Program-made: the position numbers and the translations under genes
Origin: Zootoca vivipara
Taxonomy: Eukaryota
NCBI RefSeq assembly: GCF_963506605.1
Contig: NC_083276.1
Location: 80,228,001 to 80,292,000 of the forward strand
Reading direction: 5' to 3'
Length of the DNA stretch: 64,000 nt
In this document: piece after piece, positions 1 to 64,000 of the stretch
How the letters are laid out: every line of letters begins with the position of its first letter
Position numbering within the stretch: position 1 is the first letter of the stretch
The notes under the pieces: model-generated
What the model saw: only the letters and a program-made list of their open reading frames with translations
Database searches by the model: none
What the model was told of the DNA's origin: nothing

Positions 1-245
1 ATGGACTAGGGTCAAGCATGGCTCCACATAGAAAAAAGACAGCAAGCCTTCTGATGAGTTGCTGCCGTGTGTTCTTTACAAGGGATCGCCAAGGTCCCGT
101 CAACCTGCCTCAGAGATGGTGGCTCCTCCTGAGCCTAGTGCATGCCCAGCTCCTAATACCCTGTCAAGCAGTAGAGCCAAAAGCCTACCAACATCCATCA
201 GATTTTTATTTTTACAGCAGCAGCCATGTTAATTGTTGTAGCCTT

Positions 246-1166
<921 letters not shown>

Positions 1167-1399
1167 CTAAGGCCACCACCTCTGCCCGGTGGGCTCCAAT
1201 GAGACATGGCAACCACCAAGGTCCCTGCCCACCACCAGGCTGGCCTGCGGGGGTTAGGACCAGGGCTCGCTGGATGATGGTTCCCCCTGCCAGGGCTGGA
1301 ACTGATGCTGCCACCACCTCCTGCTGCTCCTTGTCCCTCAGAACAGCTTCCCTGCCCAAGGAGCCGGGCCTCCTCCGGAGTTTGGTGGTGGCCCCCTGC

Positions 1400-2320
1400 G
1401 CTCCTGGGACCTCGAGCGCGGGAGAGGAGCTTCTTGGCGCGTGGGGCGGACGAAACTCCCGCTTCAGAGCTGCTTGCTTGTTCGCAGCCTGCTTCTCGCA
1501 GCCCACCTTTTCCTCCTGGAGGGCAACCGGGACCGAGCAGCCGCTCCAGCCCACAGCAGGGACCCCGCTCGCGTGGCCCCGTCGCGCGTCCGTCCAGACA
1601 GGCACTGACCTCGGCCCTCCCGGCTTCTCGCTCCGGGGCTCCCTGCTAGGTCTGAGCTCGGCTCCCACACACACGAGCCCGGCGCCTAGCGACTCGTCGC
1701 CATGGAAACCCCCACGCGGGATCGCCCGCCTATGGCAGAGCTCGACGCCTCGGACGGGGCGGGACTACGCTCTCGTTCGCCGCCGCCGCCACCCCCCTTC
1801 CCGCGACACAGAACGCACAGCCTGCGAAGAGTGGAGGAGTTTTTTTAACCAATCCGGCTAACTGAGCTGTGGGGAGGGGGGGGCGTGAGGCGCGCGCGAG
1901 AAGCCACGCCTCGTGGCCAGGCCCTCGTGGCTCCGTCCTCGAAGGGGAGGAGGGAGGCGTTTGCGCAAGGGCTCCTTTAACGGCTGCCGGGGTGGCCGGC
2001 CCCGCCCCTCGCTCACCCGCAGCAGCGGCAGCCTCGTCCCGGCCACACGCCCCCTTCGGCTAACCCCTCTCCACGCCCTACAAGCCCCACTCGGCTCCGC
2101 CATGGGCAGCACCGCCTCACACGTGGCTCCCGCCCCTTTAAACTGCTGCGCTAACAGGTGGCAATTCAACAGGTGCAGGTTGGTCGTTGCTTCGACCCCT
2201 GACCCGCGACTAGGAGATGCAGGGACGTGGAGAAGATTTGCCCGGCCGAGCTCCATTTCTGCGTGTGGCGTCCGGAAGGTACAGAAGCCCAGAAGGAGAG
2301 TCCCGGGTGAGAGAGGACGA
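1400..2320. promoter_or_regulatory. CpG island / LRRC10B promoter and 5' region
   Basis: GC- and CpG-rich stretch with GC boxes (GGGGCGGG, CCCGCCCC) immediately upstream of LRRC10B on the - strand. Confidence 0.75.
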
Positions 2321-2322
2321 GG

Positions 2323-2455
2323 CATGGGCGTAGCCAGGATTTATTAGGAGGAGCAGGTTTTATGTTAGTGGTGGGAACCGAGTTATCTGCGATGCAATTG
2401 GTATTTTTATTTTCTTGATGAGGGGGGCAGCTGCTCCCCCATGGCTACGCCCATG
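2323..2455. mobile_element. hAT-type MITE
   Basis: TIRs CATGGGCGTAGCCA/TGGCTACGCCCATG; 8-bp TSD GGACGAGG/TGACGAGG. Confidence 0.8.
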
Positions 2456-4049
2456 TGACGAGGGGCTGCAAAAGGGCGGGAGTGGGAAGCAGCTGCAGCA
2501 GCAACAACCACAGTGGAGACGAGGGATGCTACTGCAGGGTAGCATCTGTTAACTAACAGCACCCAGTCACATGGGAGCAAGCCCCATTGTGTCCACTGAG
2601 GCTTACTTTTGAGTAAGCAGACTTATCAGACTTAAGAGCCCTGAAGTACCCATAAACTGGCTAGCAGATTAGTAAACGCCTATTGCCATGATTGTATATT
2701 TCTGAGGAAAGTGCTGGAAGATTGTAGCTTATTCTTTTTTAAAGAGCTTGATCCTTGTAACAACTGAAGGATTGCTCTCCACATTTTACAGCTGAGAAAC
2801 TGAGGGCCCATTGTCACAACTGCTTGCTTGATGGTATCCACAGCCTGCAGTGATTTGCACCCATGGTGCCAAGTTGTGGTGCAAAAGCCACGAGAGTAGA
2901 TGCAGAACTCCGCATGAGCTGGTTTTTAAGGCACTGCTGGCAAAAGTAGCTTTTTTGAGTACTTCAATAATCTATAAAAAGCGGATCCACACAGACTTCT
3001 TGTGCGCATTCGGCACTGATTGTCGTATTACGTCAGTTCGTCGCATCTGCTGCTGGAAGTCAGTGCAACAAATACAGTATCAGATTAGGAGGCAAACCAT
3101 TAAAAGGTACAACAGTTGTATGAAGACTCTGGCCTCTGGTTATACAAAATCAGTGTTAGTATAAAAAACACTAGATTTCATTCAGTTAACACACAGAAGT
3201 ATGTGAACCAAGAGCTAAACATTTACATTCAGGCAGCCGAAGACTGGCTGTTTAAGTTGGGGAACTTGCTTCAGGAATCATGGTGACTTCAAATTTCTAA
3301 GCTGCCACATAGAACTGATTATTGTGTGAAAACAATCACTATGCATAGACTGTTCTAAATAATAATATAGATTTGCTCCCTTACATGCTACTGGTTTCTA
3401 ATCTGGTGCATAGACTAGCAAAGCACCCAAATCACCCTAAATCAGCCTTCTGCCCTTGAAGTAAACTTTAAGATACAGAAACACTCATATTAAAGAGGAT
3501 TTTTAAACATGAGTTATAGGGGTAAATATGTGGCCGTAGCCACATTGTGTAGAAAAAAATTCCTGCACCTGCCTAAAATGCATAAATTACAAATCCCATC
3601 CATAAAATAGAGGCTAACATTTATGATAAGTGCACATGCAGAGGATGAGAAAAATAAGGCTCTTTCAGATCCTGGTCTAGCTCCCATAAAAATGAGCAGT
3701 TGTTTTTCCATTAACTTTATTTGCAGGCACATCAGAACCTCAGAGTTCTATACACAGAGTTTGCTTAGCACACAGTCAGATCAGTACTTCCTTATTCCCC
3801 ATGAACTATATTAATGTATCGCCATTGGTAGGCTTGTTATTTCAGTACCAACTCCCCCTCAGTCATATATCGTCATGAGTGACACTCGCTTTGAATTATT
3901 CTCACTCCAGATGGTTATAAAGGTGATGGGGATTCTTTTTCCACAGCTATATGTAGACTTCTCTGCCTTCTGCAGACATAGTTACCAGCTGATGTTGCAG
4001 ATCTGATCCATATATTCATACCCATTTTAAACTTCCCTTTAGTATAGTA

Positions 4050-4285
4050 GAGTCCATGGCTAAGTGGTAGAGCATCTGCTTTGCATGGCAAGGATCCCAG
4101 GTTAAATTGCCAGCATCTCCAGGTGAGGCTGGGAGATACTGGCAGGTGAGGCTGGGAGAGGTAGGTATCTCCCAGCCTCCAGGTGAGGCTGGGAGATACC
4201 TGCAACCATGGAGAGCTGCAACCAGTCCTTGTAGACACTATTGAGCTAGATGGACCAAGTGTAAGGCAGCTTCTATATTTCCTAT
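4050..4285 (+). mobile_element. tRNA-derived SINE with internal triplication
   Basis: tRNA-like head (GGCTAAGTGGTAGAGCATCTGCTTTGCATG); three copies of CAGGTGAGGCTGGGAGA; related copies near 42150, 44510-44660 (-) and 55240-55410. Confidence 0.6.
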
Positions 4286-4420
4286 GTATAGGTAACCATG
4301 AAGCCGTAGCCCATTTTTCAGGAAAATTGCCACCATTGTCATCTAGTACACCACATACAGTGGGATGGGAAACCCTTTTGGCCCAATGTGTCCAGATCTG
4401 TATCTTTGTCCCTCCCCCTT

Positions 4421-4424
4421 ACAC

Positions 4425-4460
<36 letters not shown>
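4421..4460. repeat. (CA)n followed by (CAG)n microsatellite
   Basis: direct inspection. Confidence 0.9.
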
Positions 4461-4461
<1 letters not shown>

Positions 4462-4469
4462 ATGTTATA

Positions 4470-4530
4470 TTTGTTGTTGTTTAGTCGTTTAGCTGTGTCC
4501 GACTCTTTGTGACCCCATGGACCAGAGCAC
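4470..4530 (-). mobile_element. BovB/RTE LINE 3' end fragment
   Basis: reverse complement of GTGCTCTGGTCCATGGGGTCACAAAGAGTCGGACAC...AAACGACTAAACAACAAC, the same tail as at 38530-38585 and 58930-58988. Confidence 0.8.
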
Positions 4531-4556
4531 ATTTGTAGAAGCACTATATGTTATAT

Positions 4557-5911
4557 AGGTAAAGGTAAAGGGACCCCTGACCAGGGTGGATAAAAATCAA
4601 TGATTTTTTTAAAAAAATCAAAAAAATCGGATTTTTTTGATTTAAATCGGATTTTTTTGATTTAAATCGATTTTTTTGATTTAAATTGGATTTTTTTAAT
4701 AAAATGCTTTTTGAGGAAAACATATTACCATCCAAAGGTTATTCCATCATGAAATAAAGATTAGTTTTTTAATTTTGTAGTATAAGGTTGTATATGTTTA
4801 ATTTTGGGGGTAAATAAATTCCATTAATCCATTCACAATGTCATGCTCTTCCAGAGGTTTTTGTAAGATTATTGGGCAGTTTCTCTGCCTACAAGATATT
4901 ATCACAGGTGCTTGGTTTACTTTTGCAGTTCTCAAAACTGAATTTGACTCAACAGAGATCACATGCCTCTTCTTCACAGCAAAAATGTTATAACATGAAC
5001 AGAGTTGAGAAAAAGACCTTAATCCTATTGTTCTACAAACCTATGAATACAGAAGCAACCCCTTCAGTGCTAAGTTTCAAGAAGTTCAGTGAATAGAATA
5101 GAAACAATATTTTTCTGATTGTTTGGAGTGGACAGTATTTAAGTTTTTCATGTGTAGGCTGGGCTGACAGTCTAAGTTTCTTAAAATATATATATATATT
5201 GTTTTTGTTTAGCCAAATTAGTTAACAAACACGGATGTTTGTTTAAGCAAATAACATTTGCTGAAATGTTATTGTTTCAGTTGAATAAATCTATTTAAAT
5301 TGTTATTATTAAGGTAATGATTATTTTTCTCCTTCCTAAGTACAACAGTAAAGTTGTCCAAATATGAATGATTAACCTAGTAAACTGGGGATAAAAAAAA
5401 CTAATATGAAAAGTTGTTATTCTAAAAATCTTCATCTACTTGCATATTAAAGTTATACCAGCAAGAATTAGTCTTTATGATTTAAATCAACTATGATTTA
5501 AATCAAGCCTTACTGACCAGTGATTTAAATCGTGATTTAAATCGTGATTTAAATCAGTTTGATTTAAATCAAATCCACCCTGCCCCTGACCATTAGGTCC
5601 AGTCGTGACCGACTCTGGGGTTGCGCGCTCATCTCGCATTATTGGCCGAGGGAGCCGGCGTATAGCTTCCAGGTCATGTGGCCAGCATGACAAAGCCGCT
5701 TCTGGCAAACCAGAGCAGCACATGGAAACGCAGTTTACCTTCCCGCTGTAGCGGTTCCTATTTATCTACTTGCATTTTGACGTGCTTTCGAACTGCTAGG
5801 TTGGCAGGAGCTGGGACCAAGCAACGGGAGCTCACCCCGTCACAGGGATTCGAACCGCCGACCTTCTGATCAGCAAGCCCTAGGCTCAGTGATTTAACCA
5901 CAGCACCACCT
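4557..5911 (-). mobile_element. Sauria SINE, interrupted by a hAT element
   Basis: (ACCTTT)n tail at 4557-4570; tRNA-like head with GGTTCGAATCC near 5845-5910; collinear with the copy at 34716-35022. Confidence 0.85.
4582..5582. mobile_element. Non-autonomous hAT DNA transposon (1001 bp)
   Basis: TIR CAGGGTGGAT/ATCCACCCTG; perfect 8-bp TSD CCCCTGAC (4574-4581, 5583-5590); subterminal GATTTAAATC arrays. Confidence 0.9.
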
Positions 5912-7259
5912 GCAAATGTGGAAGACACTCCTCCTCATCCACCCACAAGTGTGTAGAACAAAACACAATTTGGGACAAGAACCCCCTACTCAAAGGTGAA
6001 GACAAGAAACAGCATAGACTGCCTATCTTCAGAAAATGCAACTAATCCATCTGGGAAAATATGAACACAGGTATTCAGTGGGAGGGAGGGAGAAGAGAGA
6101 GAGAAGCTCAGGTAGCACATTAGATATGTAAGAGAACAGCCTAGAAGAGAGTGCAGTTCTGCAGGGTGTACGCAAAGATGAAGATGTCATGGTTATGAAA
6201 GAGGGAGGAGATAATCCTCGCCTACAGGACTCTTCTAGTCATGTGCTGGCTGACAAATGAGAGGATGACGTTGAAAGCAAACCAAAACCCAAGCCCAGAA
6301 ATGATCAAATAGCAGAAGGAAATGCTTTTTAAACGTGAGCTTCTAATGGAGTTAGCACTGCATAGCTTCACTAGGAAAGGAAAGAGGTGGGATCAGATAA
6401 CAATCTAAAAATTTTAAAGAAGTTAAACTGGATGGCTGGGAGAAAGTTTTGGAGCAAAAACTTAAAGTAAGGAAACATTTTATTGGCACTCAAGAGGCAT
6501 CAGGCTAATGAAAACCTTTGCTTGCAATATTACAATCACACCATGAGGCCACAGAGAGAACCTGATAGTACCCTTAATGAACTAAGGATTTAAATTAAAT
6601 TGCTTTTTTACTGCTTTCTTTTCCCATCCCAAAAGCTGTCCTAAAAGCTATAGTCACACTAGCTCTTTAACTCTATATACACACATGCAAAAACCAGCCA
6701 TTGCTTTTGCCCCATTTTTGAATCATCTTGGCTTACATTAAACTCTTTCATTATCAAGCAACAAATGCATTCCATGCACCAACCATGTTCAAGGGGAGTT
6801 CTATCTATCCTAGGACAACAACATGCTGAGGTGTGTATGTGGCAGAACCATCTCAGTTTCCTCCTAGTTTGAAGAAGAGATCAGACATGTTTGTCACATT
6901 CCAGGCACAATGAGAAACTGATCTGACACCAGATATCATTACACTGAGCATAAAGCTGCAACGTGTGTGGTACATTTGAGAGAAGTACCGGTATTTCTTT
7001 TCAGTGTTGGAGCAGCCTGTGCCATCAGCTCATGAAACATTGACTAGGAATGAAAACTCATCCACAGAGAGAAATGTGAGAAATGGAAAAAGGAAAGCAG
7101 TACACTGTGACTCCTATTAATACTGGGCAGAAAACTGAGAACCAGAGCTGAAGTGGTGTGCATTGCACCTGTAGGAAAAGAGAAATCAAGGTGTCAGTTC
7201 CATGCTGAAAAGGGGAAGGGAGATTGCATTCATGTAGCAGGCGGGGGGGGGAGGGTACA

Positions 7260-7260
<1 letters not shown>

Positions 7261-7304
<44 letters not shown>
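7261..7304. repeat. (TG)n(AG)n microsatellite
   Basis: direct inspection. Confidence 0.9.
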
Positions 7305-7305
<1 letters not shown>

Positions 7306-8204
7306 TCTTTACTATTCCTGGCCAGAGGAGAAATGTGCTTTTCATATGGGTCATACAATTAAAGGATACAGGGAATTCCAGCTCTGCATGCACCTCCCAC
7401 TACTTCACACCATACAATGCTCCCCAACTGTGTGAATGTTTATTGCACAATGCATGAAAGAAGCTGTATCCTACTAGCTATGTAGGTGGGTGAATTTGTG
7501 TTTCACAGGAAAAGGACATACAGGAACCCTTACTATATGGTGTTATATCACACCCTGCAGGGGACAAAAGATCCTACTGTTTCTCTGTTCTGTGTGTGTG
7601 TGTTTCTAACTATACCACAATCAGAAAGATAAAATATCTTTGCTGCCACAAGGCAAATATTAACCAGCATGCTGTGAACAACATGCTAGCAGTACTGGTA
7701 TGGGGACATTGTACCAGATATGGCATTAAATGAGTCTGCTTGCAGTCTCAGCAGAGTGACACACAACCTTTATTACACTATAGTTGTTGGGAACTGAAGA
7801 AATCCAGTGTACACATAGCAGGGTTGTTGGAAGAGTGCAACAGAAAGATGTCCTGGATGTATATGAAGGAGATGTTTGTGCTTTTGCAACACAAGACATT
7901 GTGTAAGGTCACAACATTCATCCACCTATTGTATTAGTGGAATATTTATACCATATACTAATCCTAGGAAAGACAAGTGTTGAGAAGTTGAAGAATAAAT
8001 GTAGTTCCTGGTTCAGAGCACCCTTCTGTTTTGGCCTGCCTTACATCTGGCACCTGTACATGAGGCCTCACTACATGAGGTTCCACCCCAACCCTTCTGT
8101 TTCTTCAATCTTCACCAGACTCTTCATGAAAGTCATATCCATCTCTGCTTCCAGGGGTATTTCTATATCCATTTTGATGCTGTTCCAGTTCCATTAAATA
8201 TACC

Positions 8205-8360
8205 AGCAATATATTGTTTGAATTTATTTAAAACTATACAACCTTTAACAGTAAAATATGAATGATGTGACAGTGCTATCACTCTTGCTCCTTCCTTAGC
8301 ATGTGGGATATTGTTCTGAGGCCCAAAGATATCGGTGTGAGGTCCAGTTTGGAACAGAGG
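8205..8360 (-). other. SAXO4: Putative non-coding terminal exon of SAXO4 with AATAAA (8223-8228)
   Basis: Donor directly after the stop codon at 9180; acceptor TCTTTCTGCCTCTTTACAG ending at 8361; AATAAA on - strand about 130 nt downstream. Confidence 0.5.
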
Positions 8361-9180
8361 CTGTAAAGAGGCAGAAAGACTAAAATCAATCACTACTGTG
8401 TTAAGACTACCGTGTGTGTGTGTAAGTGTGTGTAAACGGCATAGAGGTTTTAGTTACAATCAAGCAGTATACGAATTATGTTGAATAAATAGCCTTAACA
8501 GGAAGGAAGGTTAATGTTGAAAGGCAGAGAGAATGGAAGTGAAAAATGTCTGCATTTGTCTTCCCCAGCAAAATTAACTCATGGCAAATTCCCAGGACAT
8601 TTCTGCATATGGGAAAAGTGCAGTTGGTTGTATGAAATATTACTTTTCAGAGAAGAAAAAAGCACTGGAGTTGTCTGTGTGTATTCCTGGAATTCATCTG
8701 TAAAACCGTAGGTGTTTCCAGTCTGTCACTATTTTCAGGTGGGATCGAATCATATACCAGAAAATTCAGATTGCATGCTTACAGTTGATTGGGAGGTCTT
8801 GCACAAGAAACCTCCTTCCCCAAAAGATCAGACATTTTTGCAGTAAGAAAAGTGATGATGGAAAATGTTCTGGAAACTGGGATAACAGTTGCTTGGATGC
8901 AATGTCATCTAACCTCTCCATGAACACCAGAATGAATGCTCATTAAATAGCTAATGTTTACTAATCTCCCTGCAAACATATCAGAATGAGTGCCCAATAA
9001 AAAGGCCGTCTAGTTTGATTAAACCTGAGAAGCTCTAGAGTAGACTCCAATTTCCAAACAATGGCCAAATTAAAAACAAAGCATAACACACAATATTGCC
9101 CTTTTGACTCTGCAGGTACCTCCCAGATGCTTGATACTGCCAGCCTACTGTCCAATGATGCAATGGGTTATGTCACTTAC

Positions 9181-9268
9181 TTAGTTGGGCACAGTCGTCT
9201 GATGGAGAGCAGCAAAACGGCGGTCATGGGGAGAATCACGATAGAATGGATCAACTGTTGTAATTGTC
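9181..9268 (-). CDS. SAXO4: SAXO4 last coding exon ([28 protein letters not shown])
   Basis: acceptor with exon start at 9268; TAA at 9181-9183; homologous to human TLTSADPFYQNTPH. Confidence 0.9.
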
Positions 9269-12200
9269 CTGAAATGTAGGAGGGGAAAGAATTACAAAAG
9301 AAAGGTCAGTTGGGGAAAACATAGTGGATTGAAAGAGGAATCATACAGTAAAGGAAGGTCAGAGAAGAACAGCTACAACAAATCCAAGCTTACCTGCCAA
9401 CATGAGGATGGATAGTCCTCAAGGTCTCTGTGGCATTGGGGTCAGTGCCTAAGTCAGTGGCATGGTTATTAGTAGCAAAACCACCAGGCTGCTGTGGCTG
9501 GATCCCTCCTCGTGTCCAGCCTTCCCTATCCACTCCCTTTGGAATGTTTTCATAAAACCTGATTGAGAGAAAGGATGAATTATTCCACGTGTAGTTGAAC
9601 TCACCTGTTGCCTCCGTTCTCCTTCAAACAAAATCAGGTGTGTGTGTATATCCTGCAAACAATGCACTTCTACAAATACCTGTTTCAGTACACACCATCC
9701 ACACAAACAGCAGAGCCAACAGCTGCACAAACCTTTGCTGTCCCAGTACTCCCACAATGCACTCTCTAAGGACCTGCAAGGCTTTTATGCAGATAGGAGA
9801 ATGGTACCTTAACAACAAGACATAGCCTGGGAATGTTACTTCTCCCAACACAGGTGGCCAACCAGTATGGCACTTACTTGGAGTTATAGCTTGTCAGGAA
9901 TCTGTTGGGCAGATCTGGATCATGTGCAGGTGTCACATATTTAAGGTTATTGAGACTGAATCCTGATGGTTCCTGCATAGAGAGGTCCATGAAAAGAGTA
10001 AGGGTCTAGAACCATAGGAGCAGAGCAAAGTGCCCAACAGATTATGAAGACGTAAGGCCTTGAGACGTTCAGGCATACCTTGTGACCCACTTGTTCCCGA
10101 CCTAGAAGGTTGTTCTGTGTCTGAGGTTGATGCTGAAGCCCTTGGAACTGAGAGTGGCTCAGGGGACCCGGTGCCTCTACATCTGGTGGAACCGTCTGTG
10201 GAGATTGAAGGTCATGAGTGAAGGAGCCATTGTGGGCAGTGGAGGCTGGTCCATTAGGGCCCCACCAACCTTCCCTGATCCTCACAATCACTCCATAGGG
10301 TGGCAGTGACTGTCAGCTTCTTCCTCCTTTGTCTCAGCCTGCCTGTCATTAGGTCTTGACTACCTCCTACTGTTGGCCTCCTGGCCTTCCTCCCCACCAA
10401 TCCCAACAGGCCCCAGCCACCACAGGTTGTAGGAGTTACTGAAGAAAGGGAGGCAACAAGGAAGACTGTGATTGAAATGAGGAAGGTTGTCTGTGAGTAA
10501 GATAGCCCAAGGATGGTAGTAAGAGGAACAAGCAGAGACTCAGGGGAGGCTTCTGTTTGCGGACTCTGGCAGTGGAAGACAAATTCCAGAGAAAGCAAGA
10601 GCCTAAAGAACAAAGGCAGGTAGAAAAATAGGTCACGGCAGGCAAAGATACATGAAAATGTAGATAAAAGGAAATAAGAGGTGCTGGCAGGGAAAGAGTG
10701 GCAGAGAATTCTAGAGAGAGCAGTGAAGGGAGATGGTGTAAGTAGGGAAAGCAGTTGGCAGAGGGAATGTACTAAAGGAAGCAGGACAGGTATTCTGGTG
10801 ATAAGGGAGTGTCACTTACTGGGGTACGGCCAAGATTCTGCCGACTGAATCCAGATCCCCTCTCAGAACCCTTTGCCAGGACTGGTAGGAACTCATCACC
10901 CTGTCGGGGGGAGGGGACCATATTAATGGTGAGTACATCACATGCAAATAGCCAAGAAAGGGAAATACAGGAAGGGGGAAATGGCACTTTTGCCTGCCGG
11001 CAAAGCACATCCCTTCAACTGTTTTTACAGGTCCCCACCAGTAACAACTCTATTACAAATGATCTCCTTACATGTGGAGGGCAAGATGGCAGATAATCTG
11101 TCTTGGTAATGCTGACTCCTGGAGCGCTGCTCTGCAAAGCAGAAGAAAAGTACTGATACTCAGAGAGAGGAAAGTAGTAAAGAGGAAGCACCGGTTCCAT
11201 TACAGCTTCTACTTGGGAGCAGGCAAGTCTATCTTAGGAGCAACTACCAGTAGTTCAGCCTTCCAAAATACTGTGCTGGTTGGGGCTGGTAGGAGTTTTT
11301 ATCCAAAGCACCTGGAAGGCACTAGGTTGGGAAGGATTGAACTAGTGGTATTTTGTCCTTAATTGCATGGAATCATCCCTGCTATAGTGAAACTGCAAGG
11401 ACCTATGGGCTGTACTTGAACATTCGTGGCTAAATGTACAGAGAAACTAGATTTGCTTTTGCCTTTGACCTCACTTAAAAGCAAAGTACCCACAGACCAA
11501 CACTCAGGTACAGGAAAAGTGGAACCTGTAGCAAAATATTGCAGGGTAGAATGCTCTTGTTCTGGGTTTGTACTAGCCAGTGATCCCCTTTTCTAGGACA
11601 CTTCATTCCTCCCACCCTCAACATTCCATGCCCACTGAGCACGCTCAGTCTTCTTAGTGCTTTTAGGTTTCTGGAAAACCTGGAAGTTCTTCCAAGCCTG
11701 CTAGTACCTCTTTTTGGTATGTGCTTGGTGCCTTTTTGGCTACCTAAGAATAGGCACTATCACATCATATGAATATATGAAGAGCCCTGCTGGATCAGGT
11801 CAACAGCCCATCTAGGAGGACATCCTGTTCTCACAGTGGCCAACCAGGTGACTGTGGGGAGCTCACAAGAAGGACATGAGTGCAACAGCACTCTTCCCAC
11901 CAGTGATTTCCATCAACAGCCATTCAGAGGCAAACTGCCCCCAACAGTGGAGGTAGAACAAAGCCATTGTGGTTAGTAGCCACATATAGCCCCATCCTCT
12001 GTGAATTTGCCTAGCCTTTTAAAGCCATCCACGATTGTGCCCATCGCTACTTCTCGTGGGGGCAAATTCCTTCGTAAGTGAGGAGCACAAGGGTCAGGAG
12101 AGATTGATCCACTGTTCAAACTAACAAGCAATTTGACTAAAGCAGGAGCACTATATTCCACTGGGCTCTGCAGGTTCATGCTTAATGTGACCCTCGGCGA

Positions 12201-15200
12201 GGACAGCAGCATATACAGAGTTTACTGGAGAAACCTGAGGTTTGTCCATAATGGGGTTAGCCAGGCAGCCTTCAGTAAAACCAGTCTCTTCTTTGGCTCC
12301 AATTGTTTTCTTCTGCAGGAAATCTGTATGGGGGGGGGGGAGAGAGAGAGAGGTGAAGTGATAACATGAGGAAAAGGAGCACACTGAAAAAAGAAGGCAG
12401 AAGACTTCTGTAAATAGCAGTGGCGACATAACAGTACAAAAATTAGACAGCAAACTGTTGGCTGAGGAAGGCAGAGGGCATGGGTAAGATAAGTGGTAAA
12501 AAGTGAGAGCTGTATTTTACCCCTGATATTTAGCTCCAAGCATAAAAAGGTGTGCCAAACTAATAATTCCACACTCTGACCTGCAGAAACATATTTAGCA
12601 ATTCCATCTCTCCAGAGGAGAACTCACATCCCCTTTCCCTGCATTATATTGCACTTTCCGACTGCTACCAGCCAGACCACTGCACCACAAACATTCCCGC
12701 TCCTGTTCTTGTAGCATCTCTTTTTCCTTGCCCATGTGGCCACAACTATTCCTTTTCCATGCATAAAGCTTATGCATCACATCCATGCAATAAAACTTGT
12801 TGCCTAAAAACTGAGTGGAATCCCTGATACTGGAAGCAAGTGGAGGGTGGGTATTGGTCATTCACAGGTTCTACATGCCAATACTGTAATCACTGGGCTA
12901 ATGGAGGTGACTTAAGTGTTGTTTGTGACTGAAGGGGCAATTTCCCTATGTGTAATCTTGTGTGTTACCCATGTCAAAAGGGCTGTGCGCTGGTGCTGGC
13001 TGTGCTAGAAGATCTGATCCTATCTGAGGGAGCCCTACAGAATGTGGCTGCAGATGTGGCTGTGAATTACTTCCAGCCCACTACTCAGAAAGCCCTTGTA
13101 CATTATGTGTGGCAAAGTGGGTGGACTGGGTTCAGTAATGTTCCTGCTGTCACTGTATGTTTACTGCAGTTTTCTAAGGTCCAAGCATTAGAAAGAAATG
13201 CTAATGTAGCAATTTTGGCAGCCACTCCCCCCAGCAACACTGTTGATGGACTACACCGAAATGGCTAAGATGATTGGGATGATCAGACACCAAGATGATA
13301 AAAAGGGGGGGTTATAGAATATCTTAAAGACAACTGTAGATACTTTTAAAAGTTAGCAGGATTGTTATAACACTTACAAATGTAATATGATTTAAGGTAA
13401 AAAAAAAAGGAGATAAAATGGATTAGAAAAATGTAATTAGGTGCAAAAAAGGAGGGGAATCGGAAAGGGGAGGGGAGTCCGAGGGATCTAAGTAATTCCA
13501 GAAGCATAGAAATTGAAAATGAAGTGAATGTATAAGAATATTGTTTAAAAGTAGTGATGGGCACACTGTGGGATGGGAAGGGTAGGATCAATTATTGTCA
13601 TTATCATTACCAGGGCTTTTTTCAGCTGGAACTCACAGGAACTGAGTTCCAGCACCTCTCAGTTGGACACTGTTGCCATTCTAAGAGAACAAGGGAGGTT
13701 CTCGTGGTGAGTTCCAGCACCTCTTTCTAGAAAAATAGCACTGATTATTACCTACCAATCACTACAACATTTGCCAATGACATGCCCACACTACCCATGC
13801 ATGAAAGGCAAGCTGCATGTAGACTGATGCCTTTCATGCATGGGTACCGTGGGGGCATCAGTGGTGAATTTCAGTGATTGGTGGGTAGTTGCAGCGTTGC
13901 TGTGGGAGTGGCAGCCCTGCTGAATCACCTGAAGGCCCATCTAGTCCAGCATCTGTTTCTCACAGCAGCCAACCTGATATCTCTGGAAAGTTCACAAACA
14001 GAACACAAACGAAATAGCTTCCTCCTGCTGTTCCCTAGTGGCTGGTATTCAGAGACACACTTCCTTTGCTCCTGGAGGTAATAGCCTTCATGAATATAGC
14101 AACCACTGAGAGCCTTATCATCTATTGAGAGTCTTATCCTCCGCAGTTTATAATGACTCAATATATAATCTCAATATATAAAAATGAAAGGCACAAATAC
14201 AGGATGGGTGACACCTGGCTTGAGAGCAGTACATGTGAAAAGGATCTAGGAGTCTTGGTAGACCACAAACTTAACATGAGTCAGCAGTGTGATGCAGCAG
14301 CTAAAAAAGCCAATGCAATTCTGGGCTGCATCAATAGGAGTATAGCATCTAGATCAAGGGAAGTAATAGTACCACTGTATTCTGCTCTGGTCAGACCTCA
14401 CCTGGAGTACTGTGTCCAGTTCTGGGCACCACAGTTCAAGAAGGATACTGAGAAGCTGGAATGTGTCCAGAAGAGGGCAACCAAAATGGTCAAAGGCCTG
14501 GAAACGATGCCTTATGAGGAACGGCTTAGGGAGCTGGGTATGTTTAGCCTGGAGAAGAGAAGGTTAAGGGGTGATATGATAGCCATGTTCAAATATATGA
14601 AAGGATGTCATATGGAGGAGGGAGAAAGCTTGTTTTCTGCTGCTCCAGAGAAGCGGACACGGAGCAATGGATTCAAACTTCAAGAAAGAAGATTCCACCT
14701 AAACATTAGGAAGAACTTCCTGACAGTAAGAGCTGTTCGGCAGTGGAATTTGCTACCAAGGAGTGTGGTGGAGTCTCCTTCTTTGGAGGTCTTTAAGCAG
14801 AGGCTTGACAGGCATATGTCAAGAATGCTTTGATGGTGTTTCCTGCTTGGCAGGGGGTTGGACTGGATGGCCCTTGTGGTCTCTTCCAACTCTATGATTC
14901 TCTGATTCTAATCTCACAATACTCAGAAGAAAGTCCTTTTGAATTCAGTGGGGCTTACTCCCGGGTTAGTGGGGTTACAATTTCAGCCTTACTCTTTTCT
15001 CTAAAATGCACATACCTATATTATGAAGTAATCTAATGTAGCAAGTGATGATGACCACTATAGAAAATATGGTGATGCCTATATTTCACCCAATAACAGA
15101 GGCAGTATGGTGCTGAATACCAGTTACTGGGGATCACAAATGGGAGAGTGCTACTCATGTTAGTTCAGGCAATTGGGCAGGTTTGTGGGTTCGAGCCCCA

Positions 15201-18200
15201 TGTTGGGCAAAAGATTCCTGCATTGCAGGTGTTGGACTACATGATCCTCAGGATCTCTTCCAACTCTGCAGTTCTATGATTCTATGTTCTGGCTGTGAGC
15301 TTCCCATTGGCATCTAGTAGGCTGTGGTGGAATGGAAAGGGCTTTGGTCAGATTCAGCACAGCTGAAAAATGAAAATCTGCAACCGACTAGAAAGAAGGC
15401 CTCTGAACTGCAAAATTCCAAAGCAAAAATCTGAAGTGCACAGAAACATTCTTTCAGAGAGCTGCATCGATTTTTCACTGCCACCTTCAATGTGAATTTA
15501 TTTTCAGACATGAGAGTGATTTGTGCATTTATATCTTGCACATGAAATGTGACAAGCTGTCCCAAGAACTCCAAGTTACACTTCCATTATAAAATCTCTA
15601 ACCTCCACCCCCCAAGTTGCAGAAGATGACTTAAATGTCAACGTCCCCACAGGAACATTTTTAGGGGGAAAGGCAAAAAACAAAAATCCCAATTTACATT
15701 TTAATCTAAAAATTTCTAAATACTGTGGGTGGCAATATTGATATGTGCAGCCTTTAAAAAAAAAGAATTCAGCTGGGAGTTATTTGTGATTTGGATCTAG
15801 TCCAGACTACTGCTTTAACTTCCTAAATATGGATTTAAGAGAATTTTAAATTCAATGAACACGGAGGTGAGAATGACATATTGCAGCATTACATAAATAA
15901 TAAGAAAACCAGACAAGAATATATCTCAGGATGCTACCTTTGTGAAAGTGATACTATATTATATATGGTCTATTTTTAATAGTAAAGTAACCATTTAATG
16001 AACACTTAATTTTCTAGTACTGTAGATGGTGGCCAGCTTCCTTGAATCAAACTGAATCTGTTTCTCGTGTTCCCTTTTTGTTTAAAGACTGCCTATCTCC
16101 TGAAAACCACACTGTGCCTGGATACAAAATGAAACATCTAGACTGAACAAACACAAGTGGCTTCTTAACAGAACCATGGACTTCAAGTATCCTTAGAGCA
16201 AGGATGGAGAACCTGTGGCCCTCCAGTTGTTAGACTCCAACTCCCATCAGTCCCAGACAGAATAGCCAAAAGTCAGACTGATGTGAATTGTAGTCTGATG
16301 GCATCTGGAGGGCCCCAGGTAAGTGTATTGTTTACTTAGATGATAAATGTGTGCTTAGCCATGGGCATAACTTACCAGTCATTACATCCCTGAAAAATGT
16401 CTCCTAAGAAACACAAGAAGCATTTATTACTTTGAAAAGTGATGTCTAGCTGCCTAAATACCCCTTTCTAAACCAATGATGGGGAACCTTTGGCCCTCCA
16501 AATGACAGCTCCCATAATCCCTGACCACGATATTGGCAGGTTGATTGTTACGAATAAGCAGACAGCTCCCTTTCTTATGAGTGGAATATCAATATTGTGC
16601 ATGAGGATGGAGCTCAGTCAGCTATGAAGAACAATTACCTGGTTGTCCTGGAATGTTGTAGCGGTACTTTGAGTTGTACTCTGTGGACATGTAGTGAGGT
16701 CCCTGCAAATACGCAAACAGCAGTGGAGAGTAAGACCAAATGCTCCAGATGGAGTCTCCTACTTGCCCTACCAGTAGGGTTTCCAATGCACTGTTCCACA
16801 TCCATCCTACTTCTCTGTTTAAGGGCAGACCAATTATTCCTGGGGTTATAGTTCTCAGCTTTCCGAAGTTATCTTGCTCTCTCCCGTGACTTTATAATTT
16901 ATCCTTTACTGATCCTTATGCCTGGAACTCCCACCTCTCTCATTTCCTGCAAACCCTTCCTCAAAGCCCATGTTTTCTGTGAAGCATTTGGCAAAACCCC
17001 CTGCTCCCCATACACTACTGTAACTAAAACTAAGCAGGCACAATTGGAATAATCTCATATTCTTCCCATGTTTTCCTGTAGCGCCATTTTCCTCCACGTG
17101 GTCTATTCTGCCCCCATATGTCAATTTCTACATTTTAAGCAGTGATGTAGGAAAACGGGGGGGGGGGGTGTACCATAGCTGCCAAGTTTTCCCTTTTCTC
17201 GCGAGGAAGCCTATTCAGCATAAGGGGAAATCCCTTTAAAAAAGGGATAACTTGGCAGCTATGGGGTGTACAAAACTTCACAGCCTCTTTCAGCCAAGGA
17301 AGTACCAGGGTAATTGACAATTACTTGCTCTGACAAGTAAACAAGGTGATAACAAGGCTTTCAAGCTTTACTACCATTTGTGACAGATTAGCATTGGAGA
17401 AGTCGGAGGATAAGTAAAATAATCAAGGAGAGACTTTTCTTTGGTGCGGTTCCTATGCTGCCCTAGCAGTTTGAATAGCAAGTGTGGTTTTTGTGGGGCT
17501 TTTTGTTTTTGTTTTGCATTTCTAATTAAAAGCTAAAGGTTGCATTTACAAGTTGACCGGGGCTAGTGCCCCACCCATCCTGCCACTGCCACTAGTGTAG
17601 CGGTGATGGCAGCGACAGCAGCAGCGACAAGATCTTGTGCAATCTCACAAAAATCAATTTCATGCAGTCTGCAATATCTCGCAAGAGCGCCACAAAATCT
17701 CATCGGAATCCACCACCATCTCTGGTGCTTTGTGGGCACCACTGCACAACCTAGGAAGGAAGGCTTTGAGAGGGGAGGTTTCAGTGACAGGGTGGCACCT
17801 TCCTGTTTCCCTTTGGGTAGCAAAACACCCCTAAATTCAACCTATGCACCCAGCATAAAAATTACTGAGTTCAATGGAGCTTACTCCAGGTAACTGTGTG
17901 TCGGATTGAAGTCATGCTATATGGCTGGTCTGGGATGTGAACCCAGGTTTCACCAGCCAAATTAAAACATGTTAACCAATATGCCAGGTATCTTCAACCT
18001 TTTCAGTACCCAGGACCCACTTATAATCCAAACTTGGATTTGGGGACCCATTTCTTAAATCTCTAACATATGTTTGCATGGTAGTAGTGCTCCTGTTATG
18101 ACCCACTTCTGATCAGGCCATGACCCATGAATGGTACCCGACCCACCAGGTGTGCTATACCATCCCTTGTCAATTTACTATTCTAGGACTGCATTTTATT

Positions 18201-21200
18201 CTGTCGCACTCCCCCCCCCCCTCCTATACATATCACCTTAGGATGACACCACACTTGTTCATAGCTCAATGATTGAAATGTTGAGTGATGACTTGTAGGT
18301 GTGAAACAACCTTCACAGATCAAAGACTGCAGACGGGGAGCTTTCCTATTAGCTCACATCACCACAGACAATACTTTTCTATGGAGGCAATTCACACCTT
18401 CTGGTGCAAGTCATCAAGCAAGGAGACAGGCATATGTGAGTCAAGCTTTAGATCAGGAGTGAAAATGGGGACTATGGGCTTTTGCAGTAACCCAGGAAAT
18501 TCAAGCTTTTCCTGCCAATACTTTCACTGTATGCTAAAATATTGGTTTTCAACAGGTTTGCTGTGAGCAGCAGTGCAACCACAATTTAAAAAATATTTCC
18601 CCCTATTGCGGATTATGAGGACACGAGCAGGGAAAGTCATGTATAAAATGGAAATTCCCATTTTTATTTTACTGCATCTGGTGGTTTCCACACTGGCCAA
18701 TCAGATGCCTATGAGAAGCCCAACACCAGGACCTCAGTGCAACAGCACTCTCTCTATTTGTGATTCCCAGCAACTGGTATTGAGATACCTCTGATAACTG
18801 AGGTAGTAACATAGCCATCAGGACTGGTAGCAGCCATTGACAGCCTTATTCTCCATGGTTTTTTCTAATCTCCTTTTGAGGCTGTCCAATTTGGCAGTTG
18901 TCACTACATCCATCTTATACAGCAGGAGCAAGTTCAATAGCTTACGCACTGTGTGAAGAAGCCAGACCTTCTGCTTCATTAGCTGGCCCTGAGTTCTAAC
19001 GAAAACTCCCCTTTATACTACTTCTGTGATCAGGTACTGCCTAAGCTACAGTCAAATGAGGAAGGGTCCATTGAACTAGCCGCTGACTCACATGTCTGGC
19101 ATGTTCCACATCGACAGAACCTCTTCCATACAACTTGTGCAGGTCAGGGGTATGTTTAGGCTCCAACCCTGTTATAGCTTGGGCTCCCTGGTCCGCTGTG
19201 TCAAAATGGACTTTCTTGACCTGCAAAATGAAGCCCAGCTTGCAACTTGGAAAGTTAAGGAATACCACAAATACCAGAACCGAAGTGATGCTGTTCAGGG
19301 CTACTGTTGAGAAGGGAGGGGAAAGAACAGTCAAAAGAGAGCAGGAAAATGCATATATAACATCTTGTATCTGTCCCCTTCTCAGAAGTAGTAGGGAGTC
19401 ATTTTCTTCATGGCTGAGCCCTTGATCACAGCTCTAATTAAAACATTAGGAATCCAGTGAGGTCAATCAATGAAGCCACAAGGCTTCATGCTCCCATATC
19501 TCATTCATTTCTTCTTTTTCCTATACACTCCAAACAAAATAATGAGAATTTCAGCTTATGTGTTTCCAACAGAATAAAGGTTTTAATCTTTCCTGTGGCA
19601 GTGAATGCTTTGAAAAACATTACAGTGTTTTCCCCCCCTAAAAGCCCACAATATAGAAGGCAAATCAAAAGAGAGACACTTTGCTTTTAGTATTCACACA
19701 ACTGTAAAGCAATTCTGAAATTGTAGCGGAACCGGGTTTGGCAAATACTAGGGCTCAGTCCTACTGCGCACTTCCCAAGTCTCAATCCCTCATATAGCTA
19801 AACTCTTCTCAACACAGTGTCTGGGTTTAAAAGGAAGCAATCCTTGTTCGAATGCCTCTTTTCTACCGCAACATGTTCCACTTGGTATATAATCCAGGTC
19901 ACAATCATATTGGCATGCACACACACACACATACCGTATATCAGCAGCAGCTCTCCTTAGCTCCATCCTGCTGTTAATCAAAACAATTCATTAATGAGTC
20001 CCAGTCCTTTAGGTGCAGAACTGCCAACTGGACATTATTTTACTGATATGTCTAGTAAAAGCATATTCTGGTAGGTAAACCTGAAAACCCCACTAATCTG
20101 TCTCAACAAAACCCCAGGCTATCGAGCTTCACCCATGATTACTAGTCTATGTAGCAAGCCTCATATGTGACTCAGGAATGTCCACCCTGACTCTCAAAGG
20201 CTATGAATGGATCACTAATGCTAATGTACATTATGCACTCCTGCCCCATAAACATCCATATTCCAAACCTTAACTTACTTACCGGTACGTGGTGCTTTTA
20301 TCTATAAATGTATCACATTACAGCACAACTTTATGGGCATTTACTCAGAAGCAAGTTCTACTGTGTTGAATGGGGCTAGTAAGCATATTAAAACGGAACA
20401 GAGTGTGACTTAATTCTGAACACCAGCATTTATGGGATTGCACTGCAGCTACTAACTTCTTTCTGGCTCCTTGTACCATCAAAATGTGACTCCTCTTCAC
20501 ATCTTGTATTTCTGAAGCTCTCTTCATTTTGAATCCTCATATACACTTGCCAGATCACATCAGTTTACGCATCCTGGCTTTTGTGTTTTGCCCTGCATCA
20601 CAGTAGATTCTATTAGATCTCAAGGATATATATATAGAGAAGCCTAGGAATGGGATGACTCCTAAATGCTCAGAATTTAGTCTTGCAAAACATCCTCCCT
20701 CTACACATGCACTGCCACAGTTTTGTGCTAGATACATCGGATTGAAATTTACAACACAGGTGATTCATGTTATGGTAACTATCAGGCACATGGCCCCTTT
20801 AAGAGAAAAAGCAATGACCCAGGATGCAGGTTCTTGGAGAGCTGACTCAGAAGGATGGAGAAGCTGCTTGGATCAAGGCCTTGCCACTTGCTAGGTGGAT
20901 GTCGGACTTTGAGCTGCGTCATTGCTAAAGCTCCAAGCTGCAGCCTTCCTGAACTGAAGAAATAGCCCAAGCCATTATTAATGGCACTGGGTGATGGTTT
21001 TGGCACATTACAATCATGTTCAATAGCACAACAATCCACAGCACAGAGGCAAATCCTAGGTTTGGGATACTTACCTCTTTAGTGGTGGGGAAAGAAAGGG
21101 GTTTTTCTCGGACATACCCACTCCCTGGCTGGTACACACTCCAGGGAAGAGGATATTTCCCATCTGGGAGCTCAAGAGGCTGGAAGTGCTTGGTTGTTGT

Positions 21201-24200
21201 CGACTCATAGTTGTCCTGAAGGAGCTTCCTGGTTTTGGAGAAAAGAATAAGCATGAGAGACATACACAGCATCTGAACTTGAGACAGTGGATTTTAACCA
21301 GGTTATGTTTAGCAGCCATAGGCAACCTTGGCTCTCCAGATGTTTTGGAACTACAACTCCCATGATCCCTAGCTAACAGAGCCAGTGGTCAGGGATCATG
21401 GGAGTTGTAGTTCCAAAACATCTGGAAAGCCAAGGTTGCCTATGCCTGATGTTTAGGCATGTTAGAATTGTGCTCTAAAGACAGCCATGCTTTCTATCTC
21501 CTAAAGTAAGGCGTTAGTCCAGGCAACCCAAAAGATCACTGTCTTTGGCCCTTCCAGTCATCTACACTGCATTCATTATGGGTACCACGGTGAAGTGCCA
21601 AATGCAATTGCCTTGCCATGGACTTTGTTATTGTGCTTTGAGGGAGTACAAGTAAAGCAAATGCAAGAATGTCACTGACTCAGAGGTGGCATGAGCATTA
21701 TGAGGATGTGATTATGTTTCACAGCTTTCCCCAATCTGGTACCCCCAAAATGCTTTGGGCTGCAGCTCTCACCTGCCAGAGCCAGCACAGCCAATCATCA
21801 AGGGTGGTAAGAGCTGGAGCCCCAAACGTCTGGAGGGCAGCGGGTTGGGTGGTATGCAAACCACAAGACAGTTTCCCTGTTCTGAACCATCCCAGTTAAT
21901 TTCCACAAAGGACTGTTTACGACCAATACCTACCCCACAGTTGGATTATCTATTTTGTCTAGGCTTGGCTTGTAGTGAACAACGGGACGGTAATTGGTTT
22001 TATATCCTGCTCCAGAGTGGATGCCAGTCCGAGGACGAAACCCTGCTTGACCTGGCAAAGGAAAGGGAGGCAATGGCAGATTTGTATTGCCTATTTATAT
22101 ATTCACTTACTGCGTTTATAAAGCACTGTTTTCCCACTGCACACTCAATACAGTTTACAATATAAAATAATAACTATCTAATTGTCGATTCAGGTAGGTA
22201 GCCGTGTTGGTCTGACACAGTTGAAATAAAAATTTTAAAAAATAAAATTGTCCAGTAGCACCTTATAGACCAACTAAGTTTGTTCTGGTATAAGTTTTTG
22301 TGTGCATGCACCAGAACAAACTTAGTTGGTCTATAAGGTGCTACTGGACAATTTTTTATTTTTTTATTTTATCTAATTATCTTGACACAGAAGGAAAGAG
22401 AGATGGGGAAGAAAAAGGAAAACCAAGCAAATTTGAGTATACTAACTATTGCGTGATTGGAGTGAGGTGTTACATAATGTTCAGGTGGGATGATCACTAC
22501 AGCAGAGGAGTGGAGGAGCTACATGGCAGTTGACCCCAACCGAAACGAGAGAGATGCCGTGGGGCCTCCCTTTGGAGCAGCTGCAAATAGCAGCTGTTCC
22601 AGGAGGACAGGAGCCAAATGGTAGTTTTTCTCCGCTAAGCTGATAAAGGGGTCCTCACCTTTCCCCCTAATGCACCAGGTATGATGGCTCCAGATGGAAG
22701 CTACTCTGGTAGGGGAAAAGGCAAATGGAAATTGGTTCCAGCCATGCTGATGGAGGGGGCCTCACTGCCATTTCTCTCTCTGCAAAAGCCACTGCAAGAA
22801 TCAATTCTGGATGATGGAAGCTTCATGCTGGTTAGAAGGTGGGAAGGGGTGGGGCTTCTCCAAGAACATTCTTGTAATCTTTGGTGCTTTGGCCTATGAT
22901 AATATCTAAGCTTCAAATTGGGGCTGGGAAACTGGTGACTCTTCAGACATTGTTGGATGTTCATGATCCCTGAATATTGGCCATGCAAACTGGAGCTGAT
23001 AGGAGCCCAACAACATCAGGATGGCACAGGTAACTCAGCCCTGGCCGTTGTAAGGAGTTCTTACATGATATGTGTCTAACTCGAGGCATCCCTCTTACAT
23101 GTGTACCCAGCAAATGCATATCTACAGTGTTGTCAATTTGGCGCACGATGCTGATGTAGTGGGAAGCAGCAGCAATAGTGGAACATGGATGGGCCTGACT
23201 CAATTGATGCTTGTTTCACTGTTTCCAACTGAGTTAAAGTAGGAGATTACAGCACTGCAGATGCTGCCTATAACAGAAGGTAAGTAGCTTCGCAACCAGG
23301 CAGGGACGAAGCACTTTGAGATAAAGAACACAACCTCTGCATAGCTATGCCTGGGAGAAAAGTTTTATCTCAGGTGAATTGCACTCCAAACAATTATTGA
23401 GATACATGGGAGGCAGCAGCATAAGCAAACTGCCTAGAAACCCCCATTGAGCTCAGTGGCTCCCCAAGCAAACATGTTTAGAACTGAGTTGTTTGTTCTG
23501 GGTACATTCAGATGCAACACTCTAAAGGGCTTCTTGCTTGCACACAACCACAGTTAGTACCTTCCAATGCTTGCAGCAAACTTTTCACCCAAACAGACAA
23601 CCTATGGTTTGTGCTTGCTTGAAAACCAGGATCAGACAAGCCTTGGGTTTCAGTTCAGTGCACACTGTAGTTTTCTACTTAATTTCTTTTCTTAAGTAAA
23701 ATAAAAAAATTCCTTCAGTAGCACCTTAAAGACCAACTAAGTTTTTATTTTGGTATGAGCTTTCGTGTGCATGCACACTTCTTCAGATACGAAGAAGGTA
23801 TCTGAAGAAGGTATCTGAAGAAGTGTGCATGCACACGAAAGCTCATACCAAAATAAAAACTTAGTTGGTCTTTAAGGTGCTACTGAAGGAATTTTTTTAT
23901 TTTACTTCGATCCAGACCAACACGGCTACCTTTCTTTTCTTAAAAATCATTTTTATTTGATTTTACGAATGCAAATTAATTACAATGCCAAATACATATC
24001 CATAAAAAGATATTTCTCTGAATCTTGTGACTCCCCCCCCCATCCCCTCCATGGGTCCTAATGTCAAAAATCCCAACTGCATATTTATCTCTCTCCATAT
24101 TGTCCATAATTTTTGTAACATTACAAGTGGGGTTAAAATCCTGCTAATGTTTTCATCTGTTTACAGTGATCTCTAAATAAATTATAAACTTTCCCCATTC

Positions 24201-24763
24201 TTTCTTGGATTTCTTGTCTTCTTGGTCTCTGAGTTTCCCAGTTTTGCCATTTCAGCAGAATCTCAAAGCTTGGTTTGCCATTCTTCTCTGGTAGGGACTC
24301 TTCCTTCTTTCCATATCTGGGCTAGTAGCATCCGTGCTACTGTTGCCGCATACATGAAAAATCTTTTCTGTTCCTTTGGAATGTCGGTACCTATAATTCC
24401 TAATAAAAAGGCTTCTGGTTTTTTAACAAAAGTTTTCAATTTATTTTGCATGGGTTCCCAACAATCAAGGATCAAAAGTTACTAAATGTGGCACATGATG
24501 GGAGCTTGAATCTCATTCTTGCAACAGGAAGCCTGGGATTGGGATTATGCCTGAAGAGCCTACCATCCGTTTGTGTGGTTAACACTTTCCTTTGTTTGAT
24601 ACAACCAAACTAGCCACATATAAGATAAATCCCTTCCCTTATCGAAGACGTCCTTACCATAAGCTGTGCCATAGCTGGTACAGTAGAATTTCATGGGGTC
24701 CATACACCCACCAGAGCTAGTTTTTACATAGGGAGAAACAACCCCCAGGGGGAGACGACCCAT
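9181..24763 (-). CDS. SAXO4: SAXO4 / PPP1R32 (IIIG9), axonemal microtubule-associated protein; 12 coding exons, 427 aa
   Basis: Exons (-): 24658-24763, 21934-22051, 21075-21228, 19092-19220, 16639-16702, 12217-12323, 11072-11131, 10820-10900, 10079-10195, 9878-9972, 9394-9558, 9181-9268. All GT-AG and phase-consistent (1284 nt). Peptides [49 protein letters not shown] and [20 protein letters not shown] match recalled human PPP1R32. Confidence 0.93.
9394..9558 (-). CDS. SAXO4: SAXO4 coding exon 11 ([18 protein letters not shown]...IHPHVG)
   Basis: GT-AG bounded, homology. Confidence 0.92.
9878..9972 (-). CDS. SAXO4: SAXO4 coding exon 10 ([31 protein letters not shown])
   Basis: GT-AG bounded, homologous to human EPTGFSLNN. 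Confidence 0.9.
10079..10195 (-). CDS. SAXO4: SAXO4 coding exon 9 (TVPPDVEAP...[10 protein letters not shown])
   Basis: GT-AG bounded, homology. Confidence 0.88.
10820..10900 (-). CDS. SAXO4: SAXO4 coding exon 8 ([27 protein letters not shown])
   Basis: GT-AG bounded, homology. Confidence 0.9.
11072..11131 (-). CDS. SAXO4: SAXO4 coding exon 7 ([20 protein letters not shown])
   Basis: GT-AG bounded, homology. Confidence 0.88.
11780..12070 (-). mobile_element. Old CR1/L3-like LINE 3' fragment
   Basis: AAGAGCCCTGCTGGATCAGG...CATCCTGTTCTCACAGTGGCCAACCAG; similar decayed copies at about 13915-14120, 18690-18960 and 27930-28540. Confidence 0.5.
12217..12323 (-). CDS. SAXO4: SAXO4 coding exon 6 ([17 protein letters not shown]...VNS)
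   Basis: clear acceptor; donor TCT|GTATAT is weak but phase-consistent. Confidence 0.8.
13611..13743. mobile_element. hAT-type MITE
   Basis: TIRs CAGGGCTTTTTT/AAAATAGCACTG; 8-bp TSD ATCATTAC/ATTATTAC. Confidence 0.75.
14174..14908 (+). mobile_element. CR1 LINE, 5'-truncated (ORF2 C-terminus and 3' tail)
   Basis: [29 protein letters not shown]...[15 protein letters not shown]...LRGDMI typical of CR1 ORF2; tail CTATGATTCTCTGATTCT; possible TSD TAATCTCA. Confidence 0.93.
15170..15287 (+). mobile_element. Short tRNA-head SINE with CR1-like tail
   Basis: B-box-like GGTTCGAGCCC followed by TTCCAACTCT...TTCTATGATTCTATG. Confidence 0.6.
16639..16702 (-). CDS. SAXO4: SAXO4 coding exon 5 ([21 protein letters not shown])
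   Basis: GT-AG bounded, homologous to human GPRFMTSEYNSKY. Confidence 0.88.
17174..17263. mobile_element. 90-bp hAT MITE
   Basis: TIR CATAGCTGCCAAGTT/AACTTGGCAGCTATG; TSD GGGTGTAC on both sides. Confidence 0.88.
19092..19220 (-). CDS. SAXO4: SAXO4 coding exon 4 (VKKVHFDT...EHARH)
   Basis: GT-AG bounded, homology. Confidence 0.9.
21075..21228 (-). CDS. SAXO4: SAXO4 coding exon 3 (KLLQDNYES...[14 protein letters not shown]...PTTKE)
   Basis: GT-AG bounded, homology. Confidence 0.9.
21313..21448. mobile_element. hAT MITE
   Basis: TIR CAG.CATAGGCAACCTTGGC/GCCAAGGTTGCCTATGCCTG; TSD ATGTTTAG. Confidence 0.88.
21934..22051 (-). CDS. SAXO4: SAXO4 coding exon 2 ([39 protein letters not shown])
   Basis: GT-AG bounded, phase 1-2, homologous to human GTGYKSNFQPVV. 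Confidence 0.9.
22184..22369. mobile_element. Penelope-like element terminal fragment with internal inversion
   Basis: GTAGCCGTGTTGGTCTG...GTAGCACCTTATAGACCAACTAAG followed by an inverted copy; flanking direct repeat TATCTAATT; homologous to 23696-23930. Confidence 0.7.
23753..23790 (-). ncRNA. Minimal type I hammerhead ribozyme motif (inverted copy, sense to the SAXO4 pre-mRNA)
   Basis: exact reverse-complement copy with stem I GTAT/ATAC. Confidence 0.65.
23810..23849 (+). ncRNA. Minimal type I hammerhead ribozyme motif
   Basis: GGTAT-CTGAAGA-A-GTGTG/CATG/CACAC-GAAA-GC-TC-ATACC: stem I, CUGANGA core, stem II, GAAA, palindromic AGCU, UC cleavage site. Confidence 0.7.
23944..24450 (-). mobile_element. 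L1-like LINE 3' fragment
   Basis: [11 protein letters not shown]...[25 protein letters not shown] resembles the squamate L1 ORF2 C-terminus; A-rich tail near 23945-23965. Confidence 0.65.
24658..24763 (-). CDS. SAXO4: SAXO4 coding exon 1 ([36 protein letters not shown])
   Basis: ATG at 24763; acceptor with exon start at 24768; donor G|GTAAGG. Confidence 0.92.
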
Positions 24764-25883
24764 CTTCTCTGAAGATACAGAGGTGGATTTACTGATGAAA
24801 GGTTTCCCTGGAGGAATAGAAATGGAAGATGATTGACCACTAATCATTCTGGATAGCAGGAATGCTGCTCAGGCTCTGGACAAAGAAATCAGTCTGACTT
24901 GAAGCAACTATTTATCTGCATTGTGTGCATGTCTCCTTAGAAACAGTGAGGTCACACACACATCATTGTGATGTCACAGACTCAGGATTTTTAAAGGGGG
25001 CTAATGATACAAACCAGGCCATTCATGGTTTTAATACATCAGGGTCAGGTCTTAAACGCTCCTTATGGGTTGCAGGTGCACTGTGGCTCAAGCGAAGCAA
25101 TAGAACCAACTCCTTCCACAAAAATGGAGATACCAGAATATACCATTTTACCTGAAGATTGTAAAAATATTCAACCTTGCTATTCTGTTCCAATTGGCAA
25201 GTTAGACACACTCAGAGAAATCCCTATTGAAATGGAGGGGAACCACACAAGAGTAGGGTGGCACTTTTCCTTTTTATAGAGGCTTCTAAGAGAAAAGCTT
25301 CCAGAGGATTTGAAACACTGAAGATCGGGTTAAATGTTTAGGGATCTCCCAGTACTGGGTGTGTGGATGTGGGTGTCCTTCCTTCTATGAACCAGGAGCC
25401 AATTCGTATGATAGTCCCCACCCCATGCTGTAGCACATGGATTCTGCACATTCCACACAAAGCACTAGCTAATCTGTACCCCTCCCACAATTCTGCCTGT
25501 GCTTTTTCTAGAACTCTTCTATTGCATCTTTCTTGTTCTTCTGCTGTCAATATATGAGTGCTTGTGGTGCATTGTAGCTCTGCACTATTAACATGTTTTC
25601 AATCTATCCACCTCAAGTTTACAATAACATCTGAGTGGGAAATTGTTATGCTCCATATTTGTTTCCAAACCTCCATTTTGTATCCATTGGTGAGCAGCTG
25701 TGAGGAACCGCTTTTTCTTATTTTTCCTTCATAATTTCAACTGCTTTGTTGTGAAGTACCACAGAGAACTTTCCATTTTAATTTTCTCCACCCTCCCAAC
25801 ACACCTGAAGTGCTAGACATGTATTGACAAAATAAATGGCACCTGTTAATAGGTCAGTTGAGAGACCACCTTACTCCTTATAT

Positions 25884-26356
25884 CAGGCATCCCCAAACTC
25901 GGCCCTCCAAATGTTTTGGGACTACAACTCCCATCATCCCTAGCTATATAGCTGCCAAGTCTCCCGTATTCCCCGGGAAATCCCCGTTTTTCCAGCTGTT
26001 CCTAGCTGAAAAAACGGATTTTTTTGTTTTTCCCCCGGTTTATTCTGGCGTGGTGGCCATTTTGGAACTGGGCGGAGCATGCTCAGAAGCGACTTTTGAT
26101 GCTGCTCTGCCCAGTTCCAAAATGGCTGCAGTGCGATTTCTGGCACGGTGGCCATTTTGGAACTGGGCAAAGCAGCATAAAAAGTCACTTCTGAGCATGC
26201 TCCGCCCAGTTCCAAAATGGCGGCAGCGCTACTTCCAGTCTGCTACTTCCGGCCCGGTCCTTATTTCTCCGACAGTAACTTGGCAGGTATGCCTAGCTAA
26301 CAGGACCAGTGGTCAGGGACGATGGGAATTGAAGTCCCAAAACAGCTGGAGGGCTG
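25884..26356. mobile_element. hAT MITE (CAGGCATCCCC family) carrying a nested insertion
   Basis: TSD CCTTATAT (25876-25883, 26357-26364); right end deleted. Confidence 0.8.
25947..26291. mobile_element. Nested hAT MITE (CATAGCTGCCAAG family)
   Basis: TIR TATAGCTGCCAAGT/ACTTGGCAGGTATG; TSD CCTAGCTA; internal inverted GCCATTTTGGAACTGGGC repeats. Confidence 0.85.
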
Positions 26357-26789
26357 CCTTATATACCCAGCAGATTATTGTGTTCTGCAGGAGTCTCCCT
26401 CAAGTTCCAAAGATCTTAGAATCCCAGTCAACAGTAGCTCAGAGGAAGGCTTTCAGTGTTGCTGCCCCTGTTCTGTAGAACAGCATTTCTGTCAAGATAT
26501 GGCAGAGGCCACTTTTTGCACTTTCCATAAACAATTGAAAATATGTTTGTTTTGTTGGCGAAATTTCTCACAGACAATTTAACCAAGCTTTCCCAGCTGG
26601 CTGAAGAGGCCTCTCTGCCTTAGATTTAAAAGCAATATGAATGAATACCTGTCTCTAGTTGTTGTTGTTTTTTGCATTGTTAGTTTTAAAAGCAATTTTT
26701 AGCTGTTTTTATTATATCCTGCATTGCAAGAGGTTGGACTCGAAGACCCTCGGGGTTCCTTCCAACTTTATGAAAATCCAACACACATT

Positions 26790-27233
26790 TACAGCACTAT
26801 GCGGCTTGGGACCCTCGTACCTACGGGACCGCCTCTCCTGGTATGCCCCGCGGAGGACCTTAAGGTCCACAAATAACAATATTTTGGAGATCCTGAGCCA
26901 TAAAGTGGCTGGATTGGCCTCAACTAGGGCCAGGGCCTTTTCAGTATTGCCCCCGACTTGGTGGAACGCTCTCTCACAGGAGACCAGGGCCCTGCGGGAT
27001 TTGACATCTTTCTGCAGGGCCTGCAAGACAGAGCTGTTCCGCCTGGCCTTTGCGTTTTGATTTGGGCCATTTTAAAATGAGGCTGCATTTTACAACAATT
27101 TTAAAATCTAAATTGTTTTTTAATCTGCATTTTAATCAATTGTTTTTCTTTCTTTTATATTTTATTGTAATTTTATTGATGTCAGCCGCCCTGAGCCCGG
27201 CTCTCACTGGGGAGGGCGGGGTATAAATAAATA

Positions 27234-27278
<45 letters not shown>
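26790..27278 (+). mobile_element. L2-like LINE 3' fragment with (TAT)n tail
   Basis: GLGPSYLRDRL..Y.P.RTLRS...RAFSV..PT.WNAL motif; tail GGGCGGGGTATAAATAAA(TAT)n. Confidence 0.8.
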
Positions 27279-27279
<1 letters not shown>

Positions 27280-28548
27280 TCCCCCAAGGAATCCTGGGAA
27301 CCGTAGTTATTTATGGGTGAATTGCAGCTCCGTGAAGTGGAAACTACAGTTCCCAGGATTCTTTAAGGGAAGCCATGTGCGTGGCATGTGCTTTAAAGAC
27401 ATGGTGTGCATCTACCCTAAACCATTTTGACACACACACACATGTAGGTGATTTGTAAGTAAGTAAGTAAGTAAGTAAATAACCTCCCGGCATGTGGCAA
27501 AGCATGGCTGCCACTTGGGTGGGGGAGGGAGGCTCCAACCATCTTCTGCATCTGGCAGCCATGACAGCAGCTCCACTAATTGGCCAGTCCTGCAGCATCT
27601 CGCCCATGCGGTGAGGCTCTCCTCCTTGGAGCAAGGCAGGGAGAAGGTGGAGACAACAACAACAACAAAATGTTGCAGATGACGCCTCCTGCTTTGAGGT
27701 ATATCATACAGTTTTATTGTGTTTTTGCATGGGTTGTATTAGGTTTTGTGTATGGTCTTGATTGATGGGGAGGGGGGAATGGGATAAAAAATTACTTATT
27801 GCCATTCACTGCCCCTTTTGTCAGGGACACTGACGCTAAGATTTTTACCTTTTTAATAAGTTATGTGTCTAGGACACATGCCTTTTTACCATAAGAACTG
27901 CAAAAGTATTAATGGTGGTTACGTAGTATTCGGCCCATCTGTCTAGTCTGCTGGCCTCCTGGACATGGGAAGCGAGGAAACAGGACAGGTGTGCAATAGG
28001 CCCCTCCTGCCATCATTCCCCAGCCACTCGTATTCAGAACCATCCTACCTCTGATCCTGAAGACAGGATATAGCGGTCATGACTAGATGCCAATGACAGC
28101 CTTATCGTCCATGAATTTATTTAATTCCCTTTTTAAAAAAAACATTAAATTGAGCAGCTATCACTTTGTCTTTTGGTAGTGAATCCCATAGTTTAACCAT
28201 ACACAGTATGAAAAATACTCCACTTTCAGAGTCCCCAAATGCTAGGACCATTCCTTGTAAAGCTTATATTGGCTGCCCTTTTCCTGAGCCTTTTCCCGCT
28301 CTTCTGTATCCTTTTTAGGGCAAGGCAACCAAAACTGCACACACTATTTTAAAGTGTGGACACACCACAAATTTATATGAAGACGTTTCCTTTCATAACA
28401 ATGCAAACACGGAATTAATATTTTCACACAGCTGTCTCGTACTGGGTCAACATTTGCACTGAGCATTTCCTGGTTGGTCGCCATCAGCTCATACTCCATC
28501 AGCATATAGGATCTTTTTGTCCCAATGTGCATCACTTTACACATAGGT

Positions 28549-28685
28549 AAGTGTTTCTCAATCTTGTGTCCCCAGCTGTTGCTGGACTACAATTCCCATC
28601 ATCCCTAGCTAGCAAGACCAGTAGTCAAGGGTGATGGGAGTTGTAGGTCCAACAACAGCTGGGGACCCAAGGTTGAGAAACACTG
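28549..28685. mobile_element. hAT MITE
   Basis: TIR (c/a)AGTGTTTCTCAA/TTGAGAAACACTG; TSD ACATAGGT. Confidence 0.85.
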
Positions 28686-28694
28686 ACATAGGTG

Positions 28695-29045
28695 GTCATT
28701 GTTGTGCTTGGAATGTTAGACTAGGACAGGCATCTCCAAACTTCGGCCCTCCAGATGTTTTGGACTACAATTCCCATCAACCCTGACCACTGGTCCTGTT
28801 AGCTAGGGATCATGGGAGTTGTAGGCCAAAACATCTGGAGGGCCGCAGTTTGGGGATGCCTGGACTAGGACCTCGGAGACCAGGCTTGAAAACCCTGCTC
28901 AGCCATTAAGCTGACTGGGAACCACAGCCTCAGAGTCTAACCTACCACACAGGGTTGCCAGGGATAAAATGGGGAGGAATTGATCCATGTACACTATCCT
29001 GAGCTCCTTAAGTAGAAGTATGGGATATAAATGGGATAAATAAAT
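28695..29045 (+). mobile_element. tRNA-derived (MIR/Squam3-like) SINE hosting a MITE
   Basis: GACTAGGACC..GGAGACCAGG...CTCAGCCAT.AAGCT.ACTGG...CTAACCTACC.CACAGGGTTG...CCTGAGCTCCTT; related copy at 39325-39515. Confidence 0.55.
28727..28862. mobile_element. hAT MITE inserted in a SINE
   Basis: TIR CAGGCATC/GATGCCTG; TSD GACTAGGA. Confidence 0.88.
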
Positions 29046-29419
29046 GAACTGCATTTGCCATTTAATGCCTATTCAGCCAGTTCCACTTGAAATCCCATTT
29101 TGTTTCTATTGACCTGAATAATTTGATGGTCTCAGAAAATATCAATCATTGTAGGAAACATTGCTGTACACACCAGACACATGCATACCCATATCTGGGA
29201 ACCCAGCAAGAGAAATGAAATGCGTACATATGTCCTTTCATAGGGTTGTGCAGAGTGTAGGGGAAAGACCTAAATCAGGTATTAAACCACAACATCTAAA
29301 CATTCTCCAAAAACAGCAATTAGCCATTGCCCCTTACCTTGTCGTTTCTCTAAGCGGGAGAGTGCTAGAGCCCTGTCTAGTCATGTTGTATGGGATCAAT
29401 TCCAATCTGTTACCTCCGA

Positions 29420-31031
29420 GGATGTGGACAGGCTGCTTGGACGAGTGAAACCAACCACCTGCCTCCTTGATCCTTGCCCATCCTGGCTAATAAAAGTGAG
29501 CCGGAAAGGGCTGGGCGATAGGCTCCACAGGATGGTGAATGCTTCCCTCTACGAGGGAGCCTTCCCAGACCCACTGAAAGAGGCGGTCATTAAACCGCTT
29601 CTTTAAAAAAAACATCTTTAGACCCGGCCAATATGGCCAACTACCGCCCAGTCTCAAATCTTTCATTCTTGGGCAAGGTGATTTGAGCGGGTGGTTGCTG
29701 AACAACTCCAAGCATGCCTGGAAGAAGCGGACCATTTGGATCCCTTCCAATCGGGATCCAGGCCTCACCATGGGACTGAAACTGCCTTGGTCGCGCTGGT
29801 CGATGATCTCCGGCGAGCTAGGGACAAAGGTGAGAGCTGTTTCCTAGTTCTGCTGGATCTCTCAGCGGCCTTTGACACCATCGACCATAACATCCTTCTG
29901 GACCGTCTAGAGGGGCTGGGAGCTGGGGGCACTGTCCACTCCTTCCTCCTGGGCCATGTTCAGAAAGTGGTGGTGGGGGATGAGTGTTCAGACCCCTGGG
30001 CAACTCACTTGTGGGGTGCCTCAGGGTTCCGTTCTCTCACCCATGCTTTTTAATATCTATATGAAGCCGCTGGGAGAGATCACCAGGGGGTTTGGCCTGG
30101 GTGTTCATCAGTATGCAGATGACACCGAGCTCTACCTCTCTTTTAAATCAGAACCAGTGAAGGTCCTGTGTGAGTGCCTGGAGGCGGTTGGAGGATGGAT
30201 GGTGGCTAATGGATTGAAGTTGAATCCTGGCAAGACAAAAGTACTATTTTTGGGGGACAGGAGGCAGGCAGGTATGGAGGACTCCCTGGTCTTGAATGGG
30301 GTAACTGTGCCCCTGAAGGACCAGGTGTGCAGCCTAGGAGTCATTTTGGACTCGTAGCTGTCCATGGAGGCACAGGTTAATTCTGTGTACAGGGCGGCTG
30401 TCTACCAGCTCCATCTGGTACGCAGGCTGAGACCCTACCAGCCTGCAGACTGTCTCACCAGAGTGGCGCATTTTCTGGTTATCTCCCGCTTGGACTACTG
30501 CAATGCGCTCTACGTGGGGCTACCTTTGAAGGTGACCCGGAAACTGCAATTAATCCAGAATGCGGCAGCTAGACTAGTGACTGGGAGTGGCCGGCAGGGC
30601 CACATAACACCGGTCCTGAGAGATCTACACTGGCTCCCAGTACGTTTCCGGGCACAATTCAAAGTGTTGGTACTGACCTTTAAAGGCCTAAATGGCCTCG
30701 GTCCTGTATACCTGAAGGAGCGTCTCCACCCCCACCATTCAGCCCGGACACTGAGATCCAGCACCAAGGGCCTTCTGGCGGTTCCCTCATTGCAAGAAGT
30801 GAGGTTACAGGGAACCAGACAGAGGGCCTTCTCGGTAGTGGCACACGTCCTGTGGAACGCCCTCCCAGCAGATGTCAAGGCAATAAGTAACTATTTTACT
30901 TTTAGAAGACACCTGAAGGCGGCCCTGTTTAGGGAAGTTTTTAATGTTTAATGCTGTACTGTTTTAATATTCGGCAGGAAGCCGCCCAGAGTGGCTGGGG
31001 AAACCCAGCCAGATGAGCGGGGTATAAATAA

Positions 31032-31084
<53 letters not shown>
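29420..31084 (+). mobile_element. L2-like LINE, 5'-truncated, with disabled reverse transcriptase
   Basis: RT motifs LVLLDLSAAFDTIDH, GVPQGSVLSP, YADD, SRLDYCNALY spread over several frameshifted ORFs; (TAT)n tail 31031-31084. Confidence 0.9.
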
Positions 31085-31085
<1 letters not shown>

Positions 31086-31173
31086 TCCAATCTTCTGAGC
31101 ACAGAAATGGTTCCCAACTTCTGAGCACAGAAAAAAATGGGGGGGGGGGACTATTTAACTTAGGTACCAACAG

Positions 31174-31280
31174 GAGTCTGACCAAACTGCGGGAGGCAGT
31201 GGAAGACAGGAGTGCCTGGTGTGCTCTGGTCCATGGGGTCACAAAGAGTTAGACACAACTAAACGACTAAACAACAATAA
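31174..31280 (+). mobile_element. BovB/RTE 3' end fragment
   Basis: CCAAACTGCGGGAGGCAGTGGAAGACAGGAGTGCCTGG...AAACGACTAAACAAC. Confidence 0.8.
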
Positions 31281-31578
31281 CAGAAGCAGCAGCAGCATAG
31301 ATCAGGATCAGACCATGTTTTGTGTCCAAAAGGTCTAAAGTTCAGTCTCTGGTAGCTCTAACCAAAAAGGTCTTAAGATTGCAGAGTTGGGGAAATCCTT
31401 GGCTAGCCACTTCTAGTCAGAAAGTACTGGACCAGTGCAGTGCAAGGGAGACCAAAGGATACTGCGGAGAAGTTTGTGAGGTAACATGCTTCTTCCTCAT
31501 GCAAAGCTAAATCCACCATGGACAGCAGCCTGCGGCCACCAACCCTATTTTGGCTCCTGAGGATGGCATTGTCCTTAC

Positions 31579-31730
31579 CTGTCCCAACAGAGCGAGCAGA
31601 ACTTGGTGACGTCCAAAAGGAACGAACCATTCATTTATTTAAGGAACTGAAGTTGGGAACTTGACGGTCGAATGCAGAAAGCTGAAGTCTAGCAGCATGT
31701 AACCTAGCAACCAGCGCCTAGCAACTAGCT
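31579..31730 (-). promoter_or_regulatory. SAXO4: Putative SAXO4 promoter / non-coding exon 1 with RFX X-box and CRE-like site
   Basis: donor CAG|GTAAGG at 31578; X-box GTAACCTAGCAAC 31699-31711 plus half-site CCTAGCAAC 31717-31725; TGACGTC 31607-31613; local CpG enrichment. Confidence 0.6.
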
Positions 31731-33199
31731 CGACAACATTGCTCTCCTTCCAATGGCCTTATAGTTCAAAGGGTATTGGGAGCGACTGCAGGGGCCCTGG
31801 GCACACATGCCAAATACATGAAATGGTTCTGATTATTTGGATTGCTAAATATAACCCTCAAGGGGTTGAGATCTGTGTGTTTCCTGAGCCATTATCCCAT
31901 TGTAGTCAAGTCGAGCTACTGGACAGGAGCTGGGGAGGTATGCAGCAGTTGAAGATTAAGTCTCACCAAATCAGTTCTGCCACTGCTCCCATGTCCGTAA
32001 AACATAGAACAGTACCAAGTGGGCAGAAAGGAAGATGTGTAAGGCTATGTGCCTACTAAATGTCTGCAGCCACAGCTCTGCAGTGTAATTCAAGTGTAAC
32101 TTTAGATGTCTGGCACACAACTCTTGAGAATTTAAATCTTCACCACCATTATTCAACCTCCAAATGTTCTGCATTTGTATCTGCGAAATAATTTTGAAAT
32201 GTTACTGTAAAGTCTCAGCAGTATGAGTTGTGGGTTTCAGACAGCTCAGTTTCGATGGCATTGCTTGACACTGAATCTCTGTAATCTGAACTTTGACACA
32301 GAATAGAAATCTCTGAGCATACAAAATTAAAGATATGTAAGTTACACATCACTTTTGATCAAGCCTGCATGTGAATATTCAGTACTGAGCAAATATCAAC
32401 ATGCTTATAATGACACCATGTGGTAGTTTAAAGGTAATACCATAGACTAGGTGGCTGCAAAGAAACATGTAACCTTAAGCATGACTTTTAAAGTTCTGTG
32501 TGATAAGGGGGTGGGGGGAAACCAACTCTAGGAGGGCCAAGCTGTATTTCAAATTGTCACACAGCTAGTGTTTTAATAAGATTTTTTAAATAAAAAAGTA
32601 CATGACATAAACCATGTTCTGTAGAAACCCCTGGGTGTCTGAAACTGTTTATATGATTATTGAAAAAGTCACTGCTGGCGAGAAGAAAAAAGTATGTATC
32701 TTAGACCAATTTAAAACACCTGTTTTGAAAATAGCCGACTCCCAGTAAATGACTGAAAAGTGGAAAAGAGCCTAAGTCACACAATAATGTTTTCTTCTTT
32801 TTGCACAATCAACTTCTAAAAATAGAATAGTCAAAGTTCATTCAACTAGGAATGCTGGAAATTGGGCGAAAAAGAGGAAATACAAACAGCAGCCACCCAC
32901 TGAATAAAGAGTGTATATTTATGAAAATTTATGAACAGAGACATAGGCTGATCTATTTGCTTTTTTATTTTTAAGTATTTCACATAAAATTTTCAAAAGG
33001 GTGGTCCCCTTTAGAATAAGGAATTTGTAGCAAATGGCAGACATTTTTGTGTCCTGGGAAAAGATAATGTCCTTTTAAGTTAAATTCTACTTTTGGCTTT
33101 TAATTTTTATGTTCTTTTTTTGTTCTCATTGTGTTTTTCTAAGTTGAGAACTGCCCTGTGATCTCTGAATGAAAGGCAGTATAAAAATGTAATAAATAA

Positions 33200-33410
33200 T
33201 AGAATCAGAGTTGGAAGGGACCCAAGGGTCATCTAGTTCAACCCCCTGCAATGCATAAATCTCAGCTAAAGTATCCATGACAGATGGCCATCCAATCTCT
33301 GTTTAAAAACCTCCAAGGAAGGAGAGTCCACCACCTCTCACGGGACGCTGTTGCACTGCCGAACAGCTCTTACTGCCAGAAAGTTTTTTCGAATGTTTAG
33401 TGGGAATGTT
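33200..33410 (-). mobile_element. CR1 3' fragment
   Basis: AGAATCAGAGTTGGAAGGGACC...AAAAACCTCCAAGGAAGGAGAGTCCACCAC, reverse complement of the CR1 end at 14700-14900. Confidence 0.75.
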
Positions 33411-34715
33411 TAATGTTTTACAGTATATTATGTACTTCCTATATTAAACTTTGCTTGGTACAGCAAATGGGTGAGAATTATTCTACATCTGGGGGTGGAG
33501 GGAGACAGAGTGAGTATTCACTAACTGCCATACTCATCAAATTACAGTACAACAACTACAAAGGACAGACAGTAACCATTTAACGCGGCAGCTGCCATTG
33601 TATCAGACGGTAGCAAATGAGGAAAGAGGAGTGAAATGAATAGACTGACAAGAATGGCTGAGTACCCAGGAGTCACAGACTATAAAGCATAGGGTCAGTG
33701 GTGGGTGGTGGGGGGACAATAACCATGTGCCACCGGTTTTCACTGACAAGGCACAGCTAAAACCTTGAGTCCAAAGTTGGATTAAGGTCATTGGGGACAC
33801 TGGTGCAATTCCCAACAGATGACTCTCTTTCCCCTGCAAAAATCACATGAAGGTACCACAGAATGGGGGCTGCCATCCACAGTGTGAACAAATTAGGCCC
33901 CTCCATGCATTCACTGTCACCGAGTAGCAGTAATTACATCTGCCTGTTGCCAGTGATGGAAGAGAAGGAATGTAGGGCCACTCCACTGGGACAGCTGAGA
34001 GATCAGTAACTTTTGGTGCCTCCCCTCCTTGCATTTTCCCATCCCAGCTGGTCTTTAAAGCAGCTTGAAAACTTGGATTTGAACCAGTTTGCTTATTTCC
34101 TCCTAGCTCCCTCCATTTCCTTTTGTGTCATGTATTTTTAGATTGTAAGGCTGAGAGCATATATATTTTTTGGCTGAAGGGTGAGATTAAAAAAATCTTT
34201 AAATAAATAAACAACACACACACACACTGCCAAGGACATACACAAGGGCGATATGCAAGGACCAAATCTTCCATATGCAGCTTGTTAATGTTGGCCTCAT
34301 TGATCTACTGAAGATGTACTAACAGCACCAATATGTACAGGTTCTGGTGGAGCCTCCAACTGATGTCTCAAAATTCCTGCAAAAATATTTGTGGCTAAGA
34401 ATAAAAGGAAAGTCTCCTAGGCTAGGGACACGAGTTGTAGCAATTGGACAAAGACAGTAGCAAATGCAACCTATCAAGGAGAATGGAAGGAAAGTGATGG
34501 GCACATCCAACAGTGCATAGGCTGACATAGCTGAAGACTGGTAAGTATATCCAGGACAAGGCTGCACTTGTGGGGAGGCCTGAGGCAACTCCACTGCTGT
34601 CATGTGACTGCATGGAGTCAGATCACTGCACCAACTCCAGCAATTGGCTTTAGGAATGTACCCTCAGCATCTAAGATGTCCAGTACTGTAATGAATTACT
34701 TATATGGGGTTGCTA

Positions 34716-35022
34716 GGTAAAGGTAAAGGGACCCCTGACCATTAGGTCCAGTCGTGACTGACTCTGGGGTTGCGGCGCTTATCTCGCGTTATTGGCCAAG
34801 GGAGACGGCGTACAGCTTCCAGGTCATGTAGCCAGCATGACAAAGCTGTTTCTGGCGAACCAGAGCAGCACACGGAAATGCCGTTTACCTTCCTGCTGTA
34901 GCGGTACCTATTTATCTACTTGCACTTTGATGTGCTTTCGAACTGCTAGCTCACCCCATCAGGGGGATTTGAACCGCCGACCTTCTGATCGGCAAGCCCT
35001 AGGCTCTGTGGTTTAACCCACA
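34716..35022 (-). mobile_element. Sauria SINE
   Basis: (ACCTTT)n tail; tRNA-like head; 10-bp TSD GGGGTTGCTA (34706-34715, 35023-35032). Confidence 0.9.
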
Positions 35023-35189
35023 GGGGTTGCTATCCACTCATTATTGAAAATATACTTATAGCAAAAAGAGTGCTATAGACTTCGAGAAATCTATGATTCT
35101 CAGTCATTTGTTCACCTTTTGGGCAGACTCGTACAATACAGAAATCTGCCCATGAATCCTGGAACTGAGCAGAATATAAAATAATACTA

Positions 35190-35438
35190 CAGTCGTACCT
35201 TGGAAGCCGAACAGAATCCATTCCGGAATTCTGTTCAACTTCTGAAACATTTGACTTCCAAAGCACGGCTTCTGATTGGCTTCAGGAACCTCCTGCAGCC
35301 AATCGGAAGCCGCGGAAGCCCTGTTAGACGTTCGGCTTCCAAAAGAACATTCGAAAACCAGAACATTCACTTTGTTTTTGATCATTTGGGAGCTGAAACT
35401 TTAGACTCTCAAGGCGTTCAGGAGCTGAGATACAACTG
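35190..35438. mobile_element. Tc1/mariner (Tigger-like) MITE
   Basis: TA-CAGTCGTACCT...AGATACAACTG-TA. Confidence 0.7.
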
Positions 35439-35716
35439 TAATTTGTTATGTATAACAACCATGTGTACTTCTCAATGAACCAGCACACACAACCATGCCT
35501 TTTGTTTTTATCAATCACCTTGCAGTCCTATACCAGTGGGATTGCTGAAGTGCATTCTGAGTCAGAAAAGGTACCCTGTCAACACTTCTATACCTGTCTT
35601 CTCAGATGTAAGTTTCATTGAATTTAATGGGAGCTATAACTAAGTATCTAAAGGACCGCATCCTTTTTGGGGGGGTGGGTGGGGGGAATAGTCTTCAAGA
35701 AAAAAAGCACTGTAGC

Positions 35717-35722
35717 TTTATT
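35717..35722 (-). terminator. Candidate SDHAF2 poly(A) signal AATAAA
   Basis: TTTATT on + strand, about 140 nt after the SDHAF2 stop. Confidence 0.45.
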
Positions 35723-35863
35723 ACAGAGAAGCAAAGCATGGATAACTGACCATTCAGTAAATATTTCACAAGAGTGGGACTCAAGAGGCCTGAATACCAC
35801 AGGTTTCAAATGATGTCCAGAATGTATGGCCTTCTCTAGAAACCACAAGATCAGTGTGAAGCT

Positions 35864-35982
35864 TCAAAAAGGATATTCAAGATCTGGTTGTTGCAGTCTC
35901 TTTTCTCTGTTCTTGTTTTTGGTAAACTCTCTAAGCATCTCCATGACTTCATTTTCAAAGATTTCTGGAGCAGGCTTTGCTT
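35864..35982 (-). CDS. SDHAF2: SDHAF2 exon 4 coding part
   Basis: [20 protein letters not shown]...; TGA at 35864-35866 as assembled. Confidence 0.9.
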
Positions 35983-38900
35983 CTTTGGGGAGAAAAAAGG
36001 AAGAAGTGAAACAACAGTATAAGCTACCAATGTCTGAAGATTCTGTACACTGAGGTGCCCACCAGATGTTGGATTCCAACTCATCAGTGTCAGCCAACAA
36101 AGATAAGAGTTGTAGTCCAGCAAAATCTGCATGAAATCTCATTTGCTACCCCTGCTCAGAACTACAGAGTCTACAGATCTAGTAGGTTTTCCAATATCGT
36201 TTTGTCACTGGACTTAAAATTATTTGTCAAGCCCCATTTCAAAGACATCTCAGTTAGTGTGTTAAGTACAGAAAAGGAAACAAAATGGAATGCCTGCTTT
36301 GCAAACTAATGAAAGGCATTTTTATATGTCAGGGAGCAAGAATGTTTTTGGAGCTTCTTGTAAAATGGCAATGGGAAATCTTGGCCTGTGGCCCTAATTA
36401 GGCTGGTGCAGGTCCCATGAGGCTGTTGCCCACAACCCACAAGATGTCATAAGTGAAATGGGGCAGGTATGGACAAGGAAAGAACAATCGGGAGTTTAAA
36501 GTGAGTTCTCAAGTATTTCTTTGAAAGGCTCTCTGTCAGCACCAATCAGCTGATTAATGCAGACAGGGAGAAAAAACAACTAGCTGTTTGGAGCAACCAC
36601 TTTGAATCCTAACTGCTACCTCCAAATGGACTTCAAAGGTTCCCTGTAATGCTCATCAGCCGATTGGTGCAGAAAGTGCATCTTCAAAGAAGATTGTTGT
36701 ACAGTAACCCGTTTGAATGTTGATAGGTGTCATTTGATGTTTTATGCCATCAGGTAACTGACAGTTGGGTGGTCCCATGCATCTGTCAAAGCTGGGCCGT
36801 GGGAAGCAGGGGGAAGTAGAGTATTGGCCTACTGGCCAAATCCAGTTCCCCACCCCTGCCATAAAATATATAGTAAGCTATTATCATTAACTATACAGCA
36901 GTTCTGCAACCCAAAACTATACTTGTTAAGGAGGATGTTAAGTTCTACTAAATTCAGAAAGGGCTTACTGCAAATAAAAACACATATGTTTTAAAGGCAG
37001 AGTATACATTAGTTATACTCTTGATCAGCCTGACTGTTAGAGTTGGAATGTTTATATGGTGAACATGACAATTTTTAGACCCTGCTCATAGCTAAAACTG
37101 TATTTCAGATTGTCAGTGACAACCTTCTAGGACAATCACACACCTTTTCAGGACAGAGGTCAAAATATTACATGTACTGTCCTGCTGCATGTGGTCCAGA
37201 GGGCAGCAACATGAGAACAGTCCCTTTTCTGTGACAGCTCCCCACTTGTGGAATGTTCTCCCCAAAGAGGCTTGCCTGAGATCTTCATTTACATATATTT
37301 AGGCATCAGGCCAAATTCCCCCTTCTCCCAGGCTTTTGGCCTTTTTAACTGTGTGCACCGGCGGGGGTTATTGTTCTCGTTTGTTACTATGTTGTATATT
37401 TTTATGTTTTTATATTGTGAAATGCCCTTCATAAGACACCCCCCCAAATCACATAAGAGCCAATACAATTACAAGTGACCCATTCAAATACAGTGTTTTG
37501 CTTTACCTGTTGCCCAGTAGTAGATATCCCAATCATTGCTGGGCTCATTAATCAGGCGATCATAAAGATCCAGCTGTTGCTCATTCATTCGATTCAGATT
37601 CTCTTTGGCAAAGAAACTATGGGAAACAATAAAACAACATACTGGGATAACCAGACTAGGTAGGAAAAAAGATACAGATACCACAATGTAATAAAGATAC
37701 TACATTCCAGCTATGCAAGTGCCAGAAATTTCTGCACACCCATCCAGACAAACAAAAGGCATTATTACAGTTCAATGTCCAATTCCCTCCAGGCAAAAGC
37801 AATGAGGAGCAGGGCCACTGAGGGGTGTGGCCTTTGGAGAAGAGTCGCAGGAACTGGATAGAGGGGCCCAGAGGGAACATTCAGCCCCAGGTTCCCCTCT
37901 ACCAGTTCAAGATAAACCAATATCTGACTATACCCTTGATAACCTGTTTCTCCTTTTTCCTCCATAAGCCGATTTTCGTCTTTGTCCATGGAGTTTTCTT
38001 GGCAGGGATACTGGAGTGGCTTGACAGTTCCTTCTCCAGGTGACAGATGGTGACTGCAGTCACAAAATTAAAAGACGCCTGCTTCTTGGGAGAAAAGCAA
38101 TGACAAACCTAGACAGCATCTTAAAAAGCAGAGACATTACCTTGCCGACAAAAGTCCGTATAGTTAAAGCTATGGTTTAAGGTATGGAAGTGAGAGCTGG
38201 ACCATAAAGAAGGCTGATTGCCGAAGAATTGATGCTTTTGAATTATGGTGCTGGAGGAGACTCTTGAGAGTCCCATGGACTGATCAAACCTATCCATTCT
38301 GAAGGAAATCAGCCCTGAGTGCTCACTGGAAGGACAGATCGTGAAGCTGAGGCTCCAATACTTTGGCCACCTCATGAGAAGAGAAGACTCCCTGGAAAAG
38401 ACTTTGATGCTGGGAAAGATTGAGGGCACTAGGAGAAGGGGACAACATTGGATGAGATGGTTGGACAGTGTTCTCGAAGCTACAAACATGAGTTTGACCA
38501 AACTGCAGGAGGCAGTGCAAGACAGGAGTGCCTGGCGTGCTATGGTCCATGGGGTCACGAAGAGTCGGACACAACTAAACGACTAAAGCTGATTTTCAAT
38601 ATTTCATAACAGTGCTTCCTAGTGCTGTCCTTGGGTAATAGTATTTCCAAGTGCAAGGAGAGAGCAACATTTCTTTTTTTAAAATGTAGGTTTATGAAAT
38701 GATGCACAATATGGAGAAAGTAGACAACAATGATTTCGTACTTACTGTTTTCAGCTAAATTTCCAGTTGCATTTTATCAGTTTAAATTTGTCAACTGCCC
38801 AGAGAACATAGTTTCATAATTCTTATCTCTGTTTTATATACTTTATAAAGTGAAATAATCATAGAAAAGCTATACTAAAGGGGGGAGGAGATACTGGAGT

Positions 38901-39574
38901 GTGGGAATTTTAAAGTCTCGATTCTTAATATGGTTACCAGGAAACAAGTCCAAGTTGAAAGCAACGAGGTGGTTTAGGAAAGGCAGAACAGAAGGCTACG
39001 GCTCACCTGAGCAGGAGGCAGTTCTCCAGCATGCCCCTCTTGCGGCTCTCGTACAGCAGCCTCGCGCGCTTCCTCTCCAGGGCTTCGTGGGGCCGGGCCT
39101 GCCAAGGCGGCAGAGGGATCTCCAGCAGATCCCGCCCGGAGTCGGAGGGAGAGTCCCCGCGGTAGCAGCACTTCGACGAACGGAGGACGCAGGCGGGGAG
39201 GAGAAAGAGCCGCTGCGAGACAAACAGGCAGGGAAGCGGAGTAAGGCAACCAAGGGCAGCAGCAACAGCAGCGTCCGACCTGCCACTCCGTTACGACGTG
39301 AACGCTCCGGAGCCGCTGCTGGTGCGACGGTTAGGGAGTCGGACTAGGACTCGAGGAGGCCATGACGCTCAAGGGGTGACCTTGGGGGCCAACCGCTGCC
39401 TCTCAATCTCAGCCTAGCCGACCTCGCAGGGTTGGTGTTGTGGGGATTAAACCAGCAGGACTATGTGCTCCACCCTGAGCTCCTTGGAGGAGAAGCGGTG
39501 GACACGAATTCAACAAATGCCTAGATACGTAACACGCATCTCCCTTTACTCACGCGAACGCTTAGCGCCGCCAT
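35864..39574 (-). CDS. SDHAF2: Succinate dehydrogenase assembly factor 2, mitochondrial; 4 exons
   Basis: Exons (-): 39554-39574 (MAALSVR), 39007-39212 (..[32 protein letters not shown]), 37507-37616 ([24 protein letters not shown]), 35864-35982 ([19 protein letters not shown]). GT-AG and phase-consistent. Confidence 0.96.
37507..37616 (-). CDS. SDHAF2: SDHAF2 exon 3
   Basis: [14 protein letters not shown]; GT-AG bounded. Confidence 0.95.
37978..38585 (+). mobile_element. BovB/RTE LINE, 5'-truncated, with an inverted 5' segment
   Basis: [25 protein letters not shown] peptide and BovB tail; TSD AAGC(C/T)GATTTTC (37966-37977, 38586-38597). Confidence 0.9.
39007..39212 (-). CDS. SDHAF2: SDHAF2 exon 2
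   Basis: RGxxE motif (KRGMLEN); GT-AG bounded. Confidence 0.93.
39554..39574 (-). CDS. SDHAF2: SDHAF2 exon 1 coding part
   Basis: AGGATGGCG Kozak context; donor CGC|GTGAGT; phase 0. Confidence 0.8.
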
Positions 39575-40411
39575 CCTGGTTTCTTCCGCAGCCGCTCTAC
39601 CCTTTGAGGCCCACCATAGACACAGAGGCCTCTACGGAAGCCTCTCAGCTTCTCCACAACGCATGCGCCCTAAAGCCACCTCCCTGCCTCCAGCGCCCGT
39701 TTCGGAAGAGCCGCCTACGGAGAGGGGACTTTTCAGTTTTTGTTTTCTCCTGTGCAAGGCGGCAGAGCGGCAGGCCGGAAGAGGCGGGCCTTGCGGAAGG
39801 GGCGGGGGCTCGGCGGAGAGGAAGGGGCGGGGCGCCGGGAGGAGGCGCTGGCTGTAGCGGTGAGAGGAGGAGGAGGCGGCCGAGGACGAGGGGGATGGGT
39901 GTTCGCGCGCGCGTTTTGGGCCTGCCTGGGATTGCTAGGCCTTGAGCAGTATAACGGGCCCCGAGCGGCGCCGGGGAGGCGGCGGAGCTTCGTGGCCGGG
40001 GTGAGCGCGGGGGAAGTGGGTAGCGGTGGCGTGTCTCCGTCGCAGCGCGGGAAAAAGGAGGCGATGGCGGGCGCGAGCGTCCAGGCGCGCGCAGCTATGG
40101 CGGCCCGCGGAGGAGGGGAAGCGGGGAGGGAGGCGGCGGCGGCCCGGCTCTCGGGTTCTCCGGTGCCGGTGGAAGGTCTCGTCGTCCGAGTCGCCCTGAG
40201 GCGGCGAAGGGGGCGGGGCCGCCTCAGCGGGATCCTTGGCGGAGCGGAGCTGCGCGGGAACGGGCCTGGGCTCTCCCGGCGGCGGCCGCGTGAGGCGGCG
40301 ATCTCACTAACCTGCGCCTTCTTCCCCCTTCTCTTTGCTCTGTGACCCCCGCAGTGCGGCTCTTTCTTCTCCCCCTACCCCCGGTTCTCTCGGCGGCTCC
40401 CCTGGAGAAAT

Positions 40412-40465
40412 ATGTCGGAAGGAGTGGACCTCATCGACATCTACGCTGACGAAGAGTTTAACCAG
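40412..40465 (+). CDS. CPSF7: CPSF7 first coding exon
   Basis: [18 protein letters not shown]|gtgag. Confidence 0.95.
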
Positions 40466-43400
40466 GTGAGCGCGGCTGCGGACCCCGCTGGGTGGGCGTG
40501 AGGGCTGCGCCACCGTCTCGGCGGGATGTGGAAGGGCGGCAGGTGAGCGCTAGAAGAAGAGGCGAACTCTCCACGAGCCCCGAAACTTCGGCCCGTGCTG
40601 AGGTCTCAAAAGAGAGGTTTGTCCTCAGGTGCGTTGTTAGGCTGCTGGAGCATCCTTTCCTTGCACGGTAGAAATACGAAAATCTCTGTAGAAGCAAATT
40701 CCGTTGTGTGAAAAGTTCGTTGAGTGAGAAGTGAATAGTGTTAAATCAGCGTTATAACTGGAGATTTTCTAATAAACTCCTCACATTTGCCAATTGGTGT
40801 GAATTGTTTTACTCTACAGGAAAGAAAACATCATGAACCAAATGAATGCATGTTGGAAGAAATGTTGAATCACTATTTGTCCTTGTGTGTTTTGGAATGT
40901 TTGAAGTTTTCCTTTTAAAAAAAAGAAATAGGAAGTTACAGCATGATAGAAATAGAAAGTAATAGCAAGTTAGTCTCCATAATCTCTCAAGTGAGAGAGG
41001 CACCTTCCTGGAATCAAGTTAACATAACAGTTGAGGATGATGAATCTTTTACAAATATGTAGCTTGAGTCAGTGAGCAGACCAGTAGCTCCTGCATATGT
41101 GATTTCAAGTTACGGTACATAGTGTTCTGTCCCATTAACATACATTGACACAAAAAATAAACATGGAAACTGATAGGCAATTACACACTTAATCACAGGC
41201 AATACTAGCACCTTCATAGGAAAAGATCCTTCAGTTTTGCGCACACATTGCTGCAGTACATGTTCATTCTAGCCTAAAAAGAGAACAGTTAAGTGATGTT
41301 AGGGGTAGGCTACAGCAACTTTAGTCCACCTTACAGTTCTACTTCTCACTTTTTATGCCTGCTTATACCTAATCTTTTTTGGTGCAATTATAAATTGGGT
41401 CATCTTAGTTTTTGAAATGACTGTTTAATGGGGGAAAGAAGTGGGAAGACAGGATAACCTTTTCTGTCTGATGTATTAACTTTGTGTGAGAGTGCATTGC
41501 ACTAGAAGTCAAATCTGGTTTGTGGTGTATATTGTTCCCTATTGATTTCAAACCTCAAGGCTTGATTACTGTAGCACACTTTATGTGGGGCTACCCTAGT
41601 CCGGGAGCTTCAATTTGTGCAGAATGCAGTAGCCAGACCGCTCAAAGGAGCAACATACTACTCTACTGCTGAGGGAGCTGTTGTGGTTGCCTGTTTGTTA
41701 CCTGCCTAGGTTCAAGGTACTTAAATTAATTCACAAAACCCTAAACAGTACAGGCGTTTGCAATACAATTTTTCTCTTTAATCCCTCAGTTTTTAATGAT
41801 GTTTTATTGATGCTTTTTGCTGCTTTTATTTTTATATGCTGTTAACCACCTTGGTATATTTTGATGGAAGTGTGGATTATAAATACATAAATAAATAAAT
41901 AAATACAAATAAACACCCACATGTGTTTCAAGTGTGTGTTTATGTATTACTTTAAATAGAACAGTAAGAAGGCCATGCAATTCCATAAGCAGTAGGGCTG
42001 GAACCAAACTTTCACTGAACAGAATTGTACTGTAACCACATGGCAACCAGCAGCCAGTTTGTTCATAATAAGTCCTTTAGTGGCATTGTTCAGTGGCAGA
42101 GCACAACAAACCATGCAGGAGGTCCCAACAGCAGTCCCTGCCATCTCCAGATAGTGACTGACTGCTCTCTGAAGCCCCAGAGAACCTTTGCCAGTCATTC
42201 TACCAAATACTAAGCTATATGGACAGTGGTCTGACTTGCCTTAAACCAACACCCGATATTCCTACAAACCTGGACTGAGGAATGTATAGCTCCATATGCT
42301 TTAGCCCCTCGCCCCAACTACCTTCTGTCCTAGGCAGCATGGTTAGTGCTCAGGGATGATGGGCATTGTAGTTAAGCACATCTGGGGGGGGGGTCACAGG
42401 ATTCCTACATGTGCAATACTCATAGTCCTTACTCCATGTACATGCCATCTAGCATTCACAACTAGTGCAAAGGCACTTAGCTGTTTTCAGTACTTTGGAA
42501 TATATGAATGCTGGTGAAGTTGCAACATCACACAGCGTTTGCTGCTGCCCTAATTGTTGTTTTTTCTGACTGCATGGCTCTAGGTAATGACATTTCATCT
42601 CTGGGAGCATCTGATGGATGAATGCTTGTCTCTGGAAGGCATGGGGTGTATGTTAAATGTTCCTGTTTATTTGCAGTTCAAACACTTGATCAGGCAAAAA
42701 TTATTCTATTCTGCCTATAGTACCCCATTTTTAAATATTCTGTTCCCTACCAAGAGTAAAAGAAGTATAACACAAGTATGTAATGAATTAATTTTATCTA
42801 TAAGAGGTTTTCATATTTCTACAATAGTTTTCTGGAGTAAAGGATTGTTCTTGTAAACTTGATAATCTGTTCTGGTGAAGGTGTTCCATCCTGAAAAAGT
42901 TTTAATTACAACAAATCACTGGTGTAGATGGCACCATTACAGCTTTCAGACAAATATGTTTTATATATTTATTTGAAATTCCTAGTTGTGACAAGAAGAG
43001 AAACATAAAATATATTGAGGACCAAATCCTCTTGTTTAGGTATTTGTGACATAATTCAAAAACTTTATATGACTTTTGTGCACAGTCATCGTGTGTGCTA
43101 TGTCTGTTTCCTGTAGTATTTCTGCCTACCATACACTTCATTCTGTATACCTTCAGCCACTCTTCTCTTTAATGTGTGCTTACCCAGTCTTCACCCATAT
43201 TGGCTTGTTCCCCAGTGGATAGATTTAGGCCACATTCACACCATACTTTTAAAGTACTATGATACCACTTTAAACTGTCATGGCTTTCCCCAAAGAATTC
43301 TGGGAGCTGTCGTTTATTAAAAATGCTGAGAGTTGTTAGGAACTATTCCCCTCAGAGCTACAGTGGTTTAACAATCAGCCCCTCTTCATTCCGTAGCGAA

Positions 43401-46400
43401 CTCTAGGAATTGAAGTTATGGAAGGGGAATAGGAGTCTCCTAACAACTTTCAGCACCCCAAGAGTGCTTTAAATGTGTGGTTTGAATGTGACCTTATTGG
43501 TGTATAAGAACAGTATTTGTAGGCCTATAGTTGCTTCTTCATCATCTATTGGCAATGATGTTGTTAGCCACACTTGATCTGTTGCAGGATAGGAATAGTA
43601 AAAATGTACTCCCCATTTCTTCACAATGTTCATGGTTGGAGCTTCCCGGGGGGGCGGGGCAGGGCGTACTCTTACTGTGGATAGCATCTTCAACTTGGAT
43701 AGTGGTGTTTTGTGGCGGGTTATTTGCTACTATGTATGGCTTATTCCCCACACTGCCTACCATACCTTTCATGGGGACCTGCTTACTAGTATGCATCTCC
43801 TTTTGTAAGTACAGTTGTTGAGCTTCTTAGCTGTTTGTGTACTGAGCAATGAAACAGACTGCTTCTGGAGAGCCTGAAAACAGTAAACATTGGGCACCTG
43901 CCCTTTCTTTTTCTTGAATTTCACCCATAGCTATAGTTGTGGCATCACTGGCTGCTACACAAGTGCAGAGTTGCACCACCATAATGGTTTTGACAGATGA
44001 GATCAATGTGCAGGTGTAAATGTTCCATTTGTGTAGGAGTAGGGCTCCTTTCCATGGTGCAAAACGTGGGTTATAAAGTGTTTTTTCCACTATGGATAGC
44101 AGGGAACTGTCTTCACATTAGATGCTGAGTTCGCAGTTCATGAATAATTTCCCTTACCAGTCTGATCGGGTGGTGTGCATAGAGCTCATATTTTTTAATA
44201 CATCTATTCCAGGATAGCTTATGTACTGAGTCTTGTCACGTGTTTGGTGTGTGGCACCTTGTCATTTCATGTGCTTTTTCAAGAGTATGATGATGATAAT
44301 AACAATAATTATTATTACTATTATTATTTTTTATTATTTATACCCCGCCCATCTGGCCGGTTTCCCCCAGCAACTCTGGGCGGCCTCCAAGAAAACATAA
44401 TACAGAAATCCATCAAACATTAAAAGCTTCCCTAAACAGGGCTGCCTTGATTAGCTATGCTCTTTTTTGAGTTGGGGCTGAACCTGAACCTCTGCTTGAG
44501 GAACATGGGAAGCTGCCTTATACTAAATCAGACCATTTGTCTCTGTAGCTCAGTACAGTGACTAGCAATGGCTCTCTGAATTGTCAGAGCAGGGTATCTC
44601 CCAGCCCTATCAGGTATGCCAGGGATTGACCTTTTGATATTCTGCACGAAGTGCTGATGCTCTCTGTCCCAGTCCCAGATCCTCTCTGGAGTGGGTTCTG
44701 ATGTAATGGATGCTGCTGCCCATGTTTATTTCCCCTCATTTAAGAGTAACTTGGTTCCCATAGCTTTTAAATGGGTTGTCTTTATATGCTAAAGCTAACC
44801 CTTTCATTTCAGAGTTCTGTCCCTGTGTGTTTTGGCAGGAGGGTTAGTCATGCTTGTCTAGCGGTGGAGGGTGTGGGCTGTTTCCTATGAGGTAGTACCG
44901 TATGATGGTTATCAATGTACACTCATGGCCCTTGGATAGAATGCTAATGAGCAACATAATTTTTTTTCATTAGTTTCATTTTCTTCCATCTTGGCAGCAT
45001 TAGGATTTGCACACCACAACTGCACTAGTGCAGTGGTATTACATGGATGTGGGAATACACCTTTGGACCCAGAGATGCAAAAGTTGCTTGTAAGCTTTCT
45101 TGTCCCTAAGAGAATCCACTGAAGAACTAGAGAAGACATGGCTAAATAAGAACAACAATTGGACCAACAGACTGTGAGCTTTACTGTATGTAGGAATTCA
45201 TCAATGGAGGCCTTTGTCAACTGGTAGCCACTAAGATTACAGTAGAGCCTTTTCAGTAGTGGCATGCACTTTATTAAATACCTTACCCAATGAGATCAGT
45301 CAGGCCTTCACACTGTCTTTAAGTAGCAGGCAGAAACATGACTGTTTTAGAAGACTTCTGACTGTCTTCTCCCCACTCTCAGTTTAATTTGTTTAATGTT
45401 GTACATTTATGTGATTTTCAGGAATTACTTATATTCTTCGACCTGGCATGTTAACATTTGCTCATTACCACTATTTTTTAGAATTGCTGCTCTTTCATGT
45501 TTTTAGATATTGTATGAAACTTGGTTTTGGAAACCCTGATTCCATTTTTTTTCTTAAAGGCAGGATATAGGTTTTTACAATAAATTAATAGTTGAGCCAA
45601 GAATATAGAACTGTGTTCTAGGATCAAGTTTTGGAAATAGAAATCACAATGTTTGGAAGTAGGCTAAAGATTTGATCAAAGTTTCAGCAAACTGTTTGTT
45701 TCCTCTGCAGATTCAGAGTGCAAACAAGAATGTGTTGCAAATGCAGCTTCAAGAAAAATACACATTGTTGAGAATTCAAAGCCTCTGTGCCATGCAAAAG
45801 TAAAGAAGCACATACTATGGCTTGGGTCCAGGGTTGCTGCAGGCAAAACTTCGCTCAATCTGTGCTCCCATTGGAGGAAAGGAAAAGCAATCTCCACTGA
45901 TCCTTCCTGCCCCCTGAAAAACTGCTCTGAGGGGAGGGTGTTGAGGAAGACCCTTTGGAACAGCATGGGAGGTGGCAGTAGGAGGAAATCTGCAAAAATG
46001 GCCATCACGGCCGCCCTCCAGCAGGAGCCATCCCTTCCACAAATGAAAGGAAACTCTTGATGAAGCCTCGTGCATTTAAATTTTGAAGAAAATGGTTAGG
46101 CTTTCCATGGAATTGAGCTTTACTCTGATTGTAAAAAGAAATAAGATATTTCAAAATTGAAACGGGTCCAAAGTAATGAAAAGCAAAGTATGAAGCCAGT
46201 GAATTTCCAGCTGGATATTTCCTAGTACGGAGCTTTTTCTTACTCCAAAGGTTTTAAAACTCACTCTGAAAACTGTCTTAACAGTTCCTGATTCACTTGG
46301 AAGTACTAGGGTAGGGGTAAAACAAAAATTAACCCCAAATCTCTTCCTATACAGCTAAAAAAGAAATTTTATGCTGTCGTGTCTTTGGTTTACCAATTGC

Positions 46401-48511
46401 ATCTAATGGTCTTGATTCACTTTTTCAAGTTCCAATAAATATTGTTTGGCAAAAAAAGAAAAAATTGAGAGCCATCTAGGATGTAGGGAGAAGCTGGAAT
46501 TAGAAATGAATAAACTCTGGAATTCCCTCTTACCTTGAAAAAGGGGATATCAGCATTGTAGTATCAAAAGAATGCAGTTAGAGTCTGAAGAGACACAACA
46601 TGTAGCACTGTCTTCTTGGGAACCGTGGCCAGTGGAAAGAGAATCTCTAGGTGTTGCAGGAAAGTTGCTGAGAATAAATAGGTCTGTATTATTTATTGAG
46701 ACTATACTGTGTGTAGGGAAGAACTCTGGTGTCAGGCCTATTGCATGGTTCAAAAACTGCCCAGAAATACAGCAAATAAAATAAAAGGTGTTACCTGTGT
46801 GCGACATGACCAGATAACCAAGAATGTGCAGGTCTTGCTCACATGAATGCTTGCAAACACATTTAACAGGATCTTTGGAAGGTTTCAATAGCATTATCAA
46901 CAGCCACTAACTACCCTTGTTCCTGATGACGAGTCACCAGGAAACTACTTTGTAGTACAGTATATGTGTGGGTGGTGTTGCTGGATATGCACCGTTTTCT
47001 CTTCCCTTGCAGCTTATGTGATTCTGTCTTGGGTTGCTGGAGGCTATTGGGGACATTCTTCTGATGGTGTGGGCTTTTCATTGCCTTGCAGTGGCAGTCG
47101 GTATTTGCTAAAAGGCTAGAGTGGTCTTGTGCCCTTACTGTCTTAGTTTAGTTGAAAGTGAGTAACACAAACTGTACTGTGGCCTTTACTGAGGAAATAT
47201 AAATATATTTTTCTTGGTGTCAGGAAGCTAACAATAAGTAAGTTTCCAATCTTCTGCTTTGCAGATTTAAGAGGTGTTCTAAAAATAGAATTAAGTGCTG
47301 ATAGCTTGAAAATGTTGAAGTGACTTGACTTTCCTATCACCCTTTAATATCACTGCTGTTCTTAATTGATAACATTTTGTTAGTAGTATATTTTCTTTTT
47401 CTTATTAGAAATATCCATTCATTATTGCAGATTTGTCTCGTAAATATGTAAAACTATTTCTACTGCTAGTAATTTTTTTGTAGTATGTACCGCTTTCTAC
47501 TTGAAGATTTCCCAGTATTTGACTTTATAAAGATTGCTTGAAGTAGGAGCTGCTGTTATGTTTAAAATGGTCTGAAACAGCCATGTTTCTTTCATTCTAA
47601 ATAATTGGGATGTAACAAGCATATAACTAGTTCTATGAAACGAACAAATGGTTGTGACCTGCACCCCAATATATTGACTTTAATCCAATATAGCATACTC
47701 AGGCTAAAGCTCATTGATAACTACGTAACAGGCTAATTATGATTAAAGGTTTGACTGATTTCAGTGGAGTTAAGCACATCCATCTGAAATTAGACAGTGA
47801 CCATGATCCAATACATGCCAGAATTCTGATCTTGATAACATACGGTACGGTAGGATAAATAGTTGAATTCAAACCCATAACAAGTGCTAGAATTTGATTG
47901 TTTATATCCTACATGAGTTTTTGCAGTCTTGCTAGTTTAAAACATTGAAGAATCCTCCAGGTGGGATTACCTTACAATAATCTGCGAATTACAATACAGT
48001 AAAAGTAATGTGTATTTGTTTTATTTATTCAATCTATTAGTTGCTTTTTTACCAGAGGGACACAAAGCGACTTTGAGTATATAAACAGACACACATATTA
48101 AAACTGGCATAAAGAGAACAAAATCTGAAAAACAACCCTGTTTTTAAAAGGCAGTACAAGGTTTATGTTCTAGCTGCTGCTGTGTATACAAATTGAGCCA
48201 GATTATATTGCGTGGGAAGATAAAAAATTTATACCGTATACCACTCTACATAATACAGTGGTACCTCGCAAGACGAATGCGTCTTGTGATCTGATGGTGA
48301 CTCGCAAGACGATTCGTTTTGCGAAAAATTCATCTTGTGAATCACGGTTTCCCATAGGAATGCATTGAAATTTCATTAATGTTTTCCTATGGGCAAAAAA
48401 AGAAATTTCAATGCATTCCTATGGGAAACGGCAATTCGCAAGACGAATTTTTCGCAAAACGAATTGACTCGTGGAACGAATTAAATTCGTCTTGCAAGGC
48501 ACCACTGTCCT

Positions 48512-48562
<51 letters not shown>

Positions 48563-51500
48563 ACACACACACTATATATATCTACAGTTATGTCCCATTG
48601 TTACTGCATTCCAGCTTCTAGATAACGTTAGGCTGACAGGAATTATACATGTGTGTGCATAATGTGCATATTCATGTATTAGAATCCTTTCACGGTGCAT
48701 TTTTTTAAGCTAGTAAAAGATTGCAGTGTTAATCACAGAAGACTACAGTATAACTACCGGTACATTTTCAGAAGACCAGTGAAATATTGTTAGAGTTCCA
48801 ATATAATTGTTTGCTTCTGATAGTGACTCTTTAAGTGTTGTGAGGATGAAATAATACTGCATGATACCTAACTCCTCTGAAGAAAAATGTAGAGGCTGAT
48901 TTCTAGTGGAGTTCAGTATAAATCTTGACACAATCTGATTACCTTTCATGGAACAGCCTACAACATGATACTGCTCAAATAATCCAAACTAGGGAAAGAA
49001 ACCAAGAGGCCTTTCTGCCAAGTTGAGTGGCCTCTTATATAGGTTGGTGGTTATGCTATATGTGATAGTCTCCTTCACTGCATATATGCAACAAGGAAAT
49101 ACCCCTCATTGGAGCAGTGAGGAAAATGAGGTGGGTCTGCACACAGGGTAGATGGGGGGGGGGTTTAAAAATATGGTTTGATTGCCCAGTCCTCCACAAA
49201 GAATGGAGAAGCAAAACGTCTTGTGCAGTAATAGATGGCAGTGAAACATGCATTTTCCTCATCTCAGGGAAAATGATGGGATGCTTGGGGCTACATGAAA
49301 TAGCTAGTCCTACTATACTCTTTGCTCTTCCTTGCAACTAGCAAAAAGAGCATGTTTTTTGAGAAGCAGGTTTTACATTATTACTTAAATTCTAGAATTT
49401 ATTATTTGATATAGGTGTGCTACTATTCTGTTATGAAAAGAACTAATGTGGAGAATTGGCCCTGCTTTGCCTCTGCGTGTGCTCAGTGGTATCTTGTGTC
49501 TTCTAGGACTCTGAATTTAGTAATGCTGACCAGATGGATCTATATGACGACGTGCTAGCTGCCAGCTCACAACCTTCTGAAAGTTGCACTAGCAGTTCCG
49601 AGCCACCCCCCGAAAACCGGCAAGAGCAGTCTCCTAAGCCAAACAGCAAATCACCTGCTATCCTGTATACCTACAGTGGGCTGCGTAATAAGAGGGCTGC
49701 TGTTTATGTAGGCAGCTTCTCTTGGGTGAGTGTGTTCCATAATCGGAGCAGAAAGTAAAGGGCCTAACAAAAACAAAACATTTGTATGGAAAGGCTGCAT
49801 CTGCACTTTAATCTTACTACAGATGCACTGTTCTTTAATAGAGTACAGTGCCCCATGTGGGTGGGTGGGATTTCTGCTGCTTGCCAACCTCAGTCCTCAC
49901 AACACATTGGATAAATAACTAGCATTATTGTTCATTGTGACACATTGCTCTTTTTAGGGCATTTTTATCCTGCTTTTCTCATAAAGACTCAACAGTGGCT
50001 TCAGATAAATAAGTTGCAGCAACTGTGGATGAATTTTCTCCAGCAAGTATTTCGTACTATGCTAAAAAGCAGCACATCTCCGAGTTGGAGAATATGATGC
50101 TCTTGCATTAGCAGGGTAACTTTTAAGAGAAGAGGATTGGACACAACAAATCTAACACATTTAAGATACTTCAGAAAATATGATAATAGTAGAATTGAGG
50201 CCCTTAAAACACCATGATACAGACATTTTCACACAATTGTCTGTAGCTGGCATACAGGTATGAGAGTTTTCTCCTATGAATGAATCTCTTAGGACCTGAG
50301 TAAGTCATGTTGGGCCTGCTGTGTCATTGTATAGACTGATCACTGCCCTAAGTGCATGTAGTTCTCTTGAATACCTGAGTTAATCTGCCTGTGGTAGGTG
50401 TTGGGAAAGGGATTGCTGCTGCTGTTGCTCCTTCACTTTCTTGGATCTGTCTAGAACTTCTAGGAAGATACATGTTGACACATGTATGCACACACACATC
50501 CACAGCTCCAAAAGTGACTGTAGTGGGAGGGGTTGAATCAAATATTCCTTCATTAGACTAGCAGGAACAGTATAAGAGCTTGAGAAGGACGAGTTCTATT
50601 ACTAATATGATGTGTGTTCTCTAAAAGGTTTCAGGTTATAATATAATTTTCTGCCTCTTCATATATAGTGGACAACTGACCAGCAGCTGACCCGAATAAT
50701 CCGTTCTGTGGGTGTTTATGATGTGGTGGAACTCAAGTTTGCTGAGAACAGAGCCAATGGCCAGTCCAAAGGGTGAGCACTCCAAGACTGCTTCATAAAA
50801 GGACCCATCATGAGGGGCTGTTGTTGTGGGAGGAATGATCTAGGGACCAGTGTGGTTGATAATGGTGTGCACATAAGTCTGGTTTTCTTGCAATTTTTTA
50901 AGGTTGCTTTAGAAGTCTCTGTAACTGTCCAGTTTGGATGCCACTGCCTTCAAAGTAAATGGCTGCTTGTTATATGTGATTCAGGAAGGTGGGAGGCTCT
51001 GTCCCATTCTGCAGAGCAATCCCTGGACAATGTGCTATTTGCTGCTGCTCTTAATAATGGCTTTACCTTTGGAGGGCATGGAGCTGAAAATTCTGCACTG
51101 TTAATGACACTGTGCTTGTGGACAGCGGGGTTGGCCTGAGAAATCATTCAAATCAGGAATGGGAGAACCTTGAGCCTGTGGGCTACATCTGCCCCTCAGA
51201 GGATTCCCATCCAGCCTCCACAGCCTCTTGTCCTTGGCTCCTGGGCTGGCTGTGGAGGGCAGTGTTAGAAACTGGGATAGGAATACTAGGAGTGATGTGG
51301 GTGTCAAAACAAATTTGTAGGGGGCCATTTTTATTGCCCCCCCACCAGACCAGGCAGCCGCACAGTAAATAAAAATTAAAATTGCTGCCGGGTGAATCAG
51401 GGAGTCTGCAGTGTAGTGTGGCACCAAAAGTGGCACCTGGACATCTCCATCAAGTTGCAAAAAGCCAATTTCAAAATGTCACTGTCACCCGCTAATTTCA

Positions 51501-54500
51501 AACCCTGATGGAGCGAGCTCTTTATCTCCCAAGCTATCATGGAAGTGCAGCAGATTGGATGTGCAGGAACTTCATCTTGGATAAGTACTGCAGTGGGAGA
51601 TAAAGGGATGTAACCCCTTACCTCTTATTCCTGACATGGATTGGGCCCCCACACCTGCAATTTGCCAGGAGGGGGGGGCACTCACATAGGAACAAATGTG
51701 AGGTTTTCCCTCAATGCATCTGTGTGTATGCGAGAAAGATAAATGGAATGAATGGTGTGTGAGCTCATATGTGTGAGCAGATGAGGATGTGGAGGGTGGG
51801 GTGAGAGAGGGAGTGGTGTGGCCCTGTCTAATTTTTCCTCCCGTCCCACTCACCAATGCTATATAGCAGGGACATTTTGTAGGCCCTGGGTGGGGGAAGA
51901 TTTCTTGCCATGGATTAGATGGTTTTCCTTACTAGAAGTTCCTGACAGTCTTCAGTTGTTTTTCCTCTGTGACCAGGTATGCAGAAGTCGTGGTTGCCTC
52001 TGAAAACTCTGTCCACAAACTTCTGGAGCTGCTACCAGGGAAGTTTCTCAATGGAGATAAAGTGGAAGTGAAGTTGGCTACCCGGCAGAACCTTGCACAG
52101 TTTGAGGCTCAGGCTCGAAAAAGTAAGTTTAGATGGGGGTTGTGTTTGCTAAGTAGGGAACAAGGCAGAAATAAAGGGCATTGGTTAGGTCTTAGAGAAA
52201 CTTGAGCAGAGCTTTAAGCCAGCAACAATTTAAGTTACAGTTGGATGTGTGTGAATATCCAGGGAGTATCCATGTATATTTTCTTTTTCTGCTGCTGCTG
52301 AGTGACGCCTAAGTAGATTTTATTATCCCCTTCTATGTTGCATGATTTGAGGCACCCTTCAAACTGAATGGGCTTAAGCTCTTGAAGCTGTTATAGGTAG
52401 GACCACCCCCAGTTCCTCTCTGAACCTTCTCCAGAATTTGTGCAGCCCTGAAGAGGTAAGGTGCCCTGTATTTAGGGTTGCCAGACTCAATAGAGGACAG
52501 GACCTCTGTGCCTTTAATTGCCCTGCTCTCTTTTGAGTCTGGAAACCTTAAAGGGAAACCAGCAGACCCTTTGCTTGGAAATTAAACAAAGGTTCTGCTG
52601 GTTTCTCTTTAAGGTTTCCAGACTCAAAAGAGAGCAGAGCAATTAAAGGCACAGAAGTCCTGTCCACTATTGAGTCTGGCAACCCTACCTGTATTGGATG
52701 CAATGCTCCAGCTGGGGCCTTACCTCTTGGTCATATAATTCATTTATTATTATTTATAAAACAGATATCCCCTTTCTCCCAAAGGAGCCCAGGGTGACAA
52801 AGGAGGACCGTTTTGTATGATCCTGTCATAGTCTTAACTGACTATAAAGTTGCAGCGTTGTCAACTTTAGCACAGCTGCATTTTAATGGCCTCCATGTTC
52901 TGTGTCCCTTATCTCCATGGGGTGTCATGGTGCTGTGGTCCATTTCTCTGTGGTAGGAAGGTCAGTCAGTGTTGCTGAATCATAAGATGAAGCGGAGCTG
53001 CTTTTAGCCCTCATCAAGCTTTTCCCTGTGAAAAACTGCTTAAAGGGGCTTATCTTATCTTCACTAGGAGGTCGCGCTGGTGAATGGCAACGCCTGACAG
53101 TAACCATGGCACGTCACCATTTTTGACAAGGCCTTCGTAAATGACTTCCACCACTTTGTGATTCCTCGCCCAAAGGGCCTGAGAAATACAAATTTGCTGT
53201 TTTTAGTAATTTTATTTACACTCTGCCTCTCTCTAGCCCCCAAAGTGGCGAACTGTAATGCAGACAAGCCAGTACGATAAAGAAAAACACATGCACAAGT
53301 TAAACGTTTGACGTTCTCTTTATTGTACTCTCCTATTTATTACAAAGGAAAGCTAAAAGTGGCTTCCGTTCGGTGAACATGAAGTGAATTTTTAATGTAA
53401 TTCAGACACGTGCTGAGTTTGAAATATGAATGTTATTAGATTATCCCAGACTTGCTGTCACCAAGTCTCATGTGGTGATGGTATAACAGATTTCTGTGTC
53501 CCTAATTATTGTGTGTCATTGCAATTGTATGATCATGGTTTTTTTCTTTTGAAATGTTTCTCAGCTATATTTGCAATTAATTAATTTTGCCACATTGAGA
53601 CAAGATTGCAATATGTTTCAAAATCCATCTTCTCAACATTCTCTCCATGATTTTTTCCCTTAGTTCTTTTGATTATTGATTTCTTTCAATTATGTTTTAG
53701 ATTCTCTATATTGAATAAAGGTATTTTTTTTAAAAAAAATGTATCAAATCTCATTACATACTATAGTTGAGCTTATTGTACATTAAAATTCCAAATTAAG
53801 ATGACACAGCTTTTTTTAACCTGGAGTTATTGAAATAATATATTTTTGCTTTACGCAGACATTGTAAATCTTTGTAAATACTTCCTGTAATGCCCTTCCA
53901 TATTATTGCCATCTTGGTTTGTGTCAAATAAAGTTGACTCTAAGTACAGTACTTTGGTCAGCATGGCTTGATTATTTCTCTGGGGTCAATAACTCTTCAT
54001 TGGGAAGAATAAAGGTGTCATGTTTCCAGATTTAGGATGCTTTCTGACTTTGAGGCCAAGCAACTGGCCTGGTGGAGCAATGGTAGATAGTATTAATTGC
54101 CTTCCAGTACTTTATTGCCCCCTTGTTTTTTTTAATGTTGCGTTTATTAAGAATGTTGGTTTCTTAATTGTTGCCAGAAGTATTCATGGCAACTGAATCT
54201 AGTTTAATTCATTAGTCAGGATCTGCTGATGTATCTAAAACTGTATTGCTCTCAGAAGGACCATAGTTTTCTTCCATTCCACAGATAGTTGCTTATTTCA
54301 GTTGCTTATTTTATGTAGAAGCAGGTGCAGTTTGTGTTACAAACTAAGGTTCAAAGACTTCTCTGCCTCTGCATTTTGTATTACTTCTATGAGAATGGAA
54401 ATGTTGATTATTTTCTGGATGTAGTGGAAAACACTTAGTTTGCAATAGGTGTTCAGGAAGTAGTTCATTGACTTAAAAAGCAACTACCGTGTATATATAT

Positions 54501-57500
54501 AAGCCTGTTGATATTTGCCTTTATATAAAACACTGTATCCGCATATATTGCAAGGTAGTTGATATTGGCATATTAGGTTTTAATATTTCACTTTATTGAA
54601 GAATTCTACTAAAAGAACCAAATGTTCTGCTGAGTGCATTCACTAAGCAGTAGGTTCCTGAGGTCATTATTTCAGGGGACGGGAAGGAGTGGGAGTTAAG
54701 CATCTCTCCCAAAATTATGGGTCTTGAGGATTCTAATGTAATTTTGTAGTGTTAGAATGTTCAGGTTTCCACTCATTAGAATACTTATAATAGGAAAGGA
54801 GTAGGGACAACACTACAGTGGTACCTCAGGTTAAGTGCTTAATTGGTTCTGGAAGTCCGTACTCAACCTGAAGTGTACTTAACCCGAAGTATGACTGTAA
54901 TTGGTTCTGGAAGTCTGTACTTAACCTGAAGTGTACTTAACCTGAAGCTAACTTTCCCTTTGAAAATAATGGAAAGTGGATTAATCCGTTCCAGACGGGT
55001 CCGCAGAGTACTTAAATTGAAAATACTCAACCTGAAGCGTACTTAACCCAAGGTATGACTGTATAGCCAATTAGTGATTTTACTGAAGAAGGCCGTTCTT
55101 GCATAATCTAGTGCTTGTATAGTGTTAGCTAGAATTTCAGACACATTTTACATAATTAGTTAAGAGAATTAGATCAGTGAGAAGGCAATTAATGTACAGT
55201 TTTGTGACTGCTGCCTGTAGTTTTCAGAGTGTAGAACAATTGCTTTGTCTGCAGAAGGTTCCATAATTAATCCCTGGCATTGCCAGGTAGGATTGGCGTC
55301 TTCTCTGCAGTCCCAGAGAGCTACTGCCAGTCAGTGTAGTCCATACTGAACTAGATGTGTCAATCACAGAATCAGAATTGTAAATGTTCTGACTTGGTGT
55401 AAGTCAACTTCCAAGTTCCTAGTCATCAAATGATAACCCATTTGAAGTGTTACATTTGCACAGTGGACTTCCATTAACACAGGGAACTCTACTCATGCAG
55501 CATTGGATACAACACCGTCTATTTTAGTTGTCACTGTACCGAAGAGTGGGTTAGTCAAATATTCCCCTTATATTCAGCATGGTTTGATTATTTTTTATGC
55601 TGTCTGTCACATTTTCATTCTTTTCTCCTGAAGCTTCCTGATTTTGCTTTTTCTTAAATGAGAAAGTTCAATACATTTGTCTCTGATAGTATGTGATTTT
55701 CTAATCATCAGTTACATTAAAAATGAGTATGTTAATATATCTTTATACATAATATAGCATACTGACTATAACTGTGATGTAAACAACAAAGTCACCAGTT
55801 CAGATTTCACCTTGGCTATAAGCTCAATCACTTAGGTAAGCCACACCTTCTCAGCCTAAACACCTATCTACAATTTTTGCAATAAAGACCTGTCAAGTAG
55901 GATTATTAGCAAGTTGACTGTGCTAATACATAAAGCATTTTGAACACACTATAAGCGCTACATGAATCATAAGTATTACTTAATGCTCAGGCAAAATTGA
56001 TTTCACTGAAAGTGAACAATGTAAAATACACTCAAGACATAAGTAAAATGTTCTCAGTTCAGTTTGGACACACTTCTACTGTAAATTGTAATTAAAATTA
56101 AGCATTTATTTGGCATGTTATGCTGCCTGTCCATCTGACTCATAATCAATTCATGATACAACTGTCCCTGTCAACTCTGCACACAACACTTAAGAAAGCT
56201 CTTACAGGTCTCTTGGCCAAGATTGGGAATGCCCAGTTCCAGTGCAGGAAGGTATCTCTCTAGATCAGGCATCCCCAAACTCGGCCCTCCAGATGTTTTA
56301 GGACTACAACTCCCATTATCCCTAGCTAACAGGACCAGTGAGCAGGGATGATGGGAATTGTCCCCAAACATCTGGAGGGCCAAATTTGGGGGTGCCTGCT
56401 CTAGATACCTCAACATTTGTCCAAATCGGCCCAAAAATCTGTGTGCACATACCAGTGAAACCCACCTTTTCTCTCATGTATGAGATAAGAGTTCTGTTAT
56501 TTGGGCAAGGTGTTATTGCAATTCAGAGGCATGATTGTTGACATGGGTGTACTTACTGGAGAGCGGGGAGAGGGTTATTTTGTCAGAAAACTGACCTACC
56601 CAACTGCTACAGTGTTGAGCACTTTTCCTCTTCTGTGATGTCTGACAGGGGTGCCTCCGAGGGCTCACTCAAGGGATTCCTCCGACTCGGTAGATGGCCG
56701 AGCCACTCCGACAGAGAATGCTGTGCCGCCGCCACGCATTGAGAAGCCTCCTGTGTTGCCTTTCTTCAACCGCCCTCCTTCTGCGCTTCCTCTCATGGGG
56801 ATGCCACCTCCACCCATACCACCCCCTCCTCTCTCCTCAAGCTTTGGGGTTCCCCCTCCCCCTCCAGGAATCCACTACCAACACCTAATGCCCCCTCCCC
56901 CTCGACTTCCTCCACACCTCACTGTGCCACCTCCTGGGGCCGTGCCACCTGCGCTGCACCTCAACCCAGCCTTCTTTCCCCCACCCAATGCAGCAATGGG
57001 CCCCCCACCAGACACCTATAACAAGACCTCTGCAGCATACAACCACAGCAGGTGAGAGCAAGCCCATTCCCGGGAATCTGCCGGTGGGGGGGGGAATCAA
57101 AACTAAGCAGTACAAAGAACAGTAGCTAAGCCTTTTGTTTAGCAAGGCTGCAGCCCTAATTCTCCAAGGGCTTGGTTATTTTGTTTTTTATGCAAATGGT
57201 TTGACTAGACATGAAAGCAACACCTACTCCTTGGTGGTAGAAAATGTCTCGCATAGCACTAGGGCACGGCAGCTGACGACTTGGTTCTTAAAGGATGCTA
57301 CTTAATGCCCATTTTGGGGAGTGGGGCAGTACCTGGTCAGCCACACATTGCTCTTTCGGAAGGCCTTGAATTGCCATGTCTATGAATAAAGAACTGTGTC
57401 ATAGTTCTGCTTGAAGCTGTTTATCCTCTGTGTGTGATGGGTGTGTGTTTGTGTACTACAGCCGGGAACTGGTCCCATTGCCACCTCCTGTCAGTGATGC

Positions 57501-58196
57501 TGAATTTGAAGATATCATGAACAGGAATCGAGCAATTTCCAGCAGTGCCATTTCCAAAGCTGTGTCTGGTGCCAGTGCAGGTAACCAGAGCTGGCTTTTG
57601 CTACCTCTTTCCATTTCTCGCTCCTGGCCTCATTCTTACCATGCTGCCTTTGCTCTGTTATATTGCAGGGGACTACAGCGATGCCATTGAGACCCTGCTC
57701 ACAGCCATCGCTGTGATTAAACAGTCACGTGTCGCAAATGATGAGCGGTGTAGAGTCCTTATCTCTTCACTCAAGGATTGTCTTCATGGCATTGAAGCCA
57801 AGTCTTACAGCATGGGCAGCAGCAGCAGCTCCTCCAGGTGAGCTTCAGGCACAGTTATTGCCGAGTAATCCAGCTACTGTCACTCATGTTGCTGATGAGC
57901 GAGTCTCAGTTGTGCTCTGGTCCCCTTCCTGGGCTTTGTACAGCCAGGTAGGAATAAGTGCTTCTTGTAGGGGAAAGGGTCTCCTTTTTACAGCTTGCCA
58001 GTAACCAGATACCTCATTGTTTTCCAGAAAACGACACCGGTCTCGGGATAGATCACCCAGTCGATCTCGTGAGAGCAGCAGGAGGCACCGAGATGTGGTC
58101 CATAATGAAGATCGGCATGAGGACTATTTCCAGGAAAGAAGCCGGGAGCATGAGCGACATAGAGACAGGGACAGAGAAAGAGACCGACATCATTGA
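40412..58196 (+). CDS. CPSF7: Cleavage and polyadenylation specificity factor 7 (CFIm59); 8 coding exons, 460 aa
   Basis: Exons: 40412-40465 ([18 protein letters not shown]), 49507-49725, 50669-50772, 51977-52122 (RRM), 56649-57051 (Pro-rich), 57462-57580, 57669-57837, 58028-58196 (RS/RD/RE tail). GT-AG and phase-consistent. Non-coding exon 1 ends at 40000; exon 2 starts at 40355. Confidence 0.97.
43228..43493. mobile_element. PIF/Harbinger-type MITE
   Basis: TIR GGCCACATTCACACCATAC/GTGTGGTTTGAATGTGACC; 3-bp TSD TTA. Confidence 0.7.
44310..44450 (-). mobile_element. L2-like 3' end fragment
   Basis: reverse complement of the tail at 30915-31030. Confidence 0.7.
48256..48507. mobile_element. 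Tc1/mariner (Tigger-like) MITE
   Basis: TIR CAGTGGTACCTCGCAAGACGAAT/ATTCGTCTTGCAAGGCACCACTG; TA on the left; followed by (TC)n at 48515-48558. Confidence 0.8.
49507..49725 (+). CDS. CPSF7: CPSF7 coding exon 2
   Basis: [17 protein letters not shown]...AVYVGSFSW. Confidence 0.95.
50669..50772 (+). CDS. CPSF7: CPSF7 coding exon 3
   Basis: WTTDQQL...[13 protein letters not shown]. Confidence 0.95.
51977..52122 (+). CDS. CPSF7: CPSF7 coding exon 4
   Basis: [22 protein letters not shown]...FEAQARK. Confidence 0.95.
52473..52687. mobile_element. Palindromic hAT MITE
   Basis: TIR TAGGGTTGCCAGACTCAATAG; TSD CCTGTATT; near-perfect hairpin. Confidence 0.88.
52957..53955 (+). other. CPSF7: Putative alternative terminal (truncating) exon of CPSF7 with intronic poly(A) sites
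   Basis: acceptors before 52957 and 53068, each followed by an in-frame stop; AATAAA at 53714, 53927 and 54008; three TGTA at 53863, 53873 and 53886. Confidence 0.55.
54816..55061. mobile_element. Tc1/mariner (Tigger-like) MITE
   Basis: TA-CAGTGGTACCT...AGGTATGACTG-TA with an internal duplication. Confidence 0.75.
56266..56398. mobile_element. hAT MITE (CAGGCATCCCC family)
   Basis: TIR CAGGCATCCCCAAA/TTTGGGGGTGCCTG; TSD CTCTAGAT. Confidence 0.88.
56649..57051 (+). CDS. CPSF7: CPSF7 coding exon 5 (proline-rich)
   Basis: [13 protein letters not shown]...[11 protein letters not shown]. Confidence 0.95.
57462..57580 (+). CDS. CPSF7: CPSF7 coding exon 6
   Basis: [26 protein letters not shown]. 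Confidence 0.95.
57669..57837 (+). CDS. CPSF7: CPSF7 coding exon 7
   Basis: [42 protein letters not shown]. Confidence 0.95.
58028..58196 (+). CDS. CPSF7: CPSF7 last coding exon
   Basis: [17 protein letters not shown]...RDRERDRHH*; donor at 58202. Confidence 0.95.
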
Positions 58197-58760
58197 GAGA
58201 AGTGAGAGATATTTCCAGAGTGCTTTACCTTTCCCATCCTCTCCACCCCCACCCAGTGTATTTTCCTTTCCGAAAAGAGCGCCCTTCTCTTCAAGTTGAG
58301 TATCATCCCTCTTGTAGATGCGGGTTAGGTAAGGTTGATTTCCCTTATGCTCTGGAAGACTTTCCATGGCATAATCTCACACTTCAGTGAGTGGAATGGT
58401 CATGCATATATCTTAAGCTACCAGGGCAAATACATATTGTATTGTGTTCTCCATGCAGTATGTTTTGCTAGATGAGATTTTTCAAAAATAAAGGAATAGT
58501 CTGCTCCCTGATTGACTTGCACTTTGAGTACATGCTTGAGCTGTTTATTTTCTAACTTAGTAGATTTATAGTATATTCAGCTTGGCTCTGAATAACTATG
58601 TGTCTCAGGCCAACTATGCAACTTTGTCAGGGTACTTTTCCTTATTCCTTCTACAGTACTGTGACCAGTGGATTATTTCTGTAGGTTAGAACCAGATGCC
58701 CTGTTAAATGTGTCAAGGGCCCAGTCCATATATCGAAATAAGTCATGGTTACTATGAACT

Positions 58761-58988
58761 TTTGCCACCTCATGAGAAGAGAAGACTCCCTGGAAAAGAC
58801 CCTGGTGTTGGGAAAGATTGAGGGCACAAGGAGAAGGGGACGACAGAGGATGAGATGGTTGGACAGTGTTCTCGAAGCTACGAACATGAGTCTGGCCAAA
58901 CTGCGGGAGGCAGTGGAAGACAGGAGTGCCTGGCGTGCTCTGGTCCATGGGGTCACGAAGAGTCGGACACGACTAAACAACAACAACA
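58761..58988 (+). mobile_element. BovB/RTE 3' fragment in the CPSF7 3'UTR intron
   Basis: [20 protein letters not shown]; (CAA)n tail; TSD ACT(A/G)TGAACT. Confidence 0.88.
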
Positions 58989-60027
58989 ACTGTGAACTAG
59001 TAGCATGCTAATGCAAACTGCTCAGTAGCTGCCAGTTTGCTGCTGCCCTACCACGAAGGACAGCAAAAATCTGAACAAGACACAATCCACAAGTCAAAGT
59101 TTGTTCTTGATTTACTGACCATTGTTTAAGGGAAATAAGCTTTGATTCCAATGTGCATGTTAATGACAAGCCAATCTCCATGGTTTATTGCTCCCATCCA
59201 TGCAATGGGAGGAGAAGCAAAGTGGGAGTGCTTGGGCAGTTTTATTTTTAAGTTTGTGCAGAAAGCTACTTTTGCCCTTCCCGACTGTATTGATTGTGTC
59301 TGAGGCTGTACCTCTGCAAACATTAAATTCAGATTCAGACATCATTAGTGTGTTTAATTTATGGAATCCCTGCTGAGCCCAGCTGTGACTCACAGACGTA
59401 ACTATCTCTTTGAAGAGTTTTTACCGGCTCTGTGTTCATGTTTGCGGGTCTTGTTTGCCTCTTTGTAAAGCAAACCAATAAACCCAGCAAGAAATCCAAC
59501 TGACTCATGTTCCTTTGAATTCTTAGACCTACCTTGTAAGGGAGAGGCATAATGGAGAGAAATTGTAAATAAATAAATATCACATCTTTTATTTCAAGAG
59601 GGGCATCACAGACTAGTATTGGTAGAATAATTTCTCTAACTTGAAGATTAGTCAATTTTTTTCAGTGGCAATCTGCCTTGGGTGCCCTGGAATAAAAAGT
59701 GGAGTAGAAACTGCAAAAATAAGTAAAACATAGCCGCCTTGCTATCTCACCACCCTCTTTACTTCATGAATGCAACTAGCACCTAAGGTGGTGATGAGAG
59801 TCTGACTTGAGAGTAAGTTTGATTCAGTGGGTAAAGTGCTGAGTCTAGTCCAGTTCAGCCATGAGCTAGACAAGCCTGTAGCCTTGGTTCCCTATTGCAT
59901 GTGGAAATAACTGTGATTTCCCCATGGAGTTAACAGTCCAGGGTTAATGGGCAAAATTCTCAACAAACCTCTTTGAAAGTGCTATGGAATTTACAAGTGC
60001 TTACAATTTTGTTTTGTCTCTTTCTAG

Positions 60028-61995
60028 GAGCATTGGAAGCATTCAGTGTTTTTATGGACTCTTATCTCCTCTCCTTAATCAAGACTAAAATATGGAGGCT
60101 TCTCCACCCCCTCCTTCCCACTGCCCTCTGCTCTTTCCAGACCCCTTGGAAGGGACTTTGCCTGCAGAACTCCATCTGGCACACCATGGTATTGGGACCT
60201 GAGCTCTGCCTGTGTGCTGTCACTGCTGCTTGATGGAGAAGCACTGAATGACTTGGAGGGTGGGAGGGGTTGGTTGTCTGAGCCACCGTGACCAGGGGGC
60301 CACTTCAATCCATGGATTCTTGGACCCAAAGAGAATGGTGCTTTCCACAGAGGTTTCTCGCCTCTTTCCTTTCTGTGGCTTTTTTAGGAGCACTGGGGAA
60401 GGAGTCCATCCAGCTCATCTCCTGCGAGAAAAACTGGTGCTTCAGCACAGAATGAGATGTCTGACCCTATTCTCCCCGGAACTCGTGTCCACGGTCCACA
60501 CTGCATTGTTTTCTTAGGCATCGAAGCATCCATTCCTCCTTAAATCTGATCCTTTTTCCAAAGCAGGTTCAGTCTCGCCCTCCAGCACCGTTGTACACAG
60601 CTTAGAAAACAGTATTTCCCTGCTACGATGGAAGGCAGGCTGGCTGCTTCTTTGGGTCACCCCTCTTCTCCTTTCCTCCTTCAGTTGCGGGAAAATGTCA
60701 CCTCCTTTCTACCTGGCTTCTTCTAGAGGGGCCTGCGTTGGTCAACCGGCTCACAACGTTGAGTCTCCCTTAAAAAATAGATCTGGCTACTGCAGGTCCG
60801 CTTTCCACTGATTTGCTAACTATTTTCCTCGCTTTGTTTCATGCAATAGCTGCTCCAGTTGTAACTTCTGATGTAAACCTTTGTTTCTGGGGCCAGCCCC
60901 TCCCAGATTGCCGCCTTCCTTGTTGTAGAGGAAGTGTTGTAAATGGAGACCATAGAATGGAAAGGGGCAAAGTCAACCTAGGGCTACCTGGAAGTTACCG
61001 AATGCAGCACACCCTGAGCATTTTTAAAATTCTATGTGATGTACCTGTTGAACGTGTTGATTTAAGGTCCAGAGCTTTCCTTGGCCCCAGCCTCCTTTTA
61101 AAAGGAGTTTCTTTTTGGAGTGGTTCACTCATGAGTTTGCTTCAGATAGCACCATACCTCACTGATCTCTGGCATGCCAGTCTAGGGAGACGATTAGAGA
61201 CAGTGGGAGGCGTCTCTTCACACCACCATATTTAGCTGTGTTATGTAATCGTAAGTAGGGTTTCTGGAGCCACTCTAGTCACCAGGCAGCCCTTTGAGAC
61301 CAGTTGCAGCAAAACCTGTGTGTTCGGAACATGGGACAAAAGCACCTGCAGAGTTCTTGATTAAACTCTCATCTTTGAGTTGTAACCCTTTGGGTGTTCA
61401 TTTTCAGCTTTCATTGCTCCATCCTAGCCTGAGCACCCAGTTACTTTAAATCATGGTAACACGTTACACCCTGGAATATGTAGTCTCCAGCAACTGGATC
61501 TCGGTAGTGAGGCCAAGTATCTGTTGTGTTCATGAACACTTAATGTGATTGGTCAGCTGCATGGTGAAGCCTCCCTTGTAGAAGGACCCTGTTTTGTCTC
61601 ACAGAACAATGTTGTGGCCTAAGGAGGAGGGGGTGGTGTCTGGCAAAGGATGTTCTTGTGTGATGTGGCACCTCCTTTTGTACTGTTGATCACAGAGGTG
61701 CTCAACTCTAAATGTGTTTTTTAAAAAATAAAACGGGAAAGTTGTATAAGCAATGGAGTGACAACTTAAACTGTAAAATATATAAAAATTGATGATTGGA
61801 AAAGTTGCTTTTTACATAATGGACATTTTTAGTTTGTTTTGAAATAATGGAAGTAAGAAAAGAAAGAAATGAAACAACAGAAAACATAGCCTTGGTTCCT
61901 CTCAACTCACCCATCCCTGTTCTTCGTGATTTGATTTGTTTGTCTTTTTCTGATAGGTTGGAAATTGTGTAATAAACTTGATGATATTGTCAATC
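60028..61995 (+). other. CPSF7: CPSF7 terminal non-coding exon (3'UTR)
   Basis: acceptor TTTTGTCTCTTTCTAG ending at 60027; AATAAA at 61727 and at 61971, the latter followed by a GT/T-rich tract. Confidence 0.7.
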
Positions 61996-62951
61996 TTTTA
62001 TACTGCATTGTATGGCTTCTTTTCATTTTGTAACGATTTTGAATGCTGGGTGAGCTGTTTTCTAGAATCTCCACTAAATATGAGCGGGGGGGGGGCGGTG
62101 TGCGGGGAGACCCTGATATGGAAAAGAAGATGGATAGACAAGACAGGTGCCATATTTTGGCTGGGTAGTAGCCCTTGTACAACCATAGCTTTATGTATTA
62201 CTAAATTAGTTCCAAAACCACTTTATGTACACATATTAAAATGATTTTTAAAAAGCTATCTCTCAGTCATCTCCATTTAAAGGGGAGTGTCTGGTAGCAA
62301 ACCAAGGAAAGATTTGAGACCCTTGAGAATGTCTGCCAGTGTGTAATCAGTACACTGAATGAAGATTCGATGCTCAGCATCATTTTAAGTAGCTCCTTTA
62401 AAAAATATTTGCTCTGGAAAACATGAACAAAAATCACAGGTTTCATAAAAAGGGATAAGCGTTATGCTGAGCAGAGATAGGGAAATGAAGCCATGATGGA
62501 AACAGATGAAACTCAAACACTTTGAAAGGGGATTGTGCCTTTCACGTGAAATTGAATATTACAGGCAAGGATGCAGGGAAATATAATAGTATATAAGGGA
62601 TTTCTGTCTATGGCAGGAAAAGGTTCAGTTACAAGAATATTGTCCTGATTGCTAGTGGTATTCAGTGAAATGCTTCTAGGAATCATCTGCTTGCACAGAT
62701 GGTGTGTGTTTCACCTTCCTGAAGGTTTGTCATAAAAGGGCATTTGCCTGTGACTGGCGGATGAGGTGGTAGTACTTTCAGAATGCAGCTTGAGTGGTGA
62801 ACAGTCTGTGGGAGGGGCTTAATGCTGAGTGGGTGGGTTTACCTGGTTGCTAGGTGATGATTGTGATCTAAGGGACCAGGATTAATCTCAAATGAGTCCA
62901 GATAAGTGATCTGATGAATGGGTACCATTCAAGTCTCTTGTTATTCTCACC

Positions 62952-63257
62952 ATGACATACTCATTAGAATTTGGCCTTGTTAATGCGGCCAACCGGTACC
63001 TGACTGCTGAACCTTTCCGTTTCCAGGTGGCAGCCACAGGCAAGCAACTGAAGCCTCGCCAGTTGTGGATACTGCAGTTTGTGAGCCCACAGGGAGCTGG
63101 GGCAGCTGGCCCAGGAGAAGGAGCTGGCCAAAAGCTTCACCTGATCAGTGCACTGAAACGCTACTTGGCGGCTGACGCAAATGGAAAAGTCACCTGTGAC
63201 CAGGACAAACCAGGGCCTCAGACCTTCTTTCTCTTGCATCAGTATCCAGATGGCAAG
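62952..63257 (+). CDS. Fascin-like protein, coding exon 1
   Basis: ACCATG; LEFGLVNAANRYLTAEPFRFQV..LK.RQLW..RYLAADANGKVTC is fascin beta-trefoil 1; donor AAG|GTG. Confidence 0.88.
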
Positions 63258-63903
63258 GTGCTCTCTCTCACCCAGGCACAAGCATCCTATCTCTCAAGTG
63301 TAGCTTTATGTCCGATATTATTGGGCTGGAATTCTGGACAAAGAGGGCTAGGCAGAAATGAGGGCAGGTTTGAGCTCAACTTGCAGACTAGTTTGCTGTG
63401 GTGAGAAGCAGTGTCTTTTCTTAGTGTGCAAGTTTTTAGATTCTTGCGGGTAAGTCCAGGCAGCAAATTCCTGCACTCCAGTGCTGTAAAGTACATCAGG
63501 AAGAGTGCAAAATGTCCCTGGACACCCCCCCCCCCATGGTCTCCTTGGGAAGCCAGTCACGTGAGCCAAAGCTCTTTGCCCCTGTTGGCCAAACAGTATG
63601 ATAGTCAGCCACTATGGGCTGAAGGGGAGAAAATGTGTCTGAATAGCTTATTTGAGTCCCTGTGCTAAGAGTTGCCTGGTGTATCCTTCAAGGTGCCCTA
63701 GCCACTTCCCACCCACAACTGGAAACAACTGTAGCACAATGGAACTTGGGTGATCATGGCAACTCCATAAGCCCAAAGGTGTAACGTAATTGGTGTAATG
63801 ATACCTGAGTTTTTTCTGCCATGTTCTTTGCTCTCACTGAGAGTGTTCCTGCTTTTCTGGTCTTGGGCAATGTAGCTGACCAGACATCCTTCCCTCCCTG
63901 CAG

Positions 63904-64000
63904 GTGTCCTTGCAAAATGAACAGTCCAAGCGCTACCTGGGTGGAGCAGAGGAGAATGTCACTTGCTTTGCCCAAGCTGCCAGCGAAACCGAAAAGTGGA
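63904..64000 (+). CDS. Fascin-like protein, coding exon 2 (runs off the window)
   Basis: acceptor CCCTCCCTGCAG; VSLQNEQSKRYLGGAEENVTCFAQAASETEKW aligns to FSCN1 [32 protein letters not shown]; phase 0 matches exon 1. Confidence 0.88.
   Translation, partial: MSLQNEQSKRYLGGAEENVTCFAQAASETEKW

Follow-up and report, generated by a model that had tools for sequence, protein, structure and literature searches.

A truncating, probably terminal alternative exon of CPSF7 in lacertid lizards, a candidate feedback element of CFIm

Background

CFIm is a main regulator of 3' UTR length, and for the balance of its subunits a regulatory mechanism may exist (PMC12802250). Intronic brakes have been described for several other 3'-processing genes. 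In CSTF3 (CstF-77), a core 3'-processing gene, a poly(A) site in the early intron 3 removes the downstream coding exons; this site is conserved among vertebrates, depends on a weak donor and yields no apparent protein (PMC3708835). Premature cleavage at PAS1 in intron 1 of PCF11 lowers the amount of this full-length 3'-end factor; depletion and deletion experiments, carried out in human and in zebrafish, demonstrated its autoregulation, and the short peptide is given as undetected (PMC6458999). Early polyadenylation of RBBP6 leaves an N-terminal interaction domain without the effector region, and a dominant-negative action is ascribed to the resulting short protein (cited in PMC7471841). For Cpsf6, too, the amount of a large CFIm subunit is determined by RNA processing: skipping of exon 6 under the control of SRSF3 leads to premature stops and thus to unproductive splicing (PMC7948361).

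The CPSF7 exon described here resembles the intronic brakes of CSTF3, PCF11 and RBBP6, with putative autoregulation. CPSF7 is a core 3'-processing gene as well, and its short form loses the RSLD and the RS/RE tail. There are also clear differences. Unlike the CSTF3 site, the CPSF7 exon is spliced via an acceptor of its own from a shared donor and retains a folded domain, and its feedback is a proposal. Compared with PCF11, with its evidence from fish and mammal, autoregulation of CPSF7 is a proposal made from lizard sequence and RNA. The short CFIm59 is a predicted protein whose dominant-negative action is putative, in contrast to that of RBBP6, and compared with Cpsf6 the element is a last exon and resides in the paralog. 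Among the titles and abstract openings of the literature we found neither an intronic last exon nor autoregulation described for CPSF7. The gene was also not found in the supplements of PMC5928244, PMC9458458, PMC9937581, PMC6169888 and PMC10394034, blanks which say little.

Results and Discussion

Host gene and layout of the intron

The window, i.e., the whole stretch of 64,000 nt that was analysed, is part of a 1.44-Gb genome. A first-pass annotation made from the letters alone had assigned the host gene to CPSF7, coding for CFIm59. This assignment is borne out by protein matches and by exon-by-exon tblastn with the full-length Podarcis protein P0223, in which most exons were matched at 95–100%; the gene is single-copy, its RRM exon matching the genome once. 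Among 11 named full-length proteins, the one from Zootoca vivipara comes nearest (380 of 382 aligned residues), which makes the animal a lacertid lizard. The positions given in that annotation for the donor, two AG acceptors, stops, TGTA and AATAAA motifs all proved correct when checked in the sequence, an AG dinucleotide preceding both 52957 and 53068. The exons needed here are:

40412..40465, + strand: first coding exon of CPSF7, start codon at 40412 (tblastn with Podarcis P0223)
51977..52122, + strand: RRM-completing exon, whose donor is shared by the alternative and the normal exon (sequence, tblastn, RNA joints)
56649..57051, + strand: exon joined next in normal splicing, codes for the proline-rich region and competes with the alternative exon (joint 52122-56649, tblastn)

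The coding part upstream of the intron 52123-56648 amounts to 174 codons plus one base, the donor past 52122 reads AAA/GTAAGT, and the normal acceptor 56649 is located 2.7 kb beyond the probable poly(A) site of the alternative exon. About 2 kb of this intron had been called free of any recognisable transposon. This holds for 52688 to about 54810, but the same intron contains a MITE as well as other repeats, around 54812-55065 and 56259-56405.

Splicing into the alternative exon

Eight out of 22 listed RNA runs were mapped on 50600-57600; from every raw run, roughly 6% of the reads were used. X20, X21 and X22 are raw stranded reads with the same species label from one study; X1, X5, X6, X11 and X12 are contigs whose RNA status is guessed, but in which GT..AG joints are present. 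Three features have to be considered:

53068..53952, + strand: alternative last exon of about 885 nt, consisting of a 19-codon tail and about 825 nt of 3' UTR, 3' end approximate (joint 52122-53068 in X21, X22, X1, X5, X11, X12; X1 contig end)
53124..53126, + strand: TGA stop of the short form (sequence)
52957..52985, + strand: upstream acceptor and short frame (TAA 52983-52985), without RNA support (listed joints of 8 runs; contigs)

The joint 52122-53068 (GT..AG) was found in 6 of the 8 runs; these represent four of the five studies and four of the five organism labels. In X22 it is covered by 32 reads with 22 different starts, compared to 24 reads with 19 starts for the normal joint 52122-56649, which corresponds to an alternative share of 0.57 (95% interval 0.44–0.69, reads taken as independent). 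For X21 the figures are 4 reads from a single start versus 0 for the normal joint. These raw reads reach up to 72 (X22) and 61 (X21) letters on the short side of the alternative joint; in the contigs, both the alternative and the normal joint have 29 letters there. Depth at the alternative versus the normal joint, which in contigs is a poor measure of expression level, was 14.1 versus 44.9 in X1 (share 0.24), 32.5 versus 76.7 in X5 (0.30), 74.7 versus 47.1 in X11 (0.61) and 81.2 versus 47.8 in X12 (0.63). The alternative joint was absent from the listed joints of X20, where the normal joint itself is represented by just 1 read, and in X6 (organism C) it had 0 against a normal depth of 145.5. 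That an alternative CPSF7 exon exists is almost certain, and with a quarter to over half of the CPSF7 joints in several lizard samples it constitutes a concrete and testable element.

The first-pass annotation had proposed two acceptors and suggested searching RNA-seq data for both junctions. The one at 53068 was confirmed as described; a joint 52122-52957 was found among the listed joints of none of the 8 runs, contigs of X6 and X11 cross 52957 unbroken, and this acceptor is rejected. In a folding prediction, moreover, little of its pyrimidine tract is left unpaired (fraction 0.25 versus 0.57 at 53068), which is weak evidence. An internal cassette exon at 53068 is likewise rejected: a joint leading from 53068-54100 on to 56649 was absent among the listed joints of the 8 runs, and the sequence holds no good donor inside the alternative exon.

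As a separate observation, X6 has unspliced contigs over 52094-54082 with a depth of 13–20, compared to 4–6 just past them and about a tenth of the depth at the normal joint. This intron cover may be pre-mRNA or a retained-intron form that ends in the same region.

The 3' end

Three AATAAA hexamers are located in or close to the alternative exon:

53714..53719, + strand: upstream AATAAA beside a run of T/A; the 80 nt before it are free of TGTA (sequence; X12 depth)
53927..53932, + strand: AATAAA, likely the poly(A) signal mainly used, with a predicted cleavage site around 53950 (sequence, RNA cover)
54008..54013, + strand: downstream AATAAA, possible minor site (sequence; X6 contig to 54082)

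The exon had been proposed to end at the AATAAA at 53927, and the RNA cover fits this. A contig of 915 nt in X1 stops at 53952, that is 20 nt past this hexamer, and a contig of X11 stops at 53896, the rest of the bin being empty in both cases. In X20 the sense depth falls from 20.8 to 6.3 and then 0.1 across 53642-54343, with 7 molecules starting at 53934. The 3' end is therefore likely to be near 53950, as the cover of these three runs stops at about 53900–53950. Altogether the contig ends vary (53630, 53828, 53896, 53952, 54082): X5 stops at 53828, followed by a depth of 4.8, X6 reaches 54082, and in X12 the depth drops from 114 to 22 past 53630. The drop in X12 may be due to use of the AATAAA at 53714, where most transcripts of organism E possibly end; alternatively, it may reflect priming on an A run close by. 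Oligo(dT) mispriming was rejected for the end at 53927, with a maximum of 8 A per 20 nt in 53930-54100, and is possible at the A run near 53730. Among the loose read ends displayed, none carried a poly(A) tail.

UGUA motifs and the proposed feedback

Upstream of the likely main signal lies the following element:

53863..53890, + strand: three TGTAA motifs, candidate CFIm25 sites (sequence; consensus)

The TGTA at 53863, 53873 and 53886 are at -64, -54 and -41 from the AATAAA at 53927. Counted from the predicted cleavage at 53950 they are at -87, -77 and -64 and thus inside the window of -100 to -41 before cleavage where UGUA of CFIm-activated sites are found (PMC4407891). Three TGTA within 80 nt upstream occur at 1 of 55 plus-strand and at 0 of 53 minus-strand AATAAA in the window. 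Such a cluster appeared in 28 of 3000 dinucleotide shuffles of 53127-54100, a test that was picked after the cluster had been seen. The base composition is less informative. The region had been described as AT-rich in the manner of a 3' UTR; AT-rich it is, but the exon with 34% GC and 10.2 TGTA/kb is not distinctive in either respect compared with the downstream intron (36% GC, 10.2–10.6 TGTA/kb). The second TGTA also belongs to a full Pumilio-type element at 53873-53880; others occur at 54490 and 59564.

The joint and its high share, sense cover up to about 53950, the reading frame and the constraint among close relatives (see below) were all observed directly. The reading we favour, with a probability of roughly one half, is that the alternative exon at 53068 ends at the signal at 53927, that it would encode an RRM-only CFIm59 of 193 aa and that, through it, CFIm activity exerts a negative feedback on the gene. 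CFIm25 would bind the three UGUA 64–87 nt before the cleavage site, and the RS/RE tail of the CFIm large subunit would link the poly(A) site to the acceptor 53068, so that a last exon could be defined before transcription has covered the 2.7 kb to the normal acceptor. More CFIm would then lead to more of the short form and to less full-length CFIm59; the short mRNA would escape decay, and the short protein would still bind CFIm25, without bringing the activating tail.

The literature on a feedback set by CFIm points both ways. CFIm25/59 prefers a proximal site in Pten (PMC9458458), and a contact of CFIm with U2AF2 (U2AF65) is stated in PMC8139829 to be specific to CFIm59; this contact could help to define the last exon considered here. 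On the other side, CFIm subunits counter intronic polyadenylation genome-wide (PMC7471841), CPSF7 "does not stimulate CPA" (PMC7948361), knockdown of CFI-59 caused no substantial 3' UTR shift (PMC4407891), and several reports find little or no activation by CFIm59 (PMC7948361, PMC8989530, PMC4407891). Human CPSF7 protein was unchanged in CPSF6-knockout A549 cells (PMC12802250) and lower in CPSF6-deficient fibroblasts (PMC9937581). No de-repression is visible in these human protein data, which are confounded by subunit stability and come from a gene that may lack the exon.

It is somewhat unlikely that the exon is a real attenuator which senses 3' processing or splicing in general (PCF11, CstF, U1, U2AF, elongation rate) rather than CFIm specifically, in which case the effect of CFIm on it could even be repressive. 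All factors tested on the intronic site of CSTF3, CFI-25, -59 and -68 among them, affected its use (PMC3708835), WDR33 and RBBP6 are examples of further 3'-processing genes under attenuation by PCF11 (PMC6458999), and the mostly opposing action of CFIm on intronic sites mentioned above agrees with such a sensor, as does the fact that UGUA is common throughout this AT-rich intron. However, it is unusual to find three closely spaced UGUA at the appropriate distance, and the enclosing inhibitory layout of UGUA described in PMC7948361 is absent at 53927, because no TGTA follows within 300 nt downstream.

The predicted short protein

The RRM-only product that had been postulated is supported, as a predicted protein, by its frame, a domain match and a structure match. 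The predicted short form has 193 aa and retains the Pfam RRM at 84-155. Lost are the RSLD (322-423), the proline-rich part, 13 of 14 RS/SR and all 19 of 19 RE/RD-type dipeptides. It covers residues 48-175 of the stretch 48-176 that was matched to PDB 3n9u_C, presumably the complex of CFIm25 with the CFIm59 RRM; the RRM and CFIm25 are a textbook pair. If made, such a protein would be a natural tail-less CFIm59, and we presume from CPSF6 that loss of the tail may also remove a nuclear import signal. Junction-dependent decay would not apply to a stop in the last exon, therefore the short mRNA would escape it, which agrees with the high share of the alternative joint.

For the 19-residue tail, a search with 52986-53123, weak for such a short peptide, yielded homologs among 0 of 67 candidates at E<=10, and on this result a conserved coding role of the tail is rejected. 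The tail peptide differs in birds and frog, which suggests that what counts is the truncation rather than the residues it adds.

This bears on another possibility, namely that splicing factors select the exon as an isoform regulated by tissue or lineage, which is maintained for the sake of a stable short CFIm59 or of its 3' UTR, without feedback. We regard this as quite improbable, with the tail peptide not being common to birds or frog and the short protein being a prediction. It would be in line with the share ranging from 0 to 0.63 across runs, with a constraint that spans the whole 3' UTR, with one UGUA doubling as a Pumilio-type element, and with a transcript that is abundant, unlike the CSTF3 short forms, for which no protein is apparent (PMC3708835).

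Constraint among close relatives

Divergence was counted in a subset of contig pieces, with gaps uncounted. The region of the alternative exon has 78 differences in 3333 nt (2.3%), the level of the coding exon (28 in 1203 nt, 2.3%), compared to 30 in 974 nt (3.1%) for the first 350 nt of the intron and 309 in 5742 nt (5.4%) for other intron pieces. All four runs, which are not independent, agree in that the exon diverges less than the other intron pieces (Fisher p 0.0003, 1e-6, 0.037 and 0.0026). In reading these counts it has to be considered that the runs share the lineage of the window, that the control pieces are of low depth and may contain errors, and that the piece from X6 extends beyond the exon. 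Among close lacertid relatives, the alternative exon is under constraint at the level of coding sequence. Neutral leakage, in which an AT-rich intron happens to contain a cryptic acceptor and a poly(A) signal arisen by chance, can hardly be the explanation: its composition equals that of the downstream intron, the exon is seen in close relatives alone and the divergence control consists of low-depth contigs with possible errors, but a single exact acceptor is used under four organism labels in up to about 60% of joints, and the exon has half the divergence of the other intron in each of the four runs.

Vertebrate conservation of the intron had been named as a check. There is constraint among close lacertid relatives, but no bird or mammal peptide fits 52900-54100 among 3795 peptide windows, and birds use another exon. 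Scans of metagenome and prokaryote genome contigs for orthologous intron DNA confirmed none of 147 and none of 58 stretches. The exon is shown in lacertid lizards only, with related truncations in birds, and relevance for mammals is not implied.

An intron element common to lizards and birds

Part of the intron further upstream does have a counterpart in birds:

52358..52720, + strand: intron element common to lizards and birds, overlaps the bird truncating exon (peptide fits to bird proteins)
52435..52455, + strand: candidate micro-exon of 21 nt with strong-looking acceptor and donor, would bring a TGA in frame (sequence)
52473..52687, no strand: palindromic MITE with 104-nt inverted arms (sequence; contig depth)

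Three pieces, 52358-52390, 52414-52467 and 52688-52720, are collinear with bird peptides across the MITE. Their unavoidable mismatches are 4 of 33, 4 of 54 and 5 of 33, while shuffled peptides reached at best 6, 16 and 7. The fitting peptides are the tail of a pigeon form and the mis-predicted read-through P0049 of a sandgrouse; of the 11 best fits among the windows tested, 9 were to a P0049 stretch, 1 to the pigeon tail and 1 was at background level. With its low-complexity filter on, tblastn missed this intron match, and with the filter off it was found. Judged by these fits, lizards and birds share a part of the CPSF7 intron that lies upstream of the cassette proposed in the first-pass annotation, and the element 52358-52720 may be an older control element. 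No joint to the micro-exon 52435-52455 was among the listed joints of the 8 runs.

The MITE sits inside the bird-shared element and is flanked by a target-site duplication of 8 bp (52465-52472, 52688-52695), from which we assume it to be hAT-like. It is likely recent, because its cover is about nil in the runs of four related organisms.

Truncated CPSF7 in birds, frog and mammals

A set of 367 proteins obtained from searches was compared across vertebrates. The bird-type short CPSF7 has 192 aa, with an 18-residue tail after the same junction (P0004, P0209 and P0219 from Logan; P0123 named Haliaeetus). A pigeon form has 203 aa (P0202, PKK16953.1; P0062), and its tail looks like another frame of the exon used in the 192-aa form. 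This bird exon, which may be a last exon or a poison cassette, is located about 175 nt into the intron, as seen in the genomic read-through P0178. Going by these protein sequences, birds truncate CPSF7 after the same junction through a different, upstream exon. The end of the 18-aa bird tail gave nothing above shuffles in the lizard intron (6/27), nor was there a match for the frog tail (23/63). The latter belongs to Xenopus tropicalis AAI67355.1 (P0126, 195 aa), which ends past the RRM in what looks like an intron read-through. Lacertids possess a real, abundant and constrained truncating CPSF7 exon, and birds a related but different truncation.

A wider reading is that a control point after the RRM is old in tetrapods and that lizards, birds and frogs have each come to use an exon of their own there. 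By truncating its own mRNA, CFIm59 would then yield plenty of an RRM-only subunit, which would bind CFIm25 and damp the UGUA-driven choice of distal sites throughout the transcriptome, acting as a CFIm inhibitor in addition to the feedback loop. We consider this reading unlikely.

Among mammals, the sequences P0100 and P0125 are spliced upstream and then read into the intron; they may be mere intermediates. A nine-residue extension at the same junction, in frame into the intron, was noticed in P0100, P0115 and their kin, therefore the donor region is alternatively used in mammals, too. Named mammalian short forms of CPSF7, including human, have 93–102 aa (P0235-P0242, P0247) and stop earlier, at the start of the RRM, which hints at unproductive splicing further upstream in the gene. 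One of these 93–102-aa forms is common to 34 UniRef entries across Boreoeutheria.

For human CPSF7, two 3'-end sites with a balance shifted in CPSF6 knockouts are given in PMC12802250, in a table that may cover 3' UTR sites alone. Of the 7 occurrences of the gene in the table of PMC9159357, the 2 inspected are both in the 3' UTR; the five others could include an intronic site, and databases of the PolyA_DB type may already list the orthologous site.

Other features of the window

In five runs, low-depth contigs together with a few raw reads were seen over the next intron 57052-57459 (at 57089-57488), a cover that represents mild retention or pre-mRNA. A LINE-derived fragment, which we take to be BovB-like, is present in two copies, 38124-38583 and 58654-59008, one of them within the CPSF7 3' region. 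Downstream of CPSF7, an open frame on the plus strand at 62910-63401 reads like the start of a fascin-type protein.

What the first reader, a model, noticed from the sequence alone, without database searches (positions are those of the whole stretch)
62952..64000. Divergent fascin paralog at a non-fascin locus, with an unusual intron position
Seen in sequence: two intact, phase-matched exons encoding fascin beta-trefoil 1, starting about 1 kb after the CPSF7 poly(A) signal. Recalled knowledge: mammalian FSCN1 and FSCN2 sit beside ACTB and ACTG1 and encode this whole region in one large first exon; FSCN3 has a different sequence and intron position; the human gene next to CPSF7 is TMEM216. Here a phase-0 intron (63258-63903) splits ...PDGK|VSLQ..., and a G/A-rich loop (SPQGAGAAGPGEGAGQ) is expanded. 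Inference: a fourth fascin lineage absent from mammals, and intron-bearing, so not a simple retrocopy.
Basis: partly seen in the sequence, partly recalled or inferred. Interest (0 to 1): 0.8.

Follow-up and report, generated by a model that had tools for sequence, protein, structure and literature searches.

The report
Lizard gene of an overlooked fascin clade
The window ends in the first two exons of a real, conserved lizard gene for an actin-bundling fascin; it belongs to an old vertebrate fascin branch that genome pipelines label only "fascin-like", and I could not test whether that branch is separate from mammalian FSCN3.

Summary
Exon 1 (62952-63257, 102 codons), a phase-0 GT-AG intron (63258-63903) and exon 2 (63904 to the window end) encode fascin beta-trefoil 1. 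They match human fascin-1 residues 11-100 and 102-132 in order. The gene starts about 1 kb downstream of a verified CPSF7.

Exon 1 is 101/102 identical to the Lacerta agilis RefSeq protein "fascin-like". Relatives occur in more than 20 squamates, turtles, alligator, the frog Ascaphus, coelacanth, and as two copies in sharks, rays and chimaera. In a quick ML tree they form one fully supported clade on a long stem, outside FSCN1 and FSCN2. The intron after DGK recurs in relatives, whereas fish fscn2 has one uninterrupted first exon of 275 codons. The G/A-rich loop is an insertion specific to reptiles.

"Fourth lineage absent from mammals" stays unproven. No FSCN3 sequence could be obtained, so orthology to FSCN3 is untested.

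The gene is already in databases but absent from the papers I could search, which count three vertebrate fascins. The scan noted this same locus in overlapping windows of this genome, and on no other DNA. Interest is moderate.

The parts
62952..63257 (+). Coding exon 1 of the fascin-like gene: Met1 to Lys102, most of beta-trefoil 1.
   Evidence: ORF and sequence. Pfam Fascin E=7.6e-10. Human fascin-1 residues 11-100, E=9e-18. 101/102 identical to Lacerta agilis 'fascin-like' P0152.
63258..63903 (+). Intron 1: 646 nt, GT...CAG, phase 0, between K102 and V103.
   Evidence: Sequence. Genomic ORFs of relatives (P0001, P0002, P0003, P0004, P0007) match up to ...DGK and then diverge into unrelated sequence. 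Spliced models (P0005, P0006, P0152) read DGK-VSLQ.
63904..64000 (+). Start of coding exon 2 (V103 to W134 plus one base), the end of beta-trefoil 1. It runs off the window.
   Evidence: Human fascin-1 residues 102-132, E=2e-6. Pfam Fascin profile positions 76-106. 30/32 identical to P0152 in the alignment. The tools print the first GTG codon as M, which is an artefact of translation.
63084..63131 (+). G/A-rich surface loop SPQGAGAAGPGEGAGQ (residues 45-60), an insertion relative to other fascins.
   Evidence: Gap of 9-11 residues against fascin-1. Present in all squamate, turtle and alligator members; absent in frog, coelacanth, shark and chimaera members. pLDDT is below 50 at residues 47-52 of the orthologue model.
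63045..63047 (+). Codon CAA (Gln32) at the position of fascin-1 Ser39, the protein kinase C switch.
   Evidence: Residue-by-residue alignment to PDB fascin-1 (query 4 = chain 11). Neighbouring basic residues are kept: K22->R15, K41->K34, K43->R36.
61990..62951 (+). Intergenic stretch between the CPSF7 3' end and the fascin ATG. The promoter and 5'UTR are presumed to lie here; there is no CpG island.
   Evidence: GC is 0.35-0.49 in 200-nt windows. No transcript data, so the TSS is unknown. This is inference only.

Best explanation
The stretch is the 5' end (start codon, exon 1, intron 1, start of exon 2) of a functional single-copy gene of a lacertid lizard. The gene is the orthologue of the proteins that RefSeq and Ensembl call 'fascin-like'.

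Shown on the near-identical Lacerta agilis orthologue: the full protein is a canonical fascin, with four tandem beta-trefoils superposable on human fascin-1.

Inferred: it cross-links parallel actin filaments as a monomer, through the same actin-binding surfaces as fascin-1. In trefoil 1 the basic residues are kept (R15, K34, R36). The Ser39 phospho-switch is Gln here, so this fascin cannot be switched off by PKC at that site. It also carries a flexible G/A-rich loop specific to reptiles.

In evolutionary terms it belongs to an old jawed-vertebrate fascin clade, on a long stem outside FSCN1 and FSCN2. The clade is kept in cartilaginous fishes (two copies), coelacanth, Ascaphus, turtles, crocodilians and squamates. 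It was not seen in birds, teleosts, other amphibians or mammals. The clade has extra introns in the N-terminal half.

Whether mammalian FSCN3 is a separate branch or this clade's fast-evolving mammalian member was not testable here. I lean towards separate, on recalled sequence only.
For: - Fascin identity and exon order.
- Orthologue: 99% identical in exon 1.
- Clade membership and taxa, with source names.
- Quick ML tree of 80 rows: this clade SH-aLRT 100 on a stem of 0.88; FSCN1 100; FSCN2 99; the window's exon 1 sits next to Lacerta agilis.
- Constraint: Lacerta against python 87%, skink 84%, gecko 83%, which is as conserved as FSCN1 within squamates (87-89%). Intact 487-517 aa models exist in many species.
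- Intron conserved in relatives.
- fscn2 first exon of 275 uninterrupted codons.
- Four Pfam Fascin stretches in P0152, E=9e-49.
- AF2 model pLDDT 91.6, pTM 0.88.
- Foldseek to human fascin-1: TM 0.81-0.93, 35% identity.
- Ser39->Gln and retained basic residues.
Against: - No transcript evidence.
- Only 134 codons lie in the window. The rest of the gene was judged from the orthologue of another species, not from this genome.
- The tree is a 'quick' search with SH-aLRT only. The careful tree and AU tests were lost with the script machine.
- No FSCN3 row is in any analysis.
- Actin bundling is inferred from fold and conserved residues, not measured.
Confidence: 0.82

Rival explanations
1. The clade is simply FSCN3. 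The lizard gene would be the slowly evolving non-mammalian orthologue of testis fascin FSCN3, which in mammals moved to the ARF5-PAX4 neighbourhood and diverged fast. Vertebrates would then have three fascin lineages, not four.
For: - The distributions seen here are complementary. Clade members were found in sharks, coelacanth, a frog and reptiles but in no mammal. All 40 listed FSCN3 papers (of 106 found) concern mammals, apart from one oyster study.
- The Callorhinchus member is named 'fascin-3' in nr.
- Both are the divergent fascins: this clade is 36-39% identical to FSCN1, and FSCN3 is 27-29% identical (PMC9174856; PMC8616296).
- Osteichthyans show one gene per species, and the two shark copies group together (97). 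So the clade itself shows no sign of two ancient sublineages.
- Recalled only: FSCN3 has 7 exons against 5 in FSCN1 and FSCN2, and this clade also has extra introns.
Against: - RefSeq does not call any member fascin-3 by orthology; it uses 'fascin-like'.
- The exon 1 search read every one of 1.84 billion representative proteins. It found FSCN1, FSCN2 and many invertebrate fascins, but nothing that reads like FSCN3.
- Recalled only, not tested: human FSCN3 keeps the Trp after the DG[KR] position and the C-terminal WE[FY]. Every clade member, sharks included, has Val and F[HRL][YF] there. That would require two multi-nucleotide reversals if FSCN3 arose within the clade.
Confidence: 0.3
2. In this species the gene is a decaying or silent relic. 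The two exons are intact only by chance, or the damage lies downstream.
For: No RNA evidence could be obtained. Only 134 codons are visible in the window.
Against: - 101/102 identity with the Lacerta agilis protein.
- The start codon, the splice signals and every codion read are intact.
- The family is constrained across squamates, at 83-87% identity over the full length.
- Another first-stage note calls the rest of the gene intact (s1-850071); I did not check this.
Confidence: 0.05
3. It is a recent lineage-specific duplicate or retrocopy of FSCN1 or FSCN2 that landed next to CPSF7.
For: It lies at a locus without an actin neighbour, and the best Swiss-Prot-style name is plain 'fascin'.
Against: - Only 35-36% identity to the same lineage's FSCN1.
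- The clade includes cartilaginous fishes and sits outside FSCN1 and FSCN2 with full support.
- It carries an intron that fscn2 lacks.
Confidence: 0.02

Closest known systems
Fascin-1 (FSCN1; human structures 1DFC, 3LLP, 8VO5)
   Same: Four beta-trefoil architecture. The orthologue model superposes at TM 0.81-0.93. Trefoil 1 is collinear. The basic residues of actin-binding site 1 in trefoil 1 are kept.
   Different: Only 35-36% identity. A different clade. It lies next to CPSF7 rather than ACTB. There is an extra phase-0 intron inside trefoil 1. Ser39 is Gln. It has a G/A-rich loop insertion, Val in place of the Trp after DG[KR], and a C-terminal FHF in place of WEY.
Fascin-2 (FSCN2, retina and hair-cell fascin)
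   Same: Same family and domain order. It shares the intron near ...VSxRxG (about residue 270): fish fscn2 ORFs break there, and Callorhinchus isoforms of this clade diverge there.
   Different: 36% identity to chicken FSCN2. A separate clade (99). fscn2 has no intron in the first 275 codons.
Fascin-3 (FSCN3, mammalian testis fascin)
   Same: Both are the divergent members of the family, and neither lies beside an actin gene. It may be the nearest relative or even the orthologue.
   Different: Not compared here, because no sequence was available. The literature places FSCN3 in mammals, beside ARF5 and PAX4 (PMC3759438), at 27-29% identity to FSCN1. This clade is less diverged (36-39%).
'Fascin-like' proteins of sharks, rays and chimaera (two paralogues per species)
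   Same: Same clade (100). Same DG[KR]-V signature and the same C-terminal F-x-[YF]. 41-45% identity to the lizard protein.
   Different: There are two copies, 56% identical to each other, that group together (97). They lack the G/A-rich insertion. One copy keeps a Ser at the Ser39 position.

Membership tests
Fascin family (Pfam PF06268 proteins) | Fascin-type beta-trefoil sequence | tested here: met
   Window exon 1 scores 39.3 bits against a cut-off of 23.1. Exon 2 continues the same profile. The PDB fascin-1 match is E=9e-18.
Fascin family (Pfam PF06268 proteins) | Four tandem beta-trefoils in one chain of about 490 residues | tested here: met
   Tested on the orthologue P0152, which is 99% identical in exon 1, not on this genome. 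It has four Pfam stretches. The AF2 model has pLDDT 91.6 and matches fascin-1 at TM 0.81-0.93.
Fascin family (Pfam PF06268 proteins) | Basic residues of actin-binding site 1 in trefoil 1 (fascin-1 K22, K41, K43) | tested here: met
   R15, K34 and R36 by alignment. Which residues bind actin comes from published fascin-1 work, recalled from memory.
Fascin family (Pfam PF06268 proteins) | PKC-regulated Ser39 | tested here: not met
   Gln32 (CAA, 63045-63047) aligns with Ser39. Sauropsid members have Q or V there; the frog and one shark copy keep S. This is a regulatory feature, not a condition of membership.
Fascin family (Pfam PF06268 proteins) | Bundles F-actin | not testable with these tools
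   Needs a recombinant protein and a sedimentation or TIRF assay.
FSCN1 orthologues | Falls inside the FSCN1 clade and lies next to ACTB | tested here: not met
   The FSCN1 clade (100) excludes it. The same lizard family has a separate FSCN1 (P0204, P0205). The upstream neighbour is CPSF7.
FSCN2 orthologues | Falls inside the FSCN2 clade and has a single first exon of about 275 codons | tested here: not met
   The FSCN2 clade (99) excludes it. An intron follows codon 102 here, against none before codon 275 in fish fscn2.
FSCN3 orthologues | Groups with mammalian FSCN3 in a tree and shares its intron positions and neighbourhood | not tested
Processed retrocopy | Intronless copy of a parent mRNA | tested here: not met
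   A 646-nt GT-AG intron lies at a position conserved in lizards, snakes and turtles.

The most novel reading that the evidence does not exclude
Jawed vertebrates ancestrally had four fascin genes. The fourth diverged from FSCN1/FSCN2 (and from FSCN3) before sharks and bony vertebrates split. It survives beside CPSF7 in non-avian reptiles, and elsewhere in cartilaginous fishes, coelacanth and a basal frog. It was lost independently in mammals, birds, teleosts and most amphibians. In sauropsids it would be a fascin freed from the Ser39 (and probably Ser274) phospho-switch, with a new flexible G/A-rich loop, which would suggest a constitutively active bundler with its own tissue role.
Probability: 0.5. 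Interest if true: 0.6.

Novelty: new member of a known kind. Interest (0 to 1): 0.45.

Why it matters
Reviews and primary papers state that vertebrates have three fascins (PMC9174856, PMC4996939, PMC8616296). The searchable literature holds no description of this clade: 'fascin-like' retrieves only plant, fungal and invertebrate uses.

If the clade is distinct from FSCN3, the family history needs revising to four ancestral genes with lineage-specific losses. Reptiles and sharks would then carry an unstudied actin bundler that lacks the classical PKC switch.

If the clade is instead the orthologue of FSCN3, it supplies the slowly evolving ancestral form of a mammalian testis protein whose function is still unclear (dispensable in mice, according to PMC10046292). 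It would also date FSCN3 to the base of jawed vertebrates.

Either way this is a gene-family refinement, not a new mechanism.

Tried and rejected
- **RNA evidence.** The look-up of sequencing runs found one organism holding all the exon 1 words, and two raw RNA runs of it. Splicing and expression therefore remain untested.
- **Careful tree and AU tests.** These were for X+FSCN1, X+FSCN2 and ChA or ChB with the osteichthyan members. The script machine failed, so only the quick tree stands.
- **FSCN3 sequence.** Not among the 122 hits of the exhaustive exon 1 search, nor in the listed hits of the two full-length word searches. The ESM Atlas gives names only and did not discriminate.
- **Literature.** Two fascin evolution and structure papers are not held. 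The one supplement look-up was empty.
- **Possibly human sequences.** P0020 and P0138 (JGI metagenome 'hypothetical proteins') look like mammalian, possibly human, FSCN1. They appear only in the look-up and were left out of all alignments and trees.
- **Rejected readings.** Retrocopy (there is an intron), FSCN1 or FSCN2 orthologue (tree), and a chance ORF (E-values and collinearity).

Full report
**What is in the sequence**

From 62952 an ATG (A at -3) opens a 306-nt exon of exactly 102 codons, ending ...YPDGK at 63257. GT follows at 63258. After 646 nt, a pyrimidine-rich tract and CAG end at 63903. The frame resumes at 63904 with VSLQNEQSKRYLGGAEENVTCFAQAASETEKW and runs off the window.

Pfam's Fascin domain matches exon 1 over profile positions 1-71 (E=7.6e-10, above the gathering score) and exon 2 over positions 76-106. 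Against the PDB the two exons match human fascin-1 residues 11-100 (E=9e-18) and 102-132 (E=2e-6), in order and abutting.

The tools print the first codon of exon 2 (GTG) as M, which is an artefact.

**Neighbourhood**

The upstream + strand gene is CPSF7. Its RRM exon hits the PDB CPSF7 chain at E=1e-21, against 4e-4 for CPSF6, and the RSLD domain is present. An AATAAA lies about 980 nt before the fascin ATG; whether it is the signal used is untested. The intergenic stretch has no CpG island, with GC of 0.35-0.49.

First-stage notes on overlapping windows say that the gene continues for about 7.8 kb and that TMEM216-TMEM138 lie about 11.6 kb beyond the window end. I could not read that DNA.

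**Whose gene it is**

An exhaustive HMMER scan of 1.84 billion representative proteins with exon 1 gave six strong hits, at 58-99% identity. It then dropped sharply to lamprey fascin and shark 'fascin-like' at 46-48%, followed by FSCN1, FSCN2 and invertebrate fascins.

The source names show that the strong hits are turtle and cobra 'fascin-like' proteins, plus unnamed genomic ORFs. Word searches with a full-length turtle member and with a shark/frog profile recovered the rest of the family:
- more than 20 squamates, including Lacerta agilis, Podarcis, Anolis, Varanus, pythons, vipers, geckos and skinks;
- several turtles;
- Alligator;
- the frog Ascaphus truei;
- the coelacanth;
- two paralogues per species in sharks, rays and Callorhinchus.

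Exon 1 of the window is 101/102 identical to the Lacerta agilis RefSeq protein, so the window comes from a lacertid. It is 35% identical to that family's own FSCN1.

No bird, teleost, bichir, salamander, caecilian, Xenopus or mammalian member appeared, although FSCN1 or FSCN2 of several of those groups did. For birds the absence is meaningful, because alligator and turtle members are 70% identical to each other. For mammals it says little, because FSCN3 would be too diverged for a word index.

**Phylogeny**

I built a quick IQ-TREE (LG+C20+F+G4) of 80 rows.
- All these proteins, and the window's exon 1, fall in one clade with SH-aLRT 100, on a stem of 0.88 substitutions per site.
- FSCN1 (100) and FSCN2 (99) are separate clades. 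They group with each other (92) and with the lamprey fascins (86).
- Inside the clade the branching follows the species tree: frog, then turtles plus alligator, then squamates.
- The two chondrichthyan paralogues group together (97). This points to a duplication within cartilaginous fishes rather than to two ancient sublineages.

The careful tree and AU tests were lost when the script machine failed.

**Constraint**

Full-length identities of the Lacerta protein are 87% to a python, 84% to a skink and 83% to a gecko. That is comparable to FSCN1 within squamates (87-89%). Identity then falls to 58-61% for alligator and turtle, 50% for frog and 41-45% for sharks, whereas FSCN1 stays above 80% out to the coelacanth. 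The gene is therefore under purifying selection but evolves faster than FSCN1 at depth.

**The intron**

Genomic ORFs from related species (P0001-P0004, P0007) match through ...DGK and then read into unrelated sequence. Spliced models read DGK-VSLQ. The intron position is thus shared by lizards, snakes and turtles.

By contrast, nine genomic ORFs of teleost fscn2 run uninterrupted from residue 1 to 275 and break at ...VS[VI][KR]Q|G. That gives a tool-based confirmation that FSCN2 has one large first exon. FSCN1 is reported to have 5 exons (PMC8616296).

Isoform comparison in Callorhinchus and Narcine suggests further introns in this clade near residue 175 and near 266-269, the latter at the fscn2 position. 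The 510-aa Lacerta model carries an extra segment at exactly the residue-175 site. That segment has pLDDT below 50, so it is probably retained intron or an alternative exon.

**Protein features**

The orthologue has four Pfam Fascin stretches. Its AlphaFold model (pLDDT 91.6, pTM 0.88) superposes on human fascin-1 at TM 0.81-0.93.

In the window's exon 1 the basic residues corresponding to fascin-1 K22, K41 and K43 are R15, K34 and R36. Ser39 is Gln32. In the orthologue the residue aligned with Ser274 is Cys.

The G/A-rich loop is present in all squamate, turtle and alligator members and absent in frog, coelacanth and cartilaginous fishes. It is therefore a sauropsid insertion. It is predicted to be flexible. 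Lamprey fascin has an independent expansion at the same loop.

The clade also has two signatures: Val instead of the Trp after DG[KR], and a C-terminal F-x-[YF] instead of WE[YF].

**Mechanism**

Shown: fascin sequence, fold (on the orthologue), conserved trefoil-1 basic residues, and the missing Ser39.

Inferred: a monomeric cross-linker of parallel actin filaments that is not regulated by PKC at the classical site. Tissue and role are unknown, because expression could not be examined.

**The open question**

For orthology to FSCN3:
- the distributions are complementary, and the FSCN3 literature is mammalian;
- the Callorhinchus protein is named 'fascin-3';
- there is one gene per bony-vertebrate species.

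Against orthology:
- RefSeq's orthology-based naming does not assign FSCN3 to any member;
- from my own recollection of the human FSCN3 sequence (a lead, not a test), FSCN3 retains the two Trp positions that every clade member, sharks included, has lost.

I put about 0.5 on a truly separate fourth lineage and about 0.3 on FSCN3 orthology. The rest is left to unresolved arrangements.

**Known or new**

The gene is in public annotation under a placeholder name, so the sequence is not new. The papers I could search state that vertebrates have three fascins, and none describes this clade.

I file it as a new member of a known kind, of moderate interest. The scan noted the same locus in overlapping windows of this genome, and found no look-alike in other genomes.

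Noticed in passing
proteins P0166/P0182, P0178/P0133, P0170/P0181, P0172/P0186, P0169/P0194: Sharks, rays and the chimaera each carry two paralogues of this fascin clade, 56% identical within a species. The two group together in the tree (SH-aLRT 97). This suggests a duplication at the base of cartilaginous fishes.
   Followed up: partly
P0152 residues 177-200 (Lacerta agilis orthologue; beyond the window): The 510-aa RefSeq model has a 16-24 residue insertion after ...YYDFR that the 494-aa models of other squamates lack. It has pLDDT below 50 and sits where shark isoforms indicate an intron. It is likely retained intron or an alternative exon in the annotation.
   Followed up: partly
window 58745-59011, + strand: An 88-aa ORF (…[48 protein letters not shown]…) lies downstream of the last CPSF7 coding exon. 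From memory it looks like the conserved tail of a squamate retroelement, which fits a lizard genome. I did not test this.
   Followed up: no
alignment A2, columns 140-165: Lamprey fascin (P0131, P0008) has its own alanine/glycine-rich expansion at the same trefoil-1 loop where sauropsid members carry the G/A insertion. This loop seems to tolerate repeated expansion.
   Followed up: no
They include the AATAAA taken as the CPSF7 poly(A) signal.
   Followed up: no
proteins P0020, P0138 (JGI metagenome records): These are mammalian-type FSCN1 sequences with a frameshifted C-terminal half, filed as metagenome 'hypothetical proteins'. They are probably host, possibly human, contamination, and were left out of all comparisons.
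   Followed up: no
P0152 residue aligned with fascin-1 Ser274: In the Lacerta orthologue the second known fascin phosphosite, Ser274, aligns with Cys (…KFICCRPG…). Both classical regulatory serines are therefore absent in the squamate protein. This site lies beyond the window.
   Followed up: partly
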